A stretch of 63,956 nt of DNA, filler included, from Aduncisulcus paluster (Eukaryota): NCBI GenBank assembly GCA_024181965.1. It is 7 parts of 7 records of this genome, joined end to end, with 100 filler letters (N's around TTAATTAATTAA, not from the genome) between each part and the next. Parts side by side here need not be neighbours in the genome. Positions count along the whole stretch, not along the records: positions 42,920 to 49,438 come from BQXS01011223.1; 6 more parts are not named here. The stretch is one strand, 5' to 3'. The translations under genes and the position numbers were made by a program. Below the pieces are notes generated by a model that saw only the letters and a program-made list of their open reading frames with translations, was not told where the DNA came from and did not search any database. Position 1 is the first letter of the stretch. Each line of letters opens with the position of its first letter. Below, piece by piece: positions 1 through 63,956 of this stretch.

Positions 1-5
1 TCAGT

Positions 6-1214
6 ATGGGTTTTGCCACCAACAGTACAAGTATTGATATTCTTTCTGGCCCCGATTCTTTGGTTATTTCGGATCGGGATAATCATGCATCCATTGCTGT
101 TGGAAGGAAGTTTTCTGGAGCTAGTATTGATACCTTCGTACATAATAGTGCTGAGGATCTTGAGCGTGTCATTCGCCGGAATATTGCAAGAGGAAATATA
201 AACAAAGCGCGTCGTCTTTCCTCCAAAGGTGAGCCAGTTCCATATGTTCCATGGAAGAAAATTTTGATCGTTGTTGAAGGAACTTATTCGATGAGTGGTG
301 AATTTCCTCCCCTCGCCGATATAGTTCGTATTAAGAAAAAATATGGCTGTTATCTGTATGTTGATGAGGCTCATTCTATCGGGGCTCTTGGACACACGGG
401 AAGAGGGATATGTGACAAGCTAGGTATTGATTTTTCTGATGTTGATATTTTGATGGGGACTTTCACGAAATCATTTGGTTCAATCGGTGGATATATTGCA
501 GGTGATTCGAAAACGATTGATAACTTAAGAAAATACTCATTATCTTCCATAATTTCTGAACCATTGTGTTCCACTGCTGCCCAACAGGTCCTTTCTGCTC
601 TCCAAGTCCTCAGATATACAAAGGAAGGTGAAGCAAGGATAATGAGTCTTCATGAAAATGCCATTTATTTCAGGAAGCATCTTAGTGACATGGGATTTGT
701 GACTCTTGGAGAGGATGATTCGCCAGTTATTCCCCTTATGTTATACAACCCAGCGAAAATTGCACCAATGTCTCGACTCCTTCTCGAACGAAATATCGCT
801 GCTGTGGTGGTCGGATTCCCTGCAACTCCCTTGCTCGAGGCAAGAGTAAGGTTCTGTATTAGTGCCGCCCACACCAAACAAGATCTGGATTACATCCTAA
901 CTCATTTGGATGATATTGGAGATATTGTTGGATGTAAATACAGGAAAAAGGAAAAGTTACAAGAGGGTAAAAGAGAGAAAAAAAGTGAAGATGGCAGTTC
1001 GGATCCGCCACTATCTGCGGAATCGGAGTTGACAGATTGTGACGATGATCCCATAATTCGAGACCTATCAGAAGAAGATAAATTGGACGTTGTTTTAAAG
1101 GAAAAACGAAGCGGAGGAGTTCAATCAGAATGTGAAAACGAAGATGGTATTGATTGTGACATGGTCAAGAAAGACAGGGAGATTGAGGGATTTGTTCTTA
1201 ACGTTGGGAAATAA
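6..1214 (+). CDS. LCB2: Serine palmitoyltransferase catalytic subunit LCB2/SPT2 (5'-partial)
   Basis: AOS-family PLP enzyme motifs SDRDNHASI, YVDEAHSIG, PLP-lysine GTFTKSFG and VVVGFPATPL..ARVRFCISAAH; acidic low-complexity tail. Confidence 0.93.
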   Translation: MGFATNSTSIDILSGPDSLVISDRDNHASIAVGRKFSGASIDTFVHNSAEDLERVIRRNIARGNINKARRLSSKGEPVPYVPWKKILIVVEGTYSMSGEFPPLADIVRIKKKYGCYLYVDEAHSIGALGHTGRGICDKLGIDFSDVDILMGTFTKSFGSIGGYIAGDSKTIDNLRKYSLSSIISEPLCSTAAQQVLSALQVLRYTKEGEARIMSLHENAIYFRKHLSDMGFVTLGEDDSPVIPLMLYNPAKIAPMSRLLLERNIAAVVVGFPATPLLEARVRFCISAAHTKQDLDYILTHLDDIGDIVGCKYRKKEKLQEGKREKKSEDGSSDPPLSAESELTDCDDDPIIRDLSEEDKLDVVLKEKRSGGVQSECENEDGIDCDMVKKDREIEGFVLNVGK

Positions 1215-1511
1215 TGCAGAGAGAATATAAAGACAAAATATCTTGCTTATCAGATATAAATAAAATTACTACGTAGACGAAATGACAATTATTCCGATGA
1301 TTGAAAAACCTCCAAGAAGTCCAGTGCCCCTCCATGCAAGAAATCTTCTTCATCGTCATCACATGCAGCTATTGACTCATTGTGAGTGAGAGGGGACCTC
1401 ATTGGAAAGCCTTTGTTGAAAAACCTTAAATTATAATTGGTGTTAATAAACACCTCTTAGGAATTTGGTTATGAATAAATCATATGAAATTAAGTATTAA
1501 TTAAATTAAAC

Positions 1512-1841
1512 TTAAATACCGAAACCGTAAAGGGTACGACCTTGACGCTTGAGAGCGTAAACAACATCGAGGGCAGTCACAGTCTTTCTGTTAGCGTGCT
1601 CAGAGTAGGTGATAGCGTCACGAATAACGTTCTCCAAGAAACCCTTAAGGACACGACGGGTCTCGTCGTAGATGGAAGCAGAGATACGCTTCACACCACC
1701 ACGACGGGCGAGACGACGAATAGCGGGACGACTGATTTGTTGAACAACCTCACGCTCGCTAACTCTTGTGGTTGAGTGGCGCTTAGCACCCTTACCCTTA
1801 CCTTTACCTTTACCAGATCCTTTACCACGACCTCCAGCCAT
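1512..1841 (-). CDS. H4: Histone H4 with divergent N-terminal tail
   Basis: [16 protein letters not shown]...[10 protein letters not shown] histone fold; tail [26 protein letters not shown]. Confidence 0.99.
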
Positions 1842-1921
1842 TATTAATACTTACTGCAAGGAAGAAGAAAGAGAAAATGAATATATAAGAAAAAGATCAA
1901 ANNNNNNNNNNNNNNNNNNNN

Positions 1922-2109
1922 CGACGAATAGCGGGACGACTGATTTGTTGAACAACCTCACGCTCGCTAACTCTTGTGGTTGAGTGGCGCTTAGCACCCT
2001 TACCCTTACCTTTACCTTTACCAGATCCTTTACCACGACCTCCAGCCATTATTAATACTTACTGCAAGGAAGAAGAAAGAGAAAATGAATATATAAGAAA
2101 AAGATCAAA
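1922..2109. repeat. Duplicate of 1714-1901 across a 20-N gap (scaffolding overlap artefact)
   Basis: Sequence after the gap 1902-1921 repeats the ~188 nt before it. Confidence 0.9.
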
Positions 2110-2157
2110 TAAAACACTAAATGGTACCAAAAAGACATGTTGTTGCTGAAAACATAC
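2062..2157 (-). other. Putative 5'UTR spliceosomal intron of H4 (96 nt)
   Basis: GTATGT donor at 2157; pyrimidine tract ending TTCCTTGCAG 12 nt before the ATG (acceptor also present at 1854 in the first copy). Confidence 0.75.
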
Positions 2158-2468
2158 TCAACTGATTGACAAAAAACAGTGGATGATAATCGGCCAGCCG
2201 CACCAAATCCAATTTCATTTCTATAAATATATTTCGGATGATTTGAATTTCATAATATTTTTTAAAAGTACTGAAGTAAATTTCTATATTATTCTTAAAT
2301 AAAAATTTATAATATTAACTCAAATTAAATAATTTATTCATTTATTTTGTTAAATTTATCATTTATAGCAATATTAATCTGGATTGTGTCATTTTTAGTT
2401 TCGAGAGACATCTGAGCCGAATTACAAATATTATCGAATAATATTTATTATATTGAAAAAAAATTAGC

Positions 2469-2870
2469 TTATTTCTCACCTTCCTTTTTCACAGGATGAA
2501 GAGGGCCCATTTTGCCACCTCTAATATGCCAGTTCAATGCCTTTTCAATACGTCTAATATCAGCCTCTACAGGTCTAGCTTTACCATTTTCATATTCAGT
2601 GATAACTTGTTTTTTAAGACTACATCTCTTGGCTAAATCATCTTGAGTCCACTTTTTGACAGCTCTTCCCTCAGCCATTCTTTTCCCAAGATCTTTGGTT
2701 ACTCTTTTGATCTCAAAATCATCAGTTTCTTCTATTTTCCTCAAACGAGCAGCTTCAGGATCTCCGTGGGCTTTGTTTCCAGCAGATGCTTTCTTAGTTC
2801 CAACAGGCTTCTTCTTAGACACAACTCCGGGTTTAGTGATTACAGTTTTTTTCCAGTCTTGGTGATCCAT
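2469..2870 (-). CDS. MBF1: Multiprotein bridging factor 1 (HTH)
   Basis: MDHQDWKKTVI N-terminus and TQDDLAKRCSLKKQVITEYENGKARP HTH; real start at ATG 2870. Confidence 0.92.
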   Translation of the reverse strand: MDHQDWKKTVITKPGVVSKKKPVGTKKASAGNKAHGDPEAARLRKIEETDDFEIKRVTKDLGKRMAEGRAVKKWTQDDLAKRCSLKKQVITEYENGKARPVEADIRRIEKALNWHIRGGKMGPLHPVKKEGEK

Positions 2871-3163
2871 AATAAATATTGATGTTTTGAAAATACAAAA
2901 TTTGAGCAAAAGATGTATTTCCACCACAGACATCTAAAATTGATTCTTATTCGATTTTGCTTATTCACATAATATTCCGAGAAAGAAAATCTTTAGACAG
3001 AAATTATTCACGATGAATCATTTCAGAAAGAAACCGTAATGAGATTGAAAAATATAAAAATTACCCAGAAAACTTTCTCGGTGAAAATGTATTTAATATA
3101 ATAAATCCAATTGTTTTCCTGTGCATAGTAATCTGTTTTACTTTGTTTTGTTCAATAGGAGAT

Positions 3164-5476
3164 TCAATATCCCTCTTGTTTCACAACTTTTCGAAAATCA
3201 ACCGACTTGTTTCTGAACTCCCAGCGTCTTGCATCTCTTCTTTTTTTCGCGATAGAATTTCCTTTTGATTTGCATTCTAACACTCTAACAGTCAGAGTTG
3301 ACTTCATTTTACGGCATTGTTTATCGGAAGGCAAAACTTTATCGATTGCGCGGAAAAGGTAATCAATTCTATGGGGACAAAGTGTTTCCTTGAATTCGAA
3401 GGAAGAATGCTTATTAACTCTTGGTCCAAGCCTGAAATAGGATTCGATAGACAAACATAACTCGAGGACAGGAAGAATGATAGCATCATCATCAACGACA
3501 AAAATAGAATTGAGAACGTCTGAAATGATACTATGCCAATGTGCTTTTAGGATTCCTTTTATAATCAGAGGCCTTTCTGATCCAGAGATGCGCGACAAGA
3601 GATAATTCATAAGATGGACAAGCATAATGTTTGACCTGCCAGGAATTGACCTTGAAATACACATGGCGCTCGATAAAATCCCCTTCTCCACCTCGTCGGT
3701 CTCTGGAAGGAGACTGGGTGTATCAGCAGAAAAATGTTGGAGTTTAGAAAGATTGCCGGAAAAGGGTGAGGTCGAGGAAGAGGAAGAGGAAGAGGAAGAT
3801 GACGAACTCGATTTTTCAAAGAATCCGGAAGAGAGTTTGTTGCTGGAACTTGGCGGTTCGAAAGGTGCCATTTTCTTTGTTCGACTTCGAGAAGGAGGAC
3901 CAAATGAGGATTGGCGTTCTTTCAAAGCAGCTTTTCCGGCATACTGAATGACGAGTTCTTCGATTTTGGCCATATTTCCAAGACAACGAGTCAATAAGTT
4001 ATTAACTTGTTCAATATCAAACATTTGGTTGAAGACGTAATACGGGGGAGGGATGTTGGGGGACACACAGGTTCCTTTCTCGTCTTTCCATGACATTATA
4101 ACCTTCTTACGTTTGCTATCAGCCTCTTCTTCGTCCGATTGAAGGATATCCCAACCGACTTGGAGCTCCTCTTTGGCGATATCACCAGAGTCGACTCCTT
4201 TCTCGTCAATTACACGCATGGATGCGAATAAAGAGTCGAGAAGTATCCCAACGTATCCTTGTGAGTGCGAGAGACTCAGTGGGAACATGCTCTGCGATAA
4301 CCGAGCCATCACGACGGGTTGGATATTGCATAGCCGGAAACTAAACAGCCCAGGCGGGAATAGATATGAAAAATTCTTTGTAAAGAGATAAACCGAGATA
4401 AAAGCCATTGGGGATCTATCGGCAATACCAAGAACATAGGCTAGGACTTGTGGGACACGCATTCTGATGAGACGCTGATTGAAGCGATAGAAGGCTTTTG
4501 TTGAGAAGATCATCCTTGAGATAAGTAAGAACGAGGCACATTGGATACGTGCCGAATATGGGAACTCCTTGGCAAGGTCAACACAATGTGAGAGAAGCTC
4601 AGTTTCATCATATATGGAACAGTGCAAGAATGTTGAGAGAGAGAGCAAGACAATACCAGAAGCTATCAATCGCTCACTTGCTTTGGCTTTGACAACATAT
4701 GGATGAACACGGGAAAGGAGAATGGAGGAGGCATGGAGCTGTGAAATAACATCAGAGGAATCAATGATCGACGGATCGGTGGATTCATCAGTTAGTAGAG
4801 TCTGTCTTTGCGCCTGTTCGTGTTTGTTAAGTTCTTTTCCTTGAGAAATGAATTGTTTCCCAAGATGATAGAGCTCAGTTACATTCCAGTCACCCATGAC
4901 ATCTTCAACATATTTAAGGGTGAAAACAAAATCAAGAGCATAGGTAACCTTCTCAATGACACGTGGATGGAGGTCACTACGATGTAAACAGGACATACAA
5001 GCACCAACCCCACCAGCACGAATGGAAGGCTCGCGCTTCCAGGTTTCCTTGCTGGGAATCTTGATACGATTATTTCTTCTATTATATTCTTTGGCTGCAG
5101 CATATATAACAGCGTTGGAGGATGATTTATGAGCAATGAGTCTGAATAATTGAGTAAGTGTGAGTTTGGATGGGTTGGAAAATAAAAGGAGGGGTCGATT
5201 TGACAATCTGCGCGCAAATAACATGGTGGGGACATTTTCAAGTGAATAATGAATTTGCTTATCACAAAATGGACAACAAGGGGGATTATGAGTATATTGT
5301 GAGAGAATAAATACTTTAGCCAAACAATCAGAACATAACAAATGTCCACAATCAAGTATACGATCTGGAATATTCATGACTGGATTGATATGTTTAATAA
5401 ATGCTCGGCTACTATCACAACATAGGAGCTGGCAGCAAGGTGCCATATGAGGATCAAAAGTGGCGCTATGTCTCAT
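3164..5476 (-). CDS. RING-finger (C3HC4-like) protein with a helical C-terminal region
   Basis: LDCGHLLCSDC...CPFC motif near the N-terminus; 770-aa ORF. Confidence 0.7.
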   Translation of the reverse strand: MRHSATFDPHMAPCCQLLCCDSSRAFIKHINPVMNIPDRILDCGHLLCSDCLAKVFILSQYTHNPPCCPFCDKQIHYSLENVPTMLFARRLSNRPLLLFSNPSKLTLTQLFRLIAHKSSSNAVIYAAAKEYNRRNNRIKIPSKETWKREPSIRAGGVGACMSCLHRSDLHPRVIEKVTYALDFVFTLKYVEDVMGDWNVTELYHLGKQFISQGKELNKHEQAQRQTLLTDESTDPSIIDSSDVISQLHASSILLSRVHPYVVKAKASERLIASGIVLLSLSTFLHCSIYDETELLSHCVDLAKEFPYSARIQCASFLLISRMIFSTKAFYRFNQRLIRMRVPQVLAYVLGIADRSPMAFISVYLFTKNFSYLFPPGLFSFRLCNIQPVVMARLSQSMFPLSLSHSQGYVGILLDSLFASMRVIDEKGVDSGDIAKEELQVGWDILQSDEEEADSKRKKVIMSWKDEKGTCVSPNIPPPYYVFNQMFDIEQVNNLLTRCLGNMAKIEELVIQYAGKAALKERQSSFGPPSRSRTKKMAPFEPPSSSNKLSSGFFEKSSSSSSSSSSSSSTSPFSGNLSKLQHFSADTPSLLPETDEVEKGILSSAMCISRSIPGRSNIMLVHLMNYLLSRISGSERPLIIKGILKAHWHSIISDVLNSIFVVDDDAIILPVLELCLSIESYFRLGPRVNKHSSFEFKETLCPHRIDYLFRAIDKVLPSDKQCRKMKSTLTVRVLECKSKGNSIAKKRRDARRWEFRNKSVDFRKVVKQEGY

Positions 5477-5482
5477 ATTTAT

Positions 5483-5610
5483 CTATATAAGGACAGAAAA
5501 GTACATTATTTTGCCAGTGATAAAAGTAAAAGGTCGTTAACGATTCATTAATCAAAACGAGGATAAACAATAATTTTAAACTGGGTTGCTATGATCAAAG
5601 TAAAACATAC
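5483..5610 (-). other. Putative 5'UTR intron of the RING gene (128 nt)
   Basis: GTATGT donor at 5610; TTTTCTGTCCTTATATAG acceptor 6 nt before ATG 5476. Confidence 0.7.
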
Positions 5611-5959
5611 GTTGCTATTTAATAAAGAAATTGATGAAAATATATTTGAGGTCTTTCTAGATACCGCCCAAAATCCATGTCGAGACATTGATCCATGTAA
5701 CAATTCTATTTGCATTTTCATCGCGATGAAAAAAATGCTAAATTGAGGAATGGACAATGAAATATTATTTATTATGTCACAATTCGATCTGTATCGTTCA
5801 TGTTGATTTGGGCTCGACTACTCGAAGTAGTCCAATCACATAGTTTATTTAAGTATGCTTGGTTGATAAAAACATCGAAGAGAGTAATAAAAAGCGTAAA
5901 GACTTCATAAATACCCACAGATGATTCCGACACTTACAAAATTAAATTAAGAAAATTAC

Positions 5960-7378
5960 TCACTTCTTCTCGGCCTTGCGGCTTTCCTTTTGGGTAGGAG
6001 TATCTTTCATAGCACGGACTTTCTCAAATCCCTTTCTGGGCTTGGTTCTGACGAAGTCAATGTGCTCCATACCACCCATGTACTTTCTAAGAGGTTCAGG
6101 GACAACAATACCAGTCTCATCCTGGTAGTTCTCAACAATACAGCACATAGTACGCTCAGTGGCAGTCAAAGTGGCGTTCAAAAGGTGGACAAAGTCACCC
6201 TTGCTCTCAGTGTCCTTCTTTCCTTTCTTGGTCTTGGAAGGCTTTCCAAACTTGATTCCAAGACGTCTGCTCTGGTAGTCAAGACAGTTGGAACAGGAAA
6301 CAAGCTCTCTGAAACACTTGGAAGCAGGGAAGTAAGCTTCCAAATCGAGCTTCTTGGCAGCAGCATTGTTGAGCTCCTTAGAAACAATGGAAACAACACG
6401 GTAAGGGAGCTTAAGGGTATCATAGAACTCCTGAGCGTTGGCGATCATCATGTCAAAGGCCTCCCAACTCTTACCTTCTTCAGGGCTGGTGATAACAAAC
6501 TGCTCAACTTTCTCAAATTGATGGATTCTGAAGATACCAAGAGTATCAGCACCATGTCTTCCGGCTTCTTTCCTGAAACAAGTGGAGACACCAGCATATT
6601 TGATAGGTTCGGCGAGATCCTCAGCAGTAAACCACTCGTCCATGTGGAGAGCACACAAAGGCTGTTCAGAAGTAGCAATAAGGAATTTGTCTTCTCCCTC
6701 ACCACTGACCTTGTAAAGTTCCTCTCTGAACTGCTCGAGCTGGGCACATTTGGCCATGACAGAATCCTCCATAAAGAAAGGGGTAGACATAGGGCAGAAT
6801 CCCTTAGATTGAAGGAAATCCATGGCATAAAGCATGAGAGCTTGGTTAAGACGAACACCCCAGCTCTTCAAGAAGTATCCACGGTTTCCGGCAACCTTGA
6901 CCCCACGAAGGGTATCAAATCCATCAGCCATATCAAAGAGTTCGACGTGGTTGTGAGAACGAGTGGCAGAGTATTCTTCAAGTTGCTCAGGAGTGTGAGT
7001 AACCTTTTCTACACCATTTTCATCCTCATCAGCAGAAACAATAACACTATCATGAAGAAGGTTTCCGATTTTGACAAGGGCTATATCACGTTCTTTTAAA
7101 AGAGCTTCAGCTTCAGCAGTTTTCTCTTCAATAGTGGTTTTTAGTTCGTCTAAGGCAACGGTCAAATCATCAGTGGGCTCACCCTTTCTACGACGCATTC
7201 CAAACTCTTTGCTCAGCTTATTCTTTTCTTTACGGCATTGTTGGGAAGCGTAATCGGTCTTAATCCAACGCTCATCCAAGTTGAGAACAAGATCAACGAG
7301 TCCAACATCAGCGAATCTTCTTCTTTGAGATTCACGGACAAGATCAGGATTAGTGCGTAAAACTTCAATATCAATCAT
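5960..7378 (-). CDS. SARS: Cytosolic seryl-tRNA synthetase
   Basis: Class II motifs LIATSEQPL, FRKEAG..GIFRIHQFEKVEQF, ELVSCSNCLDYQSRRL, ATERTMCCIVENYQ. Confidence 0.98.
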   Translation of the reverse strand: MIDIEVLRTNPDLVRESQRRRFADVGLVDLVLNLDERWIKTDYASQQCRKEKNKLSKEFGMRRRKGEPTDDLTVALDELKTTIEEKTAEAEALLKERDIALVKIGNLLHDSVIVSADEDENGVEKVTHTPEQLEEYSATRSHNHVELFDMADGFDTLRGVKVAGNRGYFLKSWGVRLNQALMLYAMDFLQSKGFCPMSTPFFMEDSVMAKCAQLEQFREELYKVSGEGEDKFLIATSEQPLCALHMDEWFTAEDLAEPIKYAGVSTCFRKEAGRHGADTLGIFRIHQFEKVEQFVITSPEEGKSWEAFDMMIANAQEFYDTLKLPYRVVSIVSKELNNAAAKKLDLEAYFPASKCFRELVSCSNCLDYQSRRLGIKFGKPSKTKKGKKDTESKGDFVHLLNATLTATERTMCCIVENYQDETGIVVPEPLRKYMGGMEHIDFVRTKPRKGFEKVRAMKDTPTQKESRKAEKK

Positions 7379-7539
7379 TCTTTGTGCTTTCTTAAGTGCT
7401 CTAAGATCGAGTCAGCAAGAAAATTGAATAGACCGTGATTGATTGTTCCCAAAATTAGAAATGCCTCAAAGGATTTAAGGTCGAGAAATAAATTTAATAA
7501 TTAAGAATTATATCATCAAATGCCTTTATTTACTCACTT

Positions 7540-8207
7540 TTACTCTTCAATGTGGGTCTTGTTGGAAGTGTAGATACCATCAAGGAACATACGCTTATCC
7601 TTACCCTTGACACGGAGAATTTGAGTGATACGAGAAGCTATAAACATATTATTAAGATTGAATTAAACAAAGAAAGAAATAAGTATTACTACAGATAAAA
7701 AGAAAAGAAAAAAACTAAAATACACTAAAATAAAGAATACATACCACAGAGAGAGACATCTTTAACATCATTTCCCTCAAGAATAACTTGATCCTTAACC
7801 TCAGTTCCCTCAGAAACCTTAACACCGGGGATCATCTTGATTGGGTAAACCTCTTTACCACCAATGAAGTTACGGATCTCAATCATACGACCTTCCTGTT
7901 TGATAGCGAAAATGATGGGGAAATGGTTGTAAACAAGACGCATTTCATAACGGAATCCCTTGGTGACACCGGTGAACATGTTCTTGATGTGCTTGCAGAT
8001 AGTACGGATGATAGAGTTCTCAAGACTACGGCCAAACCATTTGCTTACAACAATCTTACTTCCTTTCTTCTCGATTCCGACACGAGAGTGAGTGAAATCT
8101 TGGCGGAGAGTACCACGTGGTCCCGTAACGCTAATCTTACGCTTGCCGAGTTCGACGGTAACGTTCTTGGGGATATCGATGGTTTCGGATTTAATAAAAG
8201 AAGGCAT
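7540..8207 (-). CDS. RPL9: 60S ribosomal protein L9 (uL6), two exons: 8207-7745 and 7637-7540
   Basis: GVTKGFRYEMRLVYNHFPI; a 107-nt GTATGT...TTTATAG intron (7638-7744) restores the C-terminus ASRITQILRVKGKDKRMFLDGIYTSNKTHIEE*. Confidence 0.96.
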
Positions 8208-8709
8208 TCGATCCACACAGTTCCACAATCCAAGCATAGCGAATCACGATAGATATCAAATACTCAGACTATCTATTTTTAGGTTTGGATTATTTTACAT
8301 AATAATAAAATGAAATATAATATATTTATAGAAATAATAGATATATAATCATATTTTGAATGTAAATTGGTTTCAGAGATGCGTAGTTTGAAAGATAATT
8401 TCTTAGAAATTAGATCTATTTCTATAGATTTTATGGGGCAACATTGGAATGAACTTTCATTATTTTTTCATTTTCACGATTTTTTTTGGTTTGATTTGTG
8501 TTAATTAGTTGATAATAGTTTGATTTTCACTGTTGTTTCATAATTGATTTCGATCTGTATTTTTTCCATTCATTCACTGGCCAAATGAGAATTATTTCTT
8601 CGAAATAAACAATGTAAAAAATCATTTGTAGTTTTTCAGTAATAATACAGTCAATATATAGAGAATAGATGATTTATTATTGAATAGTTAAACAATGATG
8701 GTGATCAGA

Positions 8710-11214
<2,505 letters not shown>

Positions 11215-11770
11215 TCATTTTAATCTTATTCTTAAAAATAAAAAATAAATTAATAAACCGGATTTCTCAAAGTATTTCGACATCATCCTTGAAATAGGAA
11301 AAAAAATTGTCAAAGGAGTTCCTTGAAATGAGTGGCTCTGGAGTGAAAAAGAAGAGGAACCGAGAGGGCTCCATGTACCAAAACATTTGAAACAATGAAT
11401 AACTTCCAGTAATTTGTAAATTTATTGATGTAATCGAAACGGCGAGAAACTAAAAAAGAACCTCCTCATTTTTTGAGGTTGAAATAACTTTCCTGGTTTC
11501 AAGTGGATGTATTACATGTTTTTAACATTAAAATGCTGAGGATATATCAGAAGAGGTACACATACCTTCTATTCCAGTATATTTTACAAGTATGAAATGG
11601 CGGTATAACACATTTCAATTTGTTCTCCTCAGTAAAAATTATTGTTGATCTATCCCAAGAAAGGATGTTATATGTTATTCTGGACTTATACATATCATAT
11701 GATATAGAATCTCTTCAAAATCCATAATATTCTACTTATCCGCAAAATCACACGTTCAATGAAAGATTTA

Positions 11771-11814
11771 TACTATACTGTACTATACTGTACTATACTA
11801 TACTATACTATACT
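11771..11814. repeat. Pentanucleotide microsatellite (TACTA/TACTG)n
   Basis: tactatactgtactatactgtactatactatactatactatact. Confidence 0.9.
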
Positions 11815-12147
11815 CATTGGACTGATATATATTGGAATAAGGCAGAACATACAAATAATATGTCATGATAATTGTTATATGTTGAGTGATAATTCCTCGA
11901 GTAATGTTAAGTTAGAGAAACTTGCTAAGTTCAAAGTAAGAAAGAGAGGAACGTGGAAAGATAAAAATAGGTATTGAGAAATAAAGAGGAGAGATAATAT
12001 GTACATATGAAACAGTTAGAGTATATAACATGATTTAAAGAAACAGAACATGATAACGACGCGCTAAGAATACTTTATAAAACATTAAGAATAGATTGTT
12101 TTGAGAAAGAAAGCGATATAAATACATAATATTTTTGAGTATACTGC

Positions 12148-13467
12148 TTATAGACAACACCCAAATACGTCTACGACTCTTTCAACCTCATCCTCTGTAT
12201 CTTCTTCTTCTTGATCTAAAAATAGATTCTTTTTCGCGAGAAACTTGGTTCTCTCCTCATGTTCTCGCTTTTCTCTTGTCTGCTTTGCGAGTTCAGCCTT
12301 CAATTCTCTTTCCTCTGACTTCCCGGGTAAGATATCTAGAGGGTCTATTTTCACATGTTCCATAACATCGCCCAACTCCTGGGAGAGATCTGCCACACTG
12401 CAATGGGAGGCTTCTGCAAGAGCCATGGTGCTGTGTTGGTGATCGTTGCCAGGGTCAGAAGTGCCCTCGGAATCTGAAGAAGGCTTTTTGAGGAAGGAAG
12501 CATAGACTGGACATAAAGACAGATCGTAGCGGTTTCTATCACTAAATATTCGAGGGTTTGGGATCTGCCAATCAAAGGGATCGTCAAGAATGACACCTTG
12601 AGCCTCACTTTCTGAAATAATTACCTCACGAATAAACCCATGATATGGTATGCTTGAATAGTCCAGAGATAGCAGATAAGCCATGATAATTCGGTAGCAC
12701 TGTGGAAGACCGGCACAGAGAAGCTCTGGACGATGATATTTGGTTTTAATTGCCTGAATATCAGCCCTGGCGCCACTATGACTCCAAGGAAGACTACCAG
12801 TCAAAAATTCAATCAACATGTAAAACCAACTCCACAAATCATCAACCATACCTAAATCGGTAAAACGATGGGCAGAGAGAGAGGCATATCTTGCAGTACC
12901 TCGAAAACCAGCGTGGGATCGAGGAGCACGAATATCACCAGTTTCATTGATAATTCTTCTGGCCATACCACAATCAATAAGCAATACTTGATGAGAGTCT
13001 TTTCTATCAATACAAAAATTGGCTGGTTTAATGTCTCGATGGATAAATCCTGCCAGATGCATGGATTGTAAAAGATCGAGCAGGGCAATCCCGAGGGAAA
13101 GAGTTGTTTGAATAGAAAAACGTCGTTGAGGTTGGGAATTCTTTAGTTTTAAAATATCATTTCCAAGTAATGTAGTTACAAAATAATTACACTTTGAAGT
13201 TCGACCGATATCAATAAGTGGAGGAACAGCCCTACACCGAAGAGTCTGTAATTGGTACATACTAATAACTTCTGTTGTCAAAAAAGATTGTTTTAAGCCA
13301 TGAGGTTCACATTTTACGGCATATTTCTCTCGAGAAGAGACATGATGGCAAACAAATACTTGCCCGAAGGCACCCCATCCAATTAAGTCCTCGATCTTCC
13401 ATTTTTTCTCTAATACAGATCCTTTTCGTAATAATGGAGCAACTTCTTTTTTTGGTTTTGTGGTCAT
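12148..13467 (-). CDS. Casein kinase 1 group (TTBK-like) protein kinase
   Basis: IGWGAFGQV, HRDIKPANF, DCGMAR, FRGTARYAS, DDLWSWFYMLIE; C-terminal FGCCL. Confidence 0.92.
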   Translation of the reverse strand: MTTKPKKEVAPLLRKGSVLEKKWKIEDLIGWGAFGQVFVCHHVSSREKYAVKCEPHGLKQSFLTTEVISMYQLQTLRCRAVPPLIDIGRTSKCNYFVTTLLGNDILKLKNSQPQRRFSIQTTLSLGIALLDLLQSMHLAGFIHRDIKPANFCIDRKDSHQVLLIDCGMARRIINETGDIRAPRSHAGFRGTARYASLSAHRFTDLGMVDDLWSWFYMLIEFLTGSLPWSHSGARADIQAIKTKYHRPELLCAGLPQCYRIIMAYLLSLDYSSIPYHGFIREVIISESEAQGVILDDPFDWQIPNPRIFSDRNRYDLSLCPVYASFLKKPSSDSEGTSDPGNDHQHSTMALAEASHCSVADLSQELGDVMEHVKIDPLDILPGKSEERELKAELAKQTREKREHEERTKFLAKKNLFLDQEEEDTEDEVERVVDVFGCCL

Positions 13468-13647
13468 TCAATCAAAACGGAAGAGGTGAGTCAAAGAAGT
13501 CGAAAATTCAAATAAATAGTATCATCTTGGATGAATTTGATATTTTGAAAAAGATTTACTTAAGTTTTAAATGATTTCAAAACAAATAATATACAAATGT
13601 GGCTCAGAGAGTGTGAATATTGAAACTCCGACAAGACAAGAGAAATT

Positions 13648-13747
13648 NNNNNNNNNNNNNNNNNNNNNNNNNNNNNNNNNNNNNNNNNNNNTTAATTAAT
13701 TAANNNNNNNNNNNNNNNNNNNNNNNNNNNNNNNNNNNNNNNNNNNN
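13648..13747. other. Artificial contig linker N44-TTAATTAATTAA-N44 (also 19881-19980, 24978-25077, 42820-42919, 49439-49538, 56759-56858)
   Basis: Six identical 100-nt spacers with stops in all six frames; genes are truncated at their edges. Confidence 0.98.
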
Positions 13748-13749
13748 CC

Positions 13750-16525
13750 TCAAAGAAAGACATGAAAGATGGCGGCAAGAAGAAATCTAACAAGAAATTT
13801 TCAATATTAAATAATGTTCTATTTTTAGATCTCCTTATTCCGTCAAATATCGGTGTCCTTTCGCATGCTCGTAATCTCTATGATCAATCTAAATCCCTTG
13901 AAAACAAGGATATCCGTACGCGAGAAGCTAGTGCCCGTGTTATACAACATGCTTACAAAGAATCTGAAGTTGTATCAAAACAAGCCATTTCTAAGGCAAG
14001 ACATACATCTTTAAAAGGAGTTCGTAAACAACTCTGGTTTGAGAAATTCCATTGGTTCATTTCGTCAGATGGTTTGCTTGTTTTGTGTGGCCGCGATGCC
14101 CAAAATAATGAAAGACTTGTGAAGAACCATTTGAATGACAATGATATTTATGTCCATACGACCATTCATGGTGCTTCCAGTGTTGTTATTAAGATGCCCA
14201 AAACCTCTCAATCTTCACATACATCTAGTGGTGGTAACAAATCTCAGTATTCTCATTCTTCTCCTTCTGTACCACCAACTAGCACTTTATTCGAAGCTGG
14301 ATTAATGAGTACATGTCGTAGCAAGGCCTGGACTCACACTGCTTCTCACATCACTGTGGGAGCTTATTGGGTATATGGAACACAAGTATCGAAACACGCA
14401 CCTTCAGGGGAATCTGTGAGTGCTGGTGGTTTTGTAATTAGAGGAAAACGTAATGAGATTAAGTTAGAAAGGCTTGAACAGATTCGGAAAGACCACTTTT
14501 CTTCTGCTTCTTCTGCCACTCTTCCTCTTCCTCTTCCTCTTCCTCCTTCTTCTTCTTCGTCTTCATCTTCGTCTTTGTCAGTTCAAGGTCGAGTTCAATC
14601 GGACAATAGGACAGACTATTCTATTTCTGGAATGAGTGAGAATAAGAGGAATTTTCTCCCAACTGATATTGGAATCGGTGTCATGTTTAAATTGAGTGAC
14701 AATTCATCTATTTTTAGACATTTTACTGAGAAAATTGGGTGGATGGAAGAAGAAAAGCTTGAAGCGGAGAGAAAGAAGAAGAGAGATCTCGAACTAAAAA
14801 TAGAAAAAGAGAGAAAGAAGAGAGAAAGAGAAGAGAGGAAGAGGAAGAAAGAGGAAGAGGAAGAAAGAGAAGAGGAGGAAGAAGAGGAAGAGGAAGAAGA
14901 ACATGAAAAAGAAACTGAAGAAGAATTCAAGCCAAAAATTGAACAAGAGAGAGAAGTACGGGGAGATGATAAAGCCATTCAAAGTCAAAAGAATCATAAA
15001 TATATGGTGAAAGTTGTCTTGGATGAAGAAGAGATGGAAGAAGAGGAGATTATTCATCTCCAAAAGACAAGAGGCAAAGGAAGGAAAAGTCAATTTGTTC
15101 AGTTTGAAAAGAAAGAAGAGAAACGTGAATTGAGTCAAAAAACAAAGAAGCGCAAACTGTATAAACAAAAAAAGATGAAAGGGAGTCGCAAACAACAAGA
15201 TTGGATAATAGATGATAATGAGGAAGATCATGAAGCAACTCGAGGAGGTATTGAGTCTAGTGAAGTTAATCGAGGAGATAAAGATATTCCAAGTTTAGAT
15301 GGTCATGGTATATGTCAAAAGAAAGGCAGGGAACCCCGTAAGTTGAATTTCAAGGAAACTCAAAAACAAAAGAGGAAAGAGCGGCGAGAAAAGATAAAAG
15401 ATCAGAAAAGACGTGCTCGAGATGCAAGACATATCAAACATGTCCTTCATGATCTCTCAAAGTCTCTCAGAATTCAAGGGAAGACTGAAGCTGAGGTTGA
15501 ACAAGAGATTCGGAGAAAAGAGAAGGAATTGCGCCAAACAAATTCTTCAATCGCTGGAAGTTCAATCGCTGGAGGTTATGATGGAGAATTTATCGCCGAC
15601 CCCTCAATATCTCAAACTGTTCCTCCTTCTCTGATTCCTTCAATAACTTCATCTTTTTCAACTACTCTCCTTTCCCTCACTGTCTCCCCTTCTCTTCTTT
15701 GTCCTTTCTGTGGACAATTACATCCCACCCAGACTCAGACTCAGACTCAGACCCAGAGAGGAGAGCAAGAAAGAGGAGAGGAAGAAGTTCATGTTTGCCC
15801 CTTTAGAGAACAATATATTTCCATGCATATGGAAAGATGGAAAGGAATTCATGGAAGGTTTGAAGAAAAGAGAAGAAGAAGAAGAAGAAGAAGAAGAAGA
15901 AAGAGAAGAGGAAGAGGAAGAGGAACAAAGAGAAGAGGAAGAGAAAGAAGAGAAAGAAGAGAAAGAGGAAGCCTCTGAAAATGGTATCAATCGTATAGTA
16001 CAGTATAGTCAACTAATCAAGAAAGAAAGAGATGATCATTTAGCAATGCTAATTGAACAGGAATCTCTCACCCATCTTTCAACTAAGACGTCCAAGGAAG
16101 ATATGAATGTCGTATCAACGCTTGTGAGTAATTATATTCCAGAAATAATGACACTGACAGGCAATCCATTTGAAGATGAGCATTGCATTTGGGCTTCATG
16201 CATCGTGGCACCCATGTCTGCTTTGGTTGGCTGTAAATGTAAGTTTATAGCCAAGATCTCACCTGGAACAATGAAACGTGGAACTGCTGTAAGTTTAGTT
16301 AGAAATCTATTTTTATCCCCGAAAGCTTTCAATCCCTCAGATGAACAGGCTTCTTTGATCAGGTCGATTCCCGATGGAGAAATGAATAATGTTATTCTAA
16401 GTAACATTTCTCTTTCTCATCCTTTCATCAAAAGGATGGAGAAGAACGCCAAGAAGGAGAAAATGAAGGCTAAGATGGAAAGGAAAAGGCAAAGGAAAGA
16501 AAGTTCAAAGAAAGTGAAAAAATAA
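13750..16525 (+). CDS. NEMF: Ribosome quality-control factor NEMF/Rqc2 (NFACT), 5'-partial, with a +1 frameshift near 15845
   Basis: NFACT-R motif WFEKFHWFISSDGLLVLCGRDAQNNERLV in ORF 13762-15978; NFACT-C motif LTGNP..D....IVAPMSAL...KISPGTMKRG in overlapping ORF 15710-16525. Confidence 0.88.
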
Positions 16526-16807
16526 CGACCAGTAAAATTTATTCATTGAGAATGTGACCAAATGGGGTGGAATAAGGTGTTTACGAAGAAAATTTTGACC
16601 ATTGTGGTTCCTCAGTTCGAATCGAAACTTTCGATTTCTATGAAATGGGCTATTTATTTATGACAGCAATAATAAATATCAAATCAACTTTGTCAGCTAA
16701 AATCAGAGAAAAAACACACTTTAACAGTCCATAATGGTCCATTATTAATGGAGAACTATCATATTTATCACAGAAGCCGAAGTTATCAATCTGTCAATAA
16801 TACCTCG

Positions 16808-17172
16808 ATATTCACAGATTATATGTATAACTTATTACCATAAAATAAACTTACAATCCAATATGTAAACAAAACTCCGCTAGGAGAAAACAAAGCATTG
16901 TCAAGAGTGGATTCACAAGGCTGGCTTGCAATATATGATAGAAAGAGAATGTCCGTATATTTTTATGTATATTTTACTTTCCATAATTGTCACAATGTCA
17001 ATCGGGAATTGATGTGTTTTGATCCTCATCTGTTCCTTTTGTGAAAGAAATTCAAGATTTAATGTATGTCAATTATTTCATTTAGTGTACATTAAGATAT
17101 ATTTTATGCGTTGTCGTGCAATTATATTCACAAGTTGTAATGCTTTTCAGATTTGACTCTTTTTCATTGTCA
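16808..17172 (+). promoter_or_regulatory. Conserved upstream module of the repeated gene family, copy 1 (homologous to ~19353-19830 and ~50840-51166)
   Basis: Shared blocks ATATTCACAG, TCCAATATGYAAACAAAACT, GAGTGGATTCACAAGG (copies 1 and 2) and GCAATATATG; putative 5'UTR intron 17064-17150. Confidence 0.75.
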
Positions 17173-18460
17173 ATGAGTACATCAACAGCTTTACAAATCG
17201 TGGAACCGAAATTTATTCATAAAGGAGGTAGCGATTGTTGTCCAATTCCTAGAGATGGTCCCAATATCATGAGTGTAGAGGTTCCAGCCATCAAAACAAA
17301 GAGCAAAACCGGGAAAGAAGAATTTGAAGCATTCGAAGCACAACTTATGATGGAAGGAGGGGAAAATGAAGGCTTGTTTTCTGATATCTCCATTCCTTTC
17401 TCCTCGTCTTCCTCAATGAAAGGTGCTTATATCTGTCCATTTGAAACAGAATATCTTATCTTCACTTTGACATCTTCAAAGGGTGAGAAAACATCCAAGA
17501 AATACGAGTTTCAAGAATTTGAAGAAAATTGGTTTTTCCTTCCTGTTGATCTTCCTGATGTTGTTAAATGTGAGATTACAGGGAAAGGAACAGAGGAAGA
17601 GTGTTTTTGGATCCTCTCCCTCGTTTTCATTAGAGAAGAAACTCCTGAAGAAATCAAATCTCGTGAAGCCAGAGAGAAACTATGATCTGAAGCTCCAGCT
17701 GTGAAACCAGAGTTTGTTAAGGAAGGAAGGAGAGATTCTATTCCCATTCCACAAGATGATCCAAAGCTTGTAGATCCTTCATTCTCAATCGTTAAGTGCA
17801 AGGATGATTCGAGGNNNNNNNNNNNNNNNNNNNNCTGATGTTGTTAAATGTGAGATTACAGGGAAAGGAACAGAGGAAGAGTGTTTTTGGATCCTCTCCC
17901 TCGTTTTCATTAGAGAAGAAACTCCTGAAGAAATCAAATCTCGTGAAGCCAGAGAGAAACTATGATCTGAAGCTCCAGCTGTGAAACCAGAGTTTGTTAA
18001 GGAAGGAAGGAGAGATTCTATTCCCATTCCACGAGATGATCCAAAGCTTGTAGATCCTTCATTCTCAATCGTTAAGTGCAAGGATGATTCGAGGAGTGTG
18101 GAATCTACGCAGTATGATCGGAGTTCAGAAGCACAAAGAATGTTAAAAGGGGAAGGTGATGTATCCTTATCCCATCTTTCTATCCATTTCCCATCACCTA
18201 GTCCTATGAAAGGTGCTTATATCTGTGTGGATGAGCATTGGAGTTCACCCTCTCTTCTCTTCACTTTCACGCTTTCTGATGGTAAGAAAACATTCAAGAA
18301 GTATGAATTCATAGAACCCAAACATTATTATGAATGGCACTTCCTTCCTATTGATTTGGATAACGTTGTTTTGTGTGAGATTGAAGGGAAAGGAGCGTGG
18401 GTTGTTACAAATAGTCGAAAGTTCAAGATCTACTCCCTTGTATTTACTAAGCCAGAGTGA
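17173..18460 (+). pseudogene. Lineage-specific two-repeat protein family member with a nonsense TGA at 17683 (gap duplication 17835-18094)
   Basis: Internal repeat IPIPRD..SxxKGAYIC..FT..KKYEF..W.FLP.DL..VV.CEI.GKG; TGA aligns with TGG (REKLW) in the paralog at 51167. Confidence 0.75.
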
Positions 18461-19830
18461 ACTATTGCAAGTGAACGACAGATGTGAATGTGCATGAATG
18501 CAATGAGATTCTGAAGATTTCTCAGCACCGCATGGTCGAAAGAATTTAATCCATAGGAAGGTCTACACCTATGTGTCCAACTATCTTCTAGACTCCACTA
18601 GGAGATAAATAAAGCTTCAATTCATAGGAACTGTCAGGAAGAAAGAGACTTATCGGAGATTGTGATTCAGGATCAGGGTTATGTACTATTGAAGAACCAA
18701 AGGGGTGGAAAGTTTCCAGTGGGTTCATGTTCCTGGAAGGCATCAATAAAAATGTATGAAGGTCACATAGTCCCTGGTCACGAGTCTTGGAAATGAAGCG
18801 GGTGTATAAACAGAATACTGACTTCAAGAGCAAGAAATAGAAATATCAATCAAACAAATAAACACAATAACATATACAAAGTGGAATTATTATTTTTATC
18901 AAGATTCTTTGAGAATATAAAAAAAGGTCAAACAACAACAGGTCAGAAATCAAACATCGAACAACAGAATAACTTATCCAACATTTGGAATATATAAGAA
19001 CTAAGATGGTATTCATTGATTATAACTTATAACTTAACAGCATAGATCCAACTGTTGGAATCCTACGTCTTTGGGCTGAATGAGTTCACACTCACTTTGG
19101 ATGGGGGTCATAGATCACCAATGAGTCCAACACCAAGAATATGTGTTGTTCTATTGTTATATCCTTTCTATGACATATTGCAAAGGAATTACAAAGTGAA
19201 AACAAAACAAAACAAACAAATAAACTGAATTAGTTTTTTTTTTTTATCAATCGAGCAAAGAGCAGAGAAGAGTGAGAACGATTCGAATTTTCGAAAACCA
19301 AATGAAACACGAAGTATAGCTTCTCTGCCAAGAAGTCGATGATATATATACAATATTCACAGATTTCAACTGTACCTAATTATCATGTTTTGTGACTTTA
19401 TAATCCAATATGTAAACAAAACTCGGGAGTTATGAAAAGATTTTGTAAAATTTTGTGTCAGGAGTGGATTCACAAGGATTGCATGCAATATATGGTCCAA
19501 GGAAAATGGTTATATATTTTTATGTATATATTATACGGTATCACTTTCCAAGATTGTCACATTGGCAATCGAGTCGTTGTGTATTCGCTTCTCGTTGTTT
19601 TGTTTGTGTTAATAACAACTTGTATGTTTAATATATCTCACATCTTTTATTAAATGCACATTAAGACATATTTTAATCTGTGACATTCAATTATACTCAC
19701 TATATTGTGCTGTGTGGTCGTTTCTTGTTCTTTCCCTGTTTGTTTTATCTTTTTCATTCTGTTTGTTCACAAATATTATTATTATCTTGTTTATTTTTAT
19801 TTTTTTAGATAAGATTCTATCTCTATTCAA

Positions 19831-19880
19831 ATGAGGTCATCCATTGGTGTTATTCAAACTGTGGGGCCTGAGTTTATACA
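19831..19880 (+). CDS. 5' fragment of another member of the same family, cut by the contig end
   Basis: MRSSIGVIQTVGPEFI matches LQIVEPKFIH / IPIVEPVFIH; same upstream module and putative 5'UTR intron 19622-19808. Confidence 0.7.
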
Positions 19881-20407
19881 NNNNNNNNNNNNNNNNNNNN
19901 NNNNNNNNNNNNNNNNNNNNNNNNTTAATTAATTAANNNNNNNNNNNNNNNNNNNNNNNNNNNNNNNNNNNNNNNNNNNNGTTCCAATAGAACCATAATC
20001 ATTCGAAGATGTCACAAGCCTTTTGGTAGTGGTCAACAATAAATAAATATTCAAGAAAACAATTCAACTTATCGTCATACTCAGCATTGAGATTTCACAA
20101 AACAACTTACTTAAAAAGGAATAAAATGTAACATGCAGAAATTCGAAGCAGCAAAATTTCAGAAGTGACAGGCGATTCATTACTCTCACATTCAGCATCA
20201 TAGGCACATGACCTGTTTATATAGTCCTGAATCATCAGAGAGAGAGAGAGAGACCATCTTGGGTCAGGTTGAATAGTCTATCGTTTATAAATCCATTACT
20301 CTGAAGTTCAGATCCAATGCACATGAATATATAAATATATATATCACAGATCCATCAATATAACATCAAGTAGAAATAGAACAAACCAAATAAGATAAGA
20401 TATAATA

Positions 20408-20578
20408 TTTTTTTTGGTAGAGGTTCCCCCACTTTTCTCAGCCACCGCCGGTGGAAAGTTTGTATTTTTTTTTTGTTTTTGTTTTTTTGGGAAAAAAATA
20501 TATTAAAGAAATGTACAGTGCAACCACCGTACAGGGGGGACCCCCACGGATGGGGGTAAAAGGGGGGAAATTTACTAC
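20408..20578. other. GC-rich multi-hairpin island with terminal complementarity (candidate ncRNA, SINE or MITE)
   Basis: Hairpins CCACC-gcc-GGTGG, TGTACaGTG-caac-CACcGTACA, ACCCCCA-cgga-TGGGGGT; ends TTCCCCCACTTTT / AAAAGGGGGGAA; T9 flank. Confidence 0.5.
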
Positions 20579-20651
20579 ATAGATTGGCAGAAAATAAAAA
20601 GAATCAAGTTCATTGGGCAGATCAAGTTCTCTTCTTATGTTGTTTGAACTG

Positions 20652-20653
<2 letters not shown>

Positions 20654-20680
<27 letters not shown>
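20654..20680. repeat. (AG)n microsatellite (a shorter one at ~20237-20253)
   Basis: Direct observation. Confidence 0.9.
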
Positions 20681-20682
<2 letters not shown>

Positions 20683-21800
20683 AAGGAAAAAGATTGGATT
20701 CGGCAAAACAAAGGAAAGATCACGAATCAAGAATCATCATCCAAGAATAAGATGATGTGACACACAGATTGGTGAATAGCATTGATGTTATTGATGTTAT
20801 TGATGTGATATTCGAGATTCAAATGAGTTAAGCGAGGGATAGTTGTGTCAATTTGTCAATTACTTTCAGAGATAATGGGTGGAAACCAGGAGCAACGAAC
20901 AGAACCAGAAAGTTGAGTGTTTTATATTTGTAGCAATATTTTAGGGAGTAGTATGGCAAATAACAAACGACATCATTTACAAACAACAACAAGCATTAGA
21001 TGAAGAATAATGACATGGATACCGAGTTGCAATGGCTTTAAGCTATGTTTTTATCGTAATATTCCAGGAATATTGGGAATTATTTGGAAAAATATCCTTA
21101 AGAGGTTGTACAATGAAGATCATCTTCATAACGTGATGTTATGAATGCACAGTAAAAAGAGGGAAATCAAATCAATAAAAACGTGTCATTTGCTCAACGA
21201 GATGTTTTGTGACACGAAATTCGATCTTTTATCGTGTTTTATATTCATATTCTCATCGATGGGCTATAGAAAACTCAACCCAAGAATAATCAAAATAAGG
21301 AATAAACCATCGTATTTCGATGTTTGAAATTTGATATTTCAGTTAACAACAATCAACAACAGTTCATTTGGTAATGTATTACTGTCAAAAACGAAACAAA
21401 GGTTGACAAGATCATTTGAAAACATTTTTGAAAAATACGAAGTGGCTAGATCCATTAACAAAAACACTGACTCTTTGAATCTGGTCTATAGGGTGATAAT
21501 AAAATAATATATTGGATTTTTATTCGATAATTAACTAAATCTCCAAAGATTTATTAAAATTGGTTGTCTTGTTGTATCTGTGTATTTATTTTAAATTTTT
21601 ACATTTATTATTAAATACTAAGTCGTACAGATATAGCAGATCTCAATTAGCAAACCTTTATCTTTTCTATTTGTTAAGATAGATATTTTCATCATTGTTA
21701 TGAATGATTGTCAACACTTTGGTAGTTGATATTCATGCATGCCTTGTAGAATTTCACATACTTCACAGAAGCAGTCACCATTGATCGTTTTAAAAATCTC

Positions 21801-22640
21801 TTGGATTTGATAACTGTTGACCAATATGTCCACTCCTATAATTATTTTACGATACCCAATATGATGAATACTATAAAAAACTTACCTGCAAGAGGCGGGG
21901 ATGCTAGTACTCTTGGTTCAATCAAGTTGACGACCTTGGAAGGTTTTGCAACTCTACAAGTCCGATTGTACCAAGTTTTTTTCACCAAATTCCCAAATGA
22001 AAACAAAAATTACCAATGATTGATTCCCTAATCCGGTAGAAGAGGTGGATTAGAATTACGAACAATTACGCTTGGTTAAGGGTAACAAGCCCCGCAATTT
22101 CAAAATTTTAGACGTGACAAAGGACGTTAAAAGAAAGATCATGAGAACCAAGTCTGCCCAAGTACCATTGATTAATCACTCACGTATAAACAAACAAAAA
22201 GATAGTATAGTTGCATATTTATTGGATCTTGATAAGGCTAAGTCTGGTAATTTTGGTGATTATGAGTTTATAAGGCTTAATCCGGCCGTTTTCATACCAA
22301 AACGGCACAAGAGATAAGTTTGGTTACAACTGCAGTTCTGAGCTTGACCGATATCCGACGGAAAGAGAAGAGAATTGTATTCGGCGATAAGAAGCCAATT
22401 ATATGATATATGAATACAAACCTGACAAAACCTATTGAATATTATGTGCTGAACTGCAGGATTATCTTGTAACCATGATGCTGAAACGAAACTCCAGACA
22501 ACAAAAATTTTCTCAAATATGTTCCCTACGGTTGTTTGTTCGCAATTTCCCTTAGGATACTGTAATATACTATACCGTTCTTGGAAACGATTTGGAACTG
22601 GGCCTGCTCTTGGTAGTATAGTTATGTTGTTTTTCCTCGA
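21801..22640 (+). pseudogene. Decayed coding relic, possibly a tyrosine recombinase (Crypton-like)
   Basis: Read-through gives LIP*SGRRGGLELRTITLG and QNLLNIMC*TAGLSCNH, reminiscent of YR catalytic-Arg and pre-HxxR regions; many stops. Confidence 0.25.
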
Positions 22641-23317
22641 TACCATTTTCATTTAAGATTCCTATTCAACCTTGTATTGACCGTATAAACGGTGGCTAGC
22701 AAATTTATTCCGACATCTGAGTTCTTGGAGTTGCAACCTTTCCACTGATGTATTCGAGACAGTAATCTCACTCATCCACAGTATGTAGTAATAAGACAAT
22801 CTACTGATTCTATAATGTACCATTCTTTTGAATTAAGACTCTAAAAATAACCTAACAGTGTTAGTATTGCAAAGCACACAAATATTCAACGGAATTAATG
22901 GAAGATCTGATCTCATCATTCTTCATACATTATGCAAATTTTTTACTAGATTCAAATCAATTTTGATTCCAAAAATTGAGAATTCCAACATTCCAAGATT
23001 ATTTTGAATGGAATTCATTACCAGATTGAGGCTTACTCCAACAAAAGTACAGAATAGTAATTTCAAAAACAACAAAACAAAACAATCATCCACAACTGCA
23101 AAACTTCAAGAACATTATTGCATCAAGTTATTTTAAAGCTGAAAACATAAGAATATAAAGAATATGTTGATAGAAAAACAATAACAACATCTCCAAAGTC
23201 ATAATATACATCAGAAGAAATAAATACAATAAAATAGACAAAAATAATTAATAGATGTAGATCTAGAAAAAAAAAATTCAAAAAGAAATAAATATAAATA
23301 TAATTAGTATAACCAAT

Positions 23318-24977
23318 TTAAAAGAAACTATATGGCCTCTGTGAACCCGAATATCTCCTCTCACAAGCTCTTCCGTACCATCCTTCCTTGCATTTACAAG
23401 CTCTGGACCCATCACTGATTGTGGCACATCCATAGGAAGACTCAGGGTCACACAAACAAATGTCACGTTCACAGAACATTCCACCCCAACCTACCTTACA
23501 TGAACAGTAGAATGGAGGCTCATTCTTGGAGGAATCACCAGCAACACACGATCCATGGTCGAAACATTCGGAGTCATGTCCATACTCACCGTAACCAATA
23601 GCACACATGTTCCACTGGCATGCATCTCCACTGAATCCCCATGCACACAGACACGAGTGAGTGAGAGGGTTGCACACACCAAGACCTGAACAAAGAACGT
23701 CACTTGACGGGTGTGTTGGGCATTCATGGGTACAAGCATCTCCATACCAAATGTATTGTGGATTCGTGCCATCTTCATCACTTGTGTCGATCAGACATTT
23801 ACATTCACCTGTTGCAGTAATGCACTCACCATGCCCACCACACAAAACTCCATCCGAAGAAATTGGGCAAATATTCGCATCACAATACGAACCGTTCCAA
23901 CCATGTTCACATGAACAAGAAGCAACCATGGTCTCCTCATTCAACTCACAAACACCATGGCTCGAAGCAGAGGTGCCACATTCAGAGCATGCTGTATCAT
24001 TTCCAGGTATATCACGATAGTCAGGGTGTGTTGCAGGATCAATGCATGTCCCAGAAGACGAACTCAGAGCAAGACCATGTGGAGCACATTCACATGTGGA
24101 CGATGATTCATTCGCATATGCAGAATAGCTTGCGGTTGTGGGATCAGAACTATCGGAATAAGAATAATCCCTACCACAAGGAAAGTCCTCAGCCTCTCCA
24201 TCAGAAGACACAAACACATCGGTGGGGATTGTTGAGAAACAAGATGATCCATACCATCCTGAGGAACATTCACATACAATAGCTTCAGAAGACACAGAAG
24301 AAGGATCAGAAGAAGATGGATCAAGGAAGGATCCAACAGAACATGTTCCATTCCCCTCACAAGAATCTTCGTCAGAACAACTCAATTGGCATGCTGAACC
24401 ATAATACCCAGACTCACACACACATGTATGGGTGGCAGCATCACATGTTCCACGAGAAGATCCACTGCACAAACCAAGATCATCAGAAACAGGACAAATG
24501 GATGAACAATCAGTCCCATACCATCCATCAGAACACTCACAGAATAGTGGGGAGGATTCATCACTAGCGTCAGACTCGGAGTCATACACACATGTACCAC
24601 GCTCACCACCACAGTTGGAACATTCAGAAGAAGAAGAAGAAGAAGAAGAAGAAGAAGAAGAAGCTAACACACATTCACCAGAGGATATGTCTTCATAGTA
24701 TCCTGACCCACAGATGCATGCCAACTCAGTGTCATCAACATCATCCACAGAATAATCGACTCCACACACACGATGATCTTCCAGATATGAGCACGATGGA
24801 GAAGAAGAGGAAGAGGAAGAATCAGATCCACATGCAGATGTTGTATCCTGGGAGACAGTACCTGTTGGATCAACCACATCTCCAAACAGAACCTCAACGT
24901 TGTCTCCCAATAAATCCCGTTCACAGAGATCATCAAGGGCTGCAAAACACTCAGACACAGTCGACCCACAATCAAGG
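23318..24977 (-). CDS. Cysteine-rich EGF/tenascin-like repeat surface protein (5'-partial)
   Basis: Repeated C.C..GWYG..C and CSG.G.C motifs; a hydrophobic tail lies in the +1 frame ending at 23278. Confidence 0.88.
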
Positions 24978-25077
24978 NNNNNNNNNNNNNNNNNNNNNNN
25001 NNNNNNNNNNNNNNNNNNNNNTTAATTAATTAANNNNNNNNNNNNNNNNNNNNNNNNNNNNNNNNNNNNNNNNNNNN

Positions 25078-25401
<324 letters not shown>

Positions 25402-25953
25402 TATTGAATTAAGTTTTCAAGTCTGAACAAAAAAGGAAATTTTTTTTTCACTCTTTGTTCGAGAGGATAGAGAATTGTTGCAATTATTTTAACAATATAA
25501 ATTTGCCCAATAAGAGCAATGAACAATTAATTTATTTAAAATTTTGCACAAAATATAATTGATAGAGAGACAAAACGCCGATCCAACATTGCTGCCGAAA
25601 TGCTAATTATTTTCGGAATATTGCCGAAATATTCACAATTAAATATTATTTTATTGAAGATTTTTTTTTGTAATTATTCCAAATAGGCAAGCATTCCAAA
25701 ATTCCTGTTGGAATGAATATTGAATAAAATATTGTGGTAATTCCAAAATAAAACGAACTGATACCTTTGATACCGTTAGCAAATTTACTAGTATTACACC
25801 CTTCTTTCCTTTAGAGGCACCCACCGGATGCTTACTCAAGCTCGTTTTCCGAAAATCTTGGAATACGGTCAAATACAATGATTCCCATCCTTTCCTGAAA
25901 AATCTCTATTCTACTGATGTAGTTTTTCTTTTGAGTTATGGATAATAATCCCA

Positions 25954-26170
25954 AGTAATGTCATTTTATGACGATCGCGATCCCAGGACTTCGGTCTGTG
26001 GGAGTTCGCCCAACTGGGTGGGGTTCTTGACTCTCCTTCTGCTCGAGACAGGAGTGGCCCTGTCTAGTATCAGCCCCATAATCAATGTGTCTTCGGTTCT
26101 ATATATAGCTCTTAGAGAGAGCTTTTATTGCTTCTTTGGTCATGGGGTCTGATTCCAGTGTTACTGATCA
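25954..26170. ncRNA. Candidate structured non-coding RNA, family not identified
   Basis: GC-rich intergenic block: TCCCAGGAC-TTCG-GTCTGTGGGA, AGACAGG/CCTGTCT, ATCAGCCCCAT/ATGGGGTCTGAT, AGCTCT/AGAGCT; ATGACGA near the 5' end and CTGA near the 3' end. Confidence 0.45.
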
Positions 26171-26175
26171 TGGAA

Positions 26176-27060
26176 TTATCTTAATTCTCGCTCTAAATAA
26201 TCACAAAATACTTTAGCAATTTCAACATCTGACTGAATTGAAGGATCTTCCTCCACATCATGCCTTGATCGTGTTTTTTCAGTAATAGCCAAGAAGCGAG
26301 ATCTAACAGAGTGGATTTCTGATGGTTGGATTCGTCTTGAAGGTATTTCAATAAATTTGGAGAAAGAATCGATTTTAATAGGAACTTTTATGATTGTACT
26401 AGCCATTGAAACTGCAGAAACGACCTCTGACACAATAACTCCCGTAACTCTTGACATATTCGAAAGAAAACTTGAATCTGTTGATTTTAATGCTCTAGTA
26501 GATCTGACTGGTACAATTTTCCCAGCAGTTTGAAATGAATTTTGAATTTGAGAATAGGGAATCAAATCTTCAAGTGGCACCTCTGATGAGGACAAAACAT
26601 CAATTTCAAAACATGGCTGATCCCACTTGTGATCATCACATGGTTCTTCTAATCTCAGAGCTATATCTAAAAAGACCTTTTCATCGTATCGTTTCAAAGT
26701 TTTAACTGCATTCTCTTTCGCAATCAGAAATGGGGAATTACACCAAACCAAGCAATGGGGCTGTTTTGCTGCTCGAGATAAACAATATAATTCATAACGG
26801 AAGCTTCGACTAAGATTACAAGCATCAATAATTACAAGAGTCTTAGGATCTCCCAAATGTCTATGAACAGCATCACGAAGCGATTTGTTGAGCGATATTT
26901 CACTTATTCCATTCATTAAAGCTTCTCCTGATGATACTCCAAAGTCCTCGGGTTGGATATGAAGAATTGTTGAATATACTTTTTCAAAATGCTTTTTTAT
27001 CGACCGTGAAACTGAGGATTTTCCAGTACATAAGATACCACAGACAATTATTAAAGGCAT
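26176..27060 (-). CDS. KTI12: KTI12 (Elongator-associated P-loop protein, PSTK-related)
   Basis: MPLIIVCG..CTGKS, IIDACNLSRSFRYELYCLSR, RLEEP....WDQP. Confidence 0.85.
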   Translation of the reverse strand: MPLIIVCGILCTGKSSVSRSIKKHFEKVYSTILHIQPEDFGVSSGEALMNGISEISLNKSLRDAVHRHLGDPKTLVIIDACNLSRSFRYELYCLSRAAKQPHCLVWCNSPFLIAKENAVKTLKRYDEKVFLDIALRLEEPCDDHKWDQPCFEIDVLSSSEVPLEDLIPYSQIQNSFQTAGKIVPVRSTRALKSTDSSFLSNMSRVTGVIVSEVVSAVSMASTIIKVPIKIDSFSKFIEIPSRRIQPSEIHSVRSRFLAITEKTRSRHDVEEDPSIQSDVEIAKVFCDYLERELR

Positions 27061-27370
27061 TATGTCGAATAATGACTTGTGAGAGCAAGAAAGTGATTTT
27101 CATTTTTTGCTTTTGAAATCTGGGTTTTCCTTGTACAAGACATTGAAGTACCATCAATGAGATTTTTTCCGAATTTTTAGATTATTGTATATGCCTCTCT
27201 GGTGATTTTGAAGGGTTCCCTGTCTCTCAGTCTGCATCTTGTCATTACTCTCTTTTCATCTAGGTTCTATTGGTTGACTTTGTTGATTCTCAGATTCTTT
27301 ATAATATTATTCTGAAATATAATTTATAATTGTTTCTTATATATCATCAGTTTAAACATATTTTATAAGA

Positions 27371-28762
27371 ATGGGTGCTTTCGATTTCATGGATTGGCCT
27401 ACAATGTGGCCACTCAAATATGCTTTATCATCATACATGTATGGAATATTATTTGGTCCTTGCTCTCGTCTTTTTGCGATGAATTTGGTCCATTTTTCTG
27501 TGTCAATTGAAATAGTTCTGGAAGCTCTTGGAGGATATAGATTTGTAAGGTGTGGTTTGATTGAACAAACAGCAGAAGCCATTGTTGTTTCTACCATCAC
27601 ATATGTTTTTGCATTCTGGGCAGCAACATCTTTGTATCCTCTGGTAAAACTCGAATACATGAAGCATAATAGAAGAGGAGTGAAATGTGAATATACTGCC
27701 ACTGCTGATGCCATAATTCACCCTAAAAAGGTTAACCCTCTGACCAATATCAGTAATACTTCCTGGCTTATTTCAATATCTCTTGCTCTTCTATCATTTT
27801 TTTCTGATGGGGTATTTTTTTTCGAAATGAAATCTCTAATTCTGGTTTCGATTGCGGGGCTCTCAAAAATCTTCATTTTATGTTTATTTATTTTCCTTCA
27901 AAGCAACAATACAATCATTTTCCCGACCTCTGAGTCTGCCTATGGTTTATTATTTGTTGCCATTATTGGGATGCTTCTTATTGTTGTTCCCTTTTTGTTT
28001 GTACCGAGTATGTTAAATCCCTACTTTGCCTCAACACTTGGGATTGGTTCTGTTTTAATGATCTCGAACACCATACAAATTATCCGAGCTTGTGTCGCTC
28101 GTTCCAGACATAGGATCAGACCAACATCGCCAGCCATTTCCAGTTCAATAAGAGAGGGTAAAAATATAATCAAAGCCAAAGTAGAAGGGAATCATCCAAA
28201 TGTACACTCTGGAAGTGATTCCATCGATCGAATGAGGAAACTTCGAGCTGATGTCTGTGAGTATACATCAGAAGGAGCCAAGAAGAAATTGACATCTACT
28301 GATGTAAAACAATCATCCACCCCTCGTTCTGAGGAGACATCTATCCGTACAGATCCATCATCCACTCACTCGGCTCCAACATCATCGATTTCCTGTCAAG
28401 AAGATCCAAGAGGGAGCTCAGTAACAACTCGAAGCGGTCAAACATATGAAGATGAAGTCAAAAATGCTGAAGACGAGGTAGATCAAGAAGTTCTTGAGCT
28501 TAGAAAGAAAATGAGATACATGCGAGCTGTAATGCAAGGGAAAGATAAAGATATTGTTTTAAAAGAGTTTGCAAAGTCAGAGAAAAAACAAACCGATCAA
28601 CTACATTCTCCTTCCCTCGAAACCAAGGAAATGTCAAAAGATAGTGTTGGTAAAGATTCTGTGTTTGATAAGCGTCCATGTCTAATCCCAGCGAATCCAA
28701 TATCAAGCTCTGAGTTTGAAGAATCGAGGGTTGGAATGAGGATGAGTGAATCTGAAGATTAA
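27371..28762 (+). CDS. Multi-pass membrane protein of unknown function
   Basis: 463-aa ORF with several hydrophobic segments followed by an S/T/E-rich tail. Confidence 0.7.
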   Translation: MGAFDFMDWPTMWPLKYALSSYMYGILFGPCSRLFAMNLVHFSVSIEIVLEALGGYRFVRCGLIEQTAEAIVVSTITYVFAFWAATSLYPLVKLEYMKHNRRGVKCEYTATADAIIHPKKVNPLTNISNTSWLISISLALLSFFSDGVFFFEMKSLILVSIAGLSKIFILCLFIFLQSNNTIIFPTSESAYGLLFVAIIGMLLIVVPFLFVPSMLNPYFASTLGIGSVLMISNTIQIIRACVARSRHRIRPTSPAISSSIREGKNIIKAKVEGNHPNVHSGSDSIDRMRKLRADVCEYTSEGAKKKLTSTDVKQSSTPRSEETSIRTDPSSTHSAPTSSISCQEDPRGSSVTTRSGQTYEDEVKNAEDEVDQEVLELRKKMRYMRAVMQGKDKDIVLKEFAKSEKKQTDQLHSPSLETKEMSKDSVGKDSVFDKRPCLIPANPISSSEFEESRVGMRMSESED

Positions 28763-29272
28763 GAGCTTTTCGTGATATTTATTTTTTTGAGTATTTGATC
28801 TTGAAACTTTCATGGTTGAACCACTCACTTTCGAAATGTCAATTTCATGAAGCTAATATATCATTGAATTAGCTAATAATGCAATATACCCCAGAACATA
28901 TGTTGAGAGTCTCAAACTGTTCATAACTTGTTCATACAAAATGATTTTGTATATGATGATCTTACTATTATGTCATTGTTGCTATTATTTTTGAATATAT
29001 TTTTGACATTCTTACCTTTTACATGGCTTTAAAGGTTTTTTTTTGAGAATAAATCCAATATAGCTCTTCTTATATAGATGTAAACGTGAATTTCTTTTTT
29101 TTTTTTTATCAATACCATTTGCTTTTTTTGAAATGCATAGAAAATTGGGAATAAAATTTTGAATTGTAGTTTTTATCATCATATATACAAAATGAATCGT
29201 CTGATTTCACTTACGACATATGATGTCAATTTTCAATGAACACTTCGCTTTCTTTGAATACCATTTGAAATT

Positions 29273-29349
29273 GTATGTTCATCAAATTTTAAAATTATAT
29301 TGTTTATTAAATGGAATATTAATGATTTTTTCTGCTGCTTTTTGTTTAG
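29273..29349 (+). other. Putative 5'UTR intron of GPD ending directly at the ATG (77 nt)
   Basis: GTATGT donor; TTTTTGTTTAG|ATG. Confidence 0.78.
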
Positions 29350-30438
29350 ATGACCAAACATAAGATTGCATTGATTGGATCGGGAAACTGGGCTTCTGCC
29401 ACTGGAAAAATAATGGGGGAAAATATTTTAGGTTCTCCTAAACTTCAAGCGATTTTTGAAATTGGCATTCAAATGTGGACCTACGAAGAGATGATCGATG
29501 GAAGAAAAATTACTGAAATTATCAATACTAAACACCAGAATGTGAAGTACTTACCTGGAATTGATCTCCCTCACAATTTGATTGCGAATCCTGACCTTGT
29601 TGATTGCACCAAGAATGCCACAATTCTCGTATTTTGTTTGCCTCATCAATTCCTCCCAAGAACTCTCTCAACAATGAAGCCACATGTTAATCCCAAGGCG
29701 ATTGGGATATCCTTGATAAAGGGAATGATGTTTGAAGAAACGAAACTTCTCCCCATCACCACTTTTATCACCAGGACTATTGGAATTCCAATGGCTGTTT
29801 TAAGTGGTGCAAACGTTGCTGATGAAATTGCCAAAGGGCAACTCTGTGAAACAACTATTGGTGCTGTGGATGAGACCCATGTTAAATTGTTCAAAGATTT
29901 GTTTCATACAGATGCTTTCAGAGTTTCAGTTGTGAAGTGCCCACCTCCTAGTATCGAAATTTATGGGGCCTGTAAAAATGTTGTTGCATTGGGTGCGGGA
30001 TTTGTCGATGCCTTTGATTTCGGGAATAATACAAAAAGTGCAATTATCCGTAATGGAGCTATCGAAATTCTCAAGCTCATTAAATTATTAACTGGCTGTA
30101 AAGATGACACCATTGCTCTGGAATCGTGTGGAATTGCTGACTTGATTACAACCTGCTTTGGTGGTCGTAACAGAAAATGTGCAGAGAAGTGGGCAAGATC
30201 AAGGATGGTCGGAATCGATCTCAGCAAAGATGAGGAGGCTCCCATTGATATTGGAATGTCATGGGAAGAAGTGGAAGAAGAACTTCTTGGTGGTCAAAAA
30301 CTTCAAGGAAATCTCACCGCTGAAGAAATTTACGTGATCATCAAAAGAGAGCACCTCGAAAAAGAATTCCCTCTTTTGACAATGATATGCCGTATATCTG
30401 AGGGCTCTGAGCCTGTGACTTCAATTTTGAAGTTTTAA
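29350..30438 (+). CDS. GPD1: NAD-dependent glycerol-3-phosphate dehydrogenase
   Basis: IGSGNWASA, NVKYLPG, LSGANVADE, KNVVALGAG, GIADLITTCFGGRN, GQKLQG. Confidence 0.96.
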   Translation: MTKHKIALIGSGNWASATGKIMGENILGSPKLQAIFEIGIQMWTYEEMIDGRKITEIINTKHQNVKYLPGIDLPHNLIANPDLVDCTKNATILVFCLPHQFLPRTLSTMKPHVNPKAIGISLIKGMMFEETKLLPITTFITRTIGIPMAVLSGANVADEIAKGQLCETTIGAVDETHVKLFKDLFHTDAFRVSVVKCPPPSIEIYGACKNVVALGAGFVDAFDFGNNTKSAIIRNGAIEILKLIKLLTGCKDDTIALESCGIADLITTCFGGRNRKCAEKWARSRMVGIDLSKDEEAPIDIGMSWEEVEEELLGGQKLQGNLTAEEIYVIIKREHLEKEFPLLTMICRISEGSEPVTSILKF

Positions 30439-30689
30439 TAACATGTTCCCTGAAATACTGATCCGCTACATCTGTTTATTTTGTATATAACTTATTTGTA
30501 GACTGTGATGCTTCATACTCCTGTCGACTGGCCATGGCTTTACCATTTCGATTTTTTGGATGTTTTTATGCATATTTTTTATATTTTTATTCATTTCATC
30601 AATAAAACAATATTTTAAAGCCCTTTTTTTCCAATTGTCGATGAAGAAAAAATCTGAAAAACAAAAATTGCTTTTCCTCGATATTAACG

Positions 30690-32267
30690 ATGAGCATAGC
30701 AAAAATTCTGTTTGTTTTCATTTGTTTATTTTCTATTGTTGTCGCTGATACCCTTGCCGATTGCCGTTCTACTGATTATGTCGGTCAATGGAAATTTTTC
30801 GTTTCTGATGTTCATGAAGATTTAGATTCCAACCCACAAGAATACCTTGATTTCTACTGTGATCCAATTACCGAATCCTTCCCTAATGTTGTTATTATGA
30901 ATTTAAATGACGATTTTACCGTGACTGACCCAAATGGCAATGTTCTTGGTGATTGGACTTCTATTTATAATCAAGGATTTGAACTTACGTTGACCACCGA
31001 TGACCAAGATTCTTATGAACGTTGGTTTGCCTTTTCATACGTGCATTACTATTCCAAAACGAAAGTTGAAAGTGAGTGTGGATCCACATATAATGGATGG
31101 GTTAGGATTGATTCACCCGGAATCTCTGGATCAGGTAACAACTACAAACGGACCACTTCTGATTGGCGTTGTTATTATGCTGAGAAACAAACTACCAATA
31201 ATTCTTCAGTTTCTTCCCACCAAACTTCTCGTAAGCCTGTCACCCTTGTTGATATTGAATCTCCCGAGGTGTCAGCTGTCATTAACCGTTTGTACGAAGA
31301 AGGTAAAATCTCATGGTTTGCTAAGTCGTATTCTGACAACGAATCTCTCTCCCAGACTTTGCATGGAAGTAAGAGAACTCAAGGTAGTATTTTAAGCCAA
31401 AATGAGCTTGTAGCTTCTCCTATATACACTTCTACTCACCGTCGTGATATGGAGAATGCTGACTTCCCCGACAGTCTCGATTGGACATCTTACAATGGAA
31501 CTGATTACATTGGTACTGCTCCTGATCAAGGTTCATGTGGATCTTGCTTTGCTTTCTCCAGTGCTGGTCTCACTGAGGCTACTTGGAGGATCCATGACCC
31601 CGAATCTTATGATCTTTCCTTTGCTGTGTCTAAACAAGACATTGTGAGTTGTTCATTCCTCTCCCAAGGATGTGATGGTGGTTTCCCCCGTCTTGTTGCC
31701 GGAAGATATGCCATGGACTATGGATTTGCTGCTGAAGATGATTGTCCCTATTTGTCTGGCGATGGCAATGGAAACCGCACTTGTCTTGAGGCATGGGGAA
31801 GTGAAAATGCCCGTGAAGCTGCCACAAGATACCATGCCAGAGAATATGGGTATGCTACTTCAAACGGTCATTACGGTGAAGTGAATGCTTCATCGATGGT
31901 CGAGAAGATACAAGATGGTCCTCTCTCCGTCACATTCCAGGTGACTGATTGGTTCCGCCATCAATACAGCGGTGGAGTCTACGATTGTTCCGATCTTACT
32001 GTCGTTCTCGATGCTATGAGAGAGGAAGGCCTTGCCCTCAAGAAGGCCAGGAATGATGATCCAATTGACTTCTTCTATACAACAAACCACTGTGTTGTTG
32101 CTGTTGGATATGGAACTACAGATGATGGACAAGATTTCTGGAGGGTTAGAAATTCTTGGACAACCGATTGGGGTGAAGATGGATACTTCAGAATCTCCCG
32201 TGGAAATGATGCCTGTGGAATTGAAAGTTTGCCGGTTTACATTGCTGTTGGTGAACCCGCTAATTGA
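30690..32267 (+). CDS. CTSC: Cathepsin C / dipeptidyl peptidase I (papain family C1A)
   Basis: Signal peptide, exclusion domain DTLADC..G.WTSIYNQGFE, QGSCGSCFAFS, SQGCDGGFP, TNHCVVAVGYG, NSW..DWGEDGYFRI. Confidence 0.93.
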   Translation: MSIAKILFVFICLFSIVVADTLADCRSTDYVGQWKFFVSDVHEDLDSNPQEYLDFYCDPITESFPNVVIMNLNDDFTVTDPNGNVLGDWTSIYNQGFELTLTTDDQDSYERWFAFSYVHYYSKTKVESECGSTYNGWVRIDSPGISGSGNNYKRTTSDWRCYYAEKQTTNNSSVSSHQTSRKPVTLVDIESPEVSAVINRLYEEGKISWFAKSYSDNESLSQTLHGSKRTQGSILSQNELVASPIYTSTHRRDMENADFPDSLDWTSYNGTDYIGTAPDQGSCGSCFAFSSAGLTEATWRIHDPESYDLSFAVSKQDIVSCSFLSQGCDGGFPRLVAGRYAMDYGFAAEDDCPYLSGDGNGNRTCLEAWGSENAREAATRYHAREYGYATSNGHYGEVNASSMVEKIQDGPLSVTFQVTDWFRHQYSGGVYDCSDLTVVLDAMREEGLALKKARNDDPIDFFYTTNHCVVAVGYGTTDDGQDFWRVRNSWTTDWGEDGYFRISRGNDACGIESLPVYIAVGEPAN

Positions 32268-32671
32268 CTCCATTGATCTTGATGAAATTATTTTATTATA
32301 TCTTTGAAATTGTTTCAATGCTACTTTTCATTAAAAAATTCCCACCATAAGCTTGATTATTGTGTCTTATATGATCTTTCATTGTAAAAACTGATCATCT
32401 TCCAGATCAGTGACCGATGAAAAAAATCTGCATCTCGCCAGAAAATAAAAGTTAAATAATTATGATTTAATGCATAATAGCTATTATCATTTATTTAATA
32501 CATTAATCTTAATCTGAATATAGTATTTCAAAAGATAACAAATCATGTCCTCTTATGGCTCAGATTATTGGTACAATCACAGCTCAATATTATATTTCAA
32601 TAATAAATGTATATCTACAATGCACGATATTTCGAAATTCATAATATTATTCAAATTTAGTCAGGAATAAC

Positions 32672-34021
32672 ATGGAATTGGCTTCTTGTTATCATATGCC
32701 ATTGTTTTCTTGTTGTTGTTCCTCTAAACAGAGTGGAAGCGGGTATGATGATCCATCAATACATTCTATATCAAAATTAGATCACTCTCGACATATTCCT
32801 GATTCTTCTACTTTACATCTCAAGGGAAAAGATAGTTCTCCATCAATAATTCATAAATCTAGTATTGAAACACCAATTGGCGATCAAAAATCAAAACAAT
32901 CGGATGTTATGTTAAAGGAACGTCATATTGTGAAGGTTGGGGGGAAACCCCAGAAATCATCGAGATGCGGTAAAAAATACTCTCCAAATGTGTCTGAACC
33001 AATCAAAATGGATAGATCTAATACTGTGTTTCGAACTTGGCCTCCTCACAAATCGTCTTTGATTAATGTTCGAATTAGTGGAGCCAAAAACTTTTTAGAC
33101 GGAGCTCTTGAAGTTCCCAGAGGAGATTCAGTTGATTATACGTGCGGTTTCGTTCCGGTTTGCCTTGTACATCTTCAGAATCAACTTATTCAACATGATG
33201 GTCTGAAGAGGGAAGGTATATTCCGAGTCCCCTCAGATAAGTCCAAAGTTGAGTCATACATTGAGAAATTCGACCGTGGAGAGTTGCCTACTATTACAGA
33301 TCCATTCCTCTGTGCCAATCTTATTCTCAAATATTTCCAATATCTACCTTCTTCTCTATTCTCCCCGATTCCAGCCTCTATGATCAGAAAAGGCCAACCC
33401 CTTGGTGTAATGACTCGTCTTTCTGAGGTAGGATGTTCAATTGCTGAATGGATCCTTCAGTTATGTGTTCACGTAAGTTTGTTTAGTGACTCCAACAGTA
33501 TGAATCTGACCAATATCGCCATCTGCATTGCACCTGTGTTTTATGACTGTTCAACTCAGCAAGATGTTGCCTTTATATCTAAGTGGGTTCCCTTCTTCCG
33601 AAGAATGCTGGAAATCAAAGCTGTTGAAAGACGTGCTGCTCTGGGAACAGCCACTCCCATTCCGTCGGACAGTTACTATTCCATGGGCAAGAAAGGTGCA
33701 GAAGAAGATGATGATGAGAGTCTAATTGATGAGAGTGAGGAAGACATGCCCATATCTCCCCCCTCCAAACCTACTCACCAGTCACAGTCATCTCCATCAT
33801 CGGTGTCTTCAACGACATCCTCCGTGGCTTCTTCATCAATTCCCCTATCATCCAGGACAGTGTCAATCTCACAGTCTCGCATCGGACAAGATCTGCCTCT
33901 CGTAGGAGGAGGTGATGGAGATCGGATGCAAGACAAGGAGAGTTCCTCTATTCACATGGGCCATCAGACATGTGATGTTGAGGAAGTGGAGGATTCAAGC
34001 GATATTGAAAGGGAGTTGTGA
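32672..34021 (+). CDS. RhoGAP domain protein
   Basis: EGIFRVPS arginine finger, NSMNLTNIAICIAP; N-terminal FSCCCS. Confidence 0.88.
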   Translation: MELASCYHMPLFSCCCSSKQSGSGYDDPSIHSISKLDHSRHIPDSSTLHLKGKDSSPSIIHKSSIETPIGDQKSKQSDVMLKERHIVKVGGKPQKSSRCGKKYSPNVSEPIKMDRSNTVFRTWPPHKSSLINVRISGAKNFLDGALEVPRGDSVDYTCGFVPVCLVHLQNQLIQHDGLKREGIFRVPSDKSKVESYIEKFDRGELPTITDPFLCANLILKYFQYLPSSLFSPIPASMIRKGQPLGVMTRLSEVGCSIAEWILQLCVHVSLFSDSNSMNLTNIAICIAPVFYDCSTQQDVAFISKWVPFFRRMLEIKAVERRAALGTATPIPSDSYYSMGKKGAEEDDDESLIDESEEDMPISPPSKPTHQSQSSPSSVSSTTSSVASSSIPLSSRTVSISQSRIGQDLPLVGGGDGDRMQDKESSSIHMGHQTCDVEEVEDSSDIEREL

Positions 34022-34976
34022 CTTCAAATGTCCCTTAATTAAAATTATTTAGCATAATTCCATTATACTATCAGTAGTATACTGTACAGCACGCAATGTT
34101 CCATCAAGGGAATGTTAGCCCTTTCCATTGCTGATGTATATAGTATAAAATATTTATTGATAATATTTGTATTTATACGACATTTGATGTTCAAGTTCAT
34201 AAAATATTTCGTTTGTCAGTACAGTATACTGTACTATGTGACAGCCTAGTTTCATATACATATATATGAGAGTTTTTGTTTTGATTCAACAATTCACACT
34301 TTATAATGACTTTCTCATTCTATTTTAAGAGTTTTTTTTTAATTTTATATTATTTCAAATAGTCTTGCAATCCAATCGCCCTTCTCGACAATATCTAAAG
34401 TACTCGACTTAACAACTTAAATAATGGTCAAGATACAGTTTGTTGGGATAAATAGGTATTTTTTTCGAGAATTTCCAGCCTCAATGGTGTGAAATCAACT
34501 CACTCCAATCTTTCCCTTCTTCGACTCAACAGTGGTTTGTTAACTTTATTCTGAACTGGATTCATTGAATCTGGACCCGTATCATTTAATTTTCTTATTT
34601 TTTCACGATGTTTATCGTCCAAATTATCGTTTTGAATTTTTTTTATCATCAATATTTCCGCATTTTTAAATTAAATATAACACTTCTATTGTTTGGAACA
34701 TCAGAACTTTTCTATTTTTCATTTCCAATCAGTAAAATTCTTGATCTTCACTCAGAAACACATCTTCCATTTTCCTCGCTTGATTTCAATTTTTATTGTT
34801 TAAAAATATTAAATGTAATTTTTATTTTATAAGTAGGATTGAGAATTCCTCTTTCAAATCATATTTAATGCTCAAACAGTTTGGGTGAAAACTTTTCACT
34901 GAAAACTGTATTAACATGCATCTTTTGGAGAAATATATAACATTTAAAAATATCCATTAAATATTATGTTTATTCT

Positions 34977-36668
34977 TCACAGATATGATGTTTCTTGACC
35001 CGCTAAAAACTTGGATAACATTAAATCCACTTTATATATGCTTGAACTTGTTGCAACAAACAATTCTCTTCCGTCAGTGGAAATATCCAATCCACTTATA
35101 CAAGCGTATTGTGAGTCTGGTCCCTTTTCTGCCAATGCCTGAATGTTAATGACATGTTCTTCAACACATGGCATTTTTGATAAATCAAAGAGGCATACGT
35201 TATTCACATGCTGAGATGCTATAAAAGTCCTTGTTCCAATAATGGGAAGAGTTTTTACGACTCTAAATGCTCCTTCTCTTGTTCCCGGAGATTGACTTTT
35301 CAGAATACAAAATGGTTTGGATGATGCTCTAATATCAAAAACACAAAGATCTCCATGCTGAGTGGCTGCACATACCAATCTGGAATCCATTGAAAATGCT
35401 GCTGATAGGCTTACTGGATATGTTAGAGAAATATCCATCACTTTTTTCAATTCCACATCGTCACCAGCTCCAACTTTCATCATACATATGTGGGACGAAT
35501 CGTGGTAAGATATTGCATATCTTCCATCTGGAGAGAATGCTATTCCATTAACTGCCCCATACCCTGGATTGAATATGCTACAGTTCCCCTGGGTGTATCC
35601 TGATGTACTTTCTTCAATAAGCCCATGCGTATGATGTTCTACTGAAGTGGATGATGTGACAAGTGGCCTGTCATCGTGAGTTGTCCCGTCAATATCTTCT
35701 TGTGTCACTCCATCACTCTTTGGTGGTGAAGATAGAGTGACTGATTCATCTTCTTCTTCACTGGTGTATTCATCAACTCTCACACCAACATGGCTTGGGA
35801 ATGACGTTCTTGATGTTTGAATATGATCTGGTGTGTTTGACAAGTCTATTGCTGCAATTAAGCCTGCATTCGAACAGGCATATAATCTTGGATGGTTATA
35901 CGAAGAATGGTTCTGAACAACAACTGAATTGATGGTATCCGAACACCATACATCATTTAATAGTGGTGGTGAAGCCGTGAGGTGAATATATGGGACCTTT
36001 TTAGATGTGTAAGGGATTCTTGATTCATGCCGCATCGATAGAATGGTACTTCCATGTAAGATTCGAGCTACGGATCCCCTTGGGAAGTCTTCTTCTTCGA
36101 ATTCCTCCGATGTTGATTTTTCTGGTTCCCTTTCCTCCTCTTCTCCTTTCTCTCCTTCCTCTATTGTTTTTTCAACATATTTGAATGGACACACACATAT
36201 ATGGCCGTCCAGTCCCCCAGCTGCGATATATCCATGTCTAATATCGAAGCATACTGGGTTGAAATCAAATGATTTACAAGTATAAATGTCTCCACCTGAA
36301 GAAGGAATGACACAGAGTGTTCTCTCACTGACATATGTGATATCACATACTGAGGGAGTACTAGGACATTCAGCGTCGTGCAATAGAGTGGTATCGGCAT
36401 GAATAGAGGAGGGGGCTGGGTCATCGGTGGAAGTATGTGTTTTTGCAGACCATAACTGAACCGGAACATCTGTGCCATGATCCCATATTGCCGTTGTCTT
36501 TTTTGGTCGAGTAACACATCGAATCAGGTCTCTAAGTTGCCAATGTCGAACAATGACCCTTGAATTGCAAAATGACTGAAAATTTCTGAATATCGGTGAT
36601 GGTACTGAACATTGTTGAATAGGAAGGGCTTTGCAAAGTTTCATGATAGTTTTTGTTAAGTGTGACAT
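34977..36668 (-). CDS. WD40-like beta-propeller protein (DUF2415-type)
   Basis: HWQLRDLI motif, IAAGGLDG, AFSPDG, AATQHGDLCVFDIR, GAFRVVK. Confidence 0.75.
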   Translation of the reverse strand: MSHLTKTIMKLCKALPIQQCSVPSPIFRNFQSFCNSRVIVRHWQLRDLIRCVTRPKKTTAIWDHGTDVPVQLWSAKTHTSTDDPAPSSIHADTTLLHDAECPSTPSVCDITYVSERTLCVIPSSGGDIYTCKSFDFNPVCFDIRHGYIAAGGLDGHICVCPFKYVEKTIEEGEKGEEEEREPEKSTSEEFEEEDFPRGSVARILHGSTILSMRHESRIPYTSKKVPYIHLTASPPLLNDVWCSDTINSVVVQNHSSYNHPRLYACSNAGLIAAIDLSNTPDHIQTSRTSFPSHVGVRVDEYTSEEEDESVTLSSPPKSDGVTQEDIDGTTHDDRPLVTSSTSVEHHTHGLIEESTSGYTQGNCSIFNPGYGAVNGIAFSPDGRYAISYHDSSHICMMKVGAGDDVELKKVMDISLTYPVSLSAAFSMDSRLVCAATQHGDLCVFDIRASSKPFCILKSQSPGTREGAFRVVKTLPIIGTRTFIASQHVNNVCLFDLSKMPCVEEHVINIQALAEKGPDSQYACISGLDISTDGRELFVATSSSIYKVDLMLSKFLAGQETSYL

Positions 36669-37314
36669 TATGTCTTTTCTTATTATTTGATAATACTTCT
36701 AAATTAATTGTATTTCTTTCAAAATGACAATTCTTGCTCATTATTGGAATGAATCATGTCACTGCGGTTTCATACAATTCACCAAAATACTTTCAGAATT
36801 TAACATGCATTTATGTCTTTAACACTATATTTTATCGTTAATTTTAAATTATAACACTAAAATTTCATTATTTTTTATTTCTTTTTAACTCATTAATTAC
36901 TCTCTAAAATTCAACAAATTCGTTTTACTTTTTAATATATGTTTAAGTTTTAATTGGATATTGGATTTTTTATAATTTTAGTTATCTTTTTACGACGCAT
37001 TTGGCTATACCTCAGTTCATTCACTTTCTAGTTCTAATTTTTTCATATTTTTTTCATTTTTTATTTTAACTTTTCATTTTTAATATAAAAAGTGCAGTAT
37101 CCAATTCGTATCTATCTAACATCATCATGTCAAATGAATAACATGTATATGCTTAAAATTGAGAACTTATTCAAGTTATTTTATGGTTTTGCTCTATTAA
37201 ATTGAGACATTTACTTATATTTCCCCGATATATATAATTTTAATAAGTTTTTTTTTTCCATGTTTTTTGTTTCTGTTTTGGTGACTCGTTACCAAAGTAC
37301 ATCCAATTTAAAGT

Positions 37315-37471
37315 GTATGTAATTATTAACTTTTTCATATTATTCTTATTTTGCCTTGAAAAACTTGTTTTTATTTACATTTGTCTTCCTCCGACTTCAA
37401 TATTCTTATCTCATTATTTTCGATTCAATTTCCAATATTATTTTAATTTTTTGAATTAACTGTTATCATAG
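37315..37471 (+). other. Putative 5'UTR intron (157 nt)
   Basis: GTATGT donor; ATTAAC branch-like motif; TTATCATAG acceptor 8 nt before ATG 37480. Confidence 0.65.
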
Positions 37472-37479
37472 GAACAAAA

Positions 37480-37953
37480 ATGTCAGAAGAACTTAACAAA
37501 CCCACTGAAATTCCCGTTGCTCCTACTGAAGAAGTGGCACCCGCCCCAAAACCCGAGATGAAAGAAGAAAAAGAAGTTTCTGAAGAAAAACCCATTGAGA
37601 AAACCCCTGAAAACCCCGAAACTAAATCTGCCGAACCCACCAAAGAGGTTGAAGATGAGAAGGAGTCCATAACCGAAGAAGGTGGTCAGGAAGCCGCTGA
37701 AGAAGAGGAAGAAGAACAAGAAGAACAAGATGAAGAGGAGAAAAAGGAACCCGAGGAAGAGAACCCCGAAGAGAAAGAGTCCCCTCAAGGAAAACGCCGT
37801 TCTTCTCGGTTGGCTAGCCATCGCCCAACTTACGTGAACCTTGAAGATTCTGAGGATGATGAAGAGGAAGTCGACGAAGACGAATCATCTTTCCAAGTCG
37901 ATAATGCTCACTATGCTCTGAGAAAACGTAAACACATCCGTTACAGAAAGTAA
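37480..37953 (+). CDS. Small acidic disordered protein, likely nuclear
   Basis: E/K/P-rich; KRRSSRLAS motif; basic C-terminus LRKRKHIRYRK. Confidence 0.75.
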   Translation: MSEELNKPTEIPVAPTEEVAPAPKPEMKEEKEVSEEKPIEKTPENPETKSAEPTKEVEDEKESITEEGGQEAAEEEEEEQEEQDEEEKKEPEEENPEEKESPQGKRRSSRLASHRPTYVNLEDSEDDEEEVDEDESSFQVDNAHYALRKRKHIRYRK

Positions 37954-38402
37954 TTCCTCTAATTACCCCTCAGGGAAAGAATTCTGAAATTTATTATTCT
38001 TAATATGATGAGAATTCCCGTATTATACCTCTTCATGTCTTCCAGGCTTTGCTCGTTCTTATTTCTGTGTTGACAACCTTCGTAGGTTGTTAATTTTAGG
38101 GATCGAGATGAATAAATTAAATGTATATGTTGTATTATATATTATAATTTCTTGATTTATGGAAAATTGTCAAGATAGAAGTGATTGGAATGAAAGAATT
38201 TATCACCATAAAACGACAATAAAACAATGAGATCACTGATGACAATTTCTGAAATAGTATGGATAATTCAATAATAAATAAATTCTAAAGAGAATTTCGC
38301 ATGAGAAGTTTCTTGTCATTTGCGACCCTCCAAACGTCGCACGAACTTTCCATTTCTTTCCGTGTCCTTCACACCAACATCTAGGAACATTATAAAAATA
38401 AG

Positions 38403-40565
38403 ATGCTGAGGCAAAGTTCATCCTCAAAAGAAACTGGTCAAGATAATTCATTCCATAGTAATATAGATATCTTCCCTCCTACAGATGTGAGGGAATTTAC
38501 ACCATCGCCGGTGTTATATAATCCAAATGCTTATAATTTAGATCAATCGTATCTTCCAATACTTGGATCATCCGATCAATCACCATCTTCCTTTCGATTG
38601 GACTCTATCCCAACTTCATCATATAGATATCCATCATTTAGTGAACCAAAACATCCAGTTGGTGAAGGAAAGCAAGCGTTTGATCTCTTAGGATTTGAAG
38701 AACCATATATGAGAATGCAAAAATCTTCGGATCTTGCAGAAACAAAGACTTTTTCTCCCTATCACCACAGGAGTTATTCATTCCCACCGATATCAGTTTT
38801 TCAAGGACCCAAGCATTCTAAATGTTCCGTATCATCATTAAATCCTGTTGATATAAGTGGAACTATCGATTTTTTAAGAGGCACGTCAGAGTTGCCTTTT
38901 TTCGATCATGAACACAGTTCCCATCTTCAATCTTATCCCCACTTTCAGTTTGGTAGAGAAATGTGCCCATCATATAGTGGTACAGGATCTATTGCCCCAT
39001 ATTCCGCACCATCTTCTATCATTCAACAAAGACATCAACAATTCTCGCAAGCTCCTTCAATATCACTAACAATTCCTGACGGCACTCCTCGAGGCACTGG
39101 TGGAGGATCCTCTGTTCTAGATTCTCCTCAATCAATACCTCTTCCCAATGTCACCTATCCTTCGGATTTTGTCCCAACTCCACAATCTTCAAAATCGACA
39201 ACATCTTCAATTCCACCATTGGTTCATGAAAAAGGCGGAAAACGAAGAAAAATCAAAGATTCTAGTTCTGATTCCATTGATACTGAAGGAAATGGAATGA
39301 AATGGAAAGATCGCTCCGGTAAAAAAGGTTATTCTGCACATGACGACGATTTGTTTATTCCATGCCCATCACATATAGGAAGAACAGAGCGTAAAAATGA
39401 ACGATCTCGCAAAAAGAAAGATTTTCCTTCTCTTCACTCCTCATTGTTTATCACAACCCAACATTTAAGTGATAGAGAAAGAGAACGACATCATTTAAAT
39501 GGGAAAATAACAAAAAGTGAACTTGAATTACTTGGTATCAGTTACTCTTATTTTTTCTCGATAACGAAGAGTCGAGACCTTTCTCAACTTCCAATCGAAG
39601 GTCTTAAACATCCCAAGAAGAGTTGTTGTGCTTATACTCGAAATGGAGGTCCGGGAATTCGGAAAGGACTCTTATGTGCAAATCGAGAGTGCATTAGTGT
39701 TCTTAACACATCAAACAAACGTTCTCCTTATTGTTGTAAGAAATGTCAAACTCGAGAACAGAATCTTCGCCAAAAAAGAGTAATGCATGCCTCTGGACCA
39801 TTAGTTCGCAAGAAAACATTTGTATTGCATGATTTGTTTGAGCAATTCCCCGAAATGCGTGATATTATACAGCGTATCTCAGAGGANNNNNNNNNNNNNN
39901 NNNNNNGTAAGAAATGTCAAACTCGAGAACAGAATCTTCGCCAAAAAAGAGTAATGCATGCCTCTGGACCATTAGTTCGCAAGAAAACATTTGTATTGCA
40001 TGATTTGTTTGAGCAATTCCCCGAAATGCGTGATATTATACAGCGTATCTCAGAGGAGGAACAGGAAGGAAGTAGCTCTGGAAGCAGCACAAGTGGAATT
40101 AAAGCCATTATCTCTGATGAAAAACCCCGTGAGGAGAGTCCACAGGTCGGATCCTTTCATCAAATTGACGATCGCAGATCCATTGTTCGTGAGGTTAGAT
40201 GTCCTCAAAGTGGAGATCCATGTATGATTCCGCCTTACTTTTCTCATGATTTTCCTCCATCTCATCCCTTGGGAATTCCACAATTTCCTTCAATGGATGA
40301 TATGGAACCCTTTTCATCATTTTCCATTCCTCAAAAACCAGATTCCACTCAGTATGTTTCCGAAGCATCACCATATATGTTTCCTCAACCACCCAAATTA
40401 TGTCATACCCCCTTTTCTGCACCAGATAGTCTTGAACAAATCAGTGGAGAGTGGCCATCAGATGCTTCTATGGCGCTTTCTCTCCCACAAAATCAATCAG
40501 GTTTGTTCGATATTCCTTCTTCTCATTCGCCTTATCATTCCTCCACCTCATTTCCCTTTTGTTAG
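38403..40565 (+). CDS. S/P-rich protein with a central Cys cluster (putative zinc-binding regulator); 39907-40056 duplicated across the gap
   Basis: CCAY...LCANREC...PYCCKKCQTREQNLRQ. Confidence 0.7.
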   Translation: MLRQSSSSKETGQDNSFHSNIDIFPPTDVREFTPSPVLYNPNAYNLDQSYLPILGSSDQSPSSFRLDSIPTSSYRYPSFSEPKHPVGEGKQAFDLLGFEEPYMRMQKSSDLAETKTFSPYHHRSYSFPPISVFQGPKHSKCSVSSLNPVDISGTIDFLRGTSELPFFDHEHSSHLQSYPHFQFGREMCPSYSGTGSIAPYSAPSSIIQQRHQQFSQAPSISLTIPDGTPRGTGGGSSVLDSPQSIPLPNVTYPSDFVPTPQSSKSTTSSIPPLVHEKGGKRRKIKDSSSDSIDTEGNGMKWKDRSGKKGYSAHDDDLFIPCPSHIGRTERKNERSRKKKDFPSLHSSLFITTQHLSDRERERHHLNGKITKSELELLGISYSYFFSITKSRDLSQLPIEGLKHPKKSCCAYTRNGGPGIRKGLLCANRECISVLNTSNKRSPYCCKKCQTREQNLRQKRVMHASGPLVRKKTFVLHDLFEQFPEMRDIIQRISEXXXXXXXXKKCQTREQNLRQKRVMHASGPLVRKKTFVLHDLFEQFPEMRDIIQRISEEEQEGSSSGSSTSGIKAIISDEKPREESPQVGSFHQIDDRRSIVREVRCPQSGDPCMIPPYFSHDFPPSHPLGIPQFPSMDDMEPFSSFSIPQKPDSTQYVSEASPYMFPQPPKLCHTPFSAPDSLEQISGEWPSDASMALSLPQNQSGLFDIPSSHSPYHSSTSFPFC

Positions 40566-41904
40566 ATCAAAATATGTTCTTTTTGGAAATTTGATGGAGA
40601 ATTTAATAATATTCATATTTATCTTATATAATGATTATGTCTCTTATCATAATCAAATAGTATCAATATTACCCCATATATTTACCTTTTTTTCATTGGA
40701 TTTTTTTGAAATATTTTTATAAATAAGTTAATTTAATCCCTCTCATATTTTGTTTTTTATCTTGTTGTTTTTGTCCTCAATTTGAGTTGACCAATTGGTT
40801 TTGAATAATATTTTTATTTTTGTCATGGATTGTCCCCGTGACAGAAAAAAATATGAATGGAATTTCTACATTTTGATACTATTATCATGAAGTATCGTGC
40901 ATAACTGAAGTATAATGAATAAGAAACTAATTCCTATTCTTTGTATTCCTGAGTTGTATTTTTCATTATCTTTTTGTTTCTTAATGTTTATGGTTCTCCA
41001 TTTGAACTCCCGAGTTCAATTCTAGAACTTTCATGTTATTTGTGTATTTTTCGCATGATACAGTACAGTATCTCGCTCATTGGATATTGACCGCCGTGAA
41101 ATAGAAATTTTTGATTTTAAAAATCAATTCCTTTCTCAGTATCAAGGTCTGGGCTGTATCTTTTGTAAACGTAATTTTTCTCACGTATTCAATTTTTTAT
41201 ATGAATGTTTTTATTTTTATTTTTTCCCGTTTATTCAAATTTTGATTGTTTTCATTCGGTTTATACATATAATTGTTTCGAATATTTCGTAAAGATCGTT
41301 GGATTGTATCGCATTCTTTTCGATAACATAGCATATTTATCTTATTTTATTCTATTTTTATCTTCTCTCATCATGCTTACAGTAGATTGATGGGTCCATA
41401 CATATATAGTACTTGTGATGTTTTTCTCAATCTCAGGGGATTCTCCTGAGAATATACTCATATTTTGAACATATATATATCGATTTGTTTTCATTCTATT
41501 CAAGTTGTTATGATTTTATAGTTACAGAATGACAATAAGACATTTCAATGTATTATTTTTATTCTTTTTCGAACAATAACGATACTCAAATTTGAGTGCT
41601 AATTATTTCCTGTTTTTCTCCTTGATATGATTATCGGTTTAAAACTTATAAAGAAAGAAGAGGAAGATAGATCAACAGCATTCCAAATCATCCAGAATCG
41701 ATATATAATTTTCCATACATCATCTTATAATGGTTTTTTCACCGGGAATGAAGAGATAGCTCTGAGCAAAGGATGAATGTGATAAAAACCATGAATAAAG
41801 GTAATCTCCAAAGAAAATAGACATAATCGAAAAACAGTATCGACAGCCAAATCAATAAATAATAAAAAAAGCATCGATATCAAATTGATCTGATCAATAT
41901 TGAA

Positions 41905-42819
41905 TCATTTCTTTTTTGAAAAAAGAATTCGTTTCATGAGTTTTCTCCCACTTTCCAGAGTTGTTTCTCTCGCTAATAACTGCACTGCATGAACAACAAC
42001 GCTAATGTCAACAGAGCATTCGGCAGCAAGGCATATTATGGTGATCAAGAGGATCAACAATTTTCTACTCCCAATATCTCCATCTCGAACACGCATGCCC
42101 TCAGGAATGTCCGCCAAAGACACCCCGCCGTGGGCACAAACAATGGCAATTCCCTTCCCAGCACTGATTCGACGGGCACACGATAAAATGGTGGGTAAAA
42201 CATCGCAACAGCAGTGGTATGTGAATTCGACAAGTTTTTTATGATCGAATCGTTTAACGATGGAAGTGTCAAATCCACCTTCTTTGGCATACAATACGAG
42301 TGACATTGACAGTCTTTTCATGAACACAACATCAGATCCCAATAGTTCGATCTTTCCTCGCTGTACGATAACCTTTATAGCACCCCCAGTAATGATGCTC
42401 TGAATATACATACTCTCCTCCTCATTGCCGCGAGTTTCCATATTTATCCCACAGCAGTCACTCACCCAGACACATCCTGAGTGGACACTGAAGGATCCGT
42501 GGATAGCGATGGAATGTGGGAGGGATTTGGAATCTAATGGAGCAGGGACAGAACTCTGAGACGGAGAGGAGTGAGGAACCATGGCCTCGAACACAGGGAC
42601 AACATTCACATTGACGAATATGGCACTTTCAGAGCCAGAGGCGGAGAGAGCCAGAGTGGAAGAAGATGGGGAGAGGTTGTCAGCACTCGAGAAAAAGTCA
42701 GAAGACGAGAGAGATATGTTCTCGAGAAGGGGGATAATCGTTTCTCCCTCAGCTATCTTAACGTTAACGACCTCGCCAGGACATGCAGGAGGATGACCTG
42801 TGCCATGTGACACAGAGAG
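41905..42819 (-). CDS. Hypothetical protein (5'-partial)
   Basis: ORF of ~305 codons open to the contig edge. Confidence 0.6.
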   Translation of the reverse strand, partial: LSVSHGTGHPPACPGEVVNVKIAEGETIIPLLENISLSSSDFFSSADNLSPSSSTLALSASGSESAIFVNVNVVPVFEAMVPHSSPSQSSVPAPLDSKSLPHSIAIHGSFSVHSGCVWVSDCCGINMETRGNEEESMYIQSIITGGAIKVIVQRGKIELLGSDVVFMKRLSMSLVLYAKEGGFDTSIVKRFDHKKLVEFTYHCCCDVLPTILSCARRISAGKGIAIVCAHGGVSLADIPEGMRVRDGDIGSRKLLILLITIICLAAECSVDISVVVHAVQLLARETTLESGRKLMKRILFSKKK

Positions 42820-43157
42820 NNNNNNNNNNNNNNNNNNNNNNNNNNNNNNNNNNNNNNNNNNNNTTAATTAATTAANNNNNNNNNNNNNNNNNNNNNNNNN
42901 NNNNNNNNNNNNNNNNNNNCATCTACCCTTCTATGTGGGCTTGGAAGAGGCCTGTGTATAAGAGAAGCGACTTGTGTATCGTCTTACAGCTGGAATTTAA
43001 TCCAAAAGAAAGAACCAAAGAGCAAGGGTAGTCACCTAAGCTTTTAGTTCTTTCAGCCAAAAAACACCCAAAAATCTCGCAAATTAAACCCAATTTTACT
43101 GAAACAATTTATCGTAAAATCCTAGTGTTTAAAAATTTAGCGAGAACCTGTTACGTC

Positions 43158-43728
43158 CTATAAATAAACACAGCCTTATTGATATTCTAAAACAATGCAA
43201 TGATGAAAAATCGACATCTAAACTATATTATGATTATAAAGAATCTATTCTTTCCGTTTTGAAAAATAAATTATTTTTTTGATAAGATTGATCCTAATAC
43301 ATTTTCGATTTATTTTCTCGAAATCCTTTTATTTTGCTTGTTTTGGCCATAATGAATGACTTATGACAAAGAAAAAAAGAAAAAGGCTCTAGAAATGCGT
43401 CGCTCTGGAGATTCTTATTGAAAGATTGCGTCTAAGCTGAAGATTTCGTGGAATGCTGTTTATTCATAGTGTAATCCAGAGAGAAGGCACTCTAAAAAGG
43501 GCAAAATAACAAAAGATGTGTTTTTTAAAGCAGTTCAAACATATCCAACAGCTTCTCAAACTATCATAGCAAAAGAACTAGGGGTTACACAAGGTGCTGT
43601 CAGTAAGATGAGACGCCGATTCGAATATGTGCAGAGAACGTTAACAATCAAAACTGTGTCTAGTTGCATAGATTAAAAGTAAATTATTTAACAATTCCAA
43701 TCAGTGATCAAAACTATGTCTAGCCGCA
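43158..43728 (+). mobile_element. Decayed IS630/Tc1/mariner-superfamily element (transposase N-terminal double HTH, 43356-43676, two in-frame stops)
   Basis: MTYDKEKKKKALEMRRSGDSY*KIASKLKISWNAVYS*CNPERRHSKKGKITKDVFFKAVQTYPTASQTIIAKELGVTQGAVSKMRRRF; imperfect inverted repeat 43158-43181 / 43645-43671; direct copy 43707-43728. Confidence 0.7.
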
Positions 43729-43887
43729 ATAATAAAATGTTATTTAGCCAGAAAAATTAGTTTGAGAAAAGTTCATAAAGCAAGCTTCCCCAGTGGTGGC
43801 CAGGCAGGAAAATCAGGGTGATTACCAAAAAATCACCGATTTGCCTTAATTAGATCTTTCCCCCAATGGCACAAAAAAATATATTCG

Positions 43888-45771
43888 ATGATAAAGCAAA
43901 ATATTTCTGTGGCTTCCTTACTTATAATTCTGCTCCTTTTCTTATTGAAATTTGAATTGACCGATGGTTGCAATCTTCAAGTTCAGATATTCCAGATATC
44001 TGATGTTCACGGTTGGGTAGATGGTCATACTCATAATACAGACCCAACTTTGCCACCTTTTAATGGCGATGCGGGTGATCTTGTCTCTTTTATGGAACAT
44101 GCCCAATCTCAAGCCGATGCTCAAAAAATACCCCTCTTGTTTTTTGATTCTGGTGATGATGTTCAAGGCACTGGGTTATCCGATGCCGATTCGCCAGTTG
44201 GTTCATCGATTTGGGAGTTTTTCTCTGAATTTGGATTAGATGGTGTTACAATGGGTAATCATGATGATGGTGAGGTTGATAGTATGCCTTGGCTTTACTC
44301 TCATATTGATGATCTGTTTCCAGGTTCTTATATTACTAGTAATCAGAGATATAAGAATTCCTCTGATATTTTTGGAAATTCCAAATATAAGACCATTGAG
44401 ATTGAAGTGACGCATACAGAAACTCATGAAACTATCTCAATTCAAGTTGGTGTGGCTGGAGTTTTGTATGCTGATGCTGGTGTGGGAGATGTTATTGTTA
44501 TTCCCTCGGCTGAACTTATTTTGGAGGATGACTTTAGTGATTTTGTGACAAATCACGATATATTAATTATTCTTGCTCATATTTCATCCGATGATCCTGA
44601 AATAGAGACACTTAGACAAGGAATTCGTGAGATTGCTGCTAAGAAGCCAATATTGTTTTTGACTGGGCATAGTCATCAGTGGAGGAGTGGTGTTTGTCCA
44701 TACGGTGAAGGCACAGATCTTCAGTCATTTTATAGTGAACCAGGATGTTATCTCGAAGGTCTTGGAAAGATTGATTTGTGCTTGTCAGAAACTCCTGAAG
44801 GCATTATCTTTGAATCGACTCCCACTGTTGAGCAAATTGTAATGAATCGTGATATTCTTGTTACTGAAGCTGGATATGAATCATATTCTACATTCCTTAC
44901 CCCCAAAGGTGAAGAGATTCAAACTCAGATGGATCTCAAGAGCCAAGAACTTGGTCTTAATAACAGACTAGGATGCTCTAAACATTTATACGATAGCTCT
45001 CTTCTTCCTACTGAAAAGGAGTCCTTCTTGCGACTTTATAACCATTCGATTCTTCCTGCTTATTTGTATCCTTCCATTGTTCCTTACCTTCCATCCCCCG
45101 TGGAACCTATCCTCTCTATCATGAACAGTGGGAGCATCAGAGGTGACATGTATGAGGGTCCTGTCCTCGTAAATGATCTCTACACGATCATTCCATTTGA
45201 CAACTACTTTTGCTACACATGTAATGTATGTGGAACCCTATTAACCACCGTGCTAAACACCATGAACACTCCCGATAGACCTAATCATTACATGTTAGCC
45301 ATATCAGTCGATGACCTTGATCCCGATGCTGATTATTGTATCGTTGCAAGCAGTTATGATGCTGGCCTCATTCAAACGAATCTCCAGCAATTAGATCCCG
45401 ACTCTAATGTCTGTGCCAACTCTCCAGAAGAATGGTTGATGCCTGCTGTTCCCAACAGTAGTGAAAGCATGAAGTCAATCTTGGTCAAATATATGCAAGA
45501 ACAAATGACATGTGATAATCTCATTGTGAGAGTTCCCGGTTCACCTTCTCATCTTGTTGCTGCCGATGAAGCCGATGTTTGGTGGGAGAAACACAAAAAT
45601 GAAGGAATAATCAGTGGTCTCTTTATTTCTATATTATTGTTCATTCTTTTGTGTATATTTGGCTTCTGGATCATCTCCTCTTGGCTTAAGGATATAGTCC
45701 AATCTAAACAAGCAGAGGGAATGATCACAAGTCGATCAGTTAGTTTTGCTGATTTCCAAGGCCTTGCCTAA
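43888..45771 (+). CDS. Membrane-anchored 5'-nucleotidase/apyrase-family metallophosphoesterase
   Basis: Signal peptide; SDVHG, DSGD..QGTGLSD, GNHD, GHSH; NSGSIRGD..PFDN C-domain; C-terminal TM helix. Confidence 0.9.
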   Translation: MIKQNISVASLLIILLLFLLKFELTDGCNLQVQIFQISDVHGWVDGHTHNTDPTLPPFNGDAGDLVSFMEHAQSQADAQKIPLLFFDSGDDVQGTGLSDADSPVGSSIWEFFSEFGLDGVTMGNHDDGEVDSMPWLYSHIDDLFPGSYITSNQRYKNSSDIFGNSKYKTIEIEVTHTETHETISIQVGVAGVLYADAGVGDVIVIPSAELILEDDFSDFVTNHDILIILAHISSDDPEIETLRQGIREIAAKKPILFLTGHSHQWRSGVCPYGEGTDLQSFYSEPGCYLEGLGKIDLCLSETPEGIIFESTPTVEQIVMNRDILVTEAGYESYSTFLTPKGEEIQTQMDLKSQELGLNNRLGCSKHLYDSSLLPTEKESFLRLYNHSILPAYLYPSIVPYLPSPVEPILSIMNSGSIRGDMYEGPVLVNDLYTIIPFDNYFCYTCNVCGTLLTTVLNTMNTPDRPNHYMLAISVDDLDPDADYCIVASSYDAGLIQTNLQQLDPDSNVCANSPEEWLMPAVPNSSESMKSILVKYMQEQMTCDNLIVRVPGSPSHLVAADEADVWWEKHKNEGIISGLFISILLFILLCIFGFWIISSWLKDIVQSKQAEGMITSRSVSFADFQGLA

Positions 45772-46141
45772 ATAGTTCCATTTGTTCATTTTACAATATA
45801 TCGATATACTTTCCTGTCCAGTTTTATATACAAGGTATCATTAGAATGGATTGCTCTTATTGATATTCTTTAACATCCTTACCTTTTTTTATATATTTTG
45901 ATCCTATTGCAGGCCATACATACTGAGATTATTGCTAATGTTAGGATACCGCTTACTGAAAATCTTGCTCAATCATTCATCGTTATATCATCAGAATATT
46001 GAGATTTTGACAATGTTGATTTTTTATTTTTGAAAATAAATAGGTCAGTCGACGAAAACCTCAATATTAATAAATGAAAAGGATAGATTTTAAAATTTGC
46101 GACTAGAATTATACATCAAACCATTTTTTTCCTAAAATTAG

Positions 46142-46214
46142 GCTTCGCTGGTCTAGTCGGTATGACGTCACGCTCACATCGTGAAGGTCCCGAGTTCGAT
46201 CCTCGGGTGAAGCA
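46142..46214 (+). tRNA. trnV: tRNA-Val(CAC)
   Basis: Acceptor GCTTCGC/GTGAAGC, anticodon arm TCACG-CTCACAT-CGTGA, T-loop TTCGATC, downstream T-run. Confidence 0.96.
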
Positions 46215-46434
46215 TATTTTTAGATTCACTTCAAGAATTACCCTGCGTTTAATATTTGTAAATGATAATTATTGTTATTATTGTTGTTTTTATTATCTTT
46301 CAAAATATTTTGCCAATTTTATGATTACAGATCGCTCCACAGAATTTTTTAGGGCAATTCGTCCAAAATCAGGATTTGAGACCACTTCATTTATTTCTTC
46401 TGAGATTTTTAATTTTTACGAAGTTATCTAATTT

Positions 46435-46548
46435 GTATGCGTGATTATTTTTGTTTTTTTTTACCCTTTTCTCTTGTATACGTTGAGTTTTTCTAATTAT
46501 TAACGAAATGCTTTTATTATTTTCATTATTCATCTTTCATTCAATTAG
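46435..46548 (+). other. Putative 5'UTR intron of the PiT gene (114 nt)
   Basis: GTATGC donor; CTAAT/ATTAAC; CATTCAATTAG acceptor 11 nt before ATG 46560. Confidence 0.62.
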
Positions 46549-46559
46549 ATTCACATTAA

Positions 46560-48225
46560 ATGGATTACGAAGATAGAGTTGAACTTGGTGTATTTATCAC
46601 CATTATGATTGTTGGAATGGCCTTTTCCTATGCCATTGGTTGTAATGATCTGGCAAATTGTGTTGGTGCTGCTGTCGGAAGCAGATCCCTTTCAATGATT
46701 CAAGCCGTAATTTGGGGATCTCTTTTTGAGTTGTTAGGAACGATCACTCTTGGTCGAGGAGTCGCAGCTACAATCGGAAAAGGTATCATTGATTCAGATC
46801 TTTTTATCGGTCATGAACAAGAGTATATGAATGGTATGTTAGCTGCCCTTGTTGGTTCTACAGTGTTGATGCTCGGTGCCACCTTTATGAAATTACCTGT
46901 CAGTTCCACACATGCTGCAGTTGGTGGAATTCTAGCCTTTGGACTTGTATTTGATAAGAATGGAATAGATTGGAGTGTTATTGGAAAGATTGCCATCTCA
47001 TGGCTCGCCAGTCCTATTCTGGGTGGAGTTATGGGAGCAATATTCACATTTATCTGCAAAAATACTGTCATGACGACAAAACGTCCAGCTTTAGCCTCAT
47101 TAAATCTCTTCCCCTGGCTGTGTGGCTTCACATTAGCTACAATAACCTTCAGCATTATGTTATCCGAAGTTGATTCTCTCGCTTGGTATTATAGCTTAGC
47201 CATTTCCATTGGTCTATGGATTTTAATTGCCACCATTTGTAACTATACACTTCGTATCCATTTCTTTAAACACTACTATACCCGTTCAAGTGAATATGAC
47301 GATATTATCACAAGTCCTGGGGATATTCTTGTCCTTCCGAAATGTTTCCTAAAGCACATGCAATTTCCTGATGGAAGTACGATGGTTATCAATAGACGCC
47401 GTGTCGATGTTCAGACAATGACCGACGCTTCCGAGGTTAGTGATTTCCTTGAGGCCTCTGAGTTTGAAGGAGAAAAGTCTAATAGTGAACCCGAAAATGA
47501 GAAAAAAGAGGATGAGAAAGAAGACGTGAAAGAAGACGAGAAAGAAGACGATATTGAAAGTGAAATCATGGATCAAGAGGAATCACATGAAGACGATGTG
47601 GATGCCGATGGTAATATTATTGCCCCTCCTGTGGGGAAAAACGATAAGAAGGAGAAAGGATGTTCATGTCTTCATGATGATGAACCTGCGGGACCTACCG
47701 TCCTGATGAATGAATTTGCTGAGCGTGGTGCCGAATGTTATTTTGTCCCTAACCAACTCCTCGTGTCCTTGCTCGTTGCCTTCAGCCATGGTACTAACAG
47801 TACAGGCAACGCCACTGGTCCGATGATGGGTGCACTGTATGCCTACCAAGAGAAACTGGGCGAAGATGTCGAAACCCCTATATATATCCCTCGCTGCATG
47901 TGCCTTCCTTATCCTTGGACTTGCAACACTCGGAAACTTAGTTATCGAGACCATTGGAAAAGGAATTTCAAAGATTGACCCCATTGACGGTTTTGTTGTT
48001 CAAATGTCAACGATTATTACAACCCTTGTGTGCTCAAACCTTAATATCCCTGCTTCTTCCACTCACATTTTAATTGGTGCTGTAACGGGTGTCGGAATGG
48101 CAAGAAGTGGAGCTTCTAGCGTTAATTGGAAAATGCTCGGTAAGATCGGCATATCTTGGTTGCTTACCTTGCCAATTTCTGGATTTATTAGTATAGCTAT
48201 ATATTCGATGTTAAATTTGTTGTAA
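46560..48225 (+). CDS. PiT/PHO4-family inorganic phosphate transporter, with a +1 frameshift near 47880
   Basis: GCNDLAN and PVSSTHAAVG (repeat 1); FSHGTNSTGN and PASSTHILIGAV (repeat 2, the latter in the +1 ORF 47830-48225). Confidence 0.9.
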
Positions 48226-48464
48226 AGATAGATTTCTCAATTCGTTGATTCATATTTTGTATGGTACATTTTTGATAATAACTAAAAATCAATATCTACA
48301 CAATATCTCATCATCCATATTTATGATGATTATATCGATATACGCCTCAAAACGTAAGACCAGCCACAAAAGAGTAAATATATCACAAATTCGAGATAAG
48401 AATTCTTTTATTTGAATGAATTTTGCGATAAATCATCAAAAAGGCACGCTTAGGAAAATCCAAG

Positions 48465-48518
48465 ACATCTCAGAAATAACACCTGCCAGTAGCATTGAAG
48501 TTAGTTCTTCACAGATAT
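48465..48518 (-). promoter_or_regulatory. Type II SECIS element in the 3'UTR
   Basis: AUAUC-U-GUGA-AGAACUAACUUC-AA-UGCU-ACU-GGCA-GGUGUUAUUUCU-GA-GAUGU: RUGA/GA core, 12-position helix II (10 pairs), unpaired AA, apical mini-stem; AATAAA at 48412-48407. Confidence 0.8.
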
Positions 48519-48553
48519 AAAATATAACTAAGCCATGTGAATTAACGGTTCAT

Positions 48554-48769
48554 CTATTCCTCTTTTTTGGGAGGCGATCTCTTTTCCTCTTCTGGGAAAG
48601 GATAAGTAGCTCCAGTTGTGTATGTCTGTGGGGGAGCAGAATAAGAGCAAGTAGCTCGAGTTGGGCAGCAAATGGCGGCAAGATATCAACACTTGGAAAT
48701 ACAAAAGAAAAATCAATAATAAAACGATAAACAGAAAAAAATATCAATATAAAGAACGAATCATACCAT
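48554..48769 (-). CDS. Candidate 46-aa selenoprotein MCUYLAAICCPTRATCSYSAPPQTYTTGATYPFPEEEKRSPPKKEE (exon 1 ATG 48769-48767; intron 48766-48692; exon 2 48691-48554)
   Basis: ATG|GTATGA...T-rich...TTTCCAAG|TGT TGA TAT; in-frame TGA 48688-48686; TAG stop; SECIS ~40 nt downstream. Confidence 0.75.
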
Positions 48770-48948
48770 ATTGATTTATATAGTCTTCAAATTCACAAAA
48801 TCAAGGGAAGTGGATCTGATTGAAATTTTTTCTGTTTCCTGATGGGCCAATCTTAGCCACCAGATTTTATCCAAATTATCACATTTTTTTATATCATTCT
48901 ATTATTAAATGCGGATCAAAGAACATATTCTTGATGTTATTTTTTTTA

Positions 48949-49438
48949 TTATTCAAAGAAAGAAGCTTCAGATTCTTCCTCTTCATTTGTAAAGAATTGA
49001 AGTTTTGGAGCCTCAACCTCCATGGTTTTGTGTTCAATATCTTTCTCTCCTGTTTTCCACCTTTGTCTATATACTTGTTTATCCTCTTCATCTCCTTTCG
49101 CAATTCTATCTGCCAATTTAACAGCGAAAGGGGTGTCATCTTTCTCAATAATATCTTCAATAGTCCTTCTTTTCCCAGAATTATCAAGTTGAGAAGGTTC
49201 CTTATCTAAAAATAGACCCTTTTGTTCAATTTTTGTTTTCCCAACCATTACAACCCCTTGCGAGGATATTTTCATTCCTTTCTTCGCTTTCTTTGCAAGA
49301 CGTCGCATCTCTTGGATTTTTTTTGCTCTTTTTGTAAACTCATCCTCTCCTTCATCTTTCCCATTTTCTTTTTCTTTCTCATCATCTATATTTATCTCAA
49401 GAGATACCTCTTTTTCTCCCTTCCGAACAAGAATATCA
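48949..49438 (-). CDS. C-terminal fragment of a charged protein, possibly DEAD-box helicase DBP4/DDX10
   Basis: Open to the contig edge; KLADRIAKGDEEDKQVYRQRWK resembles the DDX10 tail (recalled, not aligned). Confidence 0.4.
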
Positions 49439-49539
49439 NNNNNNNNNNNNNNNNNNNNNNNNNNNNNNNNNNNNNNNNNNNNTTAATTAATTAANNNNNN
49501 NNNNNNNNNNNNNNNNNNNNNNNNNNNNNNNNNNNNNNA

Positions 49540-50079
49540 ATCTGTCCAAACTTGACGTCCTTTTTTTATTTGCACAATGTCCTGCCCGATGATCTCACAG
49601 AACTCGGTGGTGCCCTTGGTAGTTGCTCTTCACTCAACAGTCTATGTTTCTCTGGCTGTGAGTTTGGAGATGACAAAATTGAGAAGTTTGCCGAATCCTT
49701 CGCCTCCTCACGCTATCTTGCTCGAGGGGTTTCACTTTCTGTGATGTATTTTGCTGAGTGTTCTCTGACTGATGCTTCTCTTCCTTCCATTGAGAAACTG
49801 ATGTTGTGTGGCATCAGATCTTCTGTGTCCAAAGATACCTCTGAAGGTGTCTCTGAAGGTGTCTCTGAAGATATTGCTGATGATGTTTCTGAGATTGCAA
49901 GTCTCAGTCTGCGTTCCAACGTTTTGTCGATTGCTTCCGCGACCAGAATATGTTCCATCTGTTCCCCAAAGATGACCCGAGTCAACTTGTCCCAGAATAA
50001 GATTTATGGGTGTGCCGCAAGAAAGGTAAGGAAGATCTTCCACAAGAAGGGTTGTCCGAAAGATGGAATCGAGGTCTAA
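49540..50079 (+). CDS. RNI-like leucine-rich repeat protein, C-terminal fragment
   Basis: LNSLCFSGCEFGD, FAECSLTD, LSLRSNVL, VNLSQNKI. Confidence 0.75.
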   Translation: MCPNLTSFFYLHNVLPDDLTELGGALGSCSSLNSLCFSGCEFGDDKIEKFAESFASSRYLARGVSLSVMYFAECSLTDASLPSIEKLMLCGIRSSVSKDTSEGVSEGVSEDIADDVSEIASLSLRSNVLSIASATRICSICSPKMTRVNLSQNKIYGCAARKVRKIFHKKGCPKDGIEV

Positions 50080-51166
50080 ATTATTAATTACTGAATTATT
50101 AATTTATAGCGCTGTTTATGATTATTATTATTATTTACTCCAACCATTTCAAGTTTTATTATTATTTGTTTGTTAGTATCTATTTATAATGCTTTGCTTG
50201 CCACTGTTGTTGTTTTTTGTATTTTCTCTGTACTCCAATAATCCATGATATTTCGGATTTCGTTTAAATTATAAATACATCATTGAAATTATCATTAAAT
50301 TAACGTATTTTTTGAATCATGGATAACTGCAATTTTGGTCCAATTATTTATTTTTGCCTTCAAGGTGTGAACTTTACAGACTTATTTTTTGTCATGCGAT
50401 GACAAAATAATGTTGTCCCCGATTGTTGCTAGTATTCAAGCCATTTCGAGATTTTTTGACGGTTTTTACATATTAAATTTATTTATCTACACTATTTTCA
50501 CTGAATAAACGAGATATTTCGAAGAAAGGTTGTTTTGTCTGTGAATTCCAAACTCAATTGTTCAATAACAATCCAGTTTAATGCTCATTCTATGCCATTT
50601 TCATCAGGTATTTGTACTTCTTGTTACAAGAATCTTGTATTTAGCTGTATTTGCATAAACACAAACTAGGAAAAGAAGAAAAATAAAATTAAAGGGAATG
50701 AAAAGTAAGATACGATAAAGTGATATAGCTTAATCGAACATTAAGAGATATAAAGATGATCTTAAAAAGATCCAATGGATGTCTGGCAGACAACAAAACG
50801 AGACCATGCCATGGAATGGATATTTCTCAAGGAGTCGTAGATATTTACAGCTTAGAACTGCAACTTATCGTCATATTTTGTAACTTTAATGTCCAATATG
50901 CAAACAAAACTTGGGAGTTATGAAACCATCTTGTCAAAGCTTTGTGTATCAGGATGACATGCAATATATGGTCCAAAGGAAAAGTTGATATATATGTATA
51001 TATATTATACGATATCACTTTCCTATCTTATCAATCGGAGGTTGTGTATTTTGATTCAAATTTTTGAAGTCATATGTCATATCCTTTATTAAATGTGCAT
51101 GAAAACATATTTTAATTCTTGTTTTTGAATTAAACTCACTAGATTCCTGTTAAGTCCTTTATTCAA

Positions 51167-52287
51167 ATGTCGTTATCGTCAAAAATTCCAATCGTAGAAC
51201 CTGTGTTTATTCATGAAGGATTTAGAGATTGCTGTCCAATTCCCCGCGATATCTCCAATATTAAGAGTGCTGAGATACCAAGAATCAAAGCAATAGATGG
51301 AATCAAAAATCAATTTGAAGAAGGATACGATATGAGTTTAAATGCACAAAGGATGATGAAAGGAGATGGTAGTTATGGAAAATATTCTCGTATTTACATC
51401 CCATTTTCTTCATCTTCCACAATGAAGGGGGCTTATATCTGTATTGATGGTCATTCTCTTCCTCCTTCTTATCTAATTTTCACCTTCACTTCTTCCCGGG
51501 GTTATAAAACATCCAAGAAATACGAATTTCCTGGATTTGGTCGTTGTCATTGGTATTATCTTTCGATTTCTCTACCTGATGTTGTTCTGTGTGAGATTAC
51601 AGGGAAAGGAAGAGAGGAAGAACATTTACGCCATTTTAATATCCTTTCTCTCGTTTTCCTTCGGGAAGAAACTTCTCAAGAAATCATTTCTCGTGAAGTC
51701 AGAGAGAAACTATGGTCTGAAGCTCCAGTTGTGAAGCCAAAGTTTGTTAAGAAAGGAGATTGGATGTCCTCTGGTAGAAAATCCATTCCCATTCCACGAG
51801 ATGATCCAAAGATTATAAATCCTGCATTCTCTATGATTAAGTGCAAGGATGCTTCAAAGAGTAAGGAATCTACGCATTATGATTATCATAATATGATAAG
51901 AGTTCAGATGCTCAAAGAATGTTGAAAGGAGAATACTGTATCATCTCATCCCATATTTCCATTCCATTTTCATCACCTTATCCTGTGAAAGGTGCTTTTA
52001 TCTGCGTGGGAGAGCACATTAGTTCTCCTTCTCTTCTCTTCACTTTTATTCATTCTGATGGTATGAAAACATACAAGAAGTATGAATTCACCAAGATGGT
52101 CATTAAACATGAATTTGAATGGCTCTTCCTTCCTATTGATTTGGAGAATGTAATTTTATGTGAGATTGAAGGGAAAGGAACATGGAAAAAAAAAGAAAGT
52201 CAATGGTTCCGAATCGAATCTCTCGTTTTTACAATGCCAGAAGAAATTATTGTAGCTGAACGATTATCTCTATTTCCATGGAAATAA
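51167..52287 (+). pseudogene. Lineage-specific two-repeat family member frameshifted by a 14-nt insertion at 51878-51891
   Basis: Colinear with 17173-18460; removing TATGATTATCATAA restores STHYDKSSDAQRMLKGE. Confidence 0.78.
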
Positions 52288-53195
52288 GCAAGGATGGTAT
52301 TGGGAATTAAGGAAACTCGTGTATAAAAAAATGTGGTGAAGAAGCAGTGCAAACAAAATTCTATTTTCACCACTTGGATCGCTGACATTACTCACTGGAA
52401 AAGAAATACAAATTCAACATGTTCTCATACGTGATAGATTGGATTCTCACCCTCTCCTCACCGTCTCAACACCTGCTTGTTAGGATGCCATTGGATGAGG
52501 AAAGATCGTTGAGACAATCCATGTATGATCTGATTGAACGCAGGTGTAGAAGCCTTATCTGAACAAGACGCAAGTTGTTCGTTTGCAATGTATATGATAA
52601 GGAATAATGTCATACAGGAATGGAAAAATTTGATAAGAAAGAAGAAGAAGATACATGGGAATGCAGTAATGGGAGATTTCATGAGAATCTGATGATAAAG
52701 CATATTCTCTGCTATGAAAGCGAGATTACAACTGAAAATTCAAAATTTATCTGAAAAAAATGAGATTTCAAAAACACGGTTCTATTTTTAGAACATCTAT
52801 TTTTAGAAAATCAAAAAAATAATTCATGATATTGACCAATTATTTTCAACCAAATCCTGTATATTCTAATTTGTTTTTGGTTAATTTGGCCTCAATAAAC
52901 AAATCTTGTTGCTTTTCCAACAAAATCACAAACTTCATTCTATCAATGCCAATTCTAAACATTTCGAAAACATTTTTAAAATCCTAACTTCAAGAGAACA
53001 AAAGAGAAGAGCAAAATCTAAAAATAGATATTCTAAAAATAGATCAAAACAACAAATTCTAAAACGTATCATCAATTTATTAGGTTGTAGCTTGAACACT
53101 AGAATAAATACAACAATATTCTTGCATAAAACACCATTTCCAAAAGAGAAATTGGTTCGATATTTTTTGCTGTATTTTCCAGGCTTTTTGATTAC

Positions 53196-53268
53196 GCCTA
53201 CCTAGCTCAGTCGGTAGAGCGTTCGGCTCTTAACCGAACGGTCGTGGGTTCGAGCCCCACGGTGGGCG
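53196..53268 (+). tRNA. trnK: tRNA-Lys(CTT)
   Basis: GCCTACC/GGTGGGC acceptor, TAGCTCAGTCGGTAGAGC, TTCGG-CTCTTAA-CCGAA, GGTTCGAGCC. Confidence 0.97.
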
Positions 53269-53594
53269 ATTTTACGACTTGTTCACTCAACATGAGGGAA
53301 GTGAAGGATGAGAACTCAATAGATGCTTTTTCTACGAGCCTATGAGCTTGAGAATCTTTCATGCAAAGGATGATCTGCCCCATTGTTTCGAAACACCATA
53401 TATTTATAAGACATTCAACAACGTCAGACCCTTTAATTCTTCCACTTTAGACCTTAGGCGTCTTTCTCGTTAGGTTTAGATGTCGTGTATCACAATTTCT
53501 ATCACCGAAGAGTCAATATAAATGTTCAGGCCTTTTTTATTATTGAGGTCGTTATCGACAATTATTAACAAATATTGACATTGAAGCATTTCAA

Positions 53595-56500
53595 TTACAA
53601 AGCTGCTGATTTATCGAATAACATAATTTGTTTAAGTGAACTATTAAATGATGCATCAGCCATTTCGAAATGTTGTAAATTTCCATTATTCTTTTCATCA
53701 ATGAAAAATTGAACCAATAACCCAGCAGTAACCTCAACTCCAAGCCGAAAAGTAATGTTCATTACCCGTCCAGTGACTATTATTGATTTTATGGATCCAA
53801 CAGAAATAAATGTAGAAACTAATCTCCTCTGGAATATTCTTGCATGGAATGAAGATGGACAGAAACACCGAATATTGATTTCCTCTCTAAGAGCAAAATT
53901 AATAGCCTTTGGAGACTTAAAAAAGAGACATCTTCCACCAGAAAGAACAAACACTCGAAAATTTTCAAAAGAACTATCTTTCTTGGTATCAAACGGTAGG
54001 AAAGAGAATAATTGGCCCATTTGATATCCATTTTCTTCAGTAGGTTTGTGATATGAAACTTCAACATCTGGAAAACATGGAATTCGTGTCGATTGATGAG
54101 AAACGAATATGGTCTTCCCAAGTTTTCGTTCCGATTCTAAAATACTCCATAAAAATCTTTGTCTGGCCTGACTACAATAATCAAAACAATCAATAAGTAA
54201 CATCACCTTTTCTTTGTCTTTCCTTGAAATAAATCCCAAAATAACACAAACTGTGGCCAAATCGTCTTCCGAAAGCTCAGAAACTTTGGAATCCAAAGCA
54301 TATTTTGATAATTTGAATTGTTGACAAACACTCAACAAAACACTCTCACACATGTCGAATGATGAAAATCGAAAGGACAGAACATGAAGAAGATTATCTC
54401 GTAACGATATTTGAGGAATTAATGATTTCAGAGGTGAGAAACTAATTGTCGTATGGTCAATATTATCTTGAGTTGCAATAATACTCCCTGATACCTCCTG
54501 TTCTAACCCAGAACTATCATCATCGGAATTGTCTGAATGTCTTTCAAACTCACCACTCGAGCCTTCCCTCGAATTCAAGTAAAAGTTAATAAATATAGTT
54601 TTAAATGCTACCTTTATACCTGTTAAAAATGATTTCCAAAACGTTCCTCTTCTCTTACCTTCTTGATCCTTTTCCTTTCTTTCCTTTGCCGAAATTCCAT
54701 GGCCAACTTTGACTTGAGAATCAACAGAAGATGGAGAAATAATATCAGAGTCTGAACTATGCATTGAAGTTATTTCTGAGGGTTCTTTTGCAACCAATGA
54801 TTCCGATTCTAACGTTGATACAGGCGGATTCTTTGGATGGAAGAAAAACGATCCAAGAGTTGGTTTGAAGAATCCACCAATCGATAACAATAGTAACCCA
54901 GGAGAAATGGCCCCAATTACACTCACGATCTCTCCTTTATAAGCCCCAAAAGATATGTTATTGAGGAAAAACTTTGATTTTTGAGAATAATAATGATTTT
55001 GAATTGGAAGAATCAAGGATAAATTCTTCACTCCAAATGTAAGATTGACATTAGACAGATCGATATCAATTTCTCTTTGTTCTTTTCTCCTCAAAGTTTC
55101 ACTCAATTTTGAATAAATTCTGACTGACCATCTTGTGAGATCTTTTTTATCCTTAACACTCAGACTCTGGTCAAATTTCTTTTGTTTCTTCTTCCATTTC
55201 CGATAACTTCTTTTGATTGTATCTGTATTTATCGTGGAGCGACGCTTCTTTCTCTTTCGATCTGTCTGGAGCTTAAGTAAATGCCTTCCACTCAGATCAG
55301 GAAGCTCTATTTCCTCATTAGTTTCATCTTTCTCTTTCTTTGCAATAACAGGAAAAGGTCTCCTCTTTTTCCTGTGAATGATCACATCTTTTCTCTGGGA
55401 TTGTGAATGTGAAGAAATGGGAGGTTTTACAGCAATTGGAAATGAATCTGTATGATCAACTTCAGTCAGAGATGATCTCCCTTCTTCTTCTCCTTCTTCT
55501 CCTTCTTCTTCTCCTTCTCCTCCTCCTAATGATGATGATAACTGTTCACCCTTATAAACATCTTTGATATGTTGATCAGCCTGGGATTCCTTCGAGATAT
55601 TTTCTGGAGATATGAAATGTGAATAACGACCAACATTACGCTCTGATTTGCTTTTTTTCGAAAATATACCTTTCCAGAATGAGGTTTTGCTTGATTTTGG
55701 ATGATCTGATTCAACCCTATCTCGAATACTTATTCCCTTTTCTCCTTCCTCCTCCTCTTCTTCAGAACTTTGTGATAACGATTTCACTGAAGACAACGTG
55801 GAAATGGGAAGGTCTTCCACATCTCCTTCAATGCCATCTCCAGTAGATAATATCGGCCCTTCACGTTCAAGGTCTTCTCTTGGATGTAGATGACGCGATC
55901 CATGTTTTGATCTATTTTTAGAATTTCTATTTTTAGATTCCTCAGAGTCCTTTATATATTCGACATCAGTTTCATCAGAAGATTCGGAAAAGGTTGAGGA
56001 GGAAGAAAGAGAAGATCGAGATTTCAAACTCAACGAATCCAGTTCTCCTTTCTCCTCTCCTCCTTTCTCTTTCTTTCTCTTCCTTTGAGACTGCTTAGAG
56101 GTTTCTTCTTCGATCTCGGGCAAGGTGTCAATCTCTCGATCAATATAATCATTCACAATGTGGAGGTAATCCCTTGAGACAGACTCAGGTTTCAGAGCTT
56201 TATGTTGAAAGAGAGGATATTGAGACAATAAAAGAAATCCTAGGATATACAGAATCGAATAAACCAAAGATACCATTCGAAATGATCCAATGGAAGTAAA
56301 CTGCACCAAGCAAGAAGGATCATCCAATGAAATATCACGAGATACAGAATAAACCCAAGTATTCCCAAGGAAAATAGCTTGACAAGGGAAGAGAGAAAAA
56401 AGATGATAGGAAATCACACTGGGGAGAAGAAATGGAATAATAGAAACGAATGAAAGCAAAAATTCAGGGTAGGATAGATATTTGAAGGATAGAGGGATCA

Positions 56501-56758
56501 ATAATAGAGAAAAAATAGGTAAAAAAAAGGTGAAGAAGATGGAAGAAACAGAATAAGAGCAAGTGATAAATGGGATAAATATTGATAGAAATAGGGAAGA
56601 AAACAAGATATATGTGGATTGAATCATCGATATTTGAAAGATGGCCATTGCAGAAAAATGACCATATTGATGTGGAACGAGTCCACGACTTATAACAAAG
56701 ATAGTGAGAAAATTCTCAACAAAATAGATAAATATAATAACAATGGAAGAAATAAACA
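53595..56758 (-). CDS. ABC-transporter-like (ABCA-like) protein with a degenerate NBD (5'-partial)
   Basis: TM helices, then LNNISFGAYKGEIVSVIG, LSIGGFFKPTLG, SLRDNL, VSELSEDD, LLIDCFDYCSQARQRFLWSILE, GKTIFVSHQ. Confidence 0.7.
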
Positions 56759-56858
56759 NNNNNNNNNNNNNNNNNNNNNNNNNNNNNNNNNNNNNNNNNN
56801 NNTTAATTAATTAANNNNNNNNNNNNNNNNNNNNNNNNNNNNNNNNNNNNNNNNNNNN

Positions 56859-58126
56859 AACGGTGGAGAGCATCGTCACTCTCATCCGAATCCTCAAGAT
56901 CTTTGACACTTTCTCGAAGTCCTTCTTCTGCTTCTTCTGTTCCCATACGTTCTTGTTTTTTACCCACAATGTGCATCTGATCTGGATGTTTTTGTCCTCT
57001 GAAATGATGAGATGGTACAGAATGGTATTGCATAGGAGCATCTTGAGGGAGGGAGGTATTTGGAGGTGGAGATGTCAAAATTCCATACGAATGAGTGGAG
57101 AGCAGACGATCAACAGAATCACTATATCTGCGGATTGATGAAGGGTTTTGACAAAAGGAATATAATTTGTTCTTTTCTTGAACAGGACTTGAGCTTGCAA
57201 CGCCCATTTCTGGAGAGGGTTTGGAAGAATAATCTTTTTTGGGAAGTTTTTGGATCTCTTTTGGGAGAGTTTTTGGAGCAATATGATCATCATGAATATA
57301 GGTTGAGGATGTTTGGGGGTCTGGTTTGTCAGTAATAGGAAGAACTCTATGTTCAACTTCAGGGGAATCAACAACAACAGTATCAGGTACTTTCTCTGGA
57401 AATATAACGTCTTTTAGTGATTTGTTTGAATATATGGCCGCTCTTCCTGCCAATAAGACAAGGAAATCTCCGATATTTTCAAAATTGGCCACTGAAATGG
57501 TAACATATCCTCCATCTCTCAAGTGAATGATAATAGATGAAGGAAATGATCCATGAGAAAGGGAATGTATGTGTTCATATCGATAAAAATCATAAGAAGA
57601 TTCTTTGGGAAAGGAACCAGAGAGTATAATTTTTGCAATTGATAGAGAACAGATAAAAAGGCCAACGTCTGAAAATACAAGAATATTTCGATTAATATTG
57701 TCTGTTATAAGTTTAAATGCAATCATATCATTCACAATTTTTGTTGACTTAGAGGGAGGTAGATCTTTAGCTTTAGAAATTTCTGCCGAAAGACAATGAA
57801 GAATTTTATCTCTAAATTTAGAAGATAAAACTAAAATTTTCCCATTTATGAGATTGATTCGGAAAATATTCTCTGATTTCCGATCATATGAAAACTTTTG
57901 AATTTCTCTTAGAAGAACAGTATTTTTGATTATTTCTTCTCCTGGATCAATTATATATAACTTTTTGTTGGAAATTACCAATACTAAAATAAACTAATGT
58001 AAATAACTTGACATATACAATGAATTTAAAAAGTGATCAAGAAAACATACAATATGAATCAGCTGTATGGCTAGATTGCGAATGAATTCTGATTGGCCAA
58101 CTAAATATGGTCCAATAAGAATTCAT
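56859..58126 (-). CDS. Protein with PH-like N-terminal folds, two exons (58126-58051; 57983 to contig end)
   Basis: 67-nt GTATGT...TTTTAG intron (57984-58050) joins MNSYWTIFSWPIRIHSQSSHTADSY-L-LVISNKKLYII in frame; the PH-like fold is an inference. Confidence 0.7.
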
Positions 58127-58535
58127 TAATTTTGATAGCTTTCAGAAAATGACGTATTTCAATTGGCTCGTGAAATTCTTTAAATTTTTGATAATAAACA
58201 TATAAAAAATGAATAAAAGCATAATATTTTATTGTTGAAATTTTCCTATTACTTCTGCATTAAGTAAATCATGAGTTATTGGAATCGGTCAAAAATAAAA
58301 CAGATCTCGTTAGACCTCGAATATATAAATTGACGAGGGGATCAACACTGACAGAAGACACTAAATCAATGAATATATGACACAAAAGTAAAAACAAAGG
58401 GAATATCAGCATCGTTGATACCCTCAAATTTCTAGCCCGGGAGTTATTTTGTTTGCAGATTTCCTGATTTTCCAATGGCCGATCTGGACGACATCCAGGA
58501 TGAGGAGTGGAATGAGTATAATTTTAATATATTGG

Positions 58536-61500
58536 TTAAATCATATCAAATGGAACATCAGATACTATTATTGAATCTTTTTTCTTGTCTCCTTTTGATC
58601 TTCCTGATATTACCAACTGTTTTATCGATTTTGATCCATATGTCACCATTCCTTTCAGTTGTTTTGATGTGAAAGGGATATGTAACAATTGAACCTGTTC
58701 CAGACATTCAGAAGGACACATAACGATGCCAGAAGCCACATGACTATCAACACTCGGGCACATTGATATGGTGAGGGATCTGAGTTGAGTTTCACCAGGA
58801 ATCGGTGGATCTTGGAGCCTTTCTTGTGGCGCAATAAAGTCCGGAAAAGTCTCAAAGCCAGCTCGACGGTCAATACTTTTCAAAGTATCGCTGGCAGTCT
58901 TCTTATCAACAAATTTGAGAACCTTTTTGAACATTTCAATGCGGTTTGGCTTACCGACGTACATACAATAAGGAACATACTGGTTTGCTAAAAATAGCGT
59001 CACACCGATGCTGGTTATTCCAGACAACCGTTCAAGCCAGATATGAGTTAAAGTTTCGGATAATCCCAATTGGAATAACAAATCAAACAGTTCGTCTTTC
59101 AGGTCAAGACAAGATAACTTCAATCGTTTAAGATGTTGATGTTTAAACCCTGATGTCTTTGCAAGTTGACCACAGACACATTGCACTGATGATTGAGCTT
59201 GAATAAACAACCTTTCCTCTTGCTCCACGGCGGCTTCAGAATAGCTCTCAATATCTCTTGCCATGGAATGTTTCTTGTGCAGCGACATTGATTCTTCTCG
59301 TGAATCCGAATACATGATTTCATCCTCATCATCAAGGTCATCTTTGTCCTTGGTAGCAATGTGTCTTCTTTTACAGCTGTTTCGTCCAGGGAAAATGAAA
59401 TCATTCTCAATGGTATCATGAACATCGGTATCATATACAAAGCCTCCAGGATGATCGTTATCAAATGAGGGCTGGGCAGATTCTCTAGAAGAAGCGATAT
59501 AAGGGAGAATGACAGATGGATTCTCACTCGAATCTGACGACTCATTGGCATTTTGCACGGAATCGTCAGAATCGGGGACTGAACACAAGTCAGCCCTACG
59601 TCTTTCTTCTTCCTCCTCCTCTTCTTCACGTTTGATCTCTTGTATCTTTCTTGTCTCTTTCTCCCTCTCTTCTCGAACGATATCCTCAAGTTGGATCTCA
59701 TAGGGGTCAGGAGCCACACGAATAGCGGCTGCCAAAACGGTTATTTTCTTATCAACACTCAGTGTGGATGGATTCCCATCAAACTCATAGGCAGACTCAG
59801 TTGAACAGAATGCATCATAAGGTTGTGACGGAGACGATGGGGATTGAACACAAGTCCTTCCCATTCCTTTCCTCCGAGGATTGTATTGTCGTATCTCTTC
59901 GTCTTCGCTATCATCCTCATCATATCCATCTGAACTATGGCTGGACGAGGATGATCGAGAATGACGGAACTTTTTCCTATGGTCTTTCTTCCATTTCTTC
60001 ATATCTTCACTCTTTTTCCCAGTACGACGCGGTTCCTCCTCCTCTTCCTCTTCCTCCTCTTCTTCCTCCTCTTCTTCCTCTTCCTCTTCTTCTTCATCAC
60101 TTATTGAATGAATATAGGGTTGTTTTCCTTTTCCTTTTCCTTTTCCTTTCCCTTTTCCTTTCCCTTTTCCATATCCTTGGCCCCATAATCGCACATAACT
60201 TTTATCATCCTTTTCCACTGTAGTCTCCTCTTCTTGGTCAGATACCTCGATTGTGGAGGATATATCAGTGGACGTTGTCATGGGACGTTTACCAGATCCT
60301 GTCGATATAATCTTTCCTCTAAATCCCTTTGAGAAGTTATTGTGTCCATCTCCTTCTTCATGATTATGCACAGAAGATCCATCGTGTCCCCTCTCTTCTT
60401 CTCCTTTATCGCTTCCCAGGTCACCCTCCCCTCCGATTGAATGTGATCTGGCGTCTATTATGTTTCCTGCGAGCATGGTATCTTTCTTCTCCCTTGCAAG
60501 TGAATGTGGATCGATTACATGTAGGGGTGATTGTTGCTTGCTATGTTGAACTATAGGTACAGGCAGAGAGAGATACTCCTGACTCATGAGTGCGCTTTGT
60601 TGAGCAATGTCAAAGTCATCCACGCATCTGTTCTGAACAAGGGACATGTTGAACCACGTCTGAGGTTCAATGCTCGTTTGTTCAAGGGCATCCTTACATG
60701 ACAAGCCAGAGAGACTCAGAGACGAGAGGAAAGGACATGACACGAGGAAACAATAAATGAGGTCTATTCCGACATCGTTGCCAACAATACCTTCGATTGT
60801 CACAGAGGTCAGGGATGAGAATGCATGGGCAATTTGTTTAACGCAACTAACATTAACATAGAGGCGAGCAAAGGGCAGGACGAGATGATCCATATGTTTA
60901 AAAATAGTTTGGTGGTGACGAGAGAAATATCGGTTCGTTTGAGAAACAACCTTATTCGAGACGGATCTATTTTTAGATTTTAATATTTTTGGAACAGATT
61001 CAATTTCTTTCAGAACTGAAGAAGATGATGAATTTGCCGTTGAGTTAGGACTGAGATGTGAGTGTAATCCATCCNNNNNNNNNNNNNNNNNNNNTTTAAA
61101 AATAGTTTGGTGGTGACGAGAGAAATATCGGTTCGTTTGAGAAACAACCTTATTCGAGACGGATCTATTTTTAGATTTTAATATTTTTGGAACAGATTCA
61201 ATTTCTTTCAGAACTGAAGAAGATGATGAATTTGCCGTTGAGTTAGGACTGAGATGTGAGTGTAATCCATCCAAAGATTTCGATGATGGACGTGACGACT
61301 GTAATCCGAATGGTTTTGGCTGTGAAAAACCTGAGAAGTGAGAAGAAGGTGCATGAGATCCTAATAAACATTTGACTATATCATCAGTGGCAGATAGACC
61401 AGGGATACGAATACTAAGCTCTTTCATACAAGAACGAACACATAGAGAATTCCCAAAGTTTCTAAGATTGAGACCATCATCGACACACACAGAAAATGTC

Positions 61501-62573
61501 TCAAGAGAAACACAGCTCACGAGAGTATTTGTTAAAGTTTCTGCATCGAAGCATACAGTTCCGTCGACAATTAATTTTTTGAGGAGAGACATCTGAATAT
61601 ACGGAACTTTACATTTGGATTGAGAACGAATTGTCATTTCCTTAACACAATCGTGTTTGAGGACAAACTTTCCTCGAGAAGATTGTGTATTGATTGTAAG
61701 TGTGAGAAGAGATAAATGTGGAAATAATGAAAGACACTTTGAAATACAGCCTTCAGAATGTTCTTCACTCCCAACAAGGCATACAGCATTGATTTTGGTG
61801 ACATGAGGGATAGAAAATACAACCTTGGGAGATGTTTCTGCTGATGAATCATCAAGGGCAGAAATATTCTTTCCTCGGCCTTTGGCGCGAAATGTTTGGG
61901 TTTGTCGACCACGTTGCTTGGCGCTATCACTGAGTTCACGCCAGCATTCCTCACAGAATAAAACAGCCTTTTCAACTGTGAGTTGTCTAAGAGTTTTAAT
62001 ATGTTTAATGATGTTGAAGAATGGTTGGTACTCAAGAGAAAATGAAGTAAGGGTAAGAGACACAAGATGTTCAAACGAATAAGAAAGTTGATGAGGAATT
62101 GAGGATAAGGTGAGATGTTTAAGAGAATGGGAATTTTTACGGAGAATAGTCGGAAGATGATCTTGTTCTGGACCTGGTAATGCGGCATGATCAAATGTTT
62201 CAAGAGAATCTTTTTTCATGAGCCTGAAAAAAAACTTGGATTCATCTACACAAGAATGAGCCAGAAACTTTGTATCTACGGTGGTAATATTCTTTAAAAC
62301 ACCTTTTGCTATATGATATAATCTCCGATTTACATTCATCATTTTTATGAGAGAGCTCAAATTACAATTTTGACATATGAGGCGGAGAACGGAAGATGAG
62401 AAAGGTAAATGCTTTGGAGTAGTTCCTGAATCAATTACAAGTGGTGGAAGTGGAGGAGTTATGCTAATATCTGGGGTGATATTAAGTAAATCACCTATTG
62501 TTGCTTGTTGAGTATCAGCACTTGCATATGCATTATCTGTGGTCGGAAACGAATACCAATCACTATGATTCAT
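58536..62573 (-). CDS. F-box/LRR-like protein with acidic and GK-repeat inserts; 60896-61074 duplicated across the gap
   Basis: SSVLRLICQNCNLSSLIKMMNVNRRLY F-box-like motif; LxxLxL repeats. Confidence 0.7.
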   Translation of the reverse strand: MNHSDWYSFPTTDNAYASADTQQATIGDLLNITPDISITPPLPPLVIDSGTTPKHLPFSSSVLRLICQNCNLSSLIKMMNVNRRLYHIAKGVLKNITTVDTKFLAHSCVDESKFFFRLMKKDSLETFDHAALPGPEQDHLPTILRKNSHSLKHLTLSSIPHQLSYSFEHLVSLTLTSFSLEYQPFFNIIKHIKTLRQLTVEKAVLFCEECWRELSDSAKQRGRQTQTFRAKGRGKNISALDDSSAETSPKVVFSIPHVTKINAVCLVGSEEHSEGCISKCLSLFPHLSLLTLTINTQSSRGKFVLKHDCVKEMTIRSQSKCKVPYIQMSLLKKLIVDGTVCFDAETLTNTLVSCVSLETFSVCVDDGLNLRNFGNSLCVRSCMKELSIRIPGLSATDDIVKCLLGSHAPSSHFSGFSQPKPFGLQSSRPSSKSLDGLHSHLSPNSTANSSSSSVLKEIESVPKILKSKNRSVSNKVVSQTNRYFSRHHQTIFKXXXXXXXDGLHSHLSPNSTANSSSSSVLKEIESVPKILKSKNRSVSNKVVSQTNRYFSRHHQTIFKHMDHLVLPFARLYVNVSCVKQIAHAFSSLTSVTIEGIVGNDVGIDLIYCFLVSCPFLSSLSLSGLSCKDALEQTSIEPQTWFNMSLVQNRCVDDFDIAQQSALMSQEYLSLPVPIVQHSKQQSPLHVIDPHSLAREKKDTMLAGNIIDARSHSIGGEGDLGSDKGEEERGHDGSSVHNHEEGDGHNNFSKGFRGKIISTGSGKRPMTTSTDISSTIEVSDQEEETTVEKDDKSYVRLWGQGYGKGKGKGKGKGKGKGKQPYIHSISDEEEEEEEEEEEEEEEEEEEEEPRRTGKKSEDMKKWKKDHRKKFRHSRSSSSSHSSDGYDEDDSEDEEIRQYNPRRKGMGRTCVQSPSSPSQPYDAFCSTESAYEFDGNPSTLSVDKKITVLAAAIRVAPDPYEIQLEDIVREEREKETRKIQEIKREEEEEEEERRRADLCSVPDSDDSVQNANESSDSSENPSVILPYIASSRESAQPSFDNDHPGGFVYDTDVHDTIENDFIFPGRNSCKRRHIATKDKDDLDDEDEIMYSDSREESMSLHKKHSMARDIESYSEAAVEQEERLFIQAQSSVQCVCGQLAKTSGFKHQHLKRLKLSCLDLKDELFDLLFQLGLSETLTHIWLERLSGITSIGVTLFLANQYVPYCMYVGKPNRIEMFKKVLKFVDKKTASDTLKSIDRRAGFETFPDFIAPQERLQDPPIPGETQLRSLTISMCPSVDSHVASGIVMCPSECLEQVQLLHIPFTSKQLKGMVTYGSKSIKQLVISGRSKGDKKKDSIIVSDVPFDMI

Positions 62574-63120
62574 TGTATAAATCTTTTATATATGTGGACT
62601 TTGCGAAGGATGACTCAAAACGACAGTAGAATTTTGTCAACTTCAAAATACTGGTTTATATCTCAATCCAATAAAATCAATGTAATATATAACGAAAATA
62701 GGATATAAATAGTAACTGTTTTGCATCATGAAAACCCTAGATTCCTGAAAAGCATTTCTGACCAATTGAGAACATAAATATCAGGATGATCATATGTCCA
62801 AGTAATAACAACGATTTTTACAAGATATTTGTCTAATTTCCTGAGTATATTCTCTCTGATCCCCTGAGAAAGAAAGTTCGTGCCTTTTTGAGCGTTACTA
62901 TGGAATTCCGAAATCATTTTCATGGTTATTTTCTCTAATACTCCCGTTTTCAAGCCATTTCTCGAACTCTTTATCTCTCTCCTGCTACCTTTGTCTTGAA
63001 CTGATGTCTGACGGTATCATGGCTGACGGGATAGAAGGCTCCAATTATAGTGGTTGGAATATTTGATTAATTGATTCCTTTTTTCGTTACACTATCCAAA
63101 ACTAATTACCTTTATTCACA

Positions 63121-63678
63121 ATGGGAAGTCTTATTGCCAAATTATTCAAATTCAAACGTGACGTCAACATCACTCTTGTTGGTCTTGATGCCAGTGGTAA
63201 GACCACTGCTCTATATAAACTCAAGCTTGGTGAAGCAACAGCCACTCAGCCCACCATTGGATTCAATCTTGAAACTGTCGAATACAAGAACCTGTCCTTC
63301 AACGTGTATGATATTGGAGGCCAGCACAAACTTCGTCCCATGTGGCATTACTACTATTCCGGTGCCGATGCTCTTATTTACATGATGGATTCTTCTGATC
63401 TTGATGATGAGCGTCTCGAGGAAGCCAGAGCTTCTTTCTATGACATGATAACTTCTGACAAGGCTGCTGGTGTGCCTGTCCTTGTGTACGCCAATAAGCA
63501 AGACGTTCCTCATGCCATCTCCCCCGAAGGAGTCACCAGGAACCTTGGACTCCTCAAAGTGCATGACCGTCCTTGGCATGTTCAAGGTGCTTGTGCTCGC
63601 TCCGGAGAAGGTCTTTATGAAGGTCTCGAATGGTTGTCTGCAGAGCTGAAGAAACAAAAGAAAAGGTCAAGGAAATGA
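63121..63678 (+). CDS. ARF-family small GTPase
   Basis: MG myristoylation start, [25 protein letters not shown]. Confidence 0.95.
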
Positions 63679-63956
63679 TTGTTACAAGCTAATGTTGTTT
63701 ATGTTTATTATCATTTCTATTTCAAACATTTCCTTCAATTATCTGTTTGATATTTTCTCGCACATCTCTTCAATCTCTTCAAGCTTTTTTCTAAATGACA
63801 GATTCCTCGAATTTGTTAAATTAACATCACATTTTACTTTCTCTATTGAATTATGTCCCCATCTTATTCCTTTGAATTCGTTTCCAAGCTATGGGTCGAG
63901 ATATCAATAGGAAGGCCTCAATGGATCGTCAGATCTGACTCACAATAAATAAGCAA

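Follow-up and report, generated by a model that had tools for sequence, protein, structure and literature searches.

An unannotated, spliced micro-gene of Aduncisulcus paluster with an in-frame UGA at codon 3, a candidate site of selenocysteine insertion

Analysis of a 63,956-nucleotide stretch of DNA from Aduncisulcus paluster (hereafter the window) revealed a two-exon micro-gene that is real, new and unannotated. The coding part of its first exon is a single ATG, its third codon is UGA, and 43 sense codons beyond the UGA are followed by a 3′ UTR containing a hairpin with the layout of a type II selenocysteine insertion sequence (SECIS) element. We tentatively read the UGA as a selenocysteine (Sec) codon, a possibility that we hold with less than even confidence. 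The fuller proposal, a 46-residue selenoprotein of a new family made from one of the most abundant small mRNAs, with the SECIS present only on a longer 3′-end isoform, appears somewhat unlikely to us.

[quoted passage not shown] Its genome note describes an Illumina assembly with an N50 of 4.6 kb, 11,743 predicted introns, a stranded poly(A) RNA-seq run and an annotation pipeline composed of BRAKER2 and TransDecoder (PMC9933649). The window is made of separate contigs with spacers (N44 + 12 nt + N44) in between, and the locus sits on the minus strand of the piece at positions 42920-49438 (BQXS01011223.1). Its neighbours are a PiT phosphate-transporter gene, which matches an NCBI protein assigned to A. 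paluster with 100% identity, and, upstream, a minus-strand gene whose ORF ends at 48949.

The gene model begins with an AT-rich, TATA-like box, TATATAAA (48775-48782), that lies 5 nt upstream of the ATG and may act as a promoter or initiator. The ATG itself (48767-48769) is followed directly by GTATGA and is the sole ATG near the junction of the spliced RNA. A 75-nt intron (48692-48766, GTATGA...CCAAG) then separates it from exon 2; in the intron, T accounts for 61% of the letters and AG occurs nowhere but at the 3′ end. The coding part of exon 2 (48557-48691) consists of TGT, the candidate Sec codon TGA (codon 3, 48686-48688) and 43 sense codons in the frame of the ATG, and is closed by a TAG at 48554-48556. 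Further downstream lie the AT-rich run TTATATTTTATATC (48514-48527), a possible proximal 3′-end signal that overlaps the 5′ strand of helix I of the hairpin, and, past the hairpin, AATAAA at 48407-48412, a distal hexamer resembling a poly(A) signal. Many stop codons in the window have AT-rich runs after them that are similar to TTATATTTTATATC. The preliminary description of this locus had placed the start codon, the T-rich intron lacking an internal AG, the reading frame of exon 2 with its TAG, and the AATAAA exactly where they were found.

Both an intron close to the ATG and a TATA-like box fit the traits of expressed genes in the window, where about 5 of 22 long ORFs have such a box within about 20 nt of the ATG. 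An intron of similar style, T-rich and beginning with GTATGT, occurs at about 7745-7640 (minus strand) in the uL6/RPL9 ribosomal-protein gene (7725-8237, minus strand). Elsewhere in the window ATGGTATG was matched five more times, never at a gene start, and the two of these five matches that were inspected encode in-frame GWYG motifs.

Splicing was assessed with the contigs of four sequencing runs that cover the stretch: a DNA run that is probably the source (X1), a run of the same sample guessed to be RNA (X2), and two runs from another study under another organism label, the RNA status of which was likewise guessed (X3 and X4). X2 was treated as RNA-derived because it holds a GT..AG joined form that is missing from the DNA run. 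This form is represented by one X2 contig (depth 272, with a shorter side of 22 letters), in which the exon-1 side runs up to the junction and 48767 is joined to 48691; the 75 nt skipped have the ends CT..AC on the plus strand and GT..AG on the minus strand. No joined form was present among the contigs of X1. The joint agrees to the base with the intron that had been predicted without data, so that the 48767/48691 junction was borne out. An unspliced X2 contig was also found (48679-48796, depth 320), together with a 2,185-nt X2 contig (depth 607) that extends from beyond 49400 down to exactly 48767. Because this long contig arrives from upstream and stops at 48767, transcription reading through from the upstream gene may account for some of the spliced copies.

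The TGA at codon 3 had been taken as genuine rather than a misread TGG, TGT or TGC, and this held: contigs of the DNA and RNA runs agree, with no alternative letter at or above 10% in the X1 DNA or X2 contigs and none in any run. A mini-intron of 30 nt (GTGAAG..ACTAAC..CAG) inside the hairpin was also considered and ruled out, as this segment is unspliced in the X3 contig.

Several features point to strong expression. Contig depth is a poor measure that cannot rank genes or parts of one gene, and the excess of X2 depth at the locus is therefore taken only as a strong hint: in successive 57-nt bins over 48441-48725 the summed depth was 9k, 60k, 230k, 173k and 24k, compared with depths of 329 for the PiT contig and 607 for the upstream contig. 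X2 contributed 143 contigs to the stretch (108 with at least 99% identity, 35 with 95-99%); among the 8 of these that were listed, none inside the locus was longer than 60 nt, and the many short contigs hint at very deep coverage. The suggestion of high expression is seconded by X3 and X4, which within a 2.9-kb query contain the micro-gene locus only, as a 272-nt X3 contig (48393-48663) and a 197-nt X4 contig (48480-48676), both with zero mismatches; parts of the stretch lacking X3 or X4 cover were not counted as evidence. The micro-gene is probably very strongly expressed and its RNA abundant. The ATG is not demonstrated in the abundant form of this RNA, the junction contig having a depth of only 272.

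The X3 contig is continuous between 48663 and 48393 and spans the hairpin, linking the ORF to the hairpin and the AATAAA region on a single molecule. It ends 14 nt downstream of the hexamer, at 48393, close to the poly(A) site proposed near 48390, with no poly(A) tail observed. Over the hairpin, the X2 contig (48450-48509) has a depth of 5,250 versus 60k-230k summed over the ORF, and summed X2 depth falls from 60k-230k to about 5k-9k near 48514-48527. Because of this drop and of the AT-rich run at 48527-48514, most RNA copies may end before or inside the hairpin, although the depths give only a hint of this. Transcription ending short of the hairpin, which had been named as evidence against Sec insertion, therefore does not apply to the X3 contig but may apply to most copies.

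To evaluate coding potential, a codon log-odds score (in-frame versus off-frame) was trained on 10,720 codons from 18 long ORFs in the window. It gave +13.4 bits for the ATG frame, +1.5 for frame 2 and -13.2 for frame 3, where true in-frame windows of 43 codons have a mean of 14.1 (sd 7.8). In 464 putatively non-coding strand-windows a score of 13.4 was reached by 0.72% of single frames and by 2.2% when the best of three was taken; in 5,000 dinucleotide shuffles of the segment the corresponding values were 0.86% and 2.6%. A score restricted to synonymous choices was 9.2 for the ATG frame (in-frame mean 8.3; off-frame mean -1.4, sd 6.4), and a crude codon adaptation index (CAI), with the uL6/RPL9 and Arf genes as reference, was 0.63 compared with 0.48 and 0.42 for the other frames. 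The log-odds, the synonymous-only score and the crude CAI all favour the ATG frame as the coding-like one, which is the frame that had been predicted. A real UGA, present in DNA- and RNA-run contigs, with a coding signal downstream of it is what is looked for in a selenoprotein gene.

No other frame of any length starting with ATG was found in the spliced RNA. Frames 2 and 3, at +1.5 and -13 bits and neither with an ATG, were ruled out as coding, as was an upstream ORF running through the junction, all three frames being closed just upstream. The 129 nt after the TGA contain no TAA, TAG or TGA in any frame, compared with 6.4 (sd 1.5) in shuffles, none of which (0/20,000) reached zero. With none of the three frames closed in this segment, an open frame of 43 codons carries little weight by itself.

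The hairpin (48465-48518, minus strand), identified by pattern scan and folding and contained in the X3 contig (X2 covers 48450-48509), has the order AUAUC / UGU / GA / 12-nt strand / AA / UGCU-ACU-GGCA / 12-nt strand / GA / GAUGU. Helix I (48518-14/48469-65) pairs AUAUC with GAUGU over 5 bp; GUGA (48512-09) lies 174 nt after the TGA; helix II (48508-497/48483-72) comprises 12 nt with 10 of 12 positions paired; an unpaired AA (48496-95) lies apical to it, below a mini-stem and loop (48494-84, UGCU-ACU-GGCA) of 4 bp and 3 nt; and GA (48471-70) forms the 3′ side of the core. The consensus of the SECIS core, as given in part of PMC3753652, is UGAN on the 5′ side and KGAW on the 3′ side. On the 5′ side, GUGA-A at 48512-48508 agrees with R-UGA-N. 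On the 3′ side, U-GA-G at 48472-48469 fits K but has G in place of W. The apical part agrees in its 12-nt helix II, unpaired AA, extra helix and small loop, the limits on helix length (about 11-13 nt for helix II) being those of our own scanner.

Searches of 2.3 kb, 421 nt and 131 nt returned no SECIS family of Rfam at E≤10, and the Rfam search that had been suggested for the hairpin region thus failed to support a SECIS. Matches to any other Rfam family were at chance level (DdR17 at E 7; LhrC; mir-9201; RFPL3-AS1_2 at E 0.08-0.4; MIR478; mir-2209), none of them pointing to a known non-coding RNA. The hairpin is also energetically modest: the structure drawn by hand has -8.5 kcal/mol and the minimum free energy fold, of similar shape, -9.8; a 76-nt stretch around it shows no excess stability over shuffles (z 0.12), and in the context of the UTR its pair probabilities are 0.2-0.7. 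The idea of a structured RNA was rejected, with z scores of 0.15 (minus strand) and -0.80 (plus strand).

In scans of both strands of the window, strict criteria, which were tuned after the fact on the candidate, gave 2 matches including the candidate versus 0.7 in 40 dinucleotide shuffles; adding the mini-stem gave 1 match versus 0.1, and looser criteria 6 versus 5.3. From strict to loose, a SECIS-like pattern is expected by chance 0.7-5.3 times per 127 kb, and these counts against shuffles put the probability of a chance match within the 161-nt 3′ UTR at roughly 0.001 to 0.007. Of the type II SECIS described initially, the GUGA, the 12-nt helix II, the AA, the mini-stem, the GA and the spacing were confirmed, but the 3′ core is UGAG, no Rfam model matched and the fold is weak. 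The hairpin is not classed as a canonical SECIS because both the W of KGAW and a covariance-model match are wanting. Non-metazoan SECIS elements are the hardest to detect for every method, according to the part of PMC3753652 consulted.

A serious though doubtful alternative is that the spliced, polyadenylated and abundant RNA is not translated beyond Met-Cys, being non-coding or regulatory, or begins inside what is here called the intron and so contains no AUG, with a hairpin that arose by chance or is an unrelated kink-turn. In such an RNA a UGA at codon 3 would often be expected, and the missing SECIS family match, the non-consensus 3′ core, the lack of excess stability and a micro-peptide for which no homologue was found are all in keeping with it. 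So is the depth of the junction contig, 272 versus 10^4-10^5 summed over exon 2; moreover, the unspliced contig is interrupted at the k-mer that begins at 48709, which would be consistent with an additional 5′ end, near 48708, lacking the ATG. If the RNA is untranslated, however, three independent coincidences must be accepted: that the frame with coding-like codon usage is precisely that of the ATG (p about 0.007-0.009), that an ATG stands in phase, and that a SECIS-like layout occurs at a suitable distance (about 0.001-0.007). The complete absence of stop trinucleotides from a run of 129 nt (0/20,000 shuffles) would be a further coincidence. Such an RNA would also belong to no Rfam family of any kind and would not be unusually structured (z 0.15).

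How UGA is otherwise read in this genome bears on a second alternative. The 28 long ORFs of the window end in TAA (15), TGA (11) or TAG (2), and A. paluster uses the standard genetic code. Past the stop, the frame remained open after 2 of 20 TGA codons, 2 of 25 TAA codons and 1 of 9 TAG codons in the window. TGA as a general sense codon was accordingly ruled out, since it ends 11 of the 28 long ORFs and frames after it are not more often open; the hexamitin code (TAR=Gln) was rejected because the stops of the window ORFs are mixed. One other TGA, at 17683-17685 (plus strand), may indicate some leakage at UGA or may simply mark a pseudogene.

We consider it unlikely that the ATG frame is translated with its UGA passed by other means than Sec, through near-cognate read-through (Trp, Cys, Arg) or a start just downstream, to yield an ordinary small Cys-rich peptide above an idle hairpin. 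The coding-like ATG frame and the hint that most copies end before the hairpin would both suit this explanation, and the TGA at 17683-17685 aligns with a Trp of a paralogue, in a frame that continues open and similar over 165 codons or more past it. Against it, the same stop statistics show TGA to be an ordinary stop in the window (11/28), with post-TGA frames no more often open (2/20) than those after TAA (2/25) or TAG (1/9); UGA-UAU is not among the read-through contexts known to us; and an in-frame AUG after the UGA is absent from exon 2. It is highly improbable that there is no independent gene at all and that the intron and exon 2 are the 3′ UTR of the upstream minus-strand gene (ORF end 48949): the 2,185-nt X2 contig (depth 607) does come from beyond 49400 to exactly 48767, with a depth about equal to those of the spliced (272) and unspliced (320) continuations taken together, but a contig spanning two genes proves no single transcript, the summed depth of exon 2 (10^4-10^5) is far above 607, the exon 2 locus is the sole part of the stretch in X3 and X4, and a TATA-like box lies just upstream of the ATG.

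Insertion of Sec would require a dedicated machinery, and relatives of A. paluster indicate that this is plausible. In the parts of the reports drawn on here, Spironucleus salmonicida has tRNA-Sec, PSTK, SepSecS, a SelD-NifS fusion, a Sec elongation factor and three SelW paralogues, and Giardia and Trichomonas are described as lacking the Sec trait (PMC3916229, PMC6397501); Monocercomonoides exilis is likewise described, in part of its report, as possessing Sec machinery (PMC6759080). Given this patchy spread among metamonads, present in Spironucleus and Monocercomonoides and missing in Giardia and Trichomonas, a Sec trait in A. paluster is plausible by analogy. For the UGA-coded SelW of Spironucleus, the portion of the source concerned reports no canonical SECIS (PMC2874811). 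No mention of selenium use in Aduncisulcus was found in the titles, abstract openings and passages covered. Within the window, tRNA-Val and tRNA-Lys are the only tRNAs. The only gene of the KTI12/PSTK family there, at 26176-27060 (minus strand), was considered as PSTK and ruled out: it is KTI12-like (Pfam KTI12, 147 bits), its best solved relative is a KTI12, and with the NCBIfam PSTK models it reached 39 bits (cut-off 290) and 16 bits (cut-off 382).

The product had been said to belong to no recognised selenoprotein family, and no homologue came to light to contradict this: a word-indexed search gave no candidate, phmmer against 1.84 billion representatives gave 0 matches at E≤0.001, and two degenerate-pattern scans of metagenome contigs revealed no relative of the micro-peptide. 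Accordingly, no homologue with Cys or Sec at the UGA position was found in these searches, in which a query of 45 residues has little power. The lack of a homologue says little either way because the query is both short and of low complexity.

The Sec reading is supported by the exact junction, the TGA in DNA- and RNA-run contigs, the coding-like frame, the SECIS-like layout, the linkage of ORF and hairpin in the X3 contig and the occurrence of Sec in Spironucleus. In the model that we propose, transcription would start a few nt upstream of the ATG, beside the TATA-like box. The 75-nt intron is removed, which in the X2 joint places the ATG directly before TGT TGA, and the RNA runs on, at least in part, through the kink-turn hairpin to about 48393, as in the X3 contig. 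The ATG frame would then be translated and, in transcripts bearing the hairpin, the UGA at codon 3 would be decoded as Sec, with the hairpin serving as a SECIS of type II that is compact and departs from the consensus. The predicted product is a 46-residue peptide, MCUYLAAICCPTRATCSYSAPPQTYTTGATYPFPEEEKRSPPKKEE. Removal of Met would leave adjacent Cys and Sec at the N-terminus; next would come a short, hydrophobic segment rich in Cys, and then a charged, probably disordered tail rich in Pro and Thr. The likeliest chemistry would be a vicinal selenenylsulfide redox centre or a metal-binding centre on a small, possibly S-acylated peptide.

The Sec reading, a prediction from sequence, comes at a cost: the hairpin is weak and non-consensus and most copies may lack it, and we know of no natural precedent for Sec at codon 3. 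Of the selenoprotein gene first described, the gene model, the junction, the TGA and the frame have stood, but the hairpin matched no SECIS family in Rfam, its core is UGAG, it lacks excess stability, and no homologue was found.

Should the UGA encode Sec, the peptide would define a new selenoprotein family and would show the Sec trait in free-living fornicates, from which it would be the first selenoprotein to be described; the mechanism would be the known SECIS-dependent recoding and only the protein family would be new. It would contain the earliest Sec position known to us, and would show SECIS-dependent recoding to be capable of operating two codons past the start. The choice of poly(A) site would set the selenium-dependent output, and a lineage-specific SECIS form would become available as a search query, none having been found in Spironucleus in the parts of the reports covered. 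Even if Sec is not used, the locus produces an apparently very abundant spliced transcript that is expected to escape the BRAKER2/TransDecoder pipeline (PMC9933649), since an exon of 3 nt holds the start codon and codon 3 is a stop. The locus thus offers a test case for micro-genes hidden in the genomes of protists.

Comparison with known systems places the candidate in context. The SelW proteins of Spironucleus salmonicida and S. barkhanus, also from Fornicata, are likewise small and UGA-coded with no canonical SECIS detected, as far as the relevant parts of PMC2874811 and PMC3916229 go; their Sec was assigned there by alignment of the UGA with known SelW, whereas no homologue of the micro-peptide was found. 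With type II SECIS genes, as described in part of PMC3753652, the locus shares an in-frame UGA followed by a coding-like frame and a 3′-UTR kink-turn hairpin with GUGA...GA, a 12-nt helix II, AA and a 4-bp mini-stem. It differs from them in its 3′ core (UGAG, with W unmatched), the absence of a covariance-model match, a weak helix, a Sec at residue 3 of 46 in no known family, and a hairpin that may be missing from most transcripts.

The hairpin can also be compared with kink-turn motifs of the box C/D type, which are bound by L7Ae-family proteins. It resembles these in its 5-bp stem, 3-nt bulge, tandem G.A pairs and second helix, and its GUGAAGA...CUGA is reminiscent of the C and D boxes; unlike them, it is located towards the 3′ end of a polyadenylated transcript, has a paired interior and matches no snoRNA family. 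At the protein level, SELENOK and SELENOS are small disordered selenoproteins with a Pro-rich charged segment and a single Sec near one terminus. The predicted micro-peptide is similarly short, Pro-rich, charged and probably disordered with one Sec near a terminus, but here that terminus would be the N-terminus, there is no full transmembrane helix, and phmmer revealed no sequence similarity. Finally, thioredoxin reductase carries a vicinal Cys-Sec centre in its C-terminal Gly-Cys-Sec-Gly, and in the micro-peptide adjacent Cys and Sec would likewise permit a selenenylsulfide; whereas the centre of thioredoxin reductase is located on the flexible C-terminus of a flavoenzyme, that proposed here would occupy the N-terminus of a micro-peptide.

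Across the 129 nt at 48557-48685 (-) of the micro-gene (a two-exon gene on the minus strand), TAA, TAG and TGA are absent from all frames. Dinucleotide shuffles of the same stretch carried 6.4 stop trinucleotides (sd 1.5), and none of 20,000 was free of them. Purine runs within this segment are always entered from C, and the segment contains a direct repeat of 15 nt, CAACT(C/G)GAGCTACTT.

The neighbouring PiT phosphate-transporter gene (46560-48225, +) has an ORF that is interrupted by a frameshift within a (TA)n run at 47872-47890. Relative to the window, contigs from the same-sample run X2, which is probably RNA, contain an extra TA after position 47878 that restores the PiT frame, and the contig from the DNA run contains an extra TATA. 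The protein annotated by NCBI (P0001, 504 aa) spans the frameshift with an artificial intron, which removes a conserved membrane segment that is retained in the homologue P0002.

The X2 contig covering the PiT gene extends 254 nt beyond its TAA stop (48223-48225) and ends at 48479 (region 48226-48479, +/-). It therefore overlaps the 3′ portion of the micro-gene, which is convergent with PiT, and takes in some of the hairpin, the SECIS-like element in the 3′ UTR of the micro-gene (48465-48518, -). Either the 3′ ends of the two convergent genes overlap, or the X2 run could contain some DNA; both readings would fit this contig.

Under the strict SECIS-like pattern, whose criteria were fitted to the hairpin after the fact, the single further match in the window is at 13531-13590 (+). 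This match reads GGATGA..AA..GA, has no mini-stem and is at chance level.

The window itself does not represent a continuous chromosomal segment: its contigs are separate and have been joined through spacers of N44, 12 nt and N44 (13648-13747, 19881-19980, 24978-25077, 42820-42919, 49439-49538 and 56759-56858), and sequence past 49438 is not truly upstream of the micro-gene. Scaffold gaps of 20 N occur at other places, and the one at 17815-17834 has identical sequence repeated on its flanks. An in-frame TGA was observed at 17683-17685 (+) in one copy of a two-domain gene family, at the place where the paralogue at 51167-51925 (+) encodes Trp. Beyond this TGA the frame stays open and paralogue-like for at least 165 codons; the two-domain family itself gave no Pfam match. 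This copy could be a pseudogene, or the TGA could stem from an error in the assembly or be leaky, with UGA read as Trp.

Two tRNA genes were located: tRNA-Val(CAC) at 46142-46214 (+), which closely precedes the PiT gene, and tRNA-Lys(CTT) at 53195-53269 (+). The uL6/RPL9 ribosomal protein gene (7640-8240, -) has a T-rich intron of ~105 nt (GTATGT...TATAG), a handy local model for the splice signals of A. paluster. A full-length P-loop protein encoded at 26176-27060 (-) belongs to the KTI12 family, which also includes PSTK, the kinase of the Sec pathway; within this family the protein is not PSTK-like but KTI12-like.
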